Source of the DNA: an uncultured Candidatus Saccharibacteria bacterium
GTDB taxonomy: Bacteria > Patescibacteriota > Minisyncoccia > Phycocordibacterales > UBA5272
DNA: 64,000 nucleotides
Direction: 5' to 3'
Assembly (NCBI GenBank): GCA_964517625.1
Contig: CAZFBW010000002.1
Coordinates: 25,893 to 89,892 of the forward strand
The position numbers and the translations under genes are program-made. Positions within the stretch are counted from its first letter, which is position 1. Each line of letters starts with the position of its first letter. Below are positions 1 through 64,000 of the stretch, piece after piece. The notes beneath the pieces were generated by a model. The model did no database searches, was not told where the DNA came from, and saw only the letters and a program-made list of their open reading frames with translations.

Positions 1-248
1 TCGATGAGACTGATGTTCTTTTTGTACCGGTTGGAGGGGACGACACAACGCTTAACCCTTACGACGCGCACAAACTTTCCGTCGCACTTGAACCAAAGCT
101 CATCATTCCGATGGACTATACAGAAAAAACGCTTCCAATTTTCATGAAAGAAGCGGGAGAAAAAACTGCTCCAGTGGAAAAACTTACTATTAAAAAGAAA
201 GATATTGAAAACAAGCTCGGAGAAATCGTGTTATTCCACGAGATGTAA
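1..248 (+). CDS. MBL-fold metal-dependent hydrolase (UPF0173-like), C-terminal fragment truncated by window start
   Basis: Frame-3 translation ...DVLFVPVGGDDTTLNPYDAHKLSVALEPKLIIPMDY...LFHEM, stop TAA at 246-248; resembles C-termini of MBL-fold hydrolases. Confidence 0.45.
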   Translation, partial: DETDVLFVPVGGDDTTLNPYDAHKLSVALEPKLIIPMDYTEKTLPIFMKEAGEKTAPVEKLTIKKKDIENKLGEIVLFHEM

Positions 249-250
249 CA

Positions 251-580
251 ATGAAACTTTCTTTCAAAGCGTACGTTCGGTATCTTCGTAAGCAAAAAGA
301 GCATGTTCAACACGTGCATGCAATTATTTTTGCCGGAGCAATAACACTCCTTCTTGCGGTAGCAATTTTATATATTCAATACGGATACTGGCATGGCTCG
401 TATGAGCGAGCAGAGGTCGTGCAAAACGAGAATGAGACACTCATTACCGAAACCCCAAAAGAAACACTCATACGACTTTTTGGAGAAGGGAAGGAACGTT
501 TTAATCAGGCAATCTCCACACTTTCTCCACTTGAGGGAGGGGAAGTCACGTTTGATAGAAGTGCAACAACCACAAAATAA
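251..580 (+). CDS. hypothetical small membrane protein (one predicted TM helix)
   Basis: 109-aa ORF; hydrophobic stretch IIFAGAITLLLAVAILYI; no recognisable family. Confidence 0.3.
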   Translation: MKLSFKAYVRYLRKQKEHVQHVHAIIFAGAITLLLAVAILYIQYGYWHGSYERAEVVQNENETLITETPKETLIRLFGEGKERFNQAISTLSPLEGGEVTFDRSATTTK

Positions 581-614
581 GACAAAGAAAGGACTGGAAA
601 GAGTGTAGATTTTG

Positions 615-623
615 TGGTAGAAT
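615..623 (+). promoter_or_regulatory. extended -10 promoter element TGGTAGAAT upstream of gyrA
   Basis: TGnTAnAAT match ~40 nt upstream of gyrA ATG; the same motif recurs before many genes in this window. Confidence 0.4.
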
Positions 624-662
624 AGAGAGATATTGGTCGGTCAGACTATTTCATAAAAACCC

Positions 663-3152
663 ATGGCAAAAAAGAGTTCACAACCTGAAAGAAACCAAGA
701 AAATAAGGATAATTCACCAGCTAGTACTGGTTTTAAATCTGTTGATATTTCTCATGAAATGCGTGTTGCGTACTTGGACTATGCGATGAGTGTGATTACC
801 TCGCGTGCGCTTCCTGATGCTCGCGACGGCCTTAAACCAGTGCACCGCAGAATTTTGTTTGCAATGAATAAAATGGGTCTTAGTCCAGGAGCAAAGTTTC
901 GTAAATCAGCATCCATTGTTGGTGAAGTACTTGGTAAGTACCACCCACACGGAGACGCATCTGTATACGATGCCATGGTAAAGTCAGCACAAGATTTTTC
1001 ATATCGTTACCCACTTGTTTTTGGACAAGGAAACTTTGGTTCACTTGATGGTGATGGAGCAGCGGCGATGCGTTACACCGAAGCGAAAATGTCAAAAGTA
1101 TCTATGGAGATGCTTCGTGATATCGAAAAAGAAACCGTACAGATGGTGCCAAACTATGATGGTACAGAAAAAGAACCATCAGTACTTCCAACAGCTGTGC
1201 CAAACATGCTTTTAAACGGTACCCTTGGTATTGCGGTTGGTATGGCGACCAACATCCCGCCACACAACCTAACGGAAGTTGTTGATGCGACAATTCACTT
1301 GATTGATAATCCGCAAGCAACAACCGAAGATCTCTGTGAGTATGTAAAAGGACCAGACTTTCCAGTTGGTGGTGTTGCATTTGGACAATCAGATATTCGC
1401 CAGGCCTACGCAACAGGACGAGGTGGTGTGGTTACGCGAGGTGAAGCGGAAATTGTTGAAACTAAAAACGGACAATTCCAAATTATCATTACCTCAATCC
1501 CATACCGTGTTTTAAAAAGTAATTTGATTGAAAAAATTGCAGACCTTGTTCACGAAAAGAAATTGGAAGGTATCAAAGGGCTTCGTGATGAATCAACCAA
1601 AGACATTCGCGTGGTGATTGATTTGAAATCAGGCGCGCAACCGCAGAAGGTTCTTAACTATTTGTATAAACATACGGAACTTGAATCAACGTTCCACTTC
1701 AACATGGTTGCGCTTGTTGACGGTGTTCCACAAACGCTTTCCCTTAAAGGCGCAATTTCTTCATTTATTGATCACAGAAAAGAAGTTGTTCGTCGTCGTA
1801 CGGAATACGATTTAAAACGCGCGCTTGAACGCGAGCATATTTTACTCGGTCTTAAAAAAGCGCTTGATCACATTGATGAAATTATTAAAATCATCAAGAA
1901 ATCAAAAGATACTCCAGATGCTCACGCACAATTGATGAAGGCATTTAAGTTCTCCGATATTCAAGCAACGGCAATTTTGGAAATGAAATTACAGCGCTTA
2001 GCCGGCCTTGAACGAAAGAAGATTGAAGATGAACTAAAGGCGGTACAGGCTCTCATTGCCGAACTAAAGAGTATTCTTGCGTCGGTAAAGAAGATGAATG
2101 CCATTATCAAGAAAGAGCTTGAAGAGATTAGAGAAAAATACGGCGATGAACGCCGAACAAAAATCGTAAAGCATAAAGCGAAAGAATTTAATCCAGAAGA
2201 TTTGATTCCAGAAGCAGAACAGGTGCTTGTATTTACTGCTGGCGGATACGTAAAGCGAACCGACCCTTCAGAATTTAGAACACAAAAGCGCGGGGGTGTG
2301 GGTGTGGTTGATATGAACACAAAAGAAGAAGACTTTGTGGTTATGTCGCTCACCGCTTCAACACACAGCGACCTCTTGTTCTTCACCGACAAAGGAAAAG
2401 CATATCAAATCAAAATGTATGACCTTCCAGAAGGTAAGCGCGCAACACGCGGAAAATCAATCATGAATTTCCTTCAGTTAACTGATGGCGAAAAAGTGAC
2501 ATCAATACTTCCGATGCCAAAAGACATGAAAGGCAAAGTCGATGAACACATTTCACTCATGATGATTACCAAAGAAGGTACCGTGAAGAAATCAACCGCT
2601 TCAAGCTTTACTGACGTACGCCGAAACGGACTCATTGCTATTCGATTGGAAGATAAAGATGAATTGCTTGCAACACTGTTTGTGTCTCAAAATGACAGCG
2701 TGATTCTTACAACACAAAACGGTCAGTCAATTCGTTTTAATCACAATGACGTTCGCGAAATGGGACGCACCGCAGCGGGTGTGATTGGTATGAAGCTAGA
2801 TAAGGGCGATGTAATCGTGGCGGCGGATAAAATTATTGATGGAACAAAAGGCGGAGAACTTCTCATCATGACTGCAAATGGCTACGGGAAGAAGACAAAA
2901 CTTTCTGAATACAAGATTCAAAAGCGCGGTGGAAGTGGTATTAAAACAGTGAAGATTACGCCAAAAACCGGTAAGCTCATGGTCGCACGTGTTGTTACCG
3001 GAGAAATTGAGGACCTACTCGTCGTTTCAAAGGAATCACAAGTGATTCGTACAGAAATTTCTTCAATTCCAACCCTTGGACGTGATACGCAAGGCGTGCG
3101 CGTGATGAAGATGAGGGAAGGGGATTCTATCGCATCGTTTGACGTTTTGTAA
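663..3152 (+). CDS. gyrA: DNA gyrase subunit A
   Basis: 829 aa; motifs [26 protein letters not shown] and [16 protein letters not shown]; C-terminal beta-pinwheel repeats. Confidence 0.95.
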
Positions 3153-3203
3153 AAAGCTAAAAATTACCCCATCTACGTTGTTGCAACTTCATTTTCGTCT
3201 TTC

Positions 3204-3226
3204 AACGTACTTGAAGTACGTTTCAT
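3204..3226 (+). terminator. hairpin after gyrA (8-bp stem AACGTACT/AGTACGTT)
   Basis: Perfect inverted repeat followed by TCATT; first of two hairpins in the gyrA 3' intergenic region. Confidence 0.35.
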
Positions 3227-3286
3227 TCCAAAAATCCGTGGCGCCCCGTATCTGGTTCAATTTTTACCTTTTTTAAAAATTCGGAC

Positions 3287-3319
3287 CGAGGAGACGACCG
3301 CGTAGCGGTCGTCTCCTCG
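3287..3319. terminator. strong 15-bp perfect hairpin (CGAGGAGACGACCGC-gta-GCGGTCGTCTCCTCG) with no U tail on the + side
   Basis: Perfect palindrome seen directly; the T/A-rich tract lies on the upstream side, so function is ambiguous (terminator or protein-binding site). Confidence 0.35.
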
Positions 3320-3363
3320 TATCCACTAGCAACTAGCAACTATTACCTATAAACTATAGGTAT

Positions 3364-3885
3364 ATGTTTCTCACCCCAGATCATCTTGTTAAAGAACTCT
3401 ATTTGAAGCCGGGCGACAAAGTAGCCGACATTGGATGTGGAACCGGTGCGTATACAATCGCACTTTCTCGAGAAGTTGGAGAAGTTGGCCAGGTTTACGC
3501 TGTTGATGTTCATCGTGACATGCTTCATACACTTTCAAATAATTGTGCGCGGTTTAGTATTCAAAATGTGGATGTTGTCTGGGCAGATATTGAAAAGGGG
3601 ACCCCGCTTGAAAAATACAGCCTGGACGCTTGTGTGCTTTCTAATGTTTTGTTTCAACTTGAAGAGCACGGGAAAGCACTGCGCAACATTCACATGCTCT
3701 TAAAACCCGAAGGGCAGTTGCTCGTTGTTGACTGGAGCCAATCGCACGCAGGCGCCGGTCCACACCCAGCACACGTTATAAGCGAGGCGCGCGCCGAAGA
3801 GTTGGCTCAAGAAAATGGTTTTCGTATTATTAAGCGTTTGCCAGCAGGGAGTTATCATTACGCATTTATAGCACTTTCCGTGTAA
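3364..3885 (+). CDS. class I SAM-dependent methyltransferase
   Basis: Motif I VADIGCGTGAYT; 173 aa typical small MTase fold. Confidence 0.8.
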   Translation: MFLTPDHLVKELYLKPGDKVADIGCGTGAYTIALSREVGEVGQVYAVDVHRDMLHTLSNNCARFSIQNVDVVWADIEKGTPLEKYSLDACVLSNVLFQLEEHGKALRNIHMLLKPEGQLLVVDWSQSHAGAGPHPAHVISEARAEELAQENGFRIIKRLPAGSYHYAFIALSV

Positions 3886-3897
3886 ACTGTACCGTAT

Positions 3898-5202
3898 ATG
3901 AGTATCTTTAAAATCATCATTACCGCTGTCGGCATCATCGCTGCGATTTTCTCCGTTTTGATTTTTTCTGGAAAACTTTCAATAGGAACTGCGTCTAAAA
4001 CACCACAAGGAAGTATCGTTATTTGGGGGACACTACCACAGGACGAGATGAGCAATTTTTTCTATTCATACATGAGTCAGGCAAAGGGTCAGCAAGTAAC
4101 ATATCAATTCGTTAAGGAAGATCAGTTTGCTGAAGCTCTTGTGGAGGCTCTCGCAAGTGGTGTTGGACCTGACGCAATTATTGCGCCGTACCAACTTATT
4201 TTAGAACAAGAAAAAAGGGTGTATCCATTTCCACAAGCATCGTTTCCACAAAAAACATATCGCGATATGTATGTTGATGGAGCATCAATCTTTTGGACAA
4301 ATAGAGGAGCGCTTGCACTTCCTATCGCAATTGAACCAATGGTGTTGTTCTTTAACCGAACCTTGCTCGCTAAACACGGAGTGGCGCTTCCACCTGAGTA
4401 CTGGGATGAATTAAATGATATGGGTCCAAAACTCACCATTCTTACCCAACAGGGGGTGTTTACGGAAAGTGCGATTGCGCTTGGTGCATACGGTAATGTT
4501 TTGTATGCAAAAGATATTTTGACAACGATTATTGCTCAGCTTGGGCAAGCGGTTGTTGTTAAACAAACATCGCAAGACGGCAAAGATAGTTACAGTGTGA
4601 CCGCAAATGCCCCGCTTCAAGAAGGGGGGGATGTGTTACCACTTGCAACCGCCCTTCGCTTCTTTATGGAATTTTCAAATCCAACAAAAATAAAATATAC
4701 CTGGAACCAATTTTTACCAAACGCGCAGGACCAGTTCGTTGCTGAAAAATTAGCTCTCTATGTTGGTTACTATGGTGAAGCAAAAACCATGCGCGAACGA
4801 AACGGGAGAATCGATTTTGATGTGGCTGTGCTTCCACAAACACGCGGATACAACACGCTCGTGACCGGTATGAAACTCTACGGTATGGCAACACTCCTTG
4901 CTGCACGCAACAAGGAAGTTTCGTTTGCGGTTCAATCAGCGCTCGCGTCAGCTTCGTGGTCAAACGTTCTTGCTCCGACAATTGGCGCGCTTCCTCCACA
5001 GCGCGTGTATGTGCAACAACCAAATGTTCCGGAGGTGGTCAAGAAGAGTCTGCTCGTCGCTCGTGGGTGGTATGATTTGAAACCAAGAGATTCCTCTCCT
5101 TTGTTTGAGACGATGGTGCGTGATGTGACAAGTGGTCGTGTTGAGGTGTCTGAAGCAGCGAGCCAGTTTGTACAGCGCTTGCGTGCAAAGTATACTAACT
5201 AA
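3898..5202 (+). CDS. membrane-anchored extracellular solute-binding protein (SBP_bac_1-like)
   Basis: N-terminal TM/signal anchor; segments IVIWGTLPQDEM, GVGPDAIIAPYQLI and NRTLLAKHGVALPPEYWDELNDMGPKLT resemble ABC sugar-binding proteins. Confidence 0.55.
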   Translation: MSIFKIIITAVGIIAAIFSVLIFSGKLSIGTASKTPQGSIVIWGTLPQDEMSNFFYSYMSQAKGQQVTYQFVKEDQFAEALVEALASGVGPDAIIAPYQLILEQEKRVYPFPQASFPQKTYRDMYVDGASIFWTNRGALALPIAIEPMVLFFNRTLLAKHGVALPPEYWDELNDMGPKLTILTQQGVFTESAIALGAYGNVLYAKDILTTIIAQLGQAVVVKQTSQDGKDSYSVTANAPLQEGGDVLPLATALRFFMEFSNPTKIKYTWNQFLPNAQDQFVAEKLALYVGYYGEAKTMRERNGRIDFDVAVLPQTRGYNTLVTGMKLYGMATLLAARNKEVSFAVQSALASASWSNVLAPTIGALPPQRVYVQQPNVPEVVKKSLLVARGWYDLKPRDSSPLFETMVRDVTSGRVEVSEAASQFVQRLRAKYTN

Positions 5203-5204
5203 CT

Positions 5205-5918
5205 ATGAAACTTAAAGCTATAATTTTGGCATCGCTTGTTACGGTAAGTATTGGCGCTTTGTTTGCTCAAGGGCAACTATCGGGGGATGCGGTGTGTGGT
5301 GCGGGGGATAAGGCGTGTACCTTCGCAGATCTTAAGAAAATTCTTTCAAGTACATTTCTTTTTCTTCTTCAGATCGCAATTGCTTTTTTGCTTCTCATGA
5401 TTATGTATTCTGCCGCGCAAGTAATGACATCCCAAGACAAAGCGGGCGCACTTAAAGAAGCAAAGACGAGACTGTGGAACGTTCTTCTTGGTTTTTTACT
5501 CATTACTCTTGTTGCAGGCGGGGGATACCTTGCTTTCTTGTCATACTTTAATATCGAGAGTAAATTCCTAACCCCTATTACAAATCTTTTTTCGGTGAAT
5601 CTTTCTGATGTGTTGCCGTTTGCACAGGCGCACGCACAAGATGCGGAAAAGCTTCCAAATCCGCTCGGCACAACAACTAATCTTTTTGACTTTTTGGGAA
5701 TGCTCGTCTCACTCGTGATTCGATGGTTCGTGTTTCCAGTGATTATCTTTTCATGGTTATACACTGGTTTCCAATATGTCTACGCGCAGGGTAATCCCCA
5801 GAAATTGATGGAAGCACACAAATGGCTCTGGTGGACACTTATCGGAACTTTTACTATTATGTTAGCAGAGGGGTTCACTCTCGCTTTACAGGGAACCTTT
5901 AAACAATTTTTCTCATAA
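5205..5918 (+). CDS. secreted two-helix membrane protein, internally duplicated VirB2/TrbC-like (T4SS pilin-like) module
   Basis: Signal peptide MKLKAIILASLVTVSIGALFA; contains two copies of the pattern [hydrophobic helix]-[charged loop ...K..LW..L.G]-[hydrophobic helix] shared with the next three ORFs. Confidence 0.5.
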   Translation: MKLKAIILASLVTVSIGALFAQGQLSGDAVCGAGDKACTFADLKKILSSTFLFLLQIAIAFLLLMIMYSAAQVMTSQDKAGALKEAKTRLWNVLLGFLLITLVAGGGYLAFLSYFNIESKFLTPITNLFSVNLSDVLPFAQAHAQDAEKLPNPLGTTTNLFDFLGMLVSLVIRWFVFPVIIFSWLYTGFQYVYAQGNPQKLMEAHKWLWWTLIGTFTIMLAEGFTLALQGTFKQFFS

Positions 5919-5926
5919 CTATTTTT

Positions 5927-6427
5927 ATGTTCAAACATCCTTTCATCCTTAGTTTTATTCTTGCAAGTATCGGTGTACCACTACTTGTTTCTGCACAAAC
6001 AAACTTCTCTTCACTTGGAACACTCATCGGTAATTTCCGAACAAACGTTGTAGAAGCACTCGGCATGCTTGCAATTACCGCCGCGGTCGTTGCTTTCTTT
6101 TTCGGCGTTGTACAGTTTATTTGGGCTTCACGCGAGGGAAAGGATACAGAAATGACAAAAGGGAAGAATTTCATGCTCTGGGGCCTTATTGCGCTTTTCG
6201 TGATGTTTTCTGTCTGGGGTATTATCAAGTTTGCACAAAGCTTTTTTGGACCCGACATGTCAAGTACAAACATTACCATCCCATCGTTTAAATTTAATGG
6301 AAGCAGTGGACCAGGGCCAGTCGCAGGAGATAAGAAGCCCGCTGGAAGCGCTTGTGCAAATGGTAATGAGTGCCAAAGCGGTAGTTGTGTCTATATAAGC
6401 CCTGACGCTGGTAAACAATGTAATTAG
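5927..6427 (+). CDS. VirB2/TrbC-like (T4SS pilin-like) secreted protein with Cys-rich C-terminal tail
   Basis: Signal peptide then LAITAAVVAFFFGVVQFIWASREGKDTEMTKGKNFMLWGLIALFVMFSVWGII; C-terminus CANGNECQSGSCVYISPDAGKQC has 4 Cys. Confidence 0.5.
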   Translation: MFKHPFILSFILASIGVPLLVSAQTNFSSLGTLIGNFRTNVVEALGMLAITAAVVAFFFGVVQFIWASREGKDTEMTKGKNFMLWGLIALFVMFSVWGIIKFAQSFFGPDMSSTNITIPSFKFNGSSGPGPVAGDKKPAGSACANGNECQSGSCVYISPDAGKQCN

Positions 6428-6516
6428 TCAAGAAAAGCACTCTGTGGATAGAACGCCTTGATTTACTTGCTAATCTCTAGCGCTTGGATATACTTACTAG
6501 TATAGATAAAAATAAT

Positions 6517-6885
6517 ATGAAAAAGATACTTACAACGGTTTCGGGTATTGTTTCTAGCGTTGGTTTTGCGTTTGCGCAAACAGCGCCTGGCCAGGGTTTG
6601 ATTAACTTGCTTAATTTGGCACAAAATATTACTAACCGACTCATACCAATCCTCATGGGTCTCGGGGTTGCTGCTCTTTTCTTCGGTCTCGTGATGTACA
6701 TTTGGAAGGGACGCGAGGACAAAGTTGAACACGAAAAGTGGATGAAGTTTATCGGCGCTTCAATTGTTGCCATTTTCGTAATGGTTTCTATTTGGGGGCT
6801 TGTTAGATTCTTCGGAAGTATTGTTGGTGTTGATGCTGTTGGTGCTCCAAACCCAGCAAACCTCATTCCAATGCCTACTAATTAA
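6517..6885 (+). CDS. VirB2/TrbC-like (T4SS pilin-like) secreted protein
   Basis: Start moved to MKKILTT (the ORF-track ATG at 6484 lies in a promoter-like TATACTTACTAGTATAGAT); signal peptide ...AFA/QT then LIPILMGLGVAALFFGLVMYIWKGREDKVEHEKWMKFIGASIVAIFVMVSIWGLV. Confidence 0.5.
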   Translation: MKKILTTVSGIVSSVGFAFAQTAPGQGLINLLNLAQNITNRLIPILMGLGVAALFFGLVMYIWKGREDKVEHEKWMKFIGASIVAIFVMVSIWGLVRFFGSIVGVDAVGAPNPANLIPMPTN

Positions 6886-6899
6886 TCGTTGTACGTATC

Positions 6900-6933
6900 A
6901 AACAAAACAGCGCGCAAGGCGCTGTTTTGTTTT
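6900..6933 (+). terminator. rho-independent terminator (AAACAAAACAGCGC-gcaag-GCGCTGTTTTGTTTT)
   Basis: GC stem plus T tract immediately after the stop of the 6517-6885 ORF. Confidence 0.6.
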
Positions 6934-6936
6934 AGT

Positions 6937-6945
6937 GGTATACTT
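6937..6945 (+). promoter_or_regulatory. extended -10 element TGGTATACT
   Basis: Located between the terminator and the ATG at 6983. Confidence 0.4.
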
Positions 6946-6982
6946 TCGGAAAAGGTATCAACATATATTTGACCCCTATATT

Positions 6983-7300
6983 ATGAAAAAATTTTTCGTA
7001 CCATGCTGTAGTTTACTCGCTAGCACCAGTTTTGTTCTTGCTGTTACTGGTGATCAGCTCTATCAAAATGTCATGAAGACGCTTTTTGAACCGCTCATTC
7101 AGTTTGCAATCTTTCTCGCCTTTCTTTACTTTTTGTATGGCGGATTTATGTTTGTTGTTAATTTGTACAATCAAGATGCCGACAAAATGAATGCAGGCAA
7201 GAGACACTTGTTGTGGGGGACGATTGGCCTTTTCATCATGCTTTCCATTGGTGGAATTCTAAGTTTGATTAACACAACACTTGGTGGGAACTTTCAATAA
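6983..7300 (+). CDS. VirB2/TrbC-like (T4SS pilin-like) secreted protein
   Basis: Start at MKKFFVPCC (in frame with ORF-track 6800..7300, whose upstream part overlaps the previous gene and the terminator); LIQFAIFLAFLYFLYGGFMFVVNLYNQDADKMNAGKRHLLWGTIGLFIMLSIGGIL. Confidence 0.5.
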   Translation: MKKFFVPCCSLLASTSFVLAVTGDQLYQNVMKTLFEPLIQFAIFLAFLYFLYGGFMFVVNLYNQDADKMNAGKRHLLWGTIGLFIMLSIGGILSLINTTLGGNFQ

Positions 7301-7326
7301 TTCTTTGTGTTAGAATAAGACAACAT

Positions 7327-8733
7327 ATGGCTGAAACTACAACTACGGAAACAACAATGGAAAAAATTGTATCGCTTTGTAAAAGGAGGGGGTTTATTTT
7401 CCCTTCTTCTGAGATTTACGGTGGTTTTTCTGGTGTGTACGATTATGGCCACTATGGAACACTTTTGTTTAATAATGTAAAACAAGCATGGTGGAAGGCG
7501 ATGGTTCAAGAGCGTCTCGATGTTGTTGGTGTGGATACGGCAATTTTTATGCATCCAACAACATGGAAAGCCTCAGGACATGTTGATGGTTTTGATGACC
7601 CACAAATTGATTGTCGAAAATGTAAAAGCCGTTTTCGTGCAGACCACGTACTTGAAAGCTTTTCTGTTAATGCGGATAAGCAGTCGATTGAATGGATTAA
7701 CACCGAACTCGACAAACTTCGAGCCGACAAGAAGCTTGTTTGTCCAAATTGTAATAGTGCCGACCTTACGCCGGCGCGCAAGTTTTCTTTGATGGTTAAA
7801 TCAAATCTCGGATCGCCAGTTGACGAACTTTCCGAAGAAAATGTTGTATATTTGCGACCAGAGACATGTGGTGGAATTTATCTTGAATATAAAAATACTA
7901 TCGACACACTTCACCCAAAGCTTCCGTTTGGTATCGCCCAAATCGGTAAAGCATTTAGAAATGAAATTGTTGCTAAGCAATTTGTATTTAGAACACGAGA
8001 GTTTGAACAAATGGAAATGCAATATTTCCATCACCCGTCACAGACGAAAGAAATTTTTGAGAAGTGGCAAAAAGATAGATGGGCATTTTATTTAGAATAT
8101 GGAATTCCAGAAACAAAACTGCACTGGTATAAACATGAAAAACTCGCCCATTATGCTTCAGAGGCGTACGACATTGAATATAATTATGCAATGCTTGGTG
8201 GATTTAAGGAGCTCGAAGGCGTACACGCGCGAGGGGATTGGGACTTATCACAACATAGTAAGTTTTCCGGTATTGATTTGTCATATTTTGATGAAGCAAC
8301 CCGTGAACGATTCATGCCCCACATTGTAGAGACATCGGTTGGTGTTGCGCGTACTGTACTTGCATTTATTGATAGCGCGTACACGGAAGAAGAAGTGGAA
8401 GGAGAAACTCGCGTTGTACTTAAATTAGACAAGCGACTGTCTCCAGTTAAGGTGGCCATCTTACCACTTTCAAAAAAAGAAGAACTTACTAAACCAGCAA
8501 AAGATTTGTTCGCGACATTATCCAAAAAAATGTTTGTTGAATACGACGAAACACAGTCAATCGGTAAGCGCTATCGCAGGCAGGATGAAATTGGAACGCC
8601 GTATTGTGTGACCGTTGACTTTGACACGCTTACCGACAATAGGGTTACGGTGCGCGACCGCGACACTATGAAGCAAGAACGTATCGCAATTGCTGAACTT
8701 GCACACTATCTACAGGAAAAACTAGAGAAGTAA
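7327..8733 (+). CDS. glyQS: glycine--tRNA ligase (dimeric class II type)
   Basis: KRRGFIFPSSEIYGGFSGVYDYGHYG N-terminal signature; 468 aa; true start may be the internal MEKIV at 7357. Confidence 0.9.
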   Translation: MAETTTTETTMEKIVSLCKRRGFIFPSSEIYGGFSGVYDYGHYGTLLFNNVKQAWWKAMVQERLDVVGVDTAIFMHPTTWKASGHVDGFDDPQIDCRKCKSRFRADHVLESFSVNADKQSIEWINTELDKLRADKKLVCPNCNSADLTPARKFSLMVKSNLGSPVDELSEENVVYLRPETCGGIYLEYKNTIDTLHPKLPFGIAQIGKAFRNEIVAKQFVFRTREFEQMEMQYFHHPSQTKEIFEKWQKDRWAFYLEYGIPETKLHWYKHEKLAHYASEAYDIEYNYAMLGGFKELEGVHARGDWDLSQHSKFSGIDLSYFDEATRERFMPHIVETSVGVARTVLAFIDSAYTEEEVEGETRVVLKLDKRLSPVKVAILPLSKKEELTKPAKDLFATLSKKMFVEYDETQSIGKRYRRQDEIGTPYCVTVDFDTLTDNRVTVRDRDTMKQERIAIAELAHYLQEKLEK

Positions 8734-8749
8734 GAGTATACTTACTTGT

Positions 8750-9061
8750 ATGGAAGAAGGAACTGTGCAGAAAATTTCTATAAGTGAACAAGCGCAAGGC
8801 ATTTTACTTGCACATAATTTGCTCATCAATACTGACGGGTCGCTTACCTATAAAAGTATTGTTGCAACACCTTCTGTCGTTAATCCCGGCATCGATTTGA
8901 CTAAGTTAACGCAACTTGTCGTTGATGTTGTGCCCGGAAAAGAAAACACACTTTCGCTTATGTATCACCTAGCACCGATTGAATATGATTTTGAAGTAGC
9001 GATTGCTAAGAATGAACAGGGAGAGGATACGCTGTACCTGTATAACCCGCACATTGCTTAA
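8750..9061 (+). CDS. hypothetical protein
   Basis: 103-aa ORF packed tightly after glyQS; no recognisable motif. Confidence 0.35.
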   Translation: MEEGTVQKISISEQAQGILLAHNLLINTDGSLTYKSIVATPSVVNPGIDLTKLTQLVVDVVPGKENTLSLMYHLAPIEYDFEVAIAKNEQGEDTLYLYNPHIA

Positions 9062-9070
9062 CCATCGTCT

Positions 9071-9625
9071 ATGGAACACACACCAGAACAACAAGAAAAA
9101 AAACAAACGCCTCCACCAAGCGTGCTTCGGCCAGTTCGACCGTTTGTATCGCGGTTACCAGGGATGGTTGCTGTAGCGGTTGCAACAACTGTTGGAGTTG
9201 GTGTTGCGCCTGATGTAGAAGCGGGGAGTAATCGAAACAATGTGTTGGCAGGAATTGCTGGCGTGATGGCAATTAGTAATGCTATGAGTGGCGATAGAAT
9301 GGCCTCCAATCGTTTGGAAATAAAAAAGCCCGATGAATTTGTGGTTACATTTAGCAATCGTGCAGAAGATACGATGCGCAACCTACGACTTACCTACGAT
9401 ACAACGACACAGAAAATAAGCAGACCAAACGGCGAAAGAATTGCTTTTGAAAAACCAGGAAGAAAAGTTATTTCTGTGAATGTTGCTGGACTTTCTCCAA
9501 ACCAATTGCAAATAGAGTGTATATATTCTGACCAACTCGGAACATATTCTCAGAAGTCATACGCCATCGTTGATGCCTCTCAACATTTGAAGGTTTTTGA
9601 AGAGATGTCTCAACGAATTAGCTAA
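9071..9625 (+). CDS. hypothetical protein (Pro-rich N-terminus, Ala/Val-rich hydrophobic segment)
   Basis: 184-aa ORF; MVAVAVATTVGVGVAPDVEAG low-complexity hydrophobic region. Confidence 0.35.
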   Translation: MEHTPEQQEKKQTPPPSVLRPVRPFVSRLPGMVAVAVATTVGVGVAPDVEAGSNRNNVLAGIAGVMAISNAMSGDRMASNRLEIKKPDEFVVTFSNRAEDTMRNLRLTYDTTTQKISRPNGERIAFEKPGRKVISVNVAGLSPNQLQIECIYSDQLGTYSQKSYAIVDASQHLKVFEEMSQRIS

Positions 9626-9667
9626 TTAGAGACGCCATAGAAAGGGGCTTGAAAAGAAGCTTTTTTG

Positions 9668-9676
9668 TGGTATAAT
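9668..9676 (+). promoter_or_regulatory. extended -10 element TGGTATAAT only ~9 nt before the rpmG ATG (possibly leaderless mRNA)
   Basis: Consensus extended -10 seen directly; no SD between it and the ATG. Confidence 0.35.
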
Positions 9677-9685
9677 TAACAGATT

Positions 9686-9847
9686 ATGGCAAAGGCACAA
9701 GATAATCTCATTCAAATTAAGCACAAAGAGACCGGAGAGGTCTATTGGACGCGCAAGAACAAGAAAAAAGTTGCGCGCAAAATTGAGCTTAAAAAATACT
9801 CAAAGAAACTCCGAAAGCATGTGATGTTTAAGGAGACAAAGAAGTAA
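9686..9847 (+). CDS. rpmG: 50S ribosomal protein L33 (Cys-less, zinc-independent form)
   Basis: 53-aa ORF MAKAQDNLIQIKHKETGEVYWTRKNKKKVARKIELKKYSKKLRKHVMFKETKK; absent from the ORF track because <60 aa. Confidence 0.8.
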   Translation: MAKAQDNLIQIKHKETGEVYWTRKNKKKVARKIELKKYSKKLRKHVMFKETKK

Positions 9848-9851
9848 ATAA

Positions 9852-9880
9852 AAAATCTGCACATTGTTGCAGATTTTTTA
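9852..9880 (+). terminator. rho-independent terminator after rpmG
   Basis: ATCTGCA-cattgt-TGCAGAT stem flanked by A and T tracts. Confidence 0.6.
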
Positions 9881-9904
9881 CTTCTTCTGTAGAGTGTCTA
9901 TAGT

Positions 9905-10363
9905 TTGTTCTCTGTCTGGAGGTGTTACGTGACTGAAAAATCCGACAAGGTGTATCCGCTTTCTGTTTCCAATCCCGACTCTGGCCACCTAGTTTGGCAT
10001 TCAGTACTTGACGGGAAGTATCTCGTCGAGGTTGTTCGTCCTGTGGTAGTACCTGAAGAACTGAAGATTGCTGTGCCGGATGAGGCACAGTTATCTTCCT
10101 TGCTTTGGTATTGTGGAGAATTGTTCATTTTTGAAAACGCCGAGCCACACACGTTGCTTCACAGGCAAGTTGTGCATCTAGCGTATGGGGCTCAGTTTGG
10201 TCCAGATATGAGTGATGTGTCATTGTGGCAAGATCTTTGCATTGCTTTCATTGACGGCACAATCGATGAGTTTTACATCAACAATCCGGAAATGAAAGAT
10301 TTAACTGTTGAGAGCATTGTCGAAGCAAAAGCCAGCCTTCTCAAAGTACTTAAGGGTTCTTGA
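9905..10363 (+). CDS. hypothetical protein
   Basis: 152-aa soluble ORF; no motif recognised. Confidence 0.35.
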   Translation: MFSVWRCYVTEKSDKVYPLSVSNPDSGHLVWHSVLDGKYLVEVVRPVVVPEELKIAVPDEAQLSSLLWYCGELFIFENAEPHTLLHRQVVHLAYGAQFGPDMSDVSLWQDLCIAFIDGTIDEFYINNPEMKDLTVESIVEAKASLLKVLKGS

Positions 10364-10381
10364 AGAAAAAATAAATATTTC

Positions 10382-10407
10382 AAAGCCGCTAAACAAGGCG
10401 GTTTTTT
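10382..10407 (+). terminator. hairpin plus T6 after the 9905-10363 ORF
   Basis: AAAGCCGC-taaacaag-GCGGTTTTTT. Confidence 0.4.
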
Positions 10408-10433
10408 CTTTTGAGCGGGCCCACAAGGATTCG
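10402..10433 (-). repeat. direct-repeat copy of the tRNA-Trp 3' end plus 3' flank (32 nt, identical to 10558-10589)
   Basis: TTTTTTCTTTTGAGCGGGCCCACAAGGATTCG occurs twice; this copy lacks the rest of the tRNA. Confidence 0.6.
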
Positions 10434-10502
10434 CCTCTCTCTTTGGTCGAGACTTGTAATTTCAACAGCTTGAGTACAAGCTAAGAAATTATGTCGCCTT
10501 CG

Positions 10503-10519
10503 GTTCGAATCCTTGTGGA
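10503..10519 (+). repeat. inverted copy of the tRNA-Trp T-arm/acceptor segment (GGTTCGAATCCTTGTGG)
   Basis: 17-nt exact reverse-complement match to part of the tRNA-Trp gene, 53 nt downstream of the tRNA 3' end. Confidence 0.55.
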
Positions 10520-10557
10520 AAATCCGAGCAAATGAAAAAAGACGCCGAGCAAGCATC

Positions 10558-10589
10558 TTTTTTCTTTTGAGCGGGCCCACAAGGATTCG
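10558..10589 (-). repeat. second copy of the 32-nt repeat; overlaps the authentic tRNA-Trp 3' end
   Basis: Identical 32-mer as 10402-10433. Confidence 0.6.
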
Positions 10590-10642
10590 AACCTTGGTCT
10601 GCGGTTTTGGAGACCGATATACTACCACTGTACTATAGGCCC
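10572..10642 (-). tRNA. trnW: tRNA-Trp (anticodon CCA)
   Basis: Reverse complement GGGCCTATAGTACAGTGGTAGTATATCGGTCTCCAAAACCGCAGACCAAGGTTCGAATCCTTGTGGGCCCG; loop CUCCAAA; 7-bp acceptor, T-arm CAAGG/CCTTG, G73; no encoded CCA. Confidence 0.8.
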
Positions 10643-10778
10643 GTGTCGGGTTATTCTAGCATATAATTGCCGAGATTAAACGATGTTCTTGTGAGTGTTA
10701 GAATTTAATGGTAGAGTGATTTTTGTCAGCACAACACCAACACGCTGACGTTGTACTTTGTTGGAGAGGGAGGACTAT

Positions 10779-10946
10779 ATGGGAAAACCATATACGATTC
10801 CATCATATCGGGAAGACCCGGCGTTCTACGATGATTGCATTCTAAACTACATCCGAGAGCTTGCATGGCTTGAGGATCAGGTGACGCTTGCATCAACGCA
10901 GAAGCCATCTCTTTCTGATTATGATGGCGAAACACCCGAGGAGTAG
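10779..10946 (+). CDS. hypothetical small acidic protein
   Basis: 55 aa from the ATG preceded by a strong SD GGAGAGGGAGG (unusual in this window); sits next to the tRNA-Trp repeat region. Confidence 0.3.
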   Translation: MGKPYTIPSYREDPAFYDDCILNYIRELAWLEDQVTLASTQKPSLSDYDGETPEE

Positions 10947-11027
10947 TTTATCCTCACACCTGTAGCCCAACGAGCGGCGCAAACGTGTGATGTTTACACT
11001 ATGCTTAATTTTCCCTCTAGGTTACAG

Positions 11028-11054
11028 ACCCACACGATTGTGTGGGTTTTGTGT
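11028..11054 (+). terminator. hairpin CCCACAC-gatt-GTGTGGG plus T-rich tail
   Basis: Seen directly in the 215-bp intergenic region. Confidence 0.4.
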
Positions 11055-11162
11055 TTTTGTGGAGTGCATAAAGCAGGTGTCCACACCTTGTTTCATTGTA
11101 TACTGGTACAAAACGGACAATCCCGTTTTCCTATTATTCTTTATTTACAATTTTAGTATTTT

Positions 11163-11684
11163 ATGCAAAAAGTATTTATAAGTTCTGTGCTCATAGCGGG
11201 AACATTCCTGGTTGTTTCCGCAGAGGAGGGGGTTCGCCCAACGCCAATTAATGCTCCAACACAAGCAGTGAGAGCAATTAAAGCAGTTCTTGCTACGAGT
11301 ACTCGTCCAGCAATGATGCTTGAAGACGGTGTTCCACTAACTGGTGACAAGACGGTTGATGATAAAATCAAGGCGCTTGTTAAGGCAAGAAATGAAAAAT
11401 TAAAAGCGGTTCACGATGCCTTCCAAGCAGAACTTAAGACTCTCATCGGTGAAAGAAAGTTGTTGCAAGCATCAACTACCCCAGCGAAGAGGTATGAAAT
11501 GCAAGACAGGATGATGAATGCATCAGGAACACCTGTTCGTCCTCCGGTTGCATCAGGAACGCCGATGCGTTTAGAAGATAAGCGTCCGCCAGTTCAACAG
11601 GCGCCCAAAAACATATTTAGGAGATTCTTTCAATCTTTTTTGGGGGTAAATCCTCAGGAATTGCAAGCAGAAGAAGTTCGCTAG
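11163..11684 (+). CDS. hypothetical secreted protein (signal peptide, Pro-rich C-terminal half)
   Basis: MQKVFISSVLIAGTFLVVSA signal peptide; 173 aa. Confidence 0.4.
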   Translation: MQKVFISSVLIAGTFLVVSAEEGVRPTPINAPTQAVRAIKAVLATSTRPAMMLEDGVPLTGDKTVDDKIKALVKARNEKLKAVHDAFQAELKTLIGERKLLQASTTPAKRYEMQDRMMNASGTPVRPPVASGTPMRLEDKRPPVQQAPKNIFRRFFQSFLGVNPQELQAEEVR

Positions 11685-11695
11685 TTTCTTTATAA

Positions 11696-11726
11696 TAAAA
11701 AATCTCCACGTCGTGGAGGTTTTTTA
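11696..11726. terminator. bidirectional terminator (A7-CTCCAC-gtcg-GTGGAG-T6) between convergent genes
   Basis: Hairpin flanked by an A tract and a T tract. Confidence 0.6.
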
Positions 11727-11728
11727 TA

Positions 11729-12358
11729 TTAGTGAGCAAGGGTAATCGCACAAATGTTGCGGTACCCAGCTTTTTCTAAGGTATGCTGTGCTTCATTAAG
11801 TGTGGCGTGCGTTGTGGTTGTGTCGTCAACGATGATAATGCGCGTATTTTGTGGGACAGTATTTTTGGCGCGTACCGCAAAGACACCGTGTACATTTTTT
11901 TCGCGCTCACTTCTGTTTTTTATTTTTGCTTGTTGGGGAGAGGTTCGTATTTTTGCAAGTAATGTTGTGTTTACTGGAAGACTGAAAAGGTTTCCGTATG
12001 CTTGCGCGATGTGGAAAGCATGATTGTATCCGCGTGACCACAGACGAGTAGTATGCATAGGGATTGGTACCAACAGCGTGTTTGTTGTGTCGCCGATAAA
12101 CTCACGCAAATCATCACCGCATGTTTCCTGTACAAGAGGGAAAATCAAATCTTTTCGGTGGTAGTATTTTATTTGATGGAGACACTGTTTGACCCGAGTG
12201 TCCCTGTAAGAATATGTCGTGTGGATAAAAGCGGGGGTTGTTTGTATAGAGCGCGATAGATTTTTTACACAATGCGCACATAAAGATTCACCTTGTTTGT
12301 GGCACAGGTAGCACGAGGTTGGAAATATAAAGGAAAAAAGCTTTTCAAAAATCCACAT
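11729..12358 (-). CDS. comFC: ComF family protein (phosphoribosyltransferase domain, N-terminal Zn finger)
   Basis: CYLCHKQGESLCAHCV zinc-ribbon; C-terminal PRTase motif IIIVDDTTTTHATL. Confidence 0.75.
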   Translation of the reverse strand: MWIFEKLFSFIFPTSCYLCHKQGESLCAHCVKNLSRSIQTTPAFIHTTYSYRDTRVKQCLHQIKYYHRKDLIFPLVQETCGDDLREFIGDTTNTLLVPIPMHTTRLWSRGYNHAFHIAQAYGNLFSLPVNTTLLAKIRTSPQQAKIKNRSEREKNVHGVFAVRAKNTVPQNTRIIIVDDTTTTHATLNEAQHTLEKAGYRNICAITLAH

Positions 12359-12409
12359 ATCACAAAGTATAGGGCTAAAAATATGAGAAACACAGTGTAT
12401 ACTTAGGGT

Positions 12410-13492
12410 ATGTTACTTTCTTTTAATAAAAGAGGCATTACTGATGCGATTGGACTTGATATTGGAACATCCTCTATCAAGGTTGTTCAGCTAAAACTTG
12501 AACGAGAAAGTATTGTCTTGGAAACGTATGGCGAGGTCGCTCTTGGTCCGTACGCTGGGCTTGCGATTGGGCAGGCAACGCAACTAGGCGATGAAAAACT
12601 TTTGGAAGCAATTGCTGATTTGTTTAAGGAAGCAAAAGTTACTTCAAGGAATGCAACACTTTCTATTGATTCTTCCGGTGTGTTCGTTTCGGTGGTGCGT
12701 GTACCAAAGGTGGCTGATGCGGAATTAAAAACCATGATGCCACTCGAGGCGAAAAAATTTATTCCAATTCCACTCTCGGAAGTGCAAGTTGACTGGTGGC
12801 ATGTTCCGCCGGGACCTGCTGAAAAAGCGTTAGGGGATGATGTGAATATAAAAAATATGGACATGGTTTTGGCGGCGGTGAAAAATGATATTTTGGAAAT
12901 GTATAACCGTGTTGTGACCAAGCTTGGGTTTGTTGGTACGGAGTTTGAAATTTCTGGCTTTAGTCTTATACGAAGCGTGGTTCCAAAATCAGACGGGCTC
13001 ATGTTGTGCGTGGATATTGGCGCAAACCAGACCACGATTAGCCTCATTCGGTCAAATATCGTTATTGACATGCACGTGTTAAGCAAAGGGTCTCAAGACA
13101 GTACGATTCAAATTTCTCAGTCGCTTGCCATCCCCATCGAAAGTGCGGAAGAGGTGAAGAGAACATTCGGTTACAATGGCGACGCAGCAAATCCATACCT
13201 CAAAGAAGTCATGGAACTTTCTAGTTATCCACTGTTTGGCGAGGTGGCAAGACTATCACTAATGTTTGAAAGAAAGTATAATCAGACTATAGAAGGAGTA
13301 ATCCTTGTAGGGGGAGGTGTGCGTTTACCGGGCTTTATGGATATGTACGGAAAAGTCGTACATGCACCAGGGCGTACCGGTGCACCGTTTGACCAAGTTA
13401 GAATCCCCGAGTTTTTAAATGACATGATGAAACAAGTCGGACCTTCATACGCAGTTGCCGTCGGACTTGCTCTCAAAAAACTACTCTCGTAA
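12410..13492 (+). CDS. pilM: type IV pilus assembly protein PilM (actin-like ATPase)
   Basis: GLDIGTSSIKVVQLK N-terminus; 360 aa. Confidence 0.85.
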   Translation: MLLSFNKRGITDAIGLDIGTSSIKVVQLKLERESIVLETYGEVALGPYAGLAIGQATQLGDEKLLEAIADLFKEAKVTSRNATLSIDSSGVFVSVVRVPKVADAELKTMMPLEAKKFIPIPLSEVQVDWWHVPPGPAEKALGDDVNIKNMDMVLAAVKNDILEMYNRVVTKLGFVGTEFEISGFSLIRSVVPKSDGLMLCVDIGANQTTISLIRSNIVIDMHVLSKGSQDSTIQISQSLAIPIESAEEVKRTFGYNGDAANPYLKEVMELSSYPLFGEVARLSLMFERKYNQTIEGVILVGGGVRLPGFMDMYGKVVHAPGRTGAPFDQVRIPEFLNDMMKQVGPSYAVAVGLALKKLLS

Positions 13493-13497
13493 ACCCT

Positions 13498-14226
13498 ATG
13501 GACGTATCATTTCAGCCAAAATCAACAATGCCGGAGGACGTAAAGAAGGGTCCTTCACTTGCTGAAATATTTTCAGGAATTGTGCACATGTATGTCGGTG
13601 ACAAGAAAAGCATTATTGCTATTTTTTTCACCGTCGTTATTGTTTTTGTACTTATCGGAATTGGCGGAATGATGGCACTCAACTCCTCGCTTCAAAGTGA
13701 GGTGTCTACGCTCAAAGCACAACTCGACAATAAAGACGGACAGGTCATGAAGCCGGCTGCTATTGCTGAAATCAAAGCACTTTCCGATCGTGTAAAGCTA
13801 GTTACACTCATTGTTAAAGGTCAGCCGTTTATGACGACATTCTTGAAGCTTTTGGAGTACAGTGTCGAAGATGACATTGTCTTTGAAAAAACCACGCTTG
13901 CGTTCATTAACACTCCAGGTAAGGGAGATACGTATGCTATATCAATTGATGCAAAAGCAAACAGGTACTCTGCTGTTCTTAACCAGTTCCAAACATTGCA
14001 AGAACAAGCACCATACAATAAGTTCTTTACAGAGGTACGCATGAATAACTTTGCTGTTGATAAGGAAGGAAAAATTTCTTTCAAGATAACAGGAAATGCG
14101 CTTGTTGCTGGTCCAAATCTCACCCCAGAGGAGGTGGAAAAAGAATTGCTTAAGGTTCTCTCTGTTGGTGAGTTGCCAACGAGCGGAGATAGTGGCACAC
14201 CAGTTCCACCAACTACACCACAATAA
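13498..14226 (+). CDS. pilN: PilN-like pilus assembly protein (single TM, coiled coil)
   Basis: N-terminal TM IIAIFFTVVIVFVLIGIGGMMAL then coiled coil; position after pilM. Confidence 0.55.
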   Translation: MDVSFQPKSTMPEDVKKGPSLAEIFSGIVHMYVGDKKSIIAIFFTVVIVFVLIGIGGMMALNSSLQSEVSTLKAQLDNKDGQVMKPAAIAEIKALSDRVKLVTLIVKGQPFMTTFLKLLEYSVEDDIVFEKTTLAFINTPGKGDTYAISIDAKANRYSAVLNQFQTLQEQAPYNKFFTEVRMNNFAVDKEGKISFKITGNALVAGPNLTPEEVEKELLKVLSVGELPTSGDSGTPVPPTTPQ

Positions 14227-14228
14227 CT

Positions 14229-14792
14229 ATGTCACCAAAATATTTCATTATCCTCCTCATCCTGCTCGCTGTGGTCTTGGTGCACCAGGTATTTATGCCT
14301 CTTTATTCTGGCAACGGTTCGACACTCTATCAGCCAGCAAAAGGGTATGTACAACTCAAACAAGAGCGTGCGAGTTATACAAGTTCTCTTAGCGAGGCGG
14401 ACAAGGTTATCGCTCAAGCAAATGAATTAAAGAAAAAATATGAAGGAGTCGACAAGGCAAATGTCGAACTTCTCAAGGCAATGGTTCCAGATAGTATTAA
14501 TGAAGTTAAGCTTCATAGTGAAATAGCCTCTATTTTGACGGCGTCAGGATTTTCTTCCGAAAAACTTTCAATCACTAAAAAGGGTGCATCATTAATACCA
14601 GGTATCGGGGTGTATCTCGTTTCTATTTCGTTGGAAGATTCTTCATATGAACGATTGAAAACTATTCTCAACACCCTCGAACGTAGCCGAAGAATTCTTT
14701 CAATAAAAAGTATTAGTGTAACCCCGGCTGCAAAGGTCGGAGAAATTTACAAGTTTGAATTAGGAATTGAAACGTTTTACATCATGAAGTAA
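14229..14792 (+). CDS. pilO: PilO-like pilus assembly protein
   Basis: Single N-terminal TM, coiled coil, C-terminal domain; position after pilN. Confidence 0.55.
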   Translation: MSPKYFIILLILLAVVLVHQVFMPLYSGNGSTLYQPAKGYVQLKQERASYTSSLSEADKVIAQANELKKKYEGVDKANVELLKAMVPDSINEVKLHSEIASILTASGFSSEKLSITKKGASLIPGIGVYLVSISLEDSSYERLKTILNTLERSRRILSIKSISVTPAAKVGEIYKFELGIETFYIMK

Positions 14793-14813
14793 ATAGTTTC
14801 TTTATACACCACC

Positions 14814-15152
14814 ATGCCACCAACCACTCCTACACCAACTACACCGAAGAACAACACCAGTAAACTGGTCATTGAGATTGTCGCAGGACTTCTTGTTCTT
14901 GTTGTCGGGTATTTTGGGTACACAATGTTTTCTGATAGTTCTGCTTCTACGCAAGCGGTATCTAATGTACAACTTGGTAAAAATTTATCTAGCTTTGCAA
15001 AAGAAAGCAAAGGAATTAGTTTAGACTTCTCAATTCTCGAAACAGCGTATGTTAAAAGTCTCGAAGACCACACACAAATCTTTACGTATTCAACAAGACG
15101 CGGTCGTTTAGATCCGTTCTTGCCTTATGATTCTACTAGACCTATTCGTTAG
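14814..15152 (+). CDS. hypothetical single-TM protein in pilus locus (possible PilP-like)
   Basis: Pro/Thr-rich N-terminus, TM LVIEIVAGLLVLVVGYFGY; overlaps the pilB start by 26 nt. Confidence 0.35.
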   Translation: MPPTTPTPTTPKNNTSKLVIEIVAGLLVLVVGYFGYTMFSDSSASTQAVSNVQLGKNLSSFAKESKGISLDFSILETAYVKSLEDHTQIFTYSTRRGRLDPFLPYDSTRPIR

Positions 15153-16866
15153 CCAGAATAAGCTCACCGATCTTGAGGCAAAAGAAATCGAAGCAGACCT
15201 TCACGACCACGAAGGGACAGTAATCGATGATTTGCTCAAGGCGAAAAATATAACTGATGATGATATTCTTCAGGTTCGTTCGGTGTTGTATGGCTTACCT
15301 ATTTTTTCTGGGAAAATTTCACAAGATGTATCGCTCACAAAATATTTAAATAAACAACAGTCTCGTCAGTTGATGGCACTTCCGCTTTCGATGGATGACA
15401 AGATGCTCTCCGTTGGTATTGTTGATCCAGAGTACGCGCACGTTCTCGACAGTCTTCAATTTTTGTTTGGACCATCACACCAGGCGTATAAGTTGTATCT
15501 CATTAGTTATCAGGTGTATAAAGACACGCTTGGTATTAAAGGGAAACAAGAAAGTCTTGCCGAACAAGTTGACGAAGAGGGGGATCAGTTGAGTTATGTT
15601 GCCAAAGAAGGGGACATCAACAAAAAACAACAGGAAGAGGAAGACGTTGACTTGTCCTCCGTCAACCCGGACCTTGACCAGGAGCTTACTAAGATGCAGG
15701 CGCCGGAGATTTTCAGCACCATGCTTCGTTATGCGATTGATAACGGTGCCAGCGACATCCACATTGAACACGTGGGGACGGCGGTGCGTGCGCGTATTCG
15801 TATTGACGGTGTACTCGATACCGCAACTACGCTTCCTGCAAAGCACCACTCTTCACTTCTTGCTCGTATTAAAATTCTTTCCGGTATGAAGCTTGATGAA
15901 AAACGAAAACCGCAAGACGGACGTTTTAGTACAAAAATCGGTGAACGCGCTATCGACTACCGTGTGTCGACATTCCCTGGGTATTACGGAGAAAAGGTGG
16001 TAATCCGTATTTTGGACAGTTATCGAGGTGTGCGTGATATTAAGACTATTGGACTTACGGAATCAAATATGGCTGCGATTAATGAAGCGCTCGGTGTTTC
16101 ATATGGTATCATTCTCATTTCTGGCCCGACCGGTTCTGGTAAAACAACCACACTGTATTCAATGTTAAACGAAGTAGACCGTGACCATCAAAACGTGGTT
16201 TCTCTCGAAGACCCGATCGAATATAACATGCCTTCTATGAACCAGTCTCAAGTGTTTCCAGAAATTGGATACACGTTTGCTTCAGGTCTTCGTTCTATCT
16301 TGCGTCAGGACCCGGATGTAATTATGGTGGGAGAAATTCGTGACGTCGAAACCGCAGAGCTCGCCATTCAAGCGGCGCTTACCGGTCACTTGGTGTTCTC
16401 TACCATCCACACCAACACGGCAATTGGTGTTATCACGCGTTTGCTCGACATGGGTATTGAACCGTATCTTATTGCGCCAACCATCAAACTCGCCATGGGT
16501 CAGCGTTTGGCGCGTACTATTGTGGAAGGGTGTGCTAAGCCAATGAACATGACTGCTGGACTAAAAACAATGATAGATAATCAGTTTAAAGATTTGCCGA
16601 TGACATATAAATCAAAGTTACCGCTCGATAAGCCGTTCCATGAAGCAGTTGCGTCCGAAAAGAGTCCGACAGGGATTAAAGGCCGTATGCCGGTATTTGA
16701 AGTGCTTACTTTTACTGAAGAAATTCAGGAAGCGGTAACACTCAGAAAAAGTGAAGACGAAATCTGGAAACTGGCTCGTGCCCAAGGGTACATGACGCTC
16801 AAGGAGGACGCAATCATTAAATGCATTGAAGGAAGAATTCCGTTCATTGAACTTGCGGCACTTTAA
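15127..16866 (+). CDS. pilB: type IV pilus assembly ATPase PilB (GspE family)
   Basis: Walker A GPTGSGKTTT, His-box, GSPII_E N-terminal domain; 579 aa. Confidence 0.9.
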   Translation: MILLDLFVSQNKLTDLEAKEIEADLHDHEGTVIDDLLKAKNITDDDILQVRSVLYGLPIFSGKISQDVSLTKYLNKQQSRQLMALPLSMDDKMLSVGIVDPEYAHVLDSLQFLFGPSHQAYKLYLISYQVYKDTLGIKGKQESLAEQVDEEGDQLSYVAKEGDINKKQQEEEDVDLSSVNPDLDQELTKMQAPEIFSTMLRYAIDNGASDIHIEHVGTAVRARIRIDGVLDTATTLPAKHHSSLLARIKILSGMKLDEKRKPQDGRFSTKIGERAIDYRVSTFPGYYGEKVVIRILDSYRGVRDIKTIGLTESNMAAINEALGVSYGIILISGPTGSGKTTTLYSMLNEVDRDHQNVVSLEDPIEYNMPSMNQSQVFPEIGYTFASGLRSILRQDPDVIMVGEIRDVETAELAIQAALTGHLVFSTIHTNTAIGVITRLLDMGIEPYLIAPTIKLAMGQRLARTIVEGCAKPMNMTAGLKTMIDNQFKDLPMTYKSKLPLDKPFHEAVASEKSPTGIKGRMPVFEVLTFTEEIQEAVTLRKSEDEIWKLARAQGYMTLKEDAIIKCIEGRIPFIELAAL

Positions 16867-16926
16867 GGCCTGGATAGACAAAGTTATTCAATTGCTCTCT
16901 TTGTATACACTGATATACTTCTTATT

Positions 16927-17985
16927 ATGAACTACGACGTAGAATTAAACGACATCATTATGACGCTTGTGAAGGAAAGCGGATCAGATGTCCATTTTAC
17001 TGTGGGAGCTTTTCCGACACTTCGTATTAATGGCGAACTTGTTCCACTTACAAGAAAAACAGAACTTGTCCCAGAAGATACAGTTGGATTTTTGCGTTCA
17101 ATGGTAAGTGAAAAGAAATTTACTGACTTTGTTGTTAAACAAGAACTCGACTTTTCATATGATCACGCAGGGGAATATCGTTTGCGAGGGAATGCCTCGT
17201 TCCAAAAAGGATTTATTTCTATTGCCCTTCGTTATGTGCCGAAAGTAAAGAATTTACAGGAACTTAATTTACCACCACAAATTTCTGAAATGGCGCGCAA
17301 AAAGCAAGGATTTTTCCTCGTGGTTGGTCCAGTTGGTCAAGGAAAGTCAACAACACTTGCTGCGATGATTTCTATGATTAACCAAGAATCAAAGCGCCAT
17401 ATTGTTACGATTGAAGATCCAATTGAATACCGCTTTGATCAAGATAAATCGCTTATTGAGCAACGCGAAGTCGGTATTGATACGGAAAGTTTTGGTACGG
17501 CACTTCGGCAAATTTTCCGCCAAGACATGGACGTGATTATGATTGGGGAAATGCGCGACAAAGAAACAATTAGTATCGCCGTGACCGCTGCGGAAACAGG
17601 ACACTTAGTTTTGTCGACACTTCACACCAACTCTGCAGCGCAAACTGTTGATCGTATTATCGATTCATTCCCAGCAGAACAGCAGGGGCAAATCAGAACC
17701 CAGCTCGCAGCATCACTTCTCGGAATTTTTTCTCAACGCCTGCTTCCAAGAATTTCTGGTGGTATGATTCCCGCGTATGAACTTCTTATCAATAATTCCG
17801 CAGTCGCAAACCTTATTCGTGAAGGAAGGACGCAGGAAATCGACGTGGTTATTGAAACAGGAACCGATCAGGGCATGATTGATTTCGATAGACATCTAGC
17901 AGAACTTGTTCGTAGGGGGGAAATTTTGAAAGACACCGCTCGTGCACACGCACGCAGACTAAACTTGTTCGATAGAATAATTTAA
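16927..17985 (+). CDS. pilT: twitching motility (retraction) ATPase PilT
   Basis: Walker A GPVGQGKSTT; 352 aa; PilT-type C-terminus. Confidence 0.9.
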   Translation: MNYDVELNDIIMTLVKESGSDVHFTVGAFPTLRINGELVPLTRKTELVPEDTVGFLRSMVSEKKFTDFVVKQELDFSYDHAGEYRLRGNASFQKGFISIALRYVPKVKNLQELNLPPQISEMARKKQGFFLVVGPVGQGKSTTLAAMISMINQESKRHIVTIEDPIEYRFDQDKSLIEQREVGIDTESFGTALRQIFRQDMDVIMIGEMRDKETISIAVTAAETGHLVLSTLHTNSAAQTVDRIIDSFPAEQQGQIRTQLAASLLGIFSQRLLPRISGGMIPAYELLINNSAVANLIREGRTQEIDVVIETGTDQGMIDFDRHLAELVRRGEILKDTARAHARRLNLFDRII

Positions 17986-17993
17986 ATTCCAGT

Positions 17994-19238
17994 ATGCTTT
18001 TCCACTACACCGCACTTGCAAAAGATAATACCCGTCAAGAGGGTGATATTGAGGCACTTTCTAAAGATGCTGCGGTGACAGAATTGCAGGCTCGTTCATT
18101 TTCTGTTTTAGCAATTGAAGAGAAAGAAGCTGGAGGGTTTGACATGAATGAAATAAGTAAGTTGTTTAAGCCGAAAATCAAAACAAAAGAGATCGTAATC
18201 TTTTCACGTCAGGTGGCAACCCTCTTTGAAGCGGGTGTGCCCGCACTTAAAAGTTTTAGATTACTTGCCTCGGAACACGAAAATCCGACATTTAAGGAGC
18301 AGTTGGTTGGCGTATCTGATGATATTGAGGCCGGAACATCGCTTTCGCAGGCGCTTCATAAACGACCAGAGATTTTCTCACCATTTTTCGTAAACATGGT
18401 GAAGTCTGGTGAAGAAAGTGGAAAATTAAATGACGTTTTCCTTTTCTTGGCAGATTACATGGACCGCGAATATGAATTGCGTCAAAAGACGAAGAAAGCA
18501 CTTACCTATCCGATATTCGTTGTCGGTACCTTTTTTGTAATTATGAGTGTTATGTTCATTTTCGTTATTCCAAAAATGACAGCACTTTTCCTAGAACAGG
18601 GTGCCGATCTTCCAACGGTGACTAAAATTGTGATTGCAATTTCCAACTTTTTTGTTGATTATGCAATTATTATCTTTCCGGGTATCATTGTCGGACTATT
18701 TTTCTTTAATCGCTGGACCAAAACCGAAGAAGGGGCTTTTAAGTTCGATAAATTTAAGATTGAGGCTCCGGTTATTAAGAACCTTACACAAAAAACTTTC
18801 TTGGCCCGCTTTGCGGACAACATGAATACGATGCTCACGAGTGGTATTCCAATTGTGCGTGCTATTGAAATTACTGCAGACGTTGTGGAAAACGCATACT
18901 ATCGCGACATGATGCTTCGTGTTGCTGGAAAGGTGCAGACGGGTACAACCTTTTCCAAGGCCCTTGCTGATGAAGATAACTTGCCAAACATTTTGATACA
19001 AATGGTGCGTATTGGTGAAGAAACTGGAGAATTAGGGTATATTTTGAAAAACTTGGCAGTGTTTTATAAACGTGAAGTGGAAAATGCAATCGACGGTATT
19101 ATCGGTCTTATTGAACCAGCCATGATTGTAGGTCTTGGTGTTGCGGTGGCAATTCTCGTTTCGGCAGTACTCCTTCCAATGTACAGTTTGTCAGACTCAA
19201 TTGCGCAGATTGACGTTATTCTCACCTTGTTTGTCTAA
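17994..19238 (+). CDS. pilC: type IV pilus platform protein PilC (GspF family)
   Basis: Two repeats of GspF domain; 414 aa; polytopic. Confidence 0.85.
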   Translation: MLFHYTALAKDNTRQEGDIEALSKDAAVTELQARSFSVLAIEEKEAGGFDMNEISKLFKPKIKTKEIVIFSRQVATLFEAGVPALKSFRLLASEHENPTFKEQLVGVSDDIEAGTSLSQALHKRPEIFSPFFVNMVKSGEESGKLNDVFLFLADYMDREYELRQKTKKALTYPIFVVGTFFVIMSVMFIFVIPKMTALFLEQGADLPTVTKIVIAISNFFVDYAIIIFPGIIVGLFFFNRWTKTEEGAFKFDKFKIEAPVIKNLTQKTFLARFADNMNTMLTSGIPIVRAIEITADVVENAYYRDMMLRVAGKVQTGTTFSKALADEDNLPNILIQMVRIGEETGELGYILKNLAVFYKREVENAIDGIIGLIEPAMIVGLGVAVAILVSAVLLPMYSLSDSIAQIDVILTLFV

Positions 19239-19362
19239 AAATAGGAAAATAGGCAAAATATGGTTTTTTGAGATATCCACATATTTAGCCTTTATTTATT
19301 GCGGTTAGGTTTGGTGGGGGGTATACTTATAAGTATCTATTTACAAGATAGAATAAAAAATT

Positions 19363-20070
19363 ATGACACACACACTTACAAAACGAGGGTTTAAGGGCTT
19401 TACGCTTATCGAACTTCTCGTGGTTATTGCAATTATCGGTTTGCTTTCAACAATTATTGCGGCTCCTATTCAGAATGCCCGCAAGAAAGCTCGTGACTCA
19501 AAGAAAATCGCCGAAATTAAGGCAGTTCAGTTGGCTCTCGACCAGTATGCTGAAGCAAATGCAGGTCAGTATCCTTACGGCCTTGCTTACTTGGCTCCTA
19601 CATACATGCCGATTCTTCCATCGTTTGGTTCAACAACAATCGTTACAGTAGCTGATCGTGATAAGTTTGCATATACACCATATGCATCAGGTGGAGCTGG
19701 TCTTCTTGATAACAACAGATTTGCGTATCACTTGGGTGCTCACCTCGAAAACTTCTCACAAGGTCTTGATAATGACCGTGACTGTGTAGGTGCTGACAGA
19801 AGTTCTACATACGTTATTACTGCCGGAACGGGTACATGTGCGTTCTTCCCTTCACCAGTTGCTAACATTGATGGTTTGTACTCAGCTAGTACAAGCCCAA
19901 GTGCAAACAACTATCAGGCAGGTATGATTCTTCAGGTTGCTTATACTGGTAACATTGGTACTCCAGTATCAAACGCTGGTACTCAGTATGACTTCGATGG
20001 TTCAGATGGTGACATCACTCGTTGTGACGCAACATCAGACTGTATCTTCGACGTTAACTCTCAGCAGTAA
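19363..20070 (+). CDS. pilA: type IV (major) pilin with class III signal peptide
   Basis: KRGFKG/FTLIELLVVIAIIGLL prepilin cleavage-methylation motif with Glu5; C-terminal Cys pair RCDATSDC. Confidence 0.8.
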   Translation: MTHTLTKRGFKGFTLIELLVVIAIIGLLSTIIAAPIQNARKKARDSKKIAEIKAVQLALDQYAEANAGQYPYGLAYLAPTYMPILPSFGSTTIVTVADRDKFAYTPYASGGAGLLDNNRFAYHLGAHLENFSQGLDNDRDCVGADRSSTYVITAGTGTCAFFPSPVANIDGLYSASTSPSANNYQAGMILQVAYTGNIGTPVSNAGTQYDFDGSDGDITRCDATSDCIFDVNSQQ

Positions 20071-20084
20071 TCTACGTTAGTTAC

Positions 20085-20873
20085 GTGCTTGCTCTCCTAT
20101 CGTTTTTCTACGGCGCTTCTCTTGGAAGTTTTACCCAGGTTCTTGTAACCAGGCTCCATGTTGCGTCCGTGATGAATGGTAGAAGTAAGTGTCTATCGTG
20201 TGGGGAATCACTCAAATGGTTTGATTTGATTCCCATTCTTTCCTATCTTGTTTTACGCGGGAAATGTCGGACATGCAAAAACAGCTTCGGAATAGAGCAT
20301 CTCGTTATTGAGATTCTCTTCGGGGCTGTTTTTCTTTTCATTTACCGCGGAGTTTTGGCAGGTCAAGGGGTTACGCTTGATTCGTTTCTTTGGCTGGTGT
20401 ACTACACTATTCTTTGTATTAGTCTTGGTGCAATTACTCTGTACGACATTCGTCATAAAGTTGTTCCTAGTATTTTCTTCATCATCTTCTTAATTCTTTC
20501 GCTTATCACTATGGTAATGCGGTTTATTGTAGAAGGGGATTCGTATGCGTTCTTTGCACCACTTCTCGTCGCTTTTCCGTTTATTCTTGCGTTTATTGTC
20601 ACAAAGGGTAAAGCGCTTGGGTTTGGGGATATCTTGATGTACATGGCCGTTGGTGCATTCTTCGGTCTCGAGCAAGGATTAACCGTTCTCTTCCTGTCTG
20701 TGTGGATTGGCGGGGTGGTGGCACTTGTTCTTCACCTCAAAAATAGCAAAGTATACGGCATGAAAGCAGCCCTTCCCTTTGTGCCGTTTATTACACTTGC
20801 ATTTTTCATTGTTCTATTCACAGACATTGACATTCTATCCCTCGGTCGCACGCTTTCTGAATGGTATCATTAA
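20085..20873 (+). CDS. pilD: prepilin peptidase (A24 family)
   Basis: CLSCGESLKWFDLIPILSYLVLRGKCRTC zinc-binding tetracysteine; polytopic; catalytic Asp region. Confidence 0.85.
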   Translation: MLALLSFFYGASLGSFTQVLVTRLHVASVMNGRSKCLSCGESLKWFDLIPILSYLVLRGKCRTCKNSFGIEHLVIEILFGAVFLFIYRGVLAGQGVTLDSFLWLVYYTILCISLGAITLYDIRHKVVPSIFFIIFLILSLITMVMRFIVEGDSYAFFAPLLVAFPFILAFIVTKGKALGFGDILMYMAVGAFFGLEQGLTVLFLSVWIGGVVALVLHLKNSKVYGMKAALPFVPFITLAFFIVLFTDIDILSLGRTLSEWYH

Positions 20874-20876
20874 AGA

Positions 20877-21578
20877 ATGGTGAAACGTTTTTTCTCTGTG
20901 AAGGTAAAAGCTGGATTTACGGTGATTGAGCTTTTGGTGAGCCTGGGCATCATGATTACCATTATGACAACGGTGCTTGGTAACTACCCAGAGTCAAATA
21001 TTCGCGTTAATCTCGCCATGCTTGCCCATACGATTACACTTGCTCTGCGTGAGACACAAATCAGAGGCACAGCAATTGACTCAAGCGACCTCTCCGTTGG
21101 TGGGTATGGACTCTTTTTTGATAAAGCCACGTCTACGCAATTTGTTCTCTTTAAGGATTTTGCAACCGTTGCTGGTCCGAATGGTTTAGATGTTGGGGAT
21201 GGGGTGTATTCAATGATTTTTGGTTCTGATGAAACAGAATCAATCACAACATTTCCGTACAAATTTAAGGTGGGGAAGTTGTGTGTCGGTACAGGATATC
21301 CATTTACCGGGACAAACAATGGTTCATGTGACACTGATAACACGGCAAGTATGCCAACCATTAATACGGTAACAATTGCTTTTGTGCGACCAAGTCCACA
21401 ACCAATCATTACCATTAATCAAGACGATGCTCTTAATAAAAGAGACAGCATCTCAAATGGAATTTCTGGGGCCTGCATAGAGGTGACGTCTGAGAGTCCA
21501 AACAGGGAAGCGTATGTTCGCTCGGCGCAGGTGTATACGTCGGGAAGAATCGTGGCTTCAAAAGTTGGATGCCAATAA
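20877..21578 (+). CDS. minor pilin / pseudopilin (prepilin-type N-terminal domain)
   Basis: KAG/FTVIELLVSLGIM motif. Confidence 0.7.
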   Translation: MVKRFFSVKVKAGFTVIELLVSLGIMITIMTTVLGNYPESNIRVNLAMLAHTITLALRETQIRGTAIDSSDLSVGGYGLFFDKATSTQFVLFKDFATVAGPNGLDVGDGVYSMIFGSDETESITTFPYKFKVGKLCVGTGYPFTGTNNGSCDTDNTASMPTINTVTIAFVRPSPQPIITINQDDALNKRDSISNGISGACIEVTSESPNREAYVRSAQVYTSGRIVASKVGCQ

Positions 21579-22288
21579 CAACCATGAAACAAAAATCTTT
21601 TTTTACAAACAGTATACAGACGAAAGGGTTTACTCTCGTAGAGATGCTTGTTTCTTCTGCAATTTTTGCATCACTTGTGGTTATGGCAACAGGGGCTTTG
21701 TTTTCTGCGCAATCACTTAACACCAAAGTTCAGCAAACACAGATTATTTTAGATGGAGTTAATTTAAGTATGGAAACAATGATTCGTGATATTCGTTATG
21801 GATACAATTATCATTGCGCACAAACTTTTTCTACATCGTCTCCACCAGCCAATTTTGACCTTCGTCGAAGCTGTGGACTTGAAATTGATGGTTCTAATCC
21901 AACAGCGTTTGCAGGCAAGGCTTTAATTTTTCATCCCGTAGGTATTGCTGATGATACGGCGCGAGTTGCTTATTTTATTAAAACATCAGGAAGTAATTCT
22001 TCAATTCAAAAGGCGACATGTAATCCAAATCCACCTGGGCCTTGTGTGTGGGATGATGAGGTTGCACAAATAACAGGGGACGATGCTTATATCGACAACC
22101 TTTCTTTCTTTGTTGTTGGAGCAAATTCATCAATTGGTTCAGATGGTACAAATTTTGGGAACACAGCAGACGATATGCAACCACTTGTGACAGTTCTTTC
22201 TGGAGGAAAAACAAAACCAAGCGATGCGACACTGCCGGTTCCCTTCCATGTCCAGTATTCGTCTGTTTCGCGAAGCATTGATAATTAA
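21569..22288 (+). CDS. minor pilin / pseudopilin
   Basis: TKG/FTLVEMLVSSAIFASL motif. Confidence 0.7.
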   Translation: MPITTMKQKSFFTNSIQTKGFTLVEMLVSSAIFASLVVMATGALFSAQSLNTKVQQTQIILDGVNLSMETMIRDIRYGYNYHCAQTFSTSSPPANFDLRRSCGLEIDGSNPTAFAGKALIFHPVGIADDTARVAYFIKTSGSNSSIQKATCNPNPPGPCVWDDEVAQITGDDAYIDNLSFFVVGANSSIGSDGTNFGNTADDMQPLVTVLSGGKTKPSDATLPVPFHVQYSSVSRSIDN

Positions 22289-22291
22289 CAT

Positions 22292-23047
22292 ATGAAAACA
22301 AAGTTTCCATCATTTTTAAAACCAAGACGAGCCTTCACCCTTATTGAAACACTGCTTGCAACGCTTGTAATTTCTATGGTGATTTTAGGACCGCTTACGG
22401 TATCTATTACATCGTCATCGTATGCAAAAGATACCAAAAAGGTGATTACAGCAAGCTATCTTGCTCATGAGGGTCTTGAACTCATTCGTTTTAAGCGTGA
22501 CAGCGCTTTCGTTGAGTGTCAGAGTGGTCAGGCTACCTGCGTACCGATTTCATTTACAGCGTCATCTATGGAGAATACACAACAGGCGTCGTGGAGAATT
22601 TTTAAGGAGCGTTTTAGAACAGCCGTTAATGGAAATGGTGTGCAACCATCATGTTTTACCGATGACGATCCGGAAGGGTGTGCTTTTGATGTGTATGGTG
22701 TTACCCAAACCGGGTCAGGAATTGCAAACAGGTATGTTGCTGCAGATGACAGGTGTTCATCCATGTACACAGACAACAGGTTGGATCAACCATCTGGATA
22801 CGATGTCACAGGGATGGGGGTTACGGATAGGGTGTATGTATGTAAGGAAAACGGTTTACCATATGACTACTCTGACACAGGGTTTGCACGTGTCATTAAA
22901 TTAACACCAGTTTCTCTCTCCTATGGTGATGATTATCAAAAAATGTATGAAGATGATGTTCGTGTTGAGTCGGCGGTGACATATACTCGCGTACATGGCA
23001 TCAAACGTACCGTACGTGCTGTTGATTATTTGCACGCTCGCCCATAA
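22292..23047 (+). CDS. minor pilin / pseudopilin
   Basis: RRA/FTLIETLLATLVISMV motif. Confidence 0.65.
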   Translation: MKTKFPSFLKPRRAFTLIETLLATLVISMVILGPLTVSITSSSYAKDTKKVITASYLAHEGLELIRFKRDSAFVECQSGQATCVPISFTASSMENTQQASWRIFKERFRTAVNGNGVQPSCFTDDDPEGCAFDVYGVTQTGSGIANRYVAADDRCSSMYTDNRLDQPSGYDVTGMGVTDRVYVCKENGLPYDYSDTGFARVIKLTPVSLSYGDDYQKMYEDDVRVESAVTYTRVHGIKRTVRAVDYLHARP

Positions 23048-23050
23048 TCT

Positions 23051-23671
23051 ATGAAAACTATTTTTAAACAATTTCGTTCTGATAAAAAAGCGTTCATCAT
23101 GCCTCTTACACTTACCCTTGCTGCACTTATTTTAACTGTTGCAGGCGGAATTACGATGATTATTGGTAAAGAATTATTTTTCTCTCGCCTTACGCGCGAA
23201 AGTGCTACCGCATACTATACTGCTGACACCGCACTTGAGTGTGCAACGGTTGTTGATGAATCATACAACGGTACCGATGGCAATGGATTGTTCCAATATG
23301 ATTTGCTCAACGAAGCAACCTCCACACTTAATTACGTAAACACTATCCGTCAGGCCCAAGGTATTAGAACGCTTCTCCTAACTGATATTTTGTGTGCGTC
23401 TGTTCCAATTTTAGATTCCGATCGTTCTTCATTTACCACCACCACTACCGACAGCACAGGCTCCGCACTTCAGGACCCATATGGAAATCAAACAGTAATG
23501 TCATCATTTACGATGATGATGGATACCGGCGAGGGAACAGTTGCTTGCGCGAAGGTAACGGTTGAGAAGAGCCTAAGTTGGCGTCAGATTATTGCGCGTG
23601 GATTTAACTCTTGTAATTTCGGCACAAAAAACCTTCTTGAACGCGCGGTAATCAGCACTTCGGAGCGCTAA
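23051..23671 (+). CDS. PilX-like minor pilin
   Basis: N-terminal hydrophobic helix MPLTLTLAALILTVAGGITM without Glu5; last gene of the pilus block. Confidence 0.5.
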   Translation: MKTIFKQFRSDKKAFIMPLTLTLAALILTVAGGITMIIGKELFFSRLTRESATAYYTADTALECATVVDESYNGTDGNGLFQYDLLNEATSTLNYVNTIRQAQGIRTLLLTDILCASVPILDSDRSSFTTTTTDSTGSALQDPYGNQTVMSSFTMMMDTGEGTVACAKVTVEKSLSWRQIIARGFNSCNFGTKNLLERAVISTSER

Positions 23672-23674
23672 TAA

Positions 23675-25732
<2,058 letters not shown>

Positions 25733-25742
25733 ATAATGCGGA

Positions 25743-26159
25743 GTGGATATTGTATCAACTAACGGGAGAAAGCATTTGTCAAAACAGCAAAGCAGAAATG
25801 CCAAACCACACTTCCAACCCCGTCGCGAAGATAAAGGTAAACCAAGTAAAGGGAGAGCAAACCTTCATCTAGTTTCGAGTGAGGGTAGTTTCGAAATAAA
25901 AAAAGGTAAAGTTGCTGAGGATGAAGCAAAAGCAAGGGCAGACGGTCTTTTTAGGGATGTGCACCGAGGTTACTGTTGTATGTGTAAGGTGAAAACCGAC
26001 ACAATCTATGCCTGGGTCTTTATGTTCTGGGAAGATGGAGAAACTGAGCATTGGAGAGATAGAAGGCTTCAGCATGCTGGCGTTTGTTCTGGTGTTTGTA
26101 GTCGAGAATACGATGCTCTCGATTATAGCCAGAAAATGGTGCAGGTAAGGGGTAGGTAG
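25743..26159 (+). CDS. hypothetical basic Cys-containing protein
   Basis: 138 aa, Lys/Arg-rich N-terminus, CCMCKV...CSGVCS; followed by a terminator. Confidence 0.3.
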   Translation: MDIVSTNGRKHLSKQQSRNAKPHFQPRREDKGKPSKGRANLHLVSSEGSFEIKKGKVAEDEAKARADGLFRDVHRGYCCMCKVKTDTIYAWVFMFWEDGETEHWRDRRLQHAGVCSGVCSREYDALDYSQKMVQVRGR

Positions 26160-26173
26160 TAGCGGAAGAATTT

Positions 26174-26200
26174 AAAGGCGAGCGCAAGTGCTCGCCTTTT
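26174..26200 (+). terminator. rho-independent terminator (GGCGAGC-gcaagt-GCTCGCC-T5)
   Basis: Seen directly. Confidence 0.55.
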
Positions 26201-26220
26201 TCGTTTGGGGAGGTTGGTTA

Positions 26221-26229
26221 TGGTAGAAT
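26221..26229 (+). promoter_or_regulatory. extended -10 TGGTAGAAT 9 nt before the gatC ATG (leaderless-type arrangement)
   Basis: Seen directly. Confidence 0.4.
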
Positions 26230-26238
26230 ATCAACATT

Positions 26239-26523
26239 ATGGTATTTACTGAAAAAGATTTGGATAATTTAAGTCAGCTTGCGCGTGTAAGTGTCAGTGC
26301 TGAGGAAAAGGAAAAAATGCTTCACGACATGCAATCCATTTTGGGTTATGTAAGTGAAATCAACGCAGTATCAGGAAGCGTTGAGCGTGAAGTTCCAGAA
26401 CTTCGCAATGTGTTTCGTGATGATGTTATCACTCATGAAACAGGTTCTAATACTAAAGCAGTTTTGTCCGAAGCACCTGCAACTGAAGATGGCTTTGTAA
26501 AAGTTAATCAAGTTTTTAAATAA
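26239..26523 (+). CDS. gatC: Asp-tRNA(Asn)/Glu-tRNA(Gln) amidotransferase subunit C
   Basis: 94 aa; LSQLARVSVSAEEKEKMLHDMQSILGYV typical GatC. Confidence 0.8.
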   Translation: MVFTEKDLDNLSQLARVSVSAEEKEKMLHDMQSILGYVSEINAVSGSVEREVPELRNVFRDDVITHETGSNTKAVLSEAPATEDGFVKVNQVFK

Positions 26524-26524
26524 C

Positions 26525-27931
26525 ATGAAATCAGTTGCCGAACTCCACGATGCATTAGCAAAAGGAACGCTCACCATTGAGGAGCTTGTTCTAAGTGCCA
26601 AGAAAACGATTAAAGAAAAAGACGGCGAGATTCATGCACTTCTCGGGCTATATAGTGACGCACTTATTGGTGAACAAATTAAAAAAGCGAAAGAAATGTT
26701 TGCAAATAAAACCGCAACCACACTTACCGGTATTCCTTTTATTTTTAAAGATAATCTTCTTGTGAAAGGTGAACTTGCAACTGGGGGGTCTAAAATTCTT
26801 GAACACTACAAAGCGGTCTATGATGGCTCAGTTGTTGCAAAATTAAAAGCGGAAGGTGCGATTTTACTTGGGCGTGCAAATATGGATGAATTTGCTATGG
26901 GCTCGAGTACCGAAAATTCAGCCTATGGTGTAACTAAAAATCCTCACGATACAACACGTGTAGCAGGTGGTTCATCTGGTGGGTCTGCGGCAGCGGTGTC
27001 TGCAGGATACGTGCCAGTGTCACTTGGTTCAGACACTGGAGGCTCTATTCGCCAACCGGCGGCGTTTTGTGGTGTGGTGGGACTTAAGACCACCTACGGC
27101 GCGGTGTCACGCTCAGGCGTGATGGCCATGGGCTCATCACTTGATCAGATTGGGCCATTTGGAACGTGTGTTGATGATGTTGAAGCAGTGTTTGATGTGA
27201 TTTCATTTCACGATCCACTCGATAGCACATCACTTCCTAAAAATGCGCGAGCATACAACAAACCTGCTAAAAAAGTAATCGGTGTGCCGAGAGATTTCGT
27301 CGAACAAAAAGGCGTTGATAAAGAAGTACTTGCAAATTTTAATGAATCGCTTGAGAAGATGAAGAAAGCGGGTTACACGATTAAAGATGTTTCAGTTAAA
27401 CATATTGAGAAAGCACTTTCCGTGTACTACATTTTGATGCCGGCTGAAGTATCAAGTAACTTAGCACGCTATGACGGTATTCGCTATGGACTTTCTGTTC
27501 CTGGAGATACAAGCATTAGAGGATATTTTGAATCGCGTACGGCCGGGTTTGGTGATGAGGTGCGCAGAAGAATATTGCTCGGTACGTATGTACTTTCATC
27601 TGGGTACTACGATGCATACTACAATAAAGCAAATCTTGTAAAAGGCATGCTTGTAAAAGAATTCAATCGCGTGTTTGAAGAGGTAGATGTGATCGCAACA
27701 CCGACCACGCCAACAACATCGTTTAAGGTTGGAGAAAAATCCCATGACCCACTTTCCATGTATTTGGCAGATATCTTTACTGTGCCTGTAAACATTGTCG
27801 GCGTTCCAGCAATCTCTATTCCAACAGGTAAGGATTCTCAGAATCTTCCTTTTTCGATGCAGTTCATTGCTCCGCATAATGGAGAAAAGCTTTTGTTCAC
27901 TTACGGCAGAACACTTGAAGGGTTATACTAG
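26525..27931 (+). CDS. gatA: Asp-tRNA(Asn)/Glu-tRNA(Gln) amidotransferase subunit A (amidase signature)
   Basis: [14 protein letters not shown] amidase signature; 468 aa. Confidence 0.9.
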
Positions 27932-27936
27932 AAGGG

Positions 27937-29325
27937 ATGTATTCGCTTAATCTCGACTACCTGTTTAATCGCGTCTACGATGTACTTCTCTGGATGAAGT
28001 ATGTTTGGCTTTTTGTTTTCTTGCGAAAAAATCCGGAAGACTACTTAGCAGAGAATGTTGGTAGAGAGTGGGATGGTTTGCGCGACAGGGGATGGTTTAA
28101 CGATTATTTTGCTACAAAAGATGCCGCAGCAAGCGCAGTTTCTAATGAAACTACCTGGCAAAAAATTCTTCATTTGTTTGGTATTAAAGATAGAGACACC
28201 GATGGCGATGGTATTTCAAACATTGTTGATAGTAAGCCATACGACCCCAACAATTTGACGCAAGCGCAACTGAAAGAACGCTTTGAGCAAGATTATACAT
28301 TTGGCGATAAAGTACGCGACCTGTTTGGACTTGCTCCGAAAGATACTGATAGGGATGGCGTACCGGACAGTTATGAAAAGGCGCATGGGCTTAATCCAAA
28401 TCAAACCGATACCGATCGAGATAATTCAAGTGACGGGCAAGAATTGACTGTTGGCACTGACCCACTTAATAATGATACTGATAGAGATTTAATACTTGAT
28501 GGACGCGATGAAGCACCGCTTGATGGGAAGGTTTCTTCAATTGGACAAGATACCGATGGCGATGGGGTAAGCGACAGATTGGAAAATCTTTTGGGGACAA
28601 ATATTGAAAACAGGGATACTGACGGCGATGGCATTCCAGATGGTATGGATACGTATCCGACCGACCTCAATAACGACGGAACGTATGCGCTTCCAGATTT
28701 CGGACAAGCTCTTGATGGATTACAAACATCAATTCGCAACCCGGTACTTGCTTTTGTTTCTGATATGTTTTCGGTGATGGCAGTTATTGCGCTCTGTTTT
28801 TTTGTGGTTATCATCATGATGTGGGTGATTAAGTTTTGGAACTCACTCAATAAGTACGATGAACATTTTGTGCAAGAGGAAGAGGAAAAGCAAAAAGAAA
28901 AACCCGAAGAAAAATATGGAGGTGAACATATCGGCATTCCGGGACTTGCGGTTTCTGAAGATGTGACCTTCTCAGAGGAGATACCAGTACCACCACCATC
29001 GAATGAAGAGTTCGAAAGCCATCCACGTTGGGCAATTGTTGAAGGATATATGTCGTCAAACGTTGAAGCGTTGTGGAGAATCGGTATTATCGAGGCGGAC
29101 AACATGCTCCGTGAAGTGTTAGCAGAAAAAGGATATGCAGGAGAAGATGTCGGCGAGATGCTCATGACGGCAAAGTTTAAGACGGTGCAGTTGGCGTGGG
29201 ATGCACATTTGGTGCGGAATAAAATTGCTCACGAAGGGTCAAACTATACCTTGACCGCTCGCGAAGCGAAAAGAGTCTTTGCTCTCTATGAGTCTGTATT
29301 TTTGGAATTAGGAGCGATTCAATAA
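27937..29325 (+). CDS. membrane protein with six thrombospondin-type-3-like Ca-binding repeats (DTDGDG/DTDRDG), internal TM helix and C-terminal cytoplasmic domain
   Basis: Repeats DTDGDGISN, DTDRDGVPD, DTDRDNSSDGQE, DTDRDLILDGRDE, DTDGDGVSD, DTDGDGIPDGMD; TM AVIALCFFVVIIMMWVI; sits where gatB is normally found. Confidence 0.5.
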   Translation: MYSLNLDYLFNRVYDVLLWMKYVWLFVFLRKNPEDYLAENVGREWDGLRDRGWFNDYFATKDAAASAVSNETTWQKILHLFGIKDRDTDGDGISNIVDSKPYDPNNLTQAQLKERFEQDYTFGDKVRDLFGLAPKDTDRDGVPDSYEKAHGLNPNQTDTDRDNSSDGQELTVGTDPLNNDTDRDLILDGRDEAPLDGKVSSIGQDTDGDGVSDRLENLLGTNIENRDTDGDGIPDGMDTYPTDLNNDGTYALPDFGQALDGLQTSIRNPVLAFVSDMFSVMAVIALCFFVVIIMMWVIKFWNSLNKYDEHFVQEEEEKQKEKPEEKYGGEHIGIPGLAVSEDVTFSEEIPVPPPSNEEFESHPRWAIVEGYMSSNVEALWRIGIIEADNMLREVLAEKGYAGEDVGEMLMTAKFKTVQLAWDAHLVRNKIAHEGSNYTLTAREAKRVFALYESVFLELGAIQ

Positions 29326-29357
29326 TAAAAAGCAGTCTTGAATAATAATCTTATTTG

Positions 29358-29366
29358 TGGTATTAT
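29358..29366 (+). promoter_or_regulatory. extended -10 TGGTATTAT embedded in an 8-bp inverted repeat (ATTTGTGG...CCACAAAT) upstream of tRNA-fMet
   Basis: Seen directly. Confidence 0.4.
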
Positions 29367-29381
29367 TTGTTCCACAAATAT

Positions 29382-29452
29382 AGCGGGGTAGAGTAGAGGT
29401 AACTCACGAGGCTCATAACCTCGGGACACAGGTTCGATTCCTGTCCCCGCAA
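29382..29452 (+). tRNA. tRNA-Met (CAU), initiator-like (1:72 A-A mismatch, CCCCGCAA 3' end)
   Basis: AGCGGGGTAGAGTAGAGGTAACTCACGAGGCTCATAACCTCGGGACACAGGTTCGATTCCTGTCCCCGCAA; cloverleaf checked by hand. Confidence 0.8.
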
Positions 29453-29460
29453 CAAGCAAA

Positions 29461-29511
29461 GCTACGTGACAAAAGCTGGTTTCATCGCCCATCACGTAGC
29501 GGTGGGCGATG
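29461..29511 (+). repeat. two interleaved 9-bp inverted repeats (GCTACGTGA/TCACGTAGC and CATCGCCCA/TGGGCGATG) between two tRNA genes
   Basis: The 3' arm of the first stem forms the loop of the second; this gives a pseudoknot or mutually exclusive hairpins. Confidence 0.45.
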
Positions 29512-29543
29512 AATGGTGTACTATAATGTGTAAGTTAATAGAA

Positions 29544-29617
29544 GTCAGTGTAGCTCAGTTGGTTAGAGCGAGGGACTCATAAGCCCTAGGTCGGAGGTTC
29601 GATCCCTCCCACTGACA
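29544..29617 (+). tRNA. tRNA with CAU anticodon (elongator Met or lysidine-modified Ile2)
   Basis: GTCAGTGTAGCTCAGTTGGTTAGAGCGAGGGACTCATAAGCCCTAGGTCGGAGGTTCGATCCCTCCCACTGACA; perfect acceptor and T stems; own promoter TACTATAAT upstream. Confidence 0.75.
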
Positions 29618-29670
29618 CCCGTTTCGGCGGATTCTAGTTTTCTGCTAGAATGTGTAAGTTAGAAAAATAT

Positions 29671-29745
29671 GCAGTGGTAGCCCGAGAAGCTTGGCTTCGA
29701 AGGTGTCCGTAGCTACCAAGCGAAGGGCGCAGCTGGTTCGAAGAA
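29671..29745 (+). pseudogene. tRNA-Asp 5' fragment interrupted by a 45-nt palindromic insertion (pseudo-tRNA)
   Basis: Begins GCAGTGGTAGC (identical to tRNA-Asp nt 1-11), then a 45-nt insertion with GAAGCTTGGCTTC palindrome, then GCGCAGCTGGTTCGAAG (D-arm-like); lacks anticodon and T arms; preceded by a duplicated promoter motif AATGTGTAAGTTA. Confidence 0.3.
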
Positions 29746-29782
29746 GGGTTGTAAAAGTGAGTCGGTGTACAAAATATAATAT

Positions 29783-29856
29783 GCAGTGGTAGCTCAGCTG
29801 GTTAGAGCACCGCCCTGTCACGGCGGGGGTCGTGGGTTCAAGTCCCATTCACTGCG
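29783..29856 (+). tRNA. tRNA-Asp (GUC)
   Basis: GCAGTGGTAGCTCAGCTGGTTAGAGCACCGCCCTGTCACGGCGGGGGTCGTGGGTTCAAGTCCCATTCACTGCG; anticodon loop CUGUCAC; G73. Confidence 0.8.
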
Positions 29857-29922
29857 CATAAAGCAAAAACAATGGTTCTCGCCATTGTTTTTGCTTGTGT
29901 ATGGGTATAGTATATATACACC

Positions 29923-30453
29923 ATGCACCACGAAATTGAGCGAAAGTTTCTCGTGCAAAAAATGCCAAAATTAAGGGGCATCAAAGTTGTGCCTCAGGAA
30001 AGGTATTTTATACAGCAAGGGGAAGAGGGGATAGTTGAGGAGGGTTTTAAAAGGACGGGCAATGTTTTTCAGCATGAATTGAAGATTTCTATTGCTCCAG
30101 ATGAAAGAACACAAGAAATTATTATTATCACTAAAGAAGAATTTGAACGATTTAAGAAAAATAGTACAAAGGTTATTTATCGTGACAGTTATCTTGTTTC
30201 AGAAAAACCACGCATTTTAATAAAAAAATATAAAGGCGATTACGAAGGATTGGTGCTTGCGGAAGTTGAATTTGATTCGCATGAAGAGGCAGAAAAATTT
30301 GTCGCGCTCGATTGGATGGGCGCAGAAGTAACCGATACGCTGATAGGTAAAGACGCACACCTGGTTACTTTAAGTAGGAAAGAGTTTCAAAAAATCGTCA
30401 AAGAAGCTGAAGAAATTTTCAATTTCGACGAAACCAAAGAAAGCATTAATTAG
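29923..30453 (+). CDS. CYTH-domain protein (triphosphate tunnel metalloenzyme / CyaB-like)
   Basis: N-terminal EIERKFLV (ExExK) signature and later LAEVEF motif; 176 aa. Confidence 0.7.
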   Translation: MHHEIERKFLVQKMPKLRGIKVVPQERYFIQQGEEGIVEEGFKRTGNVFQHELKISIAPDERTQEIIIITKEEFERFKKNSTKVIYRDSYLVSEKPRILIKKYKGDYEGLVLAEVEFDSHEEAEKFVALDWMGAEVTDTLIGKDAHLVTLSRKEFQKIVKEAEEIFNFDETKESIN

Positions 30454-30505
30454 CAACCTCTATCAACAGGGGAAATACCTATTCGTGGGATATACTTAAT
30501 CTCAT

Positions 30506-31561
30506 ATGCAACCACTAAAAATAGCAATCAATGGGTTTGGGCGTATTGGGCGTGCGTTTTTAAAAGTGTCCCTATTGCGTGATGACATGGAAGTTGTCGC
30601 AGTGAACGATTTAGGAGATGTTAAGAATTTGGCGTACCTTCTTCAGTACGATACAGTGTACAAAACCTCTCCATTTGATGTTCATGCAGAAATTCATGAG
30701 GGCGGAAAGCAAGAACTTGTTATTAAAATGGGGGACAAGGAGCGACGTGTGGCCGTTGTACAGGTAAAGGATCCCACAACACTTCCATGGAAAGATTTTG
30801 GTATTGATGTTGTTGTTGAATCAACGGGACTCTTTGTTACATATGACAAAGCAAATGCACACATCATCGCAGGCGCTAAGCATGTGGTTATCTCTGCGCC
30901 CGCAAAGAAAGGCGAAGACGAGAGTATCAAGGGTGAAACAATTCTCCTTTCAGTGAATGAAGATAAATTTGGCACGTGCCAAGTAACATCGAATGCATCG
31001 TGTACGACCAATGCATCATCACCAATTATTGGAATTCTCGATGAAGCAATTGGTATTGAAAAAGCAATCTTAAACACTGTTCACTCATATACCGCTTCAC
31101 AATCAATTGTGGATGGTCCAAATAAAAAAGATTTTCGTGAAGGCAGATCAGGTGGGCAAAATATCGTACCTTCTTCTACGGGCGCGGCAATTGCTGTAAC
31201 AAAGGCATATACGCAACTTGAAGGAAAGTTTGATGGTATTTCTATTCGCGTACCAACTCCGGCTGGTTCTATTGCTGACATTACCTTTATTTCAAAGCGA
31301 CCAACAAGCGCTGAAGAAGTAAACAGTATTCTTAAAAAAGCATCTGAACGTGACAAATGGAAACATGTATTTACAGCAACTGAGGAAGAACTTGTTTCAA
31401 GCGATATTATTGGGCTTCCGTTTGCCTCTATTGCTGATTTGAAGATGACACGTGTCGTTGATGGCAACTTGGTAAAGGTAATGGCATGGTATGACAATGA
31501 AATGGGATACACTAACACCCTCGTTGAACACGTCGCCCGTGCAGGAAAAGCAATAAAATAA
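30506..31561 (+). CDS. gap: type I glyceraldehyde-3-phosphate dehydrogenase
   Basis: KIAINGFGRIGR NAD-binding motif; active-site SNASCTTN; 351 aa. Confidence 0.95.
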   Translation: MQPLKIAINGFGRIGRAFLKVSLLRDDMEVVAVNDLGDVKNLAYLLQYDTVYKTSPFDVHAEIHEGGKQELVIKMGDKERRVAVVQVKDPTTLPWKDFGIDVVVESTGLFVTYDKANAHIIAGAKHVVISAPAKKGEDESIKGETILLSVNEDKFGTCQVTSNASCTTNASSPIIGILDEAIGIEKAILNTVHSYTASQSIVDGPNKKDFREGRSGGQNIVPSSTGAAIAVTKAYTQLEGKFDGISIRVPTPAGSIADITFISKRPTSAEEVNSILKKASERDKWKHVFTATEEELVSSDIIGLPFASIADLKMTRVVDGNLVKVMAWYDNEMGYTNTLVEHVARAGKAIK

Positions 31562-31680
31562 GTAGCTTCTGCGTTACGGATCCTAGGCTCACTCGTCACT
31601 GTACATTTGGGTACAGCTCCTTGTTCGCCTTCCCGTGCCTTGAATCTTTCTTATTGTATTGCTTTTCCTAGGGGTTTTAT

Positions 31681-31689
31681 TGGTATACT
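31681..31689 (+). promoter_or_regulatory. extended -10 TGGTATACT upstream of rpiB
   Basis: Seen directly 8 nt before the ATG. Confidence 0.45.
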
Positions 31690-31696
31690 TAGACTT

Positions 31697-32170
31697 ATGA
31701 AATTATATTTAGCAACAGACCACGCAGGATTTGAATTGAAAGAAAAAATAAAGAAACATCTTGAAGAACATAAGGGAGATTTTGGTATTACTGAAATTGA
31801 AGATTGTGGAGCACATGAACACAGAGATGGTGACAATTACCCAGAATATATGGCGCTCGCTGCAAAAAAGATACAACACGACGCTCTCCATGCGCCGGCA
31901 CTCGGTATTATTTTTGGTGGGTCAGGACAAGGGGAAGCTATTGTTGCTAATCGTTTCAAGCATGTACGCGCTATTGTGTACGCTGGAGGCAACTTAGAAC
32001 TTGTAAAATTAGGTCGTGAACATAACGATGCAAATGTGCTTTCAATTGGCGCACGATTTGTCACATACGAACAGGCACATGAAGCACTCGAACTTTTTTT
32101 GAAGACATCATTTTCACACGAGGAGCGTCATGCAGAGCGCGTCATTGCGATTGATGCACTTGAACACTAA
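31697..32170 (+). CDS. rpiB: ribose-5-phosphate isomerase B (RpiB/LacAB family)
   Basis: MKLYLATDHAGFELKEKIKKHL N-terminus; start placed after the promoter rather than at ORF-track 31607. Confidence 0.85.
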   Translation: MKLYLATDHAGFELKEKIKKHLEEHKGDFGITEIEDCGAHEHRDGDNYPEYMALAAKKIQHDALHAPALGIIFGGSGQGEAIVANRFKHVRAIVYAGGNLELVKLGREHNDANVLSIGARFVTYEQAHEALELFLKTSFSHEERHAERVIAIDALEH

Positions 32171-32172
32171 AT

Positions 32173-32838
32173 ATGAGCATTATTCCTGCAATTTTGCCAC
32201 ACAGTTTTGAAGAGATGACAGAAAAACTGTCTCGCATTGAAGGGTTGACCTCACTTGTGCAAATTGATATTTGTGACGGTGTGTTTGGACTTGAAAAAAC
32301 ATGGATGCCAACAGGCGGAGAAATAATGCCCGCTGGTTTTGAATATGAATTTGATTTGATGGTGAGCGACTGGGGGACAGTGGTTGCCAATGTTGTAGCC
32401 CTTGGTGCAAAGCGCATTGTGCTTCACGTTGACCACATGGGAGATGAGGAGATCGGAAGCACAGTCTCCTCGCTTAAAGAAAAAGGAATTCTTGCCGGCA
32501 TTGCTGTTTCAAACGACATCGCCATTGAAACACATATTCACGCACTTCGTCTCGCTAAAGAAATTGATTATCAATGCTACGCACAGGTGATGGGTATCGC
32601 CCGCATCGGTGAACAAGGACAAGAGTTTGACGAAACTGCTCCAGAAAGAATTAGGGCGCTCAAAAGACAAATCGGGGACGCTGTTGTGCAAGTCGACGGT
32701 GCAATGAATCCAGAGAATGGTCCGAAAGTTGTAGAGGCTGGCGCAACATCCCTTGTTGTTGGTTCGTATCTTTTCAGTATGGGTGAAGTGGCAACGGCGT
32801 ATGGAAATATGCAATCTTTATTGCAAAGTGAAGAATAA
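32173..32838 (+). CDS. rpe: ribulose-phosphate 3-epimerase family TIM-barrel protein
   Basis: Aligns by eye to Rpe: IIPAILPHSFEEM, VQIDICDGVF (cf. HVDVMDGHF), VQVDGAMNPENGPKVVEAGATSLVVGS (cf. LEVDGGV...AGAD.FVAGSA). Confidence 0.6.
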   Translation: MSIIPAILPHSFEEMTEKLSRIEGLTSLVQIDICDGVFGLEKTWMPTGGEIMPAGFEYEFDLMVSDWGTVVANVVALGAKRIVLHVDHMGDEEIGSTVSSLKEKGILAGIAVSNDIAIETHIHALRLAKEIDYQCYAQVMGIARIGEQGQEFDETAPERIRALKRQIGDAVVQVDGAMNPENGPKVVEAGATSLVVGSYLFSMGEVATAYGNMQSLLQSEE

Positions 32839-32885
32839 CGCCTTGTTCACTATCTCCTGGTACAGATACGCTATATACTATTTAC

Positions 32886-33752
32886 ATGCACGCATTGACT
32901 GATATTGAAGTAAGAGCGCTTGAACTTCGCGCAGAAGATATTCGCGAAAGTATTATCAAGATGCTTCTTGAGGCTGGGAGTGGTCACACGGCAGGACCGC
33001 TTGGTATGACGGACGTGTTTACCTGTCTTTATTTTCGTCTTCTTAATCACAATCCTCGCCACCCAAACTGGATTCAACGTGATAGGGTGATTCTTTCTAA
33101 TGGTCATATTGCTCCAGTCTTGTACGCGACGATGGCACACGCTGGGTACTTTCCAGTCCCTGAATTAAAAACACTCCGCAAGTTTGGTACACGCTTACAA
33201 GGTCATCCGCACCGCGACGCTCTTCCGGGTCTTGAAACAACGTCCGGTCCGCTTGGGTGTGGGCTCTCGCAAGCAATCGGCATGGCGCTTATGGATAAAT
33301 TGGAAGAACACAAGCCAGATAGATATTTTTATTGTTTGATGGGAGATGGCGAGATTAATGAAGGCCAGGTATGGGAATCATTGCTTCACTTAGGAAAATA
33401 TAATTTGCATAAAATTATTTCTATTATTGATAGAAATACAATTCAAATTGATGGATATACGGAAGACGTACTACCACTTGAACCGCTGAAAGATAAGTTA
33501 GAAGCTTTCAATCTCCACGTGGTTGAAATTGATGGACACAATATGCAAGACATTGTTCGTGCGGTTGGTGTTGCAAAATCAAGCATGGATAAGCCAACGG
33601 TAATCATTGCTCACACAATTCCGGGTAAAGGGGTAGATGAATTTGAGGGCGACTATAGATGGCATGGCAAAGCGCCAAACGAAGAAGAGGCAAAGCAGGC
33701 ACTTAAAGAATTGCGAACCTTGCGTGGGAAAGTTTTACACGGAGAAGCATAA
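32886..33752 (+). CDS. transketolase, N-terminal (TPP-binding) subunit of split transketolase
   Basis: GHTAGPLGMTDVFTCLYF, GDGEINEGQVWE TPP motif; 288 aa. Confidence 0.9.
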   Translation: MHALTDIEVRALELRAEDIRESIIKMLLEAGSGHTAGPLGMTDVFTCLYFRLLNHNPRHPNWIQRDRVILSNGHIAPVLYATMAHAGYFPVPELKTLRKFGTRLQGHPHRDALPGLETTSGPLGCGLSQAIGMALMDKLEEHKPDRYFYCLMGDGEINEGQVWESLLHLGKYNLHKIISIIDRNTIQIDGYTEDVLPLEPLKDKLEAFNLHVVEIDGHNMQDIVRAVGVAKSSMDKPTVIIAHTIPGKGVDEFEGDYRWHGKAPNEEEAKQALKELRTLRGKVLHGEA

Positions 33753-33758
33753 ACAGAT

Positions 33759-34745
33759 ATGTTAAGAAAAACACTCTTTACCCCAAATGAAGAAGAAAAA
33801 GCAACACGCGAAGGTTTCGGCGAAGGTCTTGTTGTTGCTGGAAAGAAAAATGCAAACGTTGTTGCGCTGTGTGCTGATTTGACGGACAGCACTAAGATGG
33901 ATTTATTTAAGAAGGAATTTCCACTACGATTTTTTGAAATGGGAATTACCGAGCAAGCAATGTCAGGTGTGGCTTCGGGAATGGCGGCGATGGGATATAA
34001 ACCATTCATGGCGAGCTACGCTATGTTTTCTCCTGGGCGTAACTGGGAACAAATTCGTACGACTATTGCTTACAACAACCAACCAGTGACTGTTGTCGGT
34101 GCGCACGCGGGCATCTCGGTTGGGCCAGACGGTGCAACCCATCAAGCACTCGAAGATATTGCTATTATGCGCGCAATACCAAACATGAATATCCTTGTTC
34201 CGTGTGATGCTGTTGAAGCAAAAGCAATGACAGAATTTTTAGCTACGTTTGAATCTCCGGCATATCTGCGTTTAACGCGCGAAAAAACTCCAATTATTGT
34301 TTCCGATGACACACCATTTACCTTTGGCAAAGCGAGCATCCTCTATATTCCACAAAGCAAATACGGCAAACCATACATGCACAAAATAGCAATCATTGCG
34401 TGTGGTCCAATCATTTACGAAGCACTTAAAGCAGCGCACGAACTTGAAAAAGAAGGAATTGGTGCAACGGTGATTAATATGTCTACTATAAAACCACTCG
34501 ATACTGATTTTCTCTTAAGACTTTCTCGTGATGTGCAAAGCTTTGTTACTGTAGAAGAAGGACAAATGCATGGTGGATTGGGTGGTGCTGTTGCTGAATA
34601 CATGTCAGCATACAAGCCAATCAAAATTGTTTCAGTTGGGGTTAAGGACAGGTTCGGACAAAGTGGTAAGCCACAAGAGTTGTATCAAGAATATGAAATG
34701 ACATCATCTCATATTGTAGAAGCGGCGAAACAATCACTCGTATAA
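33759..34745 (+). CDS. transketolase, C-terminal (pyrimidine-binding) subunit
   Basis: FFEMGITEQAMSGVASGMA motif; 328 aa. Confidence 0.9.
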   Translation: MLRKTLFTPNEEEKATREGFGEGLVVAGKKNANVVALCADLTDSTKMDLFKKEFPLRFFEMGITEQAMSGVASGMAAMGYKPFMASYAMFSPGRNWEQIRTTIAYNNQPVTVVGAHAGISVGPDGATHQALEDIAIMRAIPNMNILVPCDAVEAKAMTEFLATFESPAYLRLTREKTPIIVSDDTPFTFGKASILYIPQSKYGKPYMHKIAIIACGPIIYEALKAAHELEKEGIGATVINMSTIKPLDTDFLLRLSRDVQSFVTVEEGQMHGGLGGAVAEYMSAYKPIKIVSVGVKDRFGQSGKPQELYQEYEMTSSHIVEAAKQSLV

Positions 34746-34778
34746 TAAAAAACCTCGCACCATGTGCGAGGTTTTTTT
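34746..34778. terminator. bidirectional terminator (A6-CCTCGCAC-catg-GTGCGAGG-T7) between convergent genes
   Basis: Seen directly. Confidence 0.6.
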
Positions 34779-34786
34779 ATTGTTTA

Positions 34787-35779
34787 CTATTCCAGTATGT
34801 TGAGTGTGTAGGTTGCTGGTGCTTTGCTTAGGTATTCTTCCAATTTTTCTTCGGTGAGCAATCCTTCTTGTGCGCCGACATGTTGAACTACATTCATACT
34901 GTTAATCGGTGCACGAACAATTGCATACGCTGGGTCGAATCCTCGCGCAAGGAAGGAAACAAAGGTAGAAAAGAACGCATCCCCAGCACCCGTTCGTTCA
35001 AATGGAGGCTTTTCGTCAGGATAAATTGGCATATTGAAGTAGGTGCCATTATTTTTCATATATGAGCCGTTGTGACCATCGGTGATGATAACGATTTTTG
35101 GGCCCCATGTTTCTAACATGTCGAGCAATTTTTTAATATCGTGCTCTTCTGTTTCAAGCAACCCTTGTGATTCCTCTTTGTTCATACACACAACTTCGGT
35201 TTTTTTGTAGAGGTCAGCAATTTCTTTCTTGAACCCAAGCTGAAATGTTCCTGGTTGGAATGCAAGTTTTACTTCAGGGTGTGACTCCAGGTATTTAATG
35301 AGTTCGTGGTGCATCGGAAGGGTGTGTTTACCTAACGATGAGAGGTAAACCCACTTTGGTGTACCTAAATCAGGAAGCACCGGCGTAAATTCTTCGTGTT
35401 TGATGAGAATTGTTCTGTCATCGCCGTACCAGAGCACATAGTGGTAGTTCGTACGCTTACCGTCTTCTAGTTGGATAAATTTCGTCGCAACTTTTTCTGC
35501 TTCCAATTTATCGAGACACTCTTTTCCGTGCTTGTCGTTGCCAAGGTAGGTAAGAAGGGCAGCTGAAAGTCCAAGACGAGACGCAGAAACTGCGGCATTT
35601 GCACTGTTTCCAACGGCTGGAAGCACAACCACACTATCGTAAGGAACTTTTGCTCCATACGGAATACAGAGTTCTGCACCGTGAGCTGTTTCTTGCACAT
35701 GACCAACAGAAACTCTAATAAAAGCATCAATGACAGTGTCGCCAATTGCGACAAAGTCAAAATTTTGTTGTGTATCCAT
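34787..35779 (-). CDS. PfkB-family carbohydrate kinase (ribokinase-like)
   Basis: C-terminal TGAGDAF motif; N-terminal GG-like sugar-binding region; 330 aa. Confidence 0.8.
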   Translation of the reverse strand: MDTQQNFDFVAIGDTVIDAFIRVSVGHVQETAHGAELCIPYGAKVPYDSVVVLPAVGNSANAAVSASRLGLSAALLTYLGNDKHGKECLDKLEAEKVATKFIQLEDGKRTNYHYVLWYGDDRTILIKHEEFTPVLPDLGTPKWVYLSSLGKHTLPMHHELIKYLESHPEVKLAFQPGTFQLGFKKEIADLYKKTEVVCMNKEESQGLLETEEHDIKKLLDMLETWGPKIVIITDGHNGSYMKNNGTYFNMPIYPDEKPPFERTGAGDAFFSTFVSFLARGFDPAYAIVRAPINSMNVVQHVGAQEGLLTEEKLEEYLSKAPATYTLNILE

Positions 35780-35823
35780 ATGTTCTTTAGTCTATCATCG
35801 TAAGTGCGATATACTATGTTGAT

Positions 35824-36714
35824 ATGAAGACATTAACCCCCCAATCAAACCATTATCTCGACACTGTTCTTGCTTATAAGGCAGAAGGAAAAGCAATTGC
35901 ACATTTTAATATTTCTAATCTTGATCAATTGCGCGCAATTTGTGATGTGGCGCAAGAACTAAAACAACCAGTAATTATAGGGGCAAGCGAAGGAGAGCGA
36001 AGCTATATGGGGGTAGCGATGGTCAGGAAAATGGTTGATGAAATGAATCAAGAATACGACGTGCCAATATTTTTAAACGCTGACCACACATACACCTTTG
36101 AAAAAGTAAAAGAGGTGGTTGAGCTTGGCTATGACAGCGTGATAATCGATGGAGCAAAGCTTCCGTATGAAGAAAATGTTGCACTTGTAAAACAGTGTGT
36201 TGATTTTGTACGTGACTATGAAGCAAAAACCGGTAAACGCGTACTTACGGAAGCAGAGCTTGGATACATTGGACAGTCGTCATCGCTTAATAGCGCTCTT
36301 CCAGAAGGGGTGACAGAAGAAAACTTAACGACAGTGGAACAAGCAAAAGACTTTGTTCTTCGTACGGGTATCGATATGTTTGCTCCAGCAATTGGTAACG
36401 TCCATGGAATGTTGATTGATGCGGAAGAACCGAAATTGCATATCGACAGACTCAAAGAAATAAGCGCAGTCATTGATGTACCTCTCGTACTTCATGGTGC
36501 TTCTGGAAATACCGATGAAGATTTGATGGCGTCAATTGATGCGGGAATTTCTATTGTGCATATTAATACTGAAATCAGAAAAGCATTCCGTGATGGTGAA
36601 ATGAACTACTTGGCGGAACACCCAAATGAAGTTGCACCGTATAAGTTTGGCAAAGAAGGACAGGAAGAAATGAAAAAAGTGGTGAAGGCGAAAATGGAGT
36701 TATATATGAAATAA
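35824..36714 (+). CDS. fba: class II fructose-bisphosphate aldolase family protein
   Basis: 296 aa; FbaA/tagatose-bisphosphate aldolase family pattern (HFNISNLDQ, LHGASG). Confidence 0.85.
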   Translation: MKTLTPQSNHYLDTVLAYKAEGKAIAHFNISNLDQLRAICDVAQELKQPVIIGASEGERSYMGVAMVRKMVDEMNQEYDVPIFLNADHTYTFEKVKEVVELGYDSVIIDGAKLPYEENVALVKQCVDFVRDYEAKTGKRVLTEAELGYIGQSSSLNSALPEGVTEENLTTVEQAKDFVLRTGIDMFAPAIGNVHGMLIDAEEPKLHIDRLKEISAVIDVPLVLHGASGNTDEDLMASIDAGISIVHINTEIRKAFRDGEMNYLAEHPNEVAPYKFGKEGQEEMKKVVKAKMELYMK

Positions 36715-36718
36715 AACC

Positions 36719-37102
36719 ATGACAACACTTTTTACAAAAATCATACAGGGAGAAATTCCATCATATAAAGTGTATGAAGACGATGTAGTATTTGCATTTT
36801 TGGACATTAACCCAATGCAAAAGGGACACACACTTGTTGTGCCGAAAGTAGAAATTGACCAATTGATTGATCTGGACGAAAAAACGTTTGATAGGTATAT
36901 GCATCGTGTGCGCTATGTTGCGCAAATTCTGCGCGCAAAGACAAATTGCAAGCGAGTCTGTATGGTGGTTGAAGGGTATGCGATTCCACACGCACATGTA
37001 CATCTCATCCCAACAAACTCTGCAGACGAATTCGATAAGAAACATGTTCATCCTGCAACAAAAGAAGAACTTGAAGAAATGCATAAGCTTCTTACCACAT
37101 AA
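36719..37102 (+). CDS. HIT-family (histidine triad) protein
   Basis: HAHVHLIP histidine triad. Confidence 0.85.
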   Translation: MTTLFTKIIQGEIPSYKVYEDDVVFAFLDINPMQKGHTLVVPKVEIDQLIDLDEKTFDRYMHRVRYVAQILRAKTNCKRVCMVVEGYAIPHAHVHLIPTNSADEFDKKHVHPATKEELEEMHKLLTT

Positions 37103-37362
37103 TGCGCTCCTTTACTGATAACGTATACGCTGTTGTAAAAAAGATTAAGAAGGGAAAAACGCTTACTTATAAACAAGTGGCTGATTTGGCAGGGAATCCG
37201 AAAGCGTGCCGGGCAGTAGGAAATATTTTGAATAAGAATTACGATAAAAAGATCCCGTGTCACAGGGTTATTCGAAGTGACGGACGTCCTGGCGGGTACA
37301 ATCGGGGAGAAAAATTAAAGATAAGGCGCCTCAAACAAGAAGGTGCTACACTTATAGTATGA
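37102..37362 (+). CDS. MGMT-family DNA-binding domain protein (alkyltransferase-like)
   Basis: PCHRVI active-site-like motif; 86 aa. Confidence 0.7.
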   Translation: MRSFTDNVYAVVKKIKKGKTLTYKQVADLAGNPKACRAVGNILNKNYDKKIPCHRVIRSDGRPGGYNRGEKLKIRRLKQEGATLIV

Positions 37363-37700
37363 TTTGGCACATTATTCTTCGTATCGTCGCAATTTTAGTT
37401 GCAAGCTACATTACCCACGTCGGCGTACCACTTGTTGTTTCTATGAACACGCTCTGGATTGCTTTCTTGGTATCAATAGTGCTTGCAATTATTAACCACA
37501 CCATTAAACCGCTTCTCCACATTATTCTCATACCAATTCACTTTTTAACACTTGGACTTTCTTCATTTTTAGTCAACGGCGCGATGATTGTACTTGCGAG
37601 CTATTTAGTTCCTGGATTTATTATTCCAAGTATTATCATGGGAATTTGGTTTTCTTTTGTCTTGGCGGTTATCAATTGGTTACTCCATATTTTTGAATAA
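37359..37700 (+). CDS. phage-holin-4_2 / DUF360 family membrane protein
   Basis: 113 aa, four TM helices, pattern VLAIINHTIKPLLHIILIPIHFLTLGL. Confidence 0.55.
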   Translation: MIWHIILRIVAILVASYITHVGVPLVVSMNTLWIAFLVSIVLAIINHTIKPLLHIILIPIHFLTLGLSSFLVNGAMIVLASYLVPGFIIPSIIMGIWFSFVLAVINWLLHIFE

Positions 37701-37745
37701 ACCACTCCTATAAGGGTATTTTTAGTTTTTGCTATTATCTGTTGC

Positions 37746-38888
37746 GTGGTAAAATGGGTGTGTATGTCACTAATACTAGGAATTTTGGGCGGACTTGTTG
37801 GGATTATTATTATCGGAGGAATTATCGCCTTAGGGTACAGCGCTGTGTCTGGAAACCAAGGCAACAATCTTATGGAAAATAAAATAAAAGCACTTGATGT
37901 ATTCGTATACTTGGGTATTTTTATTACCCTTGTTGTTTCGGTAACAAATCTTTTACAAATTATATTTGCAGCAGTTAATCGTAAATTTGTCGATTTGCTT
38001 GACTACCAAGGAGTGATGGATGTTTACAATAGTGATGTTCGTTTTGCAATCGCATCGCTTGTCGTGGTGTATCCAATTTACGTCGGTCTCTCATGGTTTG
38101 TTGCGAAAGATATCGTCAAGAATCCTTACAAGCGTGATTTGAAGATTCGTAAAATCATGATTTATGTGGCACTCTTTGTCACGCTTTGTACACTTGTCGG
38201 AACGCTCGTTTCTATTATTTATACCTATTTAGGTGGCGAGCTCTCTGTTCGCTTTGGGTTAAAAGCGGTTGCGGTATTTGCAGTAGCGCTTACGGTGTTT
38301 GGATACTATTTGTTTTCACTTCGTCGCGATTATGCACAAAAAACATATATTCCGCACATATTTACTATTGGTGTAACACTCGCAGTTGTGGTTTCACTGG
38401 TGTGGAGTATTTCAATTGTTGGTACGCCAGGAGAAATGCGTATGAAGCGAATAGACAATACCCGTCTCTCGGATATTTCTCGTCTTCAACAAGAAGTTTT
38501 CAACCACTTCCAGGGAGCAGACAAACTTCCAGCCAATCTCGCAGAATTAAATGATGCTTTTCAAGGGTACTCTGTTCCTGTAGACCCGGTCACGAAAGAA
38601 AATTATGTTTACAGAGTAGTGGAGCAACCAGTAATGCGAATGAATTATACGACCAACAAAAAAGAGATGGCAACTAATGCTGTATTTGAATTGTGTGCAA
38701 CGTTTGACACCAAACGCGCAGTTGATTCTCGTGGAATGCAGATTGTCGGTAAGGGTGGAGCAACAGATGTTATGTATTCTGTAGCAAATTACTACAACGA
38801 ATATGACCAGTCACCATTTTGGAACCACGAAGCGGGAGAGACATGCTTTAAGCGTATTATCACTCCGGATATGTACTACGGTCGCTAG
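37746..38888 (+). CDS. hypothetical polytopic membrane protein with C-terminal extracytoplasmic domain
   Basis: ~6 predicted TM helices in the first 230 aa, soluble C-terminal 150 aa. Confidence 0.4.
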   Translation: MVKWVCMSLILGILGGLVGIIIIGGIIALGYSAVSGNQGNNLMENKIKALDVFVYLGIFITLVVSVTNLLQIIFAAVNRKFVDLLDYQGVMDVYNSDVRFAIASLVVVYPIYVGLSWFVAKDIVKNPYKRDLKIRKIMIYVALFVTLCTLVGTLVSIIYTYLGGELSVRFGLKAVAVFAVALTVFGYYLFSLRRDYAQKTYIPHIFTIGVTLAVVVSLVWSISIVGTPGEMRMKRIDNTRLSDISRLQQEVFNHFQGADKLPANLAELNDAFQGYSVPVDPVTKENYVYRVVEQPVMRMNYTTNKKEMATNAVFELCATFDTKRAVDSRGMQIVGKGGATDVMYSVANYYNEYDQSPFWNHEAGETCFKRIITPDMYYGR

Positions 38889-39065
38889 ATAGCCAAAATC
38901 ACTTCATCTACTTTGTTGCCACATCAAACTTGTCAGTCGCCGTACATGTAAGTACGTCTTCTTCCAAGTTTTCGTGGCGTCTCGTATCTGAAGCAATTTT
39001 GGCCATCTAGGGAGACACACTCTCTCGACGGGGGGCTGTTTTTCACGTATTATTAATAGACAATT

Positions 39066-41489
39066 ATGAGCATGTACGATTTCAAGACAATTGAAGAATA
39101 TTGGCAGAAAAAGTGGGGTGAACAGCAAACCTACAAAACAGGTGAAGATACGTCTAAAGAAAAAATGTATGTGCTCGGCATGTTTCCATACCCCTCAGGT
39201 GAGGGGCTTCATGTGGGCCATGCACGAATCTTTACGGCTAGCGATATCTACGCGCGCAAAAAGCGAATGGAAGGATACAATGTTTTGTTTCCAACAGGAT
39301 GGGATGCATTTGGACTTCCCGCAGAACAGTTCGCGATAAAAAACAAAATTCATCCACGTATTTCAACAGATAACAATGTAAACAACTTCAGACGTCAGAT
39401 GAAGATGCTTGGGCTTTCGTATGATTTTAATCGCGAAGTGGATACTACTGACCCCGCATACTACAAATGGACGCAGTGGATATTTTTAAAGATGCATGAG
39501 AAAGGGCTTGCCTTTGAATCGTACGACCCGATTAATTGGTGTCCATCGTGTGAGACTGGACTTGCTAACGAAGACTTGGAAGCTGGAAAATGTGAGCGCT
39601 GTGGAACAGTTGTTGAAAAAAAGAAGATGCGCCAATGGACGCTTCGTATTACTGACTATGCAGAACGATTACTTAATGATTTAGATACGCTTGATGCATG
39701 GCCGGAGTGGTTAAAAGCTCTAGAGCGTAATTGGATTGGAAAATCAGAAGGAGCAGAATTTGATTTTGAATTAGTTGATGCACCGGCGAAGAGTGTGAAG
39801 ATTTTTACAACGCGTCCAGATACCTTATTTGGTGCAACGTTTGTCGCAATTTCTGCCGAACTTGCTGATGAGTGGTTGAAAAATGGATGGGAGGCAGAAG
39901 AAGATATTCATGAGTATGTCACAAAAACGCTTGTTGAACAGAAAGAAGTTTTAGAGCACGGTGCCGAACGCGAAAAGACAGGAATATTTTCTGACATCTA
40001 TGCAATCAATCCAACCACAAAAGAAAAAATCCCTGTTTGGATTGCAAACTATGTATTAGGTGGTGTAGGAACAGGGGCGATTATGGCGGTGCCTGCACAT
40101 GACGAGCGCGATTTTGAATTTGCTTTCAAATATAACATTCCAATCAAAGAGGTTGTTGTAAGCGAGAAAAGCACATTACCAGAGAAGGCATTTGTTGGTG
40201 AAGGAACACTTATTAATTCCGAAACATTTGATGGAATGAAAAGCGAAGAAGCGAAACACAGAATCACTGAACACTTTAAAGGAACACCTGTAACACGCTA
40301 CAAGTTGCAAGATTGGGTATTTTCCCGCCAGCGCTACTGGGGTGAACCAATCCCAATGGTGCATGACGAGGACGGGAAGGTGTATCCACTTGATGAAAGT
40401 GAGCTACCGCTCACACTTCCACAGGTAGAGCATTACGCTCCCTCAGGAACTGGAGAAAGTCCGCTTGCAACGATTGCCGACTGGGTAAACGTCAAAGGCA
40501 TCATCACAGAGAAGGGGACATTTAAACAGGATGTTCATGGAAAAGTATTTAAGCGCGAGACAAATACCATGCCCCAGTGGGCGGGTTCTTCATGGTATTA
40601 TTTGCGTTTTGCGGATGCACACAATGAAAAAGAGTTGATTTCATCCCAAGCGGAACAATACTGGCAACCGGTTGATAGGTATGTGGGTGGCGCAGAACAC
40701 GCAACACGTCACCTGATTTATGCGCGCTTTTGGCATAAGTTTTTGTACGATATCGGTGTTGTTTCTCATTCCGAACCATTTCTTACCATGGAATCGGTCG
40801 GCCTTGTTCTTGGTCCTGATGGCCAAAAAATGAGTAAGCGTAGAGGAAATATTGTAAATCCAGACGATGTGGTAAATGTTTGGGGTGCAGACACCGTGCG
40901 CATGTATTCTGCGTTTATGGGTTCATTTTATGATGCAACACCATGGAACCCGGACGCAATTATCGGATGCCTTCGTTTTTTGGAAAAGGTTTGGAAGATG
41001 AAGGATTGGGTTGTTCCAGAAGAAGTTACTTCACTTGAAGCGCCACTTCACAAGACAATTAAAAAAGTTACTGACGATATTGAAACATTTAAGTTCAACA
41101 CTGCAATTTCTTCAATGATGATTTTTATAAATAATGTTGATGGTGAAAAGCGTATCGGAAAGGATGCATGGAAGGTGTTTGTAAAAATGCTTGCACCGTT
41201 TGCACCGCATGTGGCGGAGGAATTGTGGAAAGAAGCAGGCGAGAGTAATTCAGTGCACCTTTCGGTATGGCCAACATACGATTCTGCTAAAACTATAGAC
41301 AGTGAAGTAACGCTCCCGATTCAGATTAACGGTAAACTTCGCGGAACATTCGTTGCTTCTTTTGATGCAAGTGATGAGGTCATCACAGAGGCTCTCAAAA
41401 CGACCGAAACCTACCAAAAATATGTGGGGGAAGGGGTCCCGAAAAAGGTAATCATCATCAAAAATCGCCTTGTCAATGTGGTGATTTGA
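39066..41489 (+). CDS. leuS: leucine--tRNA ligase
   Basis: HVGHARIF (HIGH) and KMSKRRGN (KMSKS) motifs; 807 aa. Confidence 0.95.
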   Translation: MSMYDFKTIEEYWQKKWGEQQTYKTGEDTSKEKMYVLGMFPYPSGEGLHVGHARIFTASDIYARKKRMEGYNVLFPTGWDAFGLPAEQFAIKNKIHPRISTDNNVNNFRRQMKMLGLSYDFNREVDTTDPAYYKWTQWIFLKMHEKGLAFESYDPINWCPSCETGLANEDLEAGKCERCGTVVEKKKMRQWTLRITDYAERLLNDLDTLDAWPEWLKALERNWIGKSEGAEFDFELVDAPAKSVKIFTTRPDTLFGATFVAISAELADEWLKNGWEAEEDIHEYVTKTLVEQKEVLEHGAEREKTGIFSDIYAINPTTKEKIPVWIANYVLGGVGTGAIMAVPAHDERDFEFAFKYNIPIKEVVVSEKSTLPEKAFVGEGTLINSETFDGMKSEEAKHRITEHFKGTPVTRYKLQDWVFSRQRYWGEPIPMVHDEDGKVYPLDESELPLTLPQVEHYAPSGTGESPLATIADWVNVKGIITEKGTFKQDVHGKVFKRETNTMPQWAGSSWYYLRFADAHNEKELISSQAEQYWQPVDRYVGGAEHATRHLIYARFWHKFLYDIGVVSHSEPFLTMESVGLVLGPDGQKMSKRRGNIVNPDDVVNVWGADTVRMYSAFMGSFYDATPWNPDAIIGCLRFLEKVWKMKDWVVPEEVTSLEAPLHKTIKKVTDDIETFKFNTAISSMMIFINNVDGEKRIGKDAWKVFVKMLAPFAPHVAEELWKEAGESNSVHLSVWPTYDSAKTIDSEVTLPIQINGKLRGTFVASFDASDEVITEALKTTETYQKYVGEGVPKKVIIIKNRLVNVVI

Positions 41490-41505
41490 CGAAAATTGGT
41501 ATTTC

Positions 41506-41514
41506 TGGTAGTAT
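41506..41514 (+). promoter_or_regulatory. extended -10 TGGTAGTAT
   Basis: Lies inside ORF-track start 41496; supports the downstream ATG at 41532. Confidence 0.4.
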
Positions 41515-41531
41515 GTACCCACACTAAAAAC

Positions 41532-42560
41532 ATGCCTGGAATAACCTTTAAACCAAAAGCCATTTCGAAAAAGCTCTTGACAGCGCTTAATCCGCGTACT
41601 AAAGAGATTGTTATTAACCGTTACGGTCTAGAAAATGCTGAAAGAATGACTCTTGAAGCAATCGGTAAGACGTACGACATTACTCGTGAGCGTGTTCGTC
41701 AGATTGAAAATTTTGCCCTTACGACTATTAAGAAGTCAAAGGAGTACAAAGAACACGCCTTCATTTTCGATGAACTTAAATCCATCTTAAAAGATCTTGG
41801 TTCAGTTGTATCTGAAGAGCACCTCATGCAGACCATCTCCAAAGATCCGGTTATTCAAAACCACATCAACCTTTACCTCGCACTCGGGGAAGAATTTACA
41901 AAGCACAAGGAAGATGAGCACTTCAATGCACACTTTAGTATTGATGACAAAGTTTCAGGCCATGTTCGCGACGCTCTCCACAAACTCTACGCATCTATTA
42001 GCGAAGAGGATCTCATTAAAGAAGAAGAAATTTACGAACGCTTTGTCGGACATCTTTCAGACGCTGTTGGCGAATACAAGCAGAATAAATCAATTATTAA
42101 TCTTTACCTTGCGCTTTCAAAAGTTATTGGCAAGAACCAATTGAACGAATGGGGCAGACTTTCTTCTCCACACGTTAAAGCTCGCGGTATCAAGGATTAT
42201 GCATACCTTATTATGCGTCGCAAGGGTGAACCAATGCACTTTAAAGAAGTAGCGCTTGAAATCAATAAGACATTCGGCAAGAAAGCACATGTTGCAACCT
42301 GTCACAATGAACTCATCAAAGATTCACGCTTTGTACTTGTTGGACGCGGTATGTACGGACTTAAGGACTGGGGACACACAGGTGGCGTCGTTCGCGATGT
42401 TATCAAGCAAGTACTCAAGGAAGCAGGACGTCCGCTTTCAAAAGATGAAGTTATTAAGCGCGTACTAGGAAAGCGCATCGTTAAGCCAAACACGGTTTTG
42501 GTTAACCTCCAGAATACGAAGTTTTTCAAGAAAGTTGCTGGTGAATATACAGTCGCATAA
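41532..42560 (+). CDS. sigma-70 region-4-like HTH plus C-terminal HARE-HTH domain protein
   Basis: N-terminal TLEAIGKTYDITRERVRQIENFAL (sigma region 4.2 pattern); C-terminal PMHFKEVALEINKTFGKK...SRFVLVGRGMYGLKDW (HARE-HTH pattern as in RNAP delta). Confidence 0.5.
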   Translation: MPGITFKPKAISKKLLTALNPRTKEIVINRYGLENAERMTLEAIGKTYDITRERVRQIENFALTTIKKSKEYKEHAFIFDELKSILKDLGSVVSEEHLMQTISKDPVIQNHINLYLALGEEFTKHKEDEHFNAHFSIDDKVSGHVRDALHKLYASISEEDLIKEEEIYERFVGHLSDAVGEYKQNKSIINLYLALSKVIGKNQLNEWGRLSSPHVKARGIKDYAYLIMRRKGEPMHFKEVALEINKTFGKKAHVATCHNELIKDSRFVLVGRGMYGLKDWGHTGGVVRDVIKQVLKEAGRPLSKDEVIKRVLGKRIVKPNTVLVNLQNTKFFKKVAGEYTVA

Positions 42561-42561
42561 C

Positions 42562-42589
42562 AAAAAATCGGGGAATACCCCGATTTTTT
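42562..42589 (+). terminator. rho-independent terminator (A6-TCGGGG-aata-CCCCGA-T6)
   Basis: Seen directly. Confidence 0.6.
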
Positions 42590-42628
42590 GTTGGTACACA
42601 GTGTGCATAAGCACGCTTCGCAATTGAC

Positions 42629-42637
42629 TGGTATACT
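42629..42637 (+). promoter_or_regulatory. extended -10 TGGTATACT
   Basis: 20 nt upstream of the ATG at 42658. Confidence 0.4.
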
Positions 42638-42657
42638 AGAGGACATATATAGAGCAT

Positions 42658-44187
42658 ATGCAATTTTTAATTGATAGTATCCTCATTCTTTCATATGGCG
42701 TAGCCCTCCTTTTTCTACTTGCCTGGTCATGGCGTCTTTGGATGATGTATGTGAATCGACAGTTTATTGATAAATGGGATAAAGACTCACTTCTCTTGGA
42801 AATACGTCTTCCACGAGAAATTTTCAAATCTCCTCTTGCTGCTGAAACAGCTCTTTCATCACTTATTCAGGGGGGGTCTGTGGGTGACTGGTGGGCAAGA
42901 AATTGGTCAGGTAATCTAACTGCGTGGTCATCGCTTGAAATAGCTTCAATTGAGGGTGTGGTGCGTTTCTATATCCGTATTAATAAGAAATTTCGTCCAC
43001 TTGTTGAATCAAGTTTCTATGCTCAGTATCCAGGCATTGAAATTGTTGAAGCCGATGATTATACAAAGATGGTTCGTTATACTCACCTGAATGAAGATAT
43101 CGGACTTTTTGGTTGTTCGTTTTGGCTTGCGAAAAAATGGGGTGTAAAGGATAAGTACGGAGAACCACTTAAGAAGGGTAAGGATCCATATCAAATGCGT
43201 GCAGATTTTTTTCCAATTAAGACGTATGTTGATTATGGTCTCGACAAAGATCCGAAAGAAGAATTTAAAATGGACCCAATTACGCCGATGATTGAATTCA
43301 TGGGATCGATCGGTAAAGGTGAGTACTTTTGGTACCAAGTTCTTGTGCAAGCAGAAGGTCCTTTTGATGGTAAAAAGTTTCCAAAAATGTTCTACAACGA
43401 AGTAACGGGTGAACGACTTTCAATTTCTGACATGGTTAAACAATGGAAGGCGCAAATGAGAATTGGAAAAGTAAAAAAAGCAGGCGAGGTTGCAACTGAT
43501 AAATACGGCAACGAGGAGACAAAATCAACCGGTAAGAAGGATAGCAACGATGCGCCTATTTTAGAGGTGGTACGATATAAAAAAGATCAAATTGACACGC
43601 GAAGCGAGCTTGATTTAACTAAAGATGAACGAGACGAGATTGAATTCGTTAATAAAAAAATGGCTAAGCCACTTGTAAGAACAATTTCTAGACTTCTTTA
43701 CATTGTTGATAATAAGCGAGGGAAATTTAATCCTGGACATATTCAGACTACACTTGCGGCGATGAAGCCATTTTCTGGTGTGAATAGTTTTGCGCTTGAA
43801 ACAACTGACCCATACACCTATCCATGGCAAAAACTTGGAGATAAGCGTGTTCATTGGCGAAAGGAGGAGAAATTTAATGCCTTTGTTGAGCGCTCTGGTT
43901 TTCATCCAATTATTCCAGAAAAAAATGACAGCGAAGGAATGGATTCGCTTGATTGGTGGGAAGATGGATTCTTTTATCCGTACGAGACGAAATACCGTAT
44001 TATGTTCCGCACGCTCTACGAGACTATTTTCCATCCGTTTAGATTATATTCAAACAAGGAGATAAGTGTGCTTAATTTGGAAGAATTAGCAACACTGTGG
44101 CACCTTCCAGGTGCGGTTGCAACAACACCAACACTTCCACGTATTGATAGTACGAAAGGGGTAGCGCCAGTTAATTTGCCTCAATAA
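42658..44187 (+). CDS. hypothetical membrane-anchored protein (509 aa), conserved-looking, unknown function
   Basis: N-terminal TM ILILSYGVALLFLLAWSW; Trp/Tyr-rich soluble domain; no family recognised. Confidence 0.45.
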   Translation: MQFLIDSILILSYGVALLFLLAWSWRLWMMYVNRQFIDKWDKDSLLLEIRLPREIFKSPLAAETALSSLIQGGSVGDWWARNWSGNLTAWSSLEIASIEGVVRFYIRINKKFRPLVESSFYAQYPGIEIVEADDYTKMVRYTHLNEDIGLFGCSFWLAKKWGVKDKYGEPLKKGKDPYQMRADFFPIKTYVDYGLDKDPKEEFKMDPITPMIEFMGSIGKGEYFWYQVLVQAEGPFDGKKFPKMFYNEVTGERLSISDMVKQWKAQMRIGKVKKAGEVATDKYGNEETKSTGKKDSNDAPILEVVRYKKDQIDTRSELDLTKDERDEIEFVNKKMAKPLVRTISRLLYIVDNKRGKFNPGHIQTTLAAMKPFSGVNSFALETTDPYTYPWQKLGDKRVHWRKEEKFNAFVERSGFHPIIPEKNDSEGMDSLDWWEDGFFYPYETKYRIMFRTLYETIFHPFRLYSNKEISVLNLEELATLWHLPGAVATTPTLPRIDSTKGVAPVNLPQ

Positions 44188-44197
44188 ATTTGCATCT

Positions 44198-45106
44198 ATG
44201 GAATGGCAACATAATCGGAAATGGATAGAGTATGCAGGTGTTGGAGTGATAGCAATTTTTTTTGCATATACGCTTTCTTTAGCACGATTTGTTCCAAGCG
44301 GTTTTCCTGTGGGAACAACATTTGTGATTAATGAAAATGAATCATTGCGCGCAATTAGTAAGCGTCTTGAGAACGAACACATCATTACCTCGGCACTTCT
44401 TTTCCGCGTATGGGTTTCTCTTAATAACAGCGACAGACGTGTTCAACTTGGTGTCTACGAGTTTAACCAACCACTTGTGCTTAAAGAAGTTGTTAACCGG
44501 TTGGTGGCGCTTGGTCCAGACCAACCACTCATTAGGATGACTATTCCAGAAGGATACACAACAGAAGAAGTGATACAAACAATCACTTCCGTACTTCCCA
44601 ATCTTTCAGCTTCTATGTTACGTGAAAGCATTAAGCGCCAAGAAGCACAAGGTAAACTTTTCCCCTCCACATATTTTTTATTACCGTCTCTAACGGAGGA
44701 ACGTATCGTTAGTATGATGGTAGAAACATTTGAAGATATGTATCAAAAGAATTTCGCCAAAGAGGAAAAACCAGGTGTGCTGTTAGGCGAACAAGAAATT
44801 ATTTCACTTGCTGCGATTATTGAGGGTGAAGCAAAGACAGTCGAGGATATGAATATTGTTTCTGGCATCTTACAGAGGCGCCTTGTCATCAACATGCCTC
44901 TTCAGGTTGATGTTGCCAAGGAAACCTATAAAACTCGTGGCGTGCCAAAAGTACCAATTAACAATCCTGGTGAAAATGCATTACGTGCCGTATTTTATCC
45001 AAAGGAAACGCCATATTTGTACTACATTACAGGCAATGATGGTACAATGTATTACGCTAAAACCTTTGAAGAGCACAAACAAAACATTAGAAAGTATTTA
45101 CGATAG
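44198..45106 (+). CDS. mltG: endolytic murein transglycosylase MltG (YceG family)
   Basis: N-terminal TM, YceG-like pattern, 302 aa. Confidence 0.8.
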   Translation: MEWQHNRKWIEYAGVGVIAIFFAYTLSLARFVPSGFPVGTTFVINENESLRAISKRLENEHIITSALLFRVWVSLNNSDRRVQLGVYEFNQPLVLKEVVNRLVALGPDQPLIRMTIPEGYTTEEVIQTITSVLPNLSASMLRESIKRQEAQGKLFPSTYFLLPSLTEERIVSMMVETFEDMYQKNFAKEEKPGVLLGEQEIISLAAIIEGEAKTVEDMNIVSGILQRRLVINMPLQVDVAKETYKTRGVPKVPINNPGENALRAVFYPKETPYLYYITGNDGTMYYAKTFEEHKQNIRKYLR

Positions 45107-45115
45107 ACTTCCAGC

Positions 45116-45670
45116 ATGAAAATTCACAATCTCGCATTCGTTGACACAGAAACAACCGGAACTGATCCAAGCAAGCATGAAATTATTGAACTTGCGGTTA
45201 TTATCGCGCGCCAGGTTCCACGTGAAGGGAAGGGTCCAAAAATTGAAATTCTTGAAGAATGCGAATGGAAGATAAAACCAGAACACATTGAGAACGCTGA
45301 AGAAGAAGCACTTCGTGTTAATGGATACAATGAAGTTGATTGGATGTTTGCGGTGGACCGTAAAAAAGCAATGCAGGAGTTTGCAAAAAAAACTGAAAGT
45401 TGTACTTTTGTTTCGCACAACCTTACCTTTGACCATGCATTTATTCAAAAAGCGTTTGAAGAAACTGAAGTGGAAAGCAGAATGCACTATGCAAAGCTAG
45501 ATACGATTTCAATTGCCTTTGCTCGTCTCTATGACGCACCGCTTGCGGATAAGTTTTCTCTTCGTGCACTCTGTACCCTTCTTAAAGTGGAGAATCCAAA
45601 AGCGCACACTGCGCTCGCTGATACACGCGCACTTGTTGAAGTCTATAAAAAGATGATGGGGGCGTATTAA
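45116..45670 (+). CDS. DEDDh 3'-5' exonuclease (DnaQ-like)
   Basis: Exo I FVDTETTG, Exo II HNLTFD, Exo III HTALADTRA. Confidence 0.8.
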   Translation: MKIHNLAFVDTETTGTDPSKHEIIELAVIIARQVPREGKGPKIEILEECEWKIKPEHIENAEEEALRVNGYNEVDWMFAVDRKKAMQEFAKKTESCTFVSHNLTFDHAFIQKAFEETEVESRMHYAKLDTISIAFARLYDAPLADKFSLRALCTLLKVENPKAHTALADTRALVEVYKKMMGAY

Positions 45671-45710
45671 ACGGGTTGGTGATTTTTCTTTCGCGTGGTA
45701 GATTCTTTTT

Positions 45711-46757
45711 ATGAAGAAGAAAGTATTTGTTGGTATGTCAGGCGGAGTGGACTCATCGCTTTCGGCTGCCCTTCTTAAAGAGCTTGGGTATGATGTGACG
45801 GGAGTGTTTATTAAAGTGTGGCAACCCGATTTTATTGAATGCACCTGGAAAGAAGACAGGTTAGATGCAATGCGGGTTGCTTCGGCGCTCAATATTCCTT
45901 TCGTGACACTTGATTTGGAAAAAGAATATAAGCAAGGTGTTATTGATTATATGCTTTCTGAATACAAAGTAGGACGCACACCAAACCCTGACGTAATGTG
46001 TAACCGCGAAGTAAAATTTGGCGCATTTTGGAAGTGGGCAAAAAAAGAAGGCGCTGATTTTATTGCAACAGGACACTATGCACAAACTGATCACAAGCAC
46101 CTCCTTGCAAGTAACGACCACGACAAAGACCAGACGTATTTTCTGTGGACACTTACCGATGATGATTTGGAACACGTTTTATTTCCAATTGGCCACATGG
46201 TCAAAGACGATGTACGCAAAGAGGCAGAACTACGAGGATTGTATACGAGCGGTAAAAAGGATAGCCAAGGTTTATGTTTTGTGGGTACCGTTGATATGAA
46301 AACGCTCCTCAAAGAATATATTCCTAAACAACAAGGTGATGTGAAGAATGAACAAGGAGAAATAATCGGTGAACATGAAGGAACAATGTTTTACACTATC
46401 GGCGAGCGCCACGGATTTACTATTACCAAAAAAGGAACAGATGATGCGCCGTACTACATCATTCGAAAAGACAACAAAGAAAATGTGCTGGTTGTTTCTC
46501 ATGAGAAGCCAGAAAAGAAATTGCATAAAGAAATAAAACTCGAACATGTTAGTTGGGTACACGGTGAGCCACGTGAAGGATTTACCTATGAGGCGCGTGC
46601 GCGATATCGGGCCCCACTTGCAAAGGTTACTATTGCCAAGAAAAACGATGCTTGGTATGCAAGCGCACTTGAAGGGGAATTGGTTCCAACGCCCGGGCAA
46701 TCGCTTGTTGTGTACGATAAAGAGAAGTGCTTAGGGGGCGGAATTATTGTATACTAG
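45711..46757 (+). CDS. mnmA: tRNA 2-thiouridine(34) synthase
   Basis: PP-loop VGMSGGVDSS; 348 aa. Confidence 0.9.
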   Translation: MKKKVFVGMSGGVDSSLSAALLKELGYDVTGVFIKVWQPDFIECTWKEDRLDAMRVASALNIPFVTLDLEKEYKQGVIDYMLSEYKVGRTPNPDVMCNREVKFGAFWKWAKKEGADFIATGHYAQTDHKHLLASNDHDKDQTYFLWTLTDDDLEHVLFPIGHMVKDDVRKEAELRGLYTSGKKDSQGLCFVGTVDMKTLLKEYIPKQQGDVKNEQGEIIGEHEGTMFYTIGERHGFTITKKGTDDAPYYIIRKDNKENVLVVSHEKPEKKLHKEIKLEHVSWVHGEPREGFTYEARARYRAPLAKVTIAKKNDAWYASALEGELVPTPGQSLVVYDKEKCLGGGIIVY

Positions 46758-46777
46758 GAAAACTTTTTAATGTGCAT

Positions 46778-47671
46778 ATGGAAACAAACAATACTTTTGA
46801 AATTCTTCTGTTTTATAAATATGTTGGTATACAAGACCCACAGGCGCTCATGGAGCGTGAAAAGGCTGTTTGTAGCGTGCTTGGGCTTAAGGGGCGCATT
46901 ATTATCGCTCAGGAAGGTATTAACGGCACTCTTGAAGGAACGCCGGAGATGACGGCAAGGTACAAAGCGCACATTCTCTCTGATAAGCGTTTTAAGAACA
47001 TGGATATAAAGACAAGTGAAGGGAACGGCCTGGCCTTTCCTCGTCTTGCGGTAAAGGTAAAACCAGAAATTGTTTCAACGAAACTTCCAGAGCACATTGA
47101 TCCAACTAAAGAAACCGCAGTACACTTACCAGCACACGAACTTAAGAAGTGGTACGACGAAGGAAAAGATTTTGTGGTAATTGATATGCGCAATGATTAC
47201 GAAATTAAGAGTGGGTATTTTGATAAGACAGTGAACCCAGGACTGTATGCATCACGCGATTTGCCAAAAGCAATTGATAAGCTTCGCGTGCACAAAGATA
47301 CAACAGTGGTTACGGTTTGTACGGGAGGGGTTCGTTGTGAAAAAATGTCAGCGTATTTACTTGATCAAGGATTCAAAGATGTGTACCAACTGCACAACGG
47401 TATGCATACGTTTATGGAAAAATATCCAGGACAACATTTTAATGGAGCGTTATTTACGTTTGATAATCGCATCACCATGCACTGGGGAGGGGAAAGAAAC
47501 ATTGTTGGAAAATGCGCAGTTTGCGATACAACAACAGAAACGTATAGAAATTGCCAGAATCCGGTATGTAATGGAAAAATGCTCGTGTGTGACGGGTGTG
47601 CAGAGAATCGTAAAGAAGAAATGTTTTGCAAAGACAAAACAACGTGCGGAAAATCAGTTCAGGTAGTTTAG
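46778..47671 (+). CDS. trhO: rhodanese-domain tRNA uridine(34) hydroxylase TrhO (YceA/UPF0176 family)
   Basis: LLFYKY N-terminal pattern, rhodanese CTGGVRCE, C-terminal Cys cluster; start at METNN. Confidence 0.75.
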   Translation: METNNTFEILLFYKYVGIQDPQALMEREKAVCSVLGLKGRIIIAQEGINGTLEGTPEMTARYKAHILSDKRFKNMDIKTSEGNGLAFPRLAVKVKPEIVSTKLPEHIDPTKETAVHLPAHELKKWYDEGKDFVVIDMRNDYEIKSGYFDKTVNPGLYASRDLPKAIDKLRVHKDTTVVTVCTGGVRCEKMSAYLLDQGFKDVYQLHNGMHTFMEKYPGQHFNGALFTFDNRITMHWGGERNIVGKCAVCDTTTETYRNCQNPVCNGKMLVCDGCAENRKEEMFCKDKTTCGKSVQVV

Positions 47672-47678
47672 GAGGGTT

Positions 47679-48365
47679 TTAGTGTTGATGACCGTGGTCA
47701 CTTCCGTGTGCGTGCTTGTGCTTTAGGTGGTAGCGGATTTCAAGTGCAATAATCCACAATACAATCGCGGCTAGGGACGAAATACTTGCGATTTCAAGAG
47801 CATGGAATTCTTCGTGTGTGATTTGTTTGCCAAGCATATACATGAGTATCGCAGCAACAGGGGAACCACCTTGCGCAAGTGCGCCATAAAGAATAGTTTT
47901 TCGTACTGAAAGTCCGAGACTACGGAAAATAGCTAGTGTTCCAAGAATTTTTGGAAGTTCATGAATGACAATGCCTACGGTTGCGGCGTATCCCAAAAGC
48001 GGACTTACCAAATACGTTGCACCGATTACCGCACCATCAATGAGTGAATGAAACGCTTCACTGATGAGTATTCCTTTCGCACCCGCCTCTTCTTTTTTAT
48101 GTGTGTGTGAATGGCTCCATTTTGCCAAGATAAATACGGTGATAAGCGCAGTAACAATACCAAGAACAACTTCGCTTATACCTAATTCTTCACCATGCTC
48201 TTTGAGCGTATCAATAACCGCGTATGAAAGCAGAAAAAGCCCAAGGATCATGAAGAAGATTTTCCATCGTCCGGTAAAGAGATTACGCCTGAGCAAAAGT
48301 GCAAGGATGGCAAGTAAAGGAAGTGCAGAAGCACTTACAATCATGAGAAAAAATGAAGCTGTCAT
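47679..48365 (-). CDS. ZIP-family metal (zinc) transporter
   Basis: HELPKILG (cf. HNxPEG) motif, His-rich C-terminus HKHAHGSDHGHQH. Confidence 0.75.
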   Translation of the reverse strand: MTASFFLMIVSASALPLLAILALLLRRNLFTGRWKIFFMILGLFLLSYAVIDTLKEHGEELGISEVVLGIVTALITVFILAKWSHSHTHKKEEAGAKGILISEAFHSLIDGAVIGATYLVSPLLGYAATVGIVIHELPKILGTLAIFRSLGLSVRKTILYGALAQGGSPVAAILMYMLGKQITHEEFHALEIASISSLAAIVLWIIALEIRYHLKHKHAHGSDHGHQH

Positions 48366-48393
48366 ATATAGTACTCTAGCGCAGTATGTTCAT

Positions 48394-48411
48394 ATTTGCA
48401 AGTCATTTGCA
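48394..48411. promoter_or_regulatory. direct repeat ATTTGCA-n4-ATTTGCA in the divergent ZIP/fur promoter region (candidate Fur/Zur operator)
   Basis: Seen directly; extended -10 TGGTATGAT at 48421-48429 serves fur. Confidence 0.2.
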
Positions 48412-48443
48412 TATAGTTTTTGGTATGATAGTATGAAATACAT

Positions 48444-48872
48444 ATGGCGACATACAGCAAACAGGATATTCTGGCAATGATTAAAGAAAAAGGACTTCGC
48501 GTGACCGGACACCGTGTTGCGCTACTTTCTCTCCTTGCTCGTGTAAAACAACCCGTGACTGTGTATGAACTTGTTGATGTGCTTCGTAAAAAAGAAAATA
48601 TTGATCAAGCAACCGTGTATCGTAATTTGACCTCACTTCACGAAGCAGGACTTCTTCGTCGGCTTGATTTTAATCACGGTCATGCCCACTATGAATTGGA
48701 GACGGGTAAGGCATCGCACCAACTTGTGTGTAATTCATGCGAGACAGTAGAAAAAATAGAAGGTATTTCTGTTGATGATGCGGTGAAGAAGATGCTTAAG
48801 AAAAGTAGAAAATTTAAAAATGCGACAACGCATTCAATTGAAATTTACGGAGTATGCAAATCTTGCGCTTAA
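48444..48872 (+). CDS. Fur-family transcriptional regulator (likely Zur)
   Basis: HTH plus HGHAHYE...CNSCE...CKSC metal sites; divergent from ZIP transporter. Confidence 0.85.
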   Translation: MATYSKQDILAMIKEKGLRVTGHRVALLSLLARVKQPVTVYELVDVLRKKENIDQATVYRNLTSLHEAGLLRRLDFNHGHAHYELETGKASHQLVCNSCETVEKIEGISVDDAVKKMLKKSRKFKNATTHSIEIYGVCKSCA

Positions 48873-49972
48873 GTCTCATTAGTTTGATTGTCGCAGGCAC
48901 AGCGGTACTTGCCTATGCATCCCCAACACAACTCCTTGAGGAACAGGAGGTAACGTATCTTGTTGAAGTAACAAAAATTTTTAAACAGGAGACAAAAGAA
49001 ATTCCAAATACAAATACAAGTGCGGTGTATCAAACACTCGAGGTTAAAGTTATTAAAGGGGAACTTGCAGGGAAGACATTTACTATTACGGAAGGGGGTT
49101 TTAATGCGCGCTTAGGCGATGTGTTTTATCTTCGTTATGTAAAAACTGCCGACGGTCAGGAGTATACGTCGCTTCAGGAGCCGTATCGCTTCACGTCTCT
49201 TTTGTGGTTATTTGCTATTTTTGTTATTGCCGTGCTTGTGCTTGGTGGTAAGCATGGATTTTTGTCGCTCCTTGCGCTTGTTATTTCATTTGGCGCAGTT
49301 TTTAATATTCTTTTTCCTAAACTTTTATCAGGGGAAAATGTTGTTTTTGTTTCTGTTGCAATCGCACTTCTTTCTCTTTTTGTTGTTATGTATGTGACGC
49401 ATGGATTTACACGATTAACGACATCAGCCTTTTTGGGTTCGGCAGGCGCTGTGCTTGTGACGGTCTTTCTTGCAAAGTATGCGGTTGCTATGACATCGCT
49501 TACTGGATATGCTGATGAAGAAAGTGTGTTTCTTAATCTTGCAACTGGTGGCCGACTTGATTTCGTGGCGCTTTTAATTGGAGGGATTATTATCGGTGTG
49601 ATTGGTGTTGTGGATGATGTGACGGTAACGCAAGCTTCTGTTGTAAACGAACTTCGCTTAGCAAACACGAATCTTTCCAGAATTGATTTGTATAAAAAAG
49701 CCATCAAAGTTGGCAAAGACCATATTGGTGCAGTGGTAAATACGCTTATCTTGGCCTACACCGGTGCTTCGCTTCCGCTTGTGTTATTACTCTATACGTC
49801 TACAACGCCGGCAATTGAACTTATCAATCGTGAAGCGATTGCAACTGAAATTGTACGAAGTATTGTTGGGTCACTCGGTTTACTCATTGCAATGCCACTT
49901 ACCACGTTGATTGCGGTGTGGCTCATGTATAAAAACCCAAGCACTGATACACACGTGCACCATCACCACTAG
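48854..49972 (+). CDS. YibE/F-like polytopic membrane protein with His-rich C-terminus
   Basis: Signal/TM, soluble N-domain, ~7 TM helices, C-terminal THVHHHH; co-located with fur. Confidence 0.45.
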   Translation: MQILRLSLISLIVAGTAVLAYASPTQLLEEQEVTYLVEVTKIFKQETKEIPNTNTSAVYQTLEVKVIKGELAGKTFTITEGGFNARLGDVFYLRYVKTADGQEYTSLQEPYRFTSLLWLFAIFVIAVLVLGGKHGFLSLLALVISFGAVFNILFPKLLSGENVVFVSVAIALLSLFVVMYVTHGFTRLTTSAFLGSAGAVLVTVFLAKYAVAMTSLTGYADEESVFLNLATGGRLDFVALLIGGIIIGVIGVVDDVTVTQASVVNELRLANTNLSRIDLYKKAIKVGKDHIGAVVNTLILAYTGASLPLVLLLYTSTTPAIELINREAIATEIVRSIVGSLGLLIAMPLTTLIAVWLMYKNPSTDTHVHHHH

Positions 49973-50020
49973 AAACATTTTTATCTGAAAACAAAAGCGA
50001 ATAAAAAATAAAGAAAAGAA

Positions 50021-50050
50021 AAAAAGCCGTTGCTTGCGCAACGGCTTTTC
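50021..50050. terminator. bidirectional terminator (A5-GCCGTTGC-ttgc-GCAACGGC-T4)
   Basis: Seen directly between convergent genes. Confidence 0.6.
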
Positions 50051-50064
50051 GAATCATTCAGCTT

Positions 50065-50649
50065 TTAGGCATGAGCCGGATTCTTGCGTCCGACGTTGAG
50101 CCAGACGGCAACCGTGACCCAGTTCAGAAACAGGGCCATAATCGGTGTTATTGCATTGAACCTGAAGACAAACACTTGGTACATCTTGAGGGGGTCAAGC
50201 ATCGCGCCGGTGTTTAGTTCTTGTGCGACACGGAACAAGGCATAACCTTCGGTGAGAAGTGTCCAAGTGGTCGCAAGCGCCATGACGACATGTACAAACC
50301 AGAGTGTCCACCTGTTGTTCTGCTCACCGTACTTTTTCTTTGTGTGAGCAATCGTGTACAGGAACAGCATGATGATGGAAAGTACACTTCCAAATACAAT
50401 GAAGAGAATCACGACGAACCACATGATGGCGTCAAGTGGCGTCTCCATCTTTGGTGTACCAATGAGGCACAGACCATAGAGAATGATGTACACGAAGACC
50501 ATGGACAGCGCCAGAAATATGGCAATGCTAAGTCCATGTTGGTGACTTTCAGGGTTGTTCCTCAGGTCGCGAACGCCCAAGTAGGGGATGGTTACGAAGA
50601 GGAATATTGCTGATGTAACGAACATCGCAGTAGTTAACCAAGCATTCAT
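50065..50649 (-). CDS. hypothetical polytopic membrane protein
   Basis: Start at MNAWLTTAM; ~6 TM helices. Confidence 0.4.
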   Translation of the reverse strand: MNAWLTTAMFVTSAIFLFVTIPYLGVRDLRNNPESHQHGLSIAIFLALSMVFVYIILYGLCLIGTPKMETPLDAIMWFVVILFIVFGSVLSIIMLFLYTIAHTKKKYGEQNNRWTLWFVHVVMALATTWTLLTEGYALFRVAQELNTGAMLDPLKMYQVFVFRFNAITPIMALFLNWVTVAVWLNVGRKNPAHA

Positions 50650-50752
50650 AGGTTTTCCTTTCGGTGTTTTGGGTTTTGTTGAAAAAAGGACGAAAATTAG
50701 CCGAGTTCTATTATACACTATTTTATATGTTTTGTCAATGTGTGAAAGGTAA

Positions 50753-50786
50753 CAAAAAAACAGGCATTTCTGCCTATTTTTTACTG
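50753..50786 (-). terminator. hairpin AGGCA-tttc-TGCCT with T7 on the minus strand (terminates the dsbA-like gene)
   Basis: Seen directly. Confidence 0.5.
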
Positions 50787-50794
50787 TTCAGCAC

Positions 50795-51529
50795 TTATCG
50801 ATTAAGGGCTTCTTCGATCGCGGCCATAAACACCGGTGCTGGTTGTGCGCCGTCAATTGCTGCGACAATCTCGTATCCTTTTCGTGTCTTTGACAATATA
50901 AAGGTTGCAGGAGTTCCTTGAACACCAGCGGTTGCACCATCTTGTTGGTGTGCGTTTACTGTTGCCGCTGTTTCCATGGATGACATGCAGGCACTAAATG
51001 CTTTCGCGTCAAGGTTTGTTTTTTGTGCTATCATTGCTGTTCCATTTGCGGGAAGTTGGGTGGTTTTATTGTCATTCTTGTAATCAAAAAGATTGTTTAA
51101 GTATGCATAGTATGCGGTATCACCTCCAACTTTACCGGCACAAGAAATCGCACGTCCCTCATCAAAAGCGTGCGGGTGAATTTGGGTAAGAGGGAAGTGA
51201 CGGTAAACGAAAGCAATTTTGTCTTTGTATGTCGCTTGAATTTGTTTGATTGTTGGATGTAGGGAGACGCAGTATGGGCACTCTGTGTCAGAGTACTCAA
51301 TAACGACAACATCGCTATTTTTTTTACCATAGACATAGTCATTTTCAGAAATCATATTTCCGGCAAACATTTGCACAGGCGCACCCGTTGAACCCTTGGT
51401 GATTAACCCATACCCCATAAGTCCTCCGGAAATAATGATTGAAGCAACCACGATCGCAACAGGGGTTGTGAGCTTAATGTGTCTAATAGAATGAATAATT
51501 TTTGTTAGTGCGTGTTTGATGGTGTGCAT
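50795..51529 (-). CDS. DsbA-family thiol:disulfide oxidoreductase, membrane-anchored
   Basis: Thioredoxin CPYC active site in VVIEYSDTECPYCVSLHP; start at MHTIKH (the ORF-track upstream extension would overlap the divergent gene and promoter). Confidence 0.7.
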   Translation of the reverse strand: MHTIKHALTKIIHSIRHIKLTTPVAIVVASIIISGGLMGYGLITKGSTGAPVQMFAGNMISENDYVYGKKNSDVVVIEYSDTECPYCVSLHPTIKQIQATYKDKIAFVYRHFPLTQIHPHAFDEGRAISCAGKVGGDTAYYAYLNNLFDYKNDNKTTQLPANGTAMIAQKTNLDAKAFSACMSSMETAATVNAHQQDGATAGVQGTPATFILSKTRKGYEIVAAIDGAQPAPVFMAAIEEALNR

Positions 51530-51563
51530 GGTGGTGTATACTGAAGTATCACGAAAGTATATC

Positions 51564-52133
51564 ATGTCATTTTTGAAACCGGTACCCGCGTCAGTTCTCC
51601 ATAAATTTATCCTTAGTGGCTTTCTGGAATTTGGTCCGGTGATTATTTTTCTTACCGCATATGACCTTTTCCATATCTTTAAAGCGACAATGCTTCTCAT
51701 GATTGCAACGATTGTGACAACGGTTATTACATTTCGTTTGCAGAAACGATTGCCATATGCGGGTTTATATATTGCCTTTTTAACGCTTATGTTTGGATAT
51801 TTGACGCTTTGGCACCACAATCCTAATTTTATTCAATTGCGTGATACAGTCTATGATGCAATCAATGCAACGGTACTTATGGGGGGACTGCTTTTCAATA
51901 CGCTTTTGTTCAAACACGCATTTCATGATGTGGTGCCGATGACTGACCGTGCATGGCGCAAACTTACCTATGCTTGGGCAACGTTTTTCTTTTTGGTGGC
52001 CATTGCAAATGAGTACGTCCGACACATGTTTCCTTTTGATTATTGGATTGTTTTTAAAGCGTCGATGGCGGTTGTGACAACATTATTTGGCATCATTGTC
52101 TTTTTTGTTATATACGAAAAAAAGGAAGAGTAA
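51564..52133 (+). CDS. septation protein IspZ/YciB-family inner-membrane protein
   Basis: Start at MSFLKP; 5 TM helices; overall YciB-like layout. Confidence 0.55.
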   Translation: MSFLKPVPASVLHKFILSGFLEFGPVIIFLTAYDLFHIFKATMLLMIATIVTTVITFRLQKRLPYAGLYIAFLTLMFGYLTLWHHNPNFIQLRDTVYDAINATVLMGGLLFNTLLFKHAFHDVVPMTDRAWRKLTYAWATFFFLVAIANEYVRHMFPFDYWIVFKASMAVVTTLFGIIVFFVIYEKKEE

Positions 52134-52155
52134 ATGCAGGTGTAAAAAATAAGAA

Positions 52156-52181
52156 AAACAAAACCGGAGGGGGTCCTCCGG
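52156..52181 (-). terminator. hairpin CCGGAGG-gggt-CCTCCGG with T-rich tail on the minus strand
   Basis: Seen directly. Confidence 0.45.
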
Positions 52182-52200
52182 CAGGGGTTGGGGGTGTGTT

Positions 52201-52410
52201 TTATTTTTTGAGAAGATTGCGAATCTCGGTAACCTGTTTCAGGGCATCGAGAAACGCTTTTTCGTCTCGATTGTTTGCGACCGCCCCATTACGGAGAGCA
52301 TTTGCTCGGTCCGCGTCATGGATGAGCATTTCCTGGAAGTGAACATCTCCCAAAGATGCCTCTAGTTTTCGTTTCAGGTCTTCCGTCGTCTCTTTGACAG
52401 GAAAGTTCAT
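52201..52410 (-). CDS. hypothetical small protein (69 aa)
   Basis: Preceded on the minus strand by TTGACA-n-TATGATATACT promoter. Confidence 0.35.
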   Translation of the reverse strand: MNFPVKETTEDLKRKLEASLGDVHFQEMLIHDADRANALRNGAVANNRDEKAFLDALKQVTEIRNLLKK

Positions 52411-52524
52411 GTTCGCCTCCTTTCTGGCTTAGATGGGGCTTAAAATCAAACCTAAAAGCAAGTATATCATAAAACAATATATTTTGCAAGTTGTCAATTA
52501 AAAGCCTTAACGTAGGGGGAAACT

Positions 52525-52556
52525 AAAAAGGCACCACCTGCAGTGGGTGGTGCCTT
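52525..52556 (-). terminator. terminator GGCACCACC-loop-GGTGGTGCC with T5 on the minus strand
   Basis: Seen directly after the 52572-52913 gene. Confidence 0.55.
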
Positions 52557-52571
52557 GGATGTCGCTGTGAA

Positions 52572-52913
52572 TTAGGATTCTCCCGCTTTTTTGGGGGGCC
52601 CCATCATCTGGTAGATGGTACTGAATTGTGCTTGAAGTTCTACACGTATCGATATTTGGTCTACAGGAAGAGCGTATTTGGGAACACTTTCTTCTTTCAT
52701 TCCAATTAAGTTATATAAGCGACCACTCTCTTCGCAATTACTGCACCTGAAGACCATTACTATGGGTTTGTTTCCTCCGCGGATGACCATCCCGCATTCA
52801 ATTCCACGCGTATCTTCAAGTTTTATGCTCGGTGTCATGAAGCAATCACCGGTTTCCCATTTGATTTGTGCCATGTTATGAGCACCTCTTGGTGTGGTTG
52901 TGAACTTACACAC
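52572..52913 (-). CDS. hypothetical Cys-containing small protein (possible zinc ribbon)
   Basis: 113 aa; C..C...CSNCEE pattern. Confidence 0.35.
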   Translation of the reverse strand: MCKFTTTPRGAHNMAQIKWETGDCFMTPSIKLEDTRGIECGMVIRGGNKPIVMVFRCSNCEESGRLYNLIGMKEESVPKYALPVDQISIRVELQAQFSTIYQMMGPPKKAGES

Positions 52914-52941
52914 ATAACACTATAAGCAACAAAAGTTTTTG

Positions 52942-53733
52942 TCAATTCAAGGCCTCAATGTAGGGGGAAAGGAGAAACCCGAGAGTGATAATAGCAAGGG
53001 CGATGCGATAGTATCCAAAAACAGAAAACGAGCGCGTGCGAATATAATTTAAAAATACTTTAATGACAACAAGCGCGACAACAAAAGCGGTCACGGTACC
53101 AACAAGGAGGGGGGAGAGATTAGAAACCTGGGTGATTGTTTCAGGGTGTTTGTACATACTGTATGCAGTCGCACTTACCATTGTGGGCACCGCGAGGAGG
53201 AAGGTAAATTCTGTGAGCACGGTTCTGTCTAAACGCATGAACATTCCACCCATAATCATCGCACCTGACCTCGATACCCCAGGAATGATGGCAAGTGTTT
53301 GAAAGATACCAAGGAGAAAGGCTTCTTTATAGCCAATGTGCGAGGTGATACCCACTTCATGTGTTTTTTTCTTGTACCAGTGTTCGGCATAAAGAATGAT
53401 GATACCGCCGACAAAAAGTGTGGCAACAACGATAAATGGATTTTCCAAGAGTGTGCGGATATATTTAAAAACTAAAAGTCCAACTATACCCGTTGGAATA
53501 AATCCAATGATAAGCTTTTTAATGAGCGCGATATTTGAAAGACTTTTGAAATAAAAAGCAATAACGGCACAAATTGCTCCGACCTGGATAGCAATATCAA
53601 ATGTTGCCAAGAATGCCGATTGCTCAATGGCGAGAACTTGTTGTGTAAGGATGAGGTGGCCCGTGGAGGAAATTGGTAAAAACTCAGTAAGGCCTTCAAC
53701 GATACCGAGGATAAGCGCTTGTGTGATACTCAT
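52942..53733 (-). CDS. uppP: undecaprenyl-diphosphate phosphatase
   Basis: GLTEFLPISSTGHL N-terminal motif, PGVSRSGA motif; 263 aa. Confidence 0.9.
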   Translation of the reverse strand: MSITQALILGIVEGLTEFLPISSTGHLILTQQVLAIEQSAFLATFDIAIQVGAICAVIAFYFKSLSNIALIKKLIIGFIPTGIVGLLVFKYIRTLLENPFIVVATLFVGGIIILYAEHWYKKKTHEVGITSHIGYKEAFLLGIFQTLAIIPGVSRSGAMIMGGMFMRLDRTVLTEFTFLLAVPTMVSATAYSMYKHPETITQVSNLSPLLVGTVTAFVVALVVIKVFLNYIRTRSFSVFGYYRIALAIITLGFLLSPYIEALN

Positions 53734-53820
53734 AGGTACGATTGTAACACAAAGAGGGGTGGTTTTTCTGTTTTATTTCACAGCCATTTTTAAAAGTAGC
53801 ATGATACACTTTATACATCT

Positions 53821-56052
53821 ATGCGGTTGTCTCATATTACTATTTCTGGCTTTAAGTCGTTCGCAAAAAAGACGACAATTGATGTTACCCATCAGGTAAC
53901 TGGTGTTGTTGGTCCAAATGGGTCTGGAAAATCAAATGTGGCAGAAGCAATTCGTTTCGTACTTGGTGAGCAATCAATGAAAAGTATGCGTGGGAAGCTC
54001 GGCGCCGATTTAATTTTTAAAGGTTCGGAGCATTTGAGTCCGCTTTCTCGTGCGTCGGTAACGATGGTGATTGATAATCGCGATAAAGTTGATATCACCC
54101 ACGCAAGCCAGGAACTCGCACCGTATCTTATTTATGATCAATTGACACTTTCTCGTGTTATCTATGCTGACGGGACGAGCGATTACACACTAAATGACGC
54201 AAAGGTGCGTTTGAAAGATGTGCAAGAGCTTCTCGCGTTTGCAGGGATAGGTGGTTCGGCACACACCATCATCAATCAAGGCGAGGCCGACAAGATTCTA
54301 CTTGCATCACCCCGTGAAAGAAAAGAAGCAATTGAAGACGCGCTCGGGTTACGCGTATTTCATATTCGATTAAACGAAAGTGCGCGCAAGTTAGAAAAAG
54401 TAAAAGCGCATGTGCATGAAGTGGAATTGCTCCGCAAAGAAATTGCTCCGCACTTGCTTCACCTGAAGCGTCAGGTAGATAAACTTGAATCAAAAGAAAA
54501 AGAACGACAATTGCTTCACAAATTACTCATGGCGTATTTTGTCCGCGAGGAGCGTGAGCTTGCAATTTTGAATGAAAAAATTCGTGAGGCGGGAACGTCT
54601 CAATCACTTCTTCTTATTACAGAATCGATTCATAAAGAACTTCGTGCGCTCAAAGAAGAAAAACAAGACACATTCGGTGAATCTTCACACGAAAAACACA
54701 CACTTCAAGCTGAATTAAAGTCGCTTCATGAACGCCGAGACCAAGTGACAAAAACGCTTGGACGTCTTGAAGCAGAGAAATCATATTTGCAAAAAGAACT
54801 TGATAGAGAAGAAGCATCCGTTGATGTCATTGTTTCTCACGACGAATTTATGAAGACAAAACATGGACTTCACGAATTATTTGAAGCGCTTCACAAAGCC
54901 ATTCATGAAGGAACCATTGAACAGGTGAAAGAAGCTTTTCATCGGGCAAAAGAATCCCTCACTTCATTTTTTGATTCTCATGGAAATAGTAATCAAGGTG
55001 CGAAGAAAGAGAGTATCAAGCAAAAACTTGAAGAAACAAACGCCGAGATACAAGAATATGAGCACAAGGAAAAGGAGATGACTGGTGGTATTGTTATCTT
55101 TGAACAAAAACTAGAAGCCATTAATACAGAAGCAACGAGCGCCATTCATTCGCGTTTTGAGGAGGAGAAGAAAAAAGTTGTATTGGAAAGTAAGATTCGT
55201 GAATTGGAAAGCACAATTGCTCTTCGTAAACAGGAAGAAGGCGAGGTATCATCGCGTAAGGAGCGTTTTGATGCCCTGTTGGAAGAAGGTGCTGTGGTTG
55301 TTGGGCGCGAAGTGCTTGGATACAGAGAAGCGACACCGGAGGAAACGTATATGACGATGGAAAAGCAGGCCTTGATGAGGGCAATTGAGCGCTCAAAACT
55401 TCGTATTGAAGAAGCGGGGATTCCAAATGCGTCTGAGGTGATTTCGGAATATAAATCAACCAAAGAGCGCGAGGAATATTTAAGCAAAGAACTTGCCGAC
55501 ATTCGCCAAACGGAAACAAAGCTTCTTGAACTCATCAAAGAATTAGAGACATCGCTTGAGGAGCGATTTAGTAGTGGAATTAAACAAATCTCGGAAATCT
55601 TCACCGACTTTTTTGCTGAAGTATTTCCAAATGGAAAAGGACGTCTCATGCTTATCAATATGACGCGCACCGACGAAGACGGAAACACCATCACCGACCA
55701 AGGGGTTGATATTGATGTTAATCTCCCACACAAAAAAGTAAAAGAGATACAAATGTTCTCAGGTGGCGAACGCGCGCTCACTTCAATTGCACTTCTGTTT
55801 GCGATGTCATCGCTTACACCTCCGCCATTTATGGTGCTTGATGAAACAGATGCTCCACTTGATGAAATGAATGCACGCAAGTATGGTTCGATGTTAAGTC
55901 GGCTCGCCACAAAAAGTAAATTGCTCATCATTACACACAATCGAGAGACAATGAATCATTGTGACATGCTTTATGGAGTGACGATTGGTGTTGATGGCTC
56001 GAGCCGACTTCTTTCAATTAACTTCAAAGAAGCTGAAGGGTTTGCGAGGTAA
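53821..56052 (+). CDS. smc: SMC-family ATPase, short (743 aa) and apparently hingeless
   Basis: N-terminal ITISGFKSF...GPNGSGKSN Walker A; C-terminal ABC signature FSGGERALTSIALLFAM and Walker B MVLDETDAPLD; the middle is coiled coil with no obvious hinge. Confidence 0.7.
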   Translation: MRLSHITISGFKSFAKKTTIDVTHQVTGVVGPNGSGKSNVAEAIRFVLGEQSMKSMRGKLGADLIFKGSEHLSPLSRASVTMVIDNRDKVDITHASQELAPYLIYDQLTLSRVIYADGTSDYTLNDAKVRLKDVQELLAFAGIGGSAHTIINQGEADKILLASPRERKEAIEDALGLRVFHIRLNESARKLEKVKAHVHEVELLRKEIAPHLLHLKRQVDKLESKEKERQLLHKLLMAYFVREERELAILNEKIREAGTSQSLLLITESIHKELRALKEEKQDTFGESSHEKHTLQAELKSLHERRDQVTKTLGRLEAEKSYLQKELDREEASVDVIVSHDEFMKTKHGLHELFEALHKAIHEGTIEQVKEAFHRAKESLTSFFDSHGNSNQGAKKESIKQKLEETNAEIQEYEHKEKEMTGGIVIFEQKLEAINTEATSAIHSRFEEEKKKVVLESKIRELESTIALRKQEEGEVSSRKERFDALLEEGAVVVGREVLGYREATPEETYMTMEKQALMRAIERSKLRIEEAGIPNASEVISEYKSTKEREEYLSKELADIRQTETKLLELIKELETSLEERFSSGIKQISEIFTDFFAEVFPNGKGRLMLINMTRTDEDGNTITDQGVDIDVNLPHKKVKEIQMFSGGERALTSIALLFAMSSLTPPPFMVLDETDAPLDEMNARKYGSMLSRLATKSKLLIITHNRETMNHCDMLYGVTIGVDGSSRLLSINFKEAEGFAR

Positions 56053-56063
56053 AACAGGTTTTG

Positions 56064-56072
56064 TGGTATAGT
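56064..56072 (+). promoter_or_regulatory. extended -10 TGGTATAGT upstream of rnr
   Basis: Only 2 nt from the ORF-track ATG, so the ATG at 56081 is preferred. Confidence 0.4.
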
Positions 56073-56080
56073 AATTGGAT

Positions 56081-58021
56081 ATGCAGAGGCTTTATACAGG
56101 TGTTATCAGTTTAAATTCCAAGAAAGATGGGTATGTGCGCGTGCACGACCTTGAAAAAGAAGGGGCAATTTTCGTTGACCACAGCCACTTAAATACAGCG
56201 CTTCACCACGACTCGGTTGAGGTTGAACTTCTCGGGAAAAAGAAAAACGCTAAAGGTGAGGACGAACTCTATGGAATCATTGTACGTGTCATTGAACGAG
56301 GGAAGAAAGGGTATGCCGGCATTTTAGAAGAAGACCACGGCATGTACTTTTTGGTGCCTGATGATAGACGAATGTATACGGATATCGTCATTGACCATGA
56401 GAAACTAGACGGCGCAAAGGTTGGTGAAAAAATTATTGCATCCATCGATGATTGGAGTGATCACAAAAAGTCTCCAAGAGGAAGTGTGGTAAAAGTTTTG
56501 GGTCAGCCTGGTGAAAATAATGCAGAAATGCTTGCGTACGCGTATGAACGTGGTTTTAGTGATGAGCATAACGATGCAGTCGTTGAAGAAGCACAACAGA
56601 TAAAATTGCGTGGTATTAGCGAAGAAGAAAAAGCAGGCAGGCGCGATTTTAGAAACATTTCAACATTTACGATTGACCCAGCGGATGCAAAAGATTTTGA
56701 TGACGCAATCTCATTTAAGAAATTAGAGAACGGTCACTATGAAGTTGGTATTCATATTGCCGATGTGTCGCACTATGTGCGCCCGGGGATGCATTTGGAT
56801 GAAGAGGGAATCGCACGCGAGACTTCGGTGTACTTGGTAGACCGCTGTATCCCAATGCTTCCAGAAGTTCTCTCGAATGATTTATGTTCCTTGGTGCAAG
56901 GAGAAGATCGTCTTGTGATGAGTGCAGTGTTTGAATTGGACGACGAAGGCACAATTCACGCGGAGTGGTTTGGAAAAGCGGTGATTAACTCCCATCGCAG
57001 ATATACCTATGAAGACGCTCAAAAGGCGATTGATACGGGAAGTGGAGATTTTGCACAAGAACTTATTATTTTAAACAACATTGCGAAAAAATTAACTCAA
57101 GCACGTTTTAAAAACGGCGCACTCTCACTTGAAACTGATGAAGTTAAATTTAAATTAGATGAAAAAGGAGTTCCTGTTGATGTGTATGTGAAAGAACGCA
57201 TCGATACGAACAAGTTGATTGAAGAGTACATGCTCATGGCCAACAAACAGGTGAGTAAATTTATTACGCTAAAGCAAGAGGAGACACAAGGTGAAGGAAA
57301 TAGTATTTGTATTTACCGTGTGCACGACAAACCAGACGCTGACCGCATGCATGACCTTGATTTGTATATTCGCGGACTCGGATTTTCTGTGCGATTTATG
57401 GATGGACTCATTCCTTCGCAAGATTTGAATGATTTGTTAAAGAAAATGGGTGATAGACCAGAGAAAGCTCTTCTTCAGGTACACATCACACGTTCAATGG
57501 CGAAAGCAATATATAGTACGAGAAATATTGGCCACTATGGTTTGGCGTTTGATTATTATTCGCACTTTACATCGCCAATTCGTCGCTACCCGGATGTACT
57601 CACACACCGTTTACTTGAACGTGTGCTTAAAAAAGATTTTCCAAAAGCGGAAGAGCGCGGATGGTATGAAAGTTTGTGTATGCAGGCGTCTCGCCGAGAA
57701 AAAGAAGCGGCGGACGCTGAGCGTGGAAGTATTAAGTACAAGCAAGTGGAATATATGTCGATGCGCATTGGGCAGGAATTTGATGGCATGGTCTCCGGTG
57801 TGTCTGAATGGGGAATTTACGTTGAGGAAAAGAAAAGTAAATGCGAAGGCATGGTAAAGCTTCGTGATTTAGGGGACGACTTTTTCAACTACGATCCGCG
57901 GGGTAGTCGCGTTATCGGCGAGAGAACAGGGGTTGAGTACAAAATTGGAACACCGGTAAAAATCAAGGTAAAGCAGGCGAATTTGGATTTGCGTATTATT
58001 GATTACACACTCATTGCCTAG
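56081..58021 (+). CDS. rnr: ribonuclease R (RNB family, C-terminal S1)
   Basis: RNB motifs IDPADAKDFDDAISF and HYGLAF; cold-shock and S1 domains. Confidence 0.9.
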   Translation: MQRLYTGVISLNSKKDGYVRVHDLEKEGAIFVDHSHLNTALHHDSVEVELLGKKKNAKGEDELYGIIVRVIERGKKGYAGILEEDHGMYFLVPDDRRMYTDIVIDHEKLDGAKVGEKIIASIDDWSDHKKSPRGSVVKVLGQPGENNAEMLAYAYERGFSDEHNDAVVEEAQQIKLRGISEEEKAGRRDFRNISTFTIDPADAKDFDDAISFKKLENGHYEVGIHIADVSHYVRPGMHLDEEGIARETSVYLVDRCIPMLPEVLSNDLCSLVQGEDRLVMSAVFELDDEGTIHAEWFGKAVINSHRRYTYEDAQKAIDTGSGDFAQELIILNNIAKKLTQARFKNGALSLETDEVKFKLDEKGVPVDVYVKERIDTNKLIEEYMLMANKQVSKFITLKQEETQGEGNSICIYRVHDKPDADRMHDLDLYIRGLGFSVRFMDGLIPSQDLNDLLKKMGDRPEKALLQVHITRSMAKAIYSTRNIGHYGLAFDYYSHFTSPIRRYPDVLTHRLLERVLKKDFPKAEERGWYESLCMQASRREKEAADAERGSIKYKQVEYMSMRIGQEFDGMVSGVSEWGIYVEEKKSKCEGMVKLRDLGDDFFNYDPRGSRVIGERTGVEYKIGTPVKIKVKQANLDLRIIDYTLIA

Positions 58022-58108
58022 TTTTCACAAAATACTGTTGAAATATAGGCATACTTTCGATTGGTGAAGGACTTCCTTTTTTTATAAAAGTATGTTAGAA
58101 TTGGGGAC

Positions 58109-58411
58109 ATGTTAAAAATCAGATTACAGCGCGTAGGACGCAAAAATGACCCGCATTTCAGACTTATTTGTACTGAAAGCACTCTTAAGCCGAAAACTTC
58201 ACAGTTTGCGGAGATTCTTGGAACCTATAATGTGAAAGCTGGCCTCTTTGAAGTTAAGGCTCCACGTGTGAAGCATTGGATAAGTGTTGGTGCACAAGTT
58301 TCTCCAACGGTACACAATCTCCTCGTTACGAAAGGTGTTCTTTCGGGTAAGAAAATAAACGTTCTTCCAAAGAAGTCTCCTCAGAAGAAAGAAGAAGCGA
58401 AGAAGGCATAA
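58109..58411 (+). CDS. rpsP: 30S ribosomal protein S16
   Basis: MLKIRLQRVGRKNDPHFRLICTES. Confidence 0.9.
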   Translation: MLKIRLQRVGRKNDPHFRLICTESTLKPKTSQFAEILGTYNVKAGLFEVKAPRVKHWISVGAQVSPTVHNLLVTKGVLSGKKINVLPKKSPQKKEEAKKA

Positions 58412-58495
58412 TACCGAGGACTAGAAAAATTCTGTGCATAAGTGCAAGGTGTAGTTTTCATTTTACTGATACGATAAGAGTACACACATAATGAT

Positions 58496-58819
58496 ATGAA
58501 AGACCAAGAATTTGTTGAGTACGTGGTTAAAGCATTAGTAGATAATCCGGACAAAGTGCATGTCGATAGGCGAGTTGATGAAATGGGGGTTCTCATCACT
58601 CTTGATGTTGCAGGGGAGGATATGGGCAAAATCATCGGTCGTGATGGTGCAACTGCCAAAGCGCTCCGCACCCTCCTTCGTGTTGTGGGTATGAAGAACA
58701 ACGCGCGCGTGAATTTAAAAATAAATGAACCAGAAGGACGGGAAGCTTTTCGTCCACGTCATCAGACATATGATATGACCGATGTTGATGCAGTGATGAA
58801 TGATTTGAAGGGGATATAG
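58496..58819 (+). CDS. KH-domain RNA-binding protein (UPF0109/YlqC family)
   Basis: GKIIGRDGATAKALRTLL KH GXXG motif; follows rpsP as usual. Confidence 0.8.
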   Translation: MKDQEFVEYVVKALVDNPDKVHVDRRVDEMGVLITLDVAGEDMGKIIGRDGATAKALRTLLRVVGMKNNARVNLKINEPEGREAFRPRHQTYDMTDVDAVMNDLKGI

Positions 58820-58849
58820 GCACAGACTTTAGACAACAGATAAAAGACA

Positions 58850-58877
58850 AAAAAAGCGCGCCGTAGGCGCGCTTTTG
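58850..58877. terminator. bidirectional terminator (A5-GCGCGCC-gta-GGCGCGC-T4)
   Basis: Seen directly. Confidence 0.6.
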
Positions 58878-58879
58878 AA

Positions 58880-59266
58880 TCAAGATTGTGTTTTTTTGAA
58901 AATCGGAATGAACGGCTTCCACCCGTGTTGCAAGCGCCGTCCCTCCTCAATCAAAAACAAACAGATGATGATGTACAAGAAGGATAAGCCATACATGTGT
59001 AATATTTGTAGCAGGTGCATACCAACTAATGCGGGGGGTATTGCTAGAAATTTACTAGAAAGAGAATCAAGATTAGAACGGTTCTCTTTTACCCACTCAG
59101 GGTCTCTTAGCTTGCTTCTTAATTTAACGTAAGAGATTATAAGGTAAAGGATTATCATTCCGTCCACGATGTATTCTGTTGCGTCAAATGTGAGTGTACG
59201 TCCGTAGAAAAAACCAGCAATGAATGAAAGAACAACAAAAATATGAGTAAGGGTATCTTTCGACAT
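58880..59266 (-). CDS. hypothetical membrane protein
   Basis: 128 aa, 3-4 TM helices; antisense insertion within the rpsP...trmD block. Confidence 0.35.
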   Translation of the reverse strand: MSKDTLTHIFVVLSFIAGFFYGRTLTFDATEYIVDGMIILYLIISYVKLRSKLRDPEWVKENRSNLDSLSSKFLAIPPALVGMHLLQILHMYGLSFLYIIICLFLIEEGRRLQHGWKPFIPIFKKTQS

Positions 59267-59343
59267 CCGTCTCTCCTTAGTGAACCTTGGAAAAGGGCCG
59301 TTTTACACACTACTTATTTTTATTTGTATTGTCAATAAATGAA

Positions 59344-59369
59344 ACGTGCGCTCCAGGAGGAGCGCACGT
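59344..59369 (-). terminator. hairpin ACGTGCGCTCC-agga-GGAGCGCACGT
   Basis: 11-bp perfect stem downstream (minus strand) of the 59376-59585 gene. Confidence 0.35.
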
Positions 59370-59375
59370 GACCAA

Positions 59376-59585
59376 CTACTTGTAGAGTCTTGCTTCTGGG
59401 ACGATGAAGAAGGTGGCGACCGCGGCGATGAACACCATGCCGACGATCCAACCCCTGTCATCTTGATTTTTCGAAAACGCAAGGGCGAAGCCGATGAGTC
59501 CAACTGCACCCCACATGACACACAGCAAAATGATGATGTCACGCATACCTGTATCTCCTCGGGTAGAAATTAAAAATCCCCACAC
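59376..59585 (-). CDS. hypothetical small membrane protein
   Basis: 69 aa, two TM helices. Confidence 0.3.
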   Translation of the reverse strand: MWGFLISTRGDTGMRDIIILLCVMWGAVGLIGFALAFSKNQDDRGWIVGMVFIAAVATFFIVPEARLYK

Positions 59586-59620
59586 AAAACACGTAAGGAA
59601 CCCACTTGTTATTATATACT

Positions 59621-59629
59621 ATTTTTGGT
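59621..59629 (+). promoter_or_regulatory. extended -10 TGGTATACT upstream of trmD
   Basis: Lies inside the ORF-track N-terminal extension (59606), so the start at 59645 is preferred. Confidence 0.45.
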
Positions 59630-59644
59630 ATACTGTCAAGATAT

Positions 59645-60316
59645 ATGCGATTTCATGTGGTAACCATTTTCCCAAATATGTTCGATTCATACTTTGCTGA
59701 GTCGATTATTTCGCGCGCCATTAAAAATAAATTAATTGAAATCAAAACGTATTCGCTTCGTGAGTATACAAAGGACAAACACAGACGCGTTGACGGTAAG
59801 CCATACGGTGGAGGACCGGGCATGGTTATGTGGGTGGACCCGCTTATTCGAGTTGTGGATTCAATTCAAAAACAGTGCGCACGCAAAAAATCTGCGAAAA
59901 TAAAAGTAATTATTTTTTCTCCGGGTGGAAAACAATTTACGAACACTGTCGCAACACAGGTAGAAGAAAAGTATACGGATATTGTTTTCATTTGTGGTCG
60001 TTATGAAGGAATTGACGCGCGTGTAAAAAAGATTTTGAAAGCGGAAGAGTGGAGTATTGGTCCATATGTACTTACAGGAGGGGAATTGCCTGCGATGATT
60101 GCAATTGATGCGATATCACGTCGTGTTAAAGGAGTGCTTCATGACGAAGATTCGCTTGAGGAAAAACGTGTAGCAAGTCATGAAATGTACGCGCGCCCAG
60201 AAGTGTATGAGTACAAAGGTAAAAAATATCGTGTACCAAAAGTGCTTTTGTCTGGAAACCACAAATTGATTGAAGAGTATCGTAAAAAGAAAGAAAACAC
60301 TGTCGGGAAAAAGTAG
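59645..60316 (+). CDS. trmD: tRNA (guanine37-N1)-methyltransferase
   Basis: MRFHVVTIFPNMF N-terminus, GGGPGMVM motif. Confidence 0.9.
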   Translation: MRFHVVTIFPNMFDSYFAESIISRAIKNKLIEIKTYSLREYTKDKHRRVDGKPYGGGPGMVMWVDPLIRVVDSIQKQCARKKSAKIKVIIFSPGGKQFTNTVATQVEEKYTDIVFICGRYEGIDARVKKILKAEEWSIGPYVLTGGELPAMIAIDAISRRVKGVLHDEDSLEEKRVASHEMYARPEVYEYKGKKYRVPKVLLSGNHKLIEEYRKKKENTVGKK

Positions 60317-60318
60317 GT

Positions 60319-60531
60319 ATGTACATCAAAATAAAAGTCGTACCTGATGCGCGGGAGGAAAAAGTTGAGAAGCTAAAAGATGACGAATTTCGTATTTGGG
60401 TGAAGCTTCCAGCAGAAAATAATGTTGCGAACAACAGGGTTTTAGAGATTGTTCGTGGGATGTATCCAAACAAGGGAGTGCGCATCATAAGTGGCCATTA
60501 CAGCCCCTCAAAAATAATTTCTATCGGCTAG
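60319..60531 (+). CDS. DUF167 (YggU/UPF0235) family protein
   Basis: 70 aa, KIKVVPDAREEKVE...FRIWVKLPAENNVANN pattern. Confidence 0.65.
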   Translation: MYIKIKVVPDAREEKVEKLKDDEFRIWVKLPAENNVANNRVLEIVRGMYPNKGVRIISGHYSPSKIISIG

Positions 60532-60618
60532 CGATTACTTACCAAGACAAGGTAACCCCATATCTTTTATATAGATAAGTATAGTTATATATTGTACATA
60601 ATGTAGTATACTTACAGT

Positions 60619-61206
60619 ATGATAGAAAGAAGTATTTTAGAAGATTTATATTACAAAGAGAAAAAATCAATGAAAGAGGTTGCAGATATTTTGCAATGCT
60701 CAGTACATAAAGTTTCGTATTGGATGGGGTATCACAATTTTGGTAGGAGATCTATTTCCGAAGGGGTATATATAAAAAACAATCCATACGGAGACCCTTT
60801 TATGTTTAGGCCACCATCCACAAAAAGCGAAGCGGTTCTTTATGGTGTGGGACTTGGACTTTATTGGGGGGAGGGTACAAAGGCAAATAAACACTCTATT
60901 CGTTTGGGAAATACGGATCCAAAACTTATTAAAAAATTTGTTCTTTTTCTTGAAACTTTTTTTGCAATAAGGAAAACTGAGATGCGATTTGGTCTCCAAA
61001 TTTTTAGCACCATGTCTGGTAGGGTAGCAACAGCTTTCTGGGCTAATGAATTAGGTGTTAGTCATAAGCAGTTTATGAAAACAGTTATTACGCCGGCGCG
61101 TAATTTAGGGACATATCATAAAAAAATAAAACACGGCGTTTTAACTGTCTATTTTCATAATAAAAAAGCACGAGATATATTGGTAAAAGAGATTGAAAAA
61201 CTTTGA
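60619..61206 (+). CDS. hypothetical HTH protein; possible LAGLIDADG-like homing-endonuclease relative
   Basis: N-terminal HTH-like KEVADILQCSVHKVSYWM; central GVGLGLYWGEGTKANKHSIRL resembles a single LAGLIDADG motif (weak); AT-rich upstream region; 44 nt upstream of an intron-containing tRNA. Confidence 0.3.
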   Translation: MIERSILEDLYYKEKKSMKEVADILQCSVHKVSYWMGYHNFGRRSISEGVYIKNNPYGDPFMFRPPSTKSEAVLYGVGLGLYWGEGTKANKHSIRLGNTDPKLIKKFVLFLETFFAIRKTEMRFGLQIFSTMSGRVATAFWANELGVSHKQFMKTVITPARNLGTYHKKIKHGVLTVYFHNKKARDILVKEIEKL

Positions 61207-61249
61207 AAAATAAGATAGAATTGTAATCACTTGTTAAAGCAAGAAACAA

Positions 61250-61528
61250 GCCAATGTAGCTCAGTTGGTAGAGCACGTCCATGGTAAATCGCATAGATTT
61301 TGCCCACACAGTCAGTAATGATTTTGTGAATCCCGAATAACGGTTAATAGCCAAACATAGGCCAAGACCGTGGCAGTGAGATGGTTTTATTTCACGGCCC
61401 GAACGACTGACAAGGGTATCCATTTTGTATGGATAAAGATACAGTCTAGCCCCCACATATGTGTTTTTAATAAATTGGGGTGAAAGCGAAGGACGAGGTC
61501 ATCGGTTCAATCCCGATCATTGGCTCCA
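61250..61528 (+). tRNA. tRNA-Thr (GGU) interrupted in the anticodon loop (between nt 36 and 37) by a 203-nt intron; CCA encoded
   Basis: Exon1 GCCAATGTAGCTCAGTTGGTAGAGCACGTCCATGGT (61250-61285) plus exon2 AAGGACGAGGTCATCGGTTCAATCCCGATCATTGGCTCCA (61489-61528) join into a perfect 76-nt cloverleaf: 7-bp acceptor, CGTCC/GGACG anticodon stem, loop AUGGUAA. Confidence 0.75.
61286..61488 (+). ncRNA. group-I-like self-splicing intron within tRNA-Thr
   Basis: 5' exon ends in U and the intron ends in G (omega-G); R-like AACGACUGACAAGGG and S-like AAGAUACAGUCUAGCC give a compensatory P7 pairing GACUG/CAGUC; 3' hairpin CCCCC...GGGG; no ORF inside. Confidence 0.55.
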
Positions 61529-61627
61529 ATTTCTGTACCACATGCTTTAGTTGTTGTTTGGTTGACACCAGCTACGTATTTTTGTTAGTTTAAATGTAGA
61601 GCAATCAACCAAGAGAGGAAACTGGTT

Positions 61628-62449
61628 ATGACATCAATGCCCGTTCATTTTATCGTTGTTCGTCACGGCGAGTCCATCGGAAATGCCGCCAAGCGTCTTG
61701 AAGAAAAAGGTGATACGTCACTCATCGAACGTTTGAAAGGTACACACACTGCGCACTGGCCACTTACCAAGAAAGGGAGGGAGCAGGCGCAAAAGACGGG
61801 TGAGTATCTCAATCGTCTCATGCACGAAGGGGGCTTTCATTTCGATAGGCTGTATGTCTCGTCATATGCTCGCGCGCGACAGACCGCAGCTGCACTTGAA
61901 CTTGTACGTGCGCGATGGCGCGTGGATACGAGAATCACCGAGCGTGATTGGGGTATTCTTGATCGGATGACAGAAGAGGAACGTCACGAGAAATTCGGTG
62001 AAGACATTCGCATGCGACATGTCGAACCTTTTTTCTGGTGTCCACCACAAGGTGAATCGATGAATGCTGTTGTTCTTCGTGTTCGCGATTTCATTGATTC
62101 GGTACACCGTGCAAACATTCCGACAACCGTAGTTGTTGTTTGCCACGGTGAAGTTGCCAAGGCGTTTCGTATCAACTTCTGTCAGCTAACCCCGGAAGAG
62201 TATGCGGAAATGGAATTCTCAAAGAATCCACTCGAACGCATTCACAATTGCCAAGTGGACCACTATTCAAGAAGGGGTCCGCATGATGAACTTTCTACTC
62301 GACTTGATTGGTTGCGTGTTTGTCGTCCGTCTGAAGGGCAGGATGTGGCAATTGACTGGAAACCGATTCCAAGGCGTGAGTACACCAACCATGAGATTGC
62401 CATCATGGGCGATCGGCTCTCGCAACAATTTTCTGATATCGGTATTTAA
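61628..62449 (+). CDS. histidine phosphatase family protein (phosphoglycerate-mutase-like)
   Basis: VVRHGESIGN (RHG catalytic motif), later CHGE; 273 aa. Confidence 0.75.
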   Translation: MTSMPVHFIVVRHGESIGNAAKRLEEKGDTSLIERLKGTHTAHWPLTKKGREQAQKTGEYLNRLMHEGGFHFDRLYVSSYARARQTAAALELVRARWRVDTRITERDWGILDRMTEEERHEKFGEDIRMRHVEPFFWCPPQGESMNAVVLRVRDFIDSVHRANIPTTVVVVCHGEVAKAFRINFCQLTPEEYAEMEFSKNPLERIHNCQVDHYSRRGPHDELSTRLDWLRVCRPSEGQDVAIDWKPIPRREYTNHEIAIMGDRLSQQFSDIGI

Positions 62450-62465
62450 ATCACCTGTGAGCACA

Positions 62466-62505
62466 AACCCCGTCAAACGTTTGATCGTTTCGGGGCTTTT
62501 TCTTT
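62466..62505 (+). terminator. compound hairpin (CCCCG...CGGGG with inner AAACG/CGTTT) plus T5
   Basis: Seen directly. Confidence 0.5.
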
Positions 62506-62600
62506 TACACAAAACCGTAATTGACACCAACCTTTGTGTCGCGCAGTCTACAGAAAGAGTGTTTCATTTTTAAAGACCATTCAAAAATTAAGGAGAGGTC

Positions 62601-63062
62601 ATGAAACATATTTTCAAAACTTGTGTTCTTGCATTGTTGGCAATTGCCACACTTCCGCTGTATGGTCAGGTGTTATCAAAGAAAACGACTGCCATCATTC
62701 AATGCATGCTTGCTGACTCCTGTAAGATGCCAATCACACTTCTTTCCCCACAAGGGGGTGCGCCAACTATTATTCTCCCTGTTGCAATAAGTAATTACAA
62801 GGAGGACACTCTTGTGTTCACTAAAGGTTCATTTGCGGCGCGAGAGTACAACATTGAAGCAGGTCTTCTTTCGTTTGTCATTGATTATGATTTCGACGGC
62901 ACTATTGATGCGACACACATTATAGACACAGGAGGTAAAACACTTGCTTACTTTCCAGCAAAGTTGATGACACAGGAAGAGAGAGACGGTTTTCAGAAAT
63001 ATTTCGATATTTCTATCGGCAAAGCCCTCGGACTCATTGGTCCTGATGGAAAGCATACTTGA
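62601..63062 (+). CDS. hypothetical secreted protein, paralog of the next gene
   Basis: Signal peptide MKHIFKTCVLALLAIATLPLYG; shared motifs DYDFDGTIDA and QKYFDISI with the next ORF; strong SD AAGGAGAGG. Confidence 0.4.
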   Translation: MKHIFKTCVLALLAIATLPLYGQVLSKKTTAIIQCMLADSCKMPITLLSPQGGAPTIILPVAISNYKEDTLVFTKGSFAAREYNIEAGLLSFVIDYDFDGTIDATHIIDTGGKTLAYFPAKLMTQEERDGFQKYFDISIGKALGLIGPDGKHT

Positions 63063-63078
63063 TAAAAAGGGGAGAACG

Positions 63079-63558
63079 ATGATCACGCACAGAATCATTG
63101 CATGGTCCTTAATTGTATTGATGCCTTTCTTTTTTATTGAGGGTGTTTACGCTGGACAACCATCTCATACACAGGAAGTTATTCGTTGCATGAGAGAGGT
63201 AACTTGCGGGAGTCCGATGCGTCACATTTCTTTTGACGATGATATTCGAGGCTTTCTTCTGTATGTTTCTTCGGATGTAAAAACGAAGGATGATGTCCTG
63301 CTCATCAACAATGAGTGGCTGGCCGTGAGGAGGGTTGTTGAAAACAATGGAGAGGACACTACACTTATTCTCGACTATAACCTCGACGGCGTAATCGATG
63401 CAGCACAGTTTGCTCAAGAGAAAAATCCACTTGTTTACAGAAGAAAATCAGAAAATATGTCGAAAAAAGAAAGAGAAGAACTTCAAAATTATTTCGACAG
63501 CGTTATCACCAGGGCATACCTTATTAAGGCTCTTAGCCCAAACATTAAAAAACCTTGA
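63079..63558 (+). CDS. hypothetical secreted protein, paralog of the previous gene
   Basis: Start at MITHRII with SD AAAGGGGAG; signal-anchor then LDYNLDGVIDA and QNYFDSVI motifs. Confidence 0.4.
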   Translation: MITHRIIAWSLIVLMPFFFIEGVYAGQPSHTQEVIRCMREVTCGSPMRHISFDDDIRGFLLYVSSDVKTKDDVLLINNEWLAVRRVVENNGEDTTLILDYNLDGVIDAAQFAQEKNPLVYRRKSENMSKKEREELQNYFDSVITRAYLIKALSPNIKKP

Positions 63559-63577
63559 TGTGTAAAGATATATCACT

Positions 63578-63606
63578 ACCCGCACAGTTTTGTGCGGGTT
63601 TTTTGT
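63578..63606 (+). terminator. rho-independent terminator (ACCCGCACA-gttt-TGTGCGGGT-T6)
   Basis: Seen directly. Confidence 0.6.
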
Positions 63607-63651
63607 TTGCAAACAATGAGTACATGATATGCTAAAGAGATATTCATTTGT

Positions 63652-64000
63652 ATGCAACACGACTATAACAAAGAGGCACTAGACCTTCACAGAGAAAATC
63701 ACGGGAAAATAGAAATTGGCATTAAAGTTCCGCTTGCTAATCGCGACGACTTATCACGCGCGTATACGCCGGGAGTGGCGGAAGTTTGTCGAGAGATTGG
63801 AAAAGACAAATCACTTGCGTATGAGTACACCCTTAAAGCAAATACGGTTGCAATTGTAACTGACGGCTCGGCAATTTTAGGACTTGGAAATCTTGGTCCT
63901 GAAGCTGCGATTCCGGTTATGGAAGGAAAGGCAGCGATACTCAAAGCCTTTGCTGGTGTGGATGCGTTTCCAATTTGTTTAGACACACAAGACACAGAAG
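63652..64000 (+). CDS. NAD(P)-dependent malic enzyme, N-terminal part (3' truncated by window end)
   Basis: MQHDYNKEALDLHRENHGKIEIG...LSRAYTPGVAEVC...GNLGPEAAIPVMEGKAAILKAF; supersedes the minus-strand ORF 63699-63995. Confidence 0.8.
   Translation, partial: MQHDYNKEALDLHRENHGKIEIGIKVPLANRDDLSRAYTPGVAEVCREIGKDKSLAYEYTLKANTVAIVTDGSAILGLGNLGPEAAIPVMEGKAAILKAFAGVDAFPICLDTQDTE

Follow-up and report, generated by a model that had tools for sequence, protein, structure and literature searches.

Results

A split tRNA-Thr(GGU) gene

In the window, by which we mean the whole 64,000-nucleotide stretch of DNA that was analyzed, a tRNA-Thr(GGU) gene at 61250-61528 is interrupted in its anticodon loop by 203 nt and is preceded by an open reading frame (ORF) on the same strand. 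The gene and its surroundings comprise the following features:

60619-61206, + strand: 195-aa ORF with a predicted N-terminal HTH and a single LAGLIDADG-fold domain (homologues, Pfam, AlphaFold model)
61193-61221, + strand: promoter-like site TTGAAA-17-TAGAAT (10/12; weak evidence, from a consensus scan alone)
61250-61285, + strand: 5' exon of tRNA-Thr(GGU), tRNA positions 1-36 (ARAGORN, on spliced and unspliced sequence)
61286-61488, + strand: group I-type intron of 203 nt, between tRNA positions 36 and 37 (ARAGORN, alignments of relatives, model R1)
61489-61528, + strand: 3' exon of tRNA-Thr(GGU), tRNA positions 37-76 with the encoded CCA (ARAGORN)

Given the joined exons, ARAGORN calls a tRNA-Thr(ggt) of 76 nt in which the acceptor stem measures 7 bp, the D, anticodon and T arms are all present and CCA is encoded; in intron mode it reports the unspliced DNA as tRNA-Thr(ggt) i(37,203) with the anticodon GGT. 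A sequence-only reading of the same DNA had proposed this split gene, its 203-nt insert and its 76-nt product with CCA, and its coordinates proved exact to the base. The 5' exon ends in anticodon U36 (61285), which is U-1 of the intron, and the final intron base is G (61488). The splice-site rule invoked in that reading, a 5' exon ending in U and an intron ending in G, is conserved in the relatives described below. Formally, the intron borders are ambiguous by two A residues (GGT/AAAT ... GCG/AAGG); of the possible borders, 36/37 alone yields a U-1/omegaG pair.

When the whole window was searched, the gene at 61250-61528 was missed by default ARAGORN and by Rfam at the gathering threshold; four other tRNAs in the window were found by default ARAGORN/Rfam at that threshold. 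The promoter-like site lies 29 nt 5' of the tRNA start. No + strand ORF was found within the intron (61286-61488), and the sole ORF overlapping it is a 122-aa minus-strand GTG ORF without support. The earlier statement that the intron harbors no endonuclease ORF is thus correct, although it passed over an ORF of LAGLIDADG fold whose end lies 44 nt before the gene. Judged from its sequence, 61250-61528 is best explained as a functional tRNA-Thr(GGU) gene split between nucleotides 36 and 37 by a group I-type intron.

Homologous introns in other genomes

Species-representative genomes were scanned for the 5' half of tRNA-Thr(GGU) followed, after 181-241 nt, by variable and T arms resembling those of tRNA-Thr. 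At least 120 loci matched, and at least 49 of them are split at 36/37 with U-1 and omegaG. At least 12 of the 49 are classical IC3-like introns in Alphaproteobacteria. At least 37 scanned loci share the core of the window intron and, with one locus added later (L102), the family extends to at least 38 species-representative genomes. The scan under-samples the family because its pattern demanded T60 in the T loop, which is absent even from the window's own tRNA (TTCAATC). Among the 38 family loci, 27 carry CPR/Patescibacteria names (Paceibacteria lineages, Saccharibacteria, Doudna- and Magasanikii-bacteria and others), seven are named "bacterium" only and four bear other labels as recorded, in agreement with the CPR-like host suspected from the sequence. 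The 38 genome relatives and the window have an invariant core in common, consisting of UGCC, GAAUAACGGUUAA, AGACCGU, CGAACGACUGACAAGGG and AAGAUACAGUCUA.

A family covariance model, R1, was built from the window and 37 sequences from species-representative genomes. It scores 187 bits at 61281-61495, its sole match in the window, and 150-200 bits on family members. A second set of introns was gathered via the neighboring protein instead of the RNA and comprises 51 introns, 47 of them distinct. In total, 85 homologous introns support the P1-P9 structure that follows.

Secondary and tertiary structure of the intron

The structural elements, all on the + strand, are located as follows:

61283-61304: P1 (U•G in all relatives, covariation of adjacent pairs, MFE fold)
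61305-61328: P2 hairpin with the GNRA tetraloop L2, GUAA, at 61315-61318 (covariation)
61332-61334: P3 5' strand, CCC, paired with GGG at 61414-61416 and forming a pseudoknot with P7
61340-61371: P4, ACGGUU (61340-61345) with GACCGU (61366-61371), enclosing J4/5, P5 and J5/4 (alignments)
61372-61399: P6 hairpin (covariation)
61405-61409: P7 5' strand, GACUG, of the guanosine-binding helix (invariant in the family)
61414-61416: P3 3' strand, GGG (alignments of relatives)
61417-61435: P8 hairpin, UAUCCAU-UUUGU-AUGGAUA (4/4 basal pairs covary)
61436-61446: J8/7, AAGAUA, and P7 3' strand, CAGUC (match to the RF00028 consensus)
61449-61487: P9.0, GC (61449-61450) with GC (61486-61487), enclosing P9 at 61451-61480 (covariation)
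61488: omegaG, the last nucleotide of the intron (G in 48/48 introns)

The genome-derived sequences were aligned using MAFFT (alignment A1, 38 sequences, including L072 from the complete Ca. Wolfebacteria genome CP011209.1). Applied unaided to A1, RNAalifold recovered P1, P2 and P4-P9, with compensatory changes in 28 of 47 pairs. The full structure consists of these helices plus the P3 pseudoknot and P9.0, the latter formed by the 2 nt after CAGUCUA with the 2 nt before omegaG. In A1, 94.5% of cells are paired under the full structure, versus 29-43% when the partners are slid by 1-3 columns; compensatory changes occur in 32/50 pairs, and none of 500 shuffles matched the observed values. The second set (47 distinct introns) is 97% paired with 33/50 compensatory pairs. 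Its P3, a helix that lies outside the search model R1, is 100% paired with U-A variants included, and its P9.0 is of the G-C type in 26 sequences and of the A-U type in another 18. Covariation is silent on P4 and P7, because both are invariant. For the window sequence itself, the unconstrained MFE fold contains P1, P2, P4, P5, P6, P7 and P8 (precursor folding versus shuffles, z = -3.8). Folding had been suggested as the way to locate P1-P9, and it served for these helices; P9 came from the RNAalifold prediction on A1, to which P3 and P9.0 were added.

In P1, exon GGU (61283-61285) and intron AAAUC (61286-61290) pair with GAUUUUGCC (61296-61304). The splice-site wobble U61285•G61302 is flanked by G-C pairs and occurs as U•G in every relative of either set (38/38 and 47/47); the two intron pairs adjoining it covary. 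Compensatory changes are found in 9/10 pairs of P2 across the two relative sets. P3 is paired in 99-100% of cells, with C-G to U-A double changes in both sets. J4/5 is A-rich, and all four pairs of P5 (61350-61362) covary. Four of the five basal pairs of P6 show compensatory changes, its first pair being G-C, A-U, C-G or U-A. The 5' strand of P7 lies between J6/7 (CGAAC) and J7/3 (ACAA). P9.0 is 100% paired in the variants GC/GC, AU/AU, AC/GU and GU/AC, and 5-6 of the 6 pairs of P9 covary. OmegaG is G in 48/48 of the introns gathered via the neighboring protein, where the base itself was unfiltered.

L2 and P8 also vary together. Where L2 is GAAA, P8 resembles an 11-nt receptor (CUA[AC]N…[UC]A[UAC]G) in 20/27 sequences; where L2 is GUAA, GCAA, GCGA or GUGA, a receptor-like P8 occurs in 1/40 (association p = 3e-10). 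The window intron combines L2 GUAA with a plain P8 helix, and P8 is likely the receptor helix for L2.

The R/S-like elements reported earlier are indeed present, AACGACTGACA at 61402-61412 and AAGATACAGTCTAGCC at 61436-61451, such that GACUG (61405-61409) pairs with CAGUC (61442-61446). Taken with the U•G in P1 formed with an internal guide and an omegaG placed by P9.0, they give the intron the hallmarks of group I. The helices follow one another in the group I order, P3-[P4-P5-P6]-P7-P3'-P8-P7', with a P3/P7 pseudoknot, and P3, P5, P6 and P8 are backed by compensatory changes. The IC3 core signature (J3/4 AAA, P4 UUCGGGG.., AAxCCUAA; ..CCGAGCCAAGCC; GGUGUAGAGACUAGACGGG; long P3) is absent, and the family has instead GAAUAACGGUUAAAG, AGACCGUGGCG, CGAACGACUGACAAGGG and a 3-bp P3.

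Relation to accepted group I introns

The Rfam group I model RF00028, which had been named as the check on the intron, gave no match at E<=10 in a slice of about 500 nt (61150-61650) and none at its gathering threshold (50 bits) in the whole window. Eight family loci likewise gave no RF00028 match at E<=1. Sub-threshold Rfam matches to RAGATH-30 (E 0.14), snoR20 and a distorted tRNA look like chance. On alphaproteobacterial tRNA-Thr introns, RF00028 scored 57.5 (L035), 62.0 (L089), 39.5 (L004) and 36.4 bits (L092). One visible reason for the miss is P3, which measures 3 bp in the family versus 7 bp in the RF00028 consensus; the seed of that model is also non-bacterial. We do not regard the miss as a refutation, since the P3-P7 core is foldable and backed by covariation and since the miss is documented for the class. 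With RF00028 silent, the group I question was addressed by comparison with relatives.

R1 connects the family to accepted group I introns. It scores 34 bits (E about 1e-9) on L089, a value to which shared exon sequence contributes in part. Two tRNA-Tyr(GUA) introns, where no exon context is shared, score 22-24 bits (E about 1e-5), and L035 and L093 score 16 bits. The P7 of L089 is GACUG/CAGUC, the same as in the window family, and through L089 the 5' strand aligns to AGACUA of the RF00028 consensus. Family AAGAUACAGUCU thus stands against consensus AAGAUAUAGUCu, and CGACUGAC against AGACUAAA, with one difference on each side that compensates the other. J8/7 and the 3' strand of P7 equal the consensus AAGAUAUAGUC except for a U-to-C change, matched by the A-to-G change in the 5' strand. 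Because the family aligns to the consensus through L089, the pairing GACUG/CAGUC was rightly called a compensatory variant of GACUA/UAGUC.

An HTH-LAGLIDADG ORF upstream of the gene

The ORF at 60619-61206 stops 44 nt 5' of the tRNA. Pfam gave a weak HTH match and a LAGLIDADG_3 match of 14.3 bits (E 0.049), below the cut-off of 22.5. An AlphaFold model derived from 73 homologues (pLDDT 91) has the LAGLIDADG alpha/beta fold. In the motif GLGLYWGEG, E85 and G86 are invariant both in 15 and in 73 sequences, and E85 provides the conserved acidic residue, a putative metal ligand, that closes the LAGLIDADG motif helix. These features suggest a candidate free-standing homing endonuclease. The family exceeds 1000 protein clusters and is otherwise unannotated; two of three copies adjoin such an intron. 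No mention of this ORF family beside tRNA-Thr(GGU) was found in the literature searched.

Among the intron-bearing genome loci listed with enough upstream DNA, 20/34 have a homologue of the ORF (23-54% identity) directly upstream, at the same place and in the same orientation, versus 0/17 Patescibacteria loci with an intron-less tRNA-Thr(GGU) (p = 3e-5, kinship ignored). Plain synteny fails to account for this difference and for the patchy distribution of the ORF. In order to sample from the protein side, 80 metagenomic loci were fetched, 77 of which had enough downstream DNA. A tRNA-Thr(GGU) begins within about 50 nt of the ORF end in 77/77; the intron is present in 51 and absent from 26. Intron presence changes at least 18 times on a neighbor-joining tree of the ORF, and four ORF copies are broken by frameshifts or stops.

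The exons differ with intron and ORF status as well. At the loop-proximal end of the anticodon stem, pairs 30-31/39-40 read CC/GG in 79/82 alleles with the intron, in 12/19 intron-less controls without the ORF and in 5/26 intron-less alleles with the ORF; the counts ignore kinship, and the controls were picked by sequence pattern. Stems of the intron-less alleles with the ORF include GC/GC and TC/GA. An example of an intron-less, empty site is L008/L064, which reads …GAGCAACTCCATGGTAAGGAGTAGGTC….

Related introns in phage

An invariant 17-nt core, CGAACGACUGACAAGRG, was found in 26 IMG/VR contigs (L202-L227), on which R1 scores 59-140 bits. None of these phage copies lies in a tRNA. They occur within protein-coding sequence matching families of major head and portal proteins, and as many as three lie within 1.5 kb (L217, L225). 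The phage introns thus interrupt protein-coding genes, whereas the window intron interrupts a tRNA; the 17-nt core is common to both, and the phage splice sites are approximate.

Discussion

A described class of Patescibacteria tRNA introns

Of 95 complete Patescibacteria genomes, three have been listed with introns at 36/37 of tRNA-Thr(GGU); two belong to Paceibacteria and the third to Saccharimonadia (Nakagawa et al. 2026, mSystems, PMC13011429, Table 1). The same survey found them undetectable by RF00028 and detectable by the tFind bacterial tRNA-intron model (gpI_bact_tRNA; Williams 2020, bioRxiv 10.1101/2020.01.27.920355), placed them on a long branch with subgroup IA introns, and used the name "divergent group I introns" from Castelle et al. 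2018 (PMC13011429). By its host gene, its site and its homology to Patescibacteria members, the window intron belongs to this class. Gene, anticodon, site, size class, host phylum and invisibility to RF00028 are all the same, and no structural difference is apparent. The published class was listed without structure or covariation analysis. Its report that ARAGORN miscalls some copies as tRNA-Arg(GCG) with an intron at 34/35 was reproduced here. The sequence-only reading had considered such an intron unusual in tRNA-Thr of a CPR-like genome. That view is outdated, since Thr 36/37 introns were already listed in Patescibacteria (PMC13011429), are found by tFind and occur in at least 38 species-representative genomes.

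The window intron shares with IC3 tRNA introns (Azoarcus tRNA-Ile, Anabaena tRNA-Leu, and the alphaproteobacterial L004, L035, L089 and L092) a size of about 200 nt and a location in the anticodon loop, and the alphaproteobacterial tRNA-Thr(GGU) introns occupy the same 36/37 site. A P1 formed on anticodon bases, a GNRA loop on P2, an apparent L2-P8 contact, P9.0 and omegaG are also common to both. However, IC3 introns score 36-62 bits with RF00028 and the window family nothing, the sequences of P4, J4/5 and P6 differ (ACGGUUAAAG.. versus UUCGGGGAAGCCUAA..), and most IC3 copies are reached by R1 only at about 16 bits. Other Patescibacteria tRNA introns (Tyr, Asn) come from the same phylum and are likewise compact, mostly ORF-less and missed or mis-called by standard tRNA finders. 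They differ in tRNA and site and have the canonical GACUA/UAGUC P7, and some Asn introns carry HNH endonuclease genes inside, which the window intron does not.

Probable splicing of the intron

The proposal that 61286-61488 is a group I-type intron is borne out by the P1-P9 structure and its covariation in 85 relatives. Direct observations comprise the exon-intron anatomy, a conserved secondary and tertiary structure that covaries, and membership in the family. From them we infer removal by group I chemistry, a reading to which we assign a probability of roughly 0.85, and splicing is likely to proceed without protein help. Published splicing assays concern the Asn and Asp introns only (PMC13011429). 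Following the general group I pathway, anticodon G34, G35 and U36 would pair with the internal guide GCC (61302-61304), and the resulting U•G in P1 would mark the 5' splice site. With the help of L2 GUAA docking on P8, the P4-P6 and P3-P8 domains would pack around P7, and exogenous guanosine bound in P7 would attack after U36. P9.0 would then deliver the terminal G61488 to the same pocket, and attack by the 3'-OH of U36 after G61488 would join the exons and restore the anticodon loop AUGGUAA.

Some LAGLIDADG proteins are maturases for organellar group I introns. A group I-derived intron that needs a protein cofactor, with the LAGLIDADG-fold protein encoded 44 nt upstream as its maturase, would accommodate the minimal 3-bp P3, the "divergent" character of the intron, the fold predicted for the ORF product, and the location of the ORF directly upstream of 20/34 intron-bearing genes versus 0/17 intron-less controls. 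We consider it unlikely, because ORF and intron each occur without the other: the ORF is lacking at 14 of the 34 intron-bearing loci whose upstream DNA is long enough, and at 26 of the 77 ORF loci the tRNA-Thr(GGU) is uninterrupted, so that the protein persists without the intron. A maturase-only role of the ORF fails to explain the latter. Moreover, ORF copies are frameshifted or contain stops at four intron-bearing loci, and the covariation of L2-P8 and P9.0 suggests that the RNA forms its tertiary fold by itself.

Two further explanations dispense with group I splicing altogether. The locus might be a decaying, non-functional tRNA gene from which the insert is not removed, with another gene supplying the tRNA-Thr for ACC/ACU codons. 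The 64 kb viewed leave room for a second tRNA-Thr(GGU) copy elsewhere in the genome, and the window has no RF00028 match, but the exons are intact, with CCA and the four stems in place. The window intron likewise preserves each core element of the family consensus (R1, 187 bits), and in 85 relatives exons and intron are maintained through compensatory evolution. Such evolution implies selection on the RNA structure, and decay is accordingly very improbable. We give slightly less credence still to an element of another kind, be it a protein-spliced (BHB) tRNA intron of archaeal/eukaryal type, a group II intron or a miniature transposon. The anticodon loop is a common position for protein-spliced tRNA introns, yet the site here is 36/37 and not the canonical 37/38, and all of P1-P9 is present in the insert in group I arrangement, its J8/7-P7 differing little from the group I consensus. 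A group II intron would be far longer than 203 nt, and Rfam gave no group II match at E<=10 in 61150-61650. Nor are there terminal inverted repeats or a target duplication, the A-A repeat at the borders being positions 37-38 of the tRNA.

A candidate mobile unit

The fixed position of the upstream ORF (77/77), its patchy occurrence and its decayed copies are indirect signs of possible homing. The occurrence patterns fit a free-standing endonuclease tied to tRNA-Thr(GGU), with the intron as its partner or hitch-hiker. More tentatively, and with somewhat less than even odds, the ORF-less intron and the upstream HTH-LAGLIDADG gene may form a two-part mobile unit that spreads by collaborative homing, with an intron lineage shared with phage. 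The endonuclease would cut in or next to tRNA-Thr(GGU) genes that have neither intron nor ORF, and both the endonuclease gene and the intron, some 80-170 nt from each other, would be copied in during repair (collaborative or trans homing). The carrier's own gene would be protected by the intron or by compensatory changes in the anticodon stem.

Known collaborative homing systems (Hausner et al. 2014, PMC3984707; PMC2790892; PMC6083498) similarly have an endonuclease-fold gene outside but near an ORF-less intron, the distance being about 80-170 nt. As in those systems, the elements can occur singly, their distribution is uneven and decayed copies of the endonuclease gene are found. The known cases involve phage protein-coding genes and HNH or EndoVII-like enzymes, whereas a predicted LAGLIDADG-fold gene lies beside a cellular tRNA gene here. 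The published survey of Patescibacteria introns sought endonuclease genes only inside introns and judged horizontal transfer to be probably infrequent (PMC13011429).

Conclusions

A secondary and tertiary structure model backed by covariation is now available for an intron class that had hitherto merely been listed. The class is common, occurring in at least 38 species genomes and 51 metagenomic contigs, and phage structural genes contain relatives of the Thr intron. The intron confirms that an essential tRNA gene in CPR genomes is silently lost by standard annotation (default ARAGORN, Rfam). If the ORF product is an endonuclease, it would represent a new family of tRNA-gene-targeting LAGLIDADG enzymes and offer a route by which "immobile" tRNA introns spread in reduced genomes. 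The homing model, if true, would contradict the published view of little horizontal spread for tRNA introns that lack an endonuclease, and would be the first case of collaborative homing at a cellular tRNA gene.

The ORF upstream of the split tRNA-Thr(GGU)

The following features precede the split tRNA in the window:
59606-60316 (+), trmD, encoding tRNA m1G37 methyltransferase (Pfam E 5e-42)
60619-61206 (+), ORF of 195 aa with an HTH and a LAGLIDADG fold, its 3' end lying 44 nt before the split tRNA
61204-61249 (+), RAGATH-30 of Rfam, matched weakly and below threshold (20.7 bits, E 0.14)

Homologues of the ORF fill more than 1000 protein clusters, almost all of them annotated as hypothetical. 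A tRNA-Thr(GGU) was found immediately downstream of the homologue in all informative metagenomic loci, i.e. those with enough downstream DNA to show the tRNA (77 of 77), and it carried the intron in 51 of the 77.

The trmD gene lies two genes upstream of the tRNA that is split at 36/37, and the order trmD-ORF-tRNA recurs in L102, a family locus from the species-representative genomes. This closeness is probably coincidental synteny, because the split tRNA of the window has A37. The RAGATH-30 match spans a small hairpin, CUUGUUAAAGCAAG, directly 5' of the split tRNA and overlaps a promoter-like site at 61193-61221; it is most likely due to chance. At L069, the split tRNA-Thr of Ca. Jorgensenbacteria has a 23S rRNA gene (1-2830, -) a few kb away; the Rfam alignment of this rRNA contains large insertions, probably those typical of CPR rRNA.

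Related introns in tRNA and phage genes

In intron mode, ARAGORN reported the family members at L069, L072, L102 and L103 as tRNA-Arg(gcg) with an intron at 35, rather than tRNA-Thr(ggt) split at 36/37; the identical miscall has been published for Patescibacteria tRNA-Thr(GGU) introns (PMC13011429). In a MAG labeled as archaeal (Ca. Micrarchaeota; L083, 3307-3559), ARAGORN also called a tRNA-Phe(gaa) containing a 180-nt intron. Its call at L040 (6267-6463), a tRNA-Ile(tat) containing an intron of 101 nt, is doubtful.

Patescibacterial tRNA-Tyr(GUA) genes split by group I introns:
L024, 7661-7864 (-)
L103, 7201-7405 (-)

These introns are 185-192 nt long and have the canonical P7, GACUA/UAGUC. 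RF00028 at E ≤ 1 returned no match to these either, and R1, the model of the window's intron family, detects them weakly. Among the loci listed, at least 12 tRNA-Thr(GGU) genes of Alphaproteobacteria are interrupted at the identical 36/37 site by group I introns of the IC3 type (L004, L035, L055, L062, L070, L080, L089, L092, L093, L105, L111 and L117). In the L089 intron (SAR116), a core that RF00028 recognizes occurs together with the P7 seen in the CPR family, GACUG/CAGUC.

Introns with the identical invariant core, scoring 59-140 bits with R1, also interrupt phage protein-coding genes in IMG/VR viral contigs (L202-L227), including those for the major head protein and portal protein, at a density of up to three per 1.5 kb.

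Examples of R1-matching phage introns, with approximate positions:
L217, 6275-6472, 6741-6942 and 7564-7755
L208, 3668-3864
L205, 1117-1312

ORF paralogues at other tRNA genes

Distant paralogues of the window ORF (25-26% identity) were located beside other tRNA genes:
L073, 5543-6163 (-), adjoining tRNA-Thr(UGU) at c[5480-5552]
L054, 2252-2545 (+), upstream of tRNA-Met at 2664-2738

The ORF family may be linked with tRNA genes generally.
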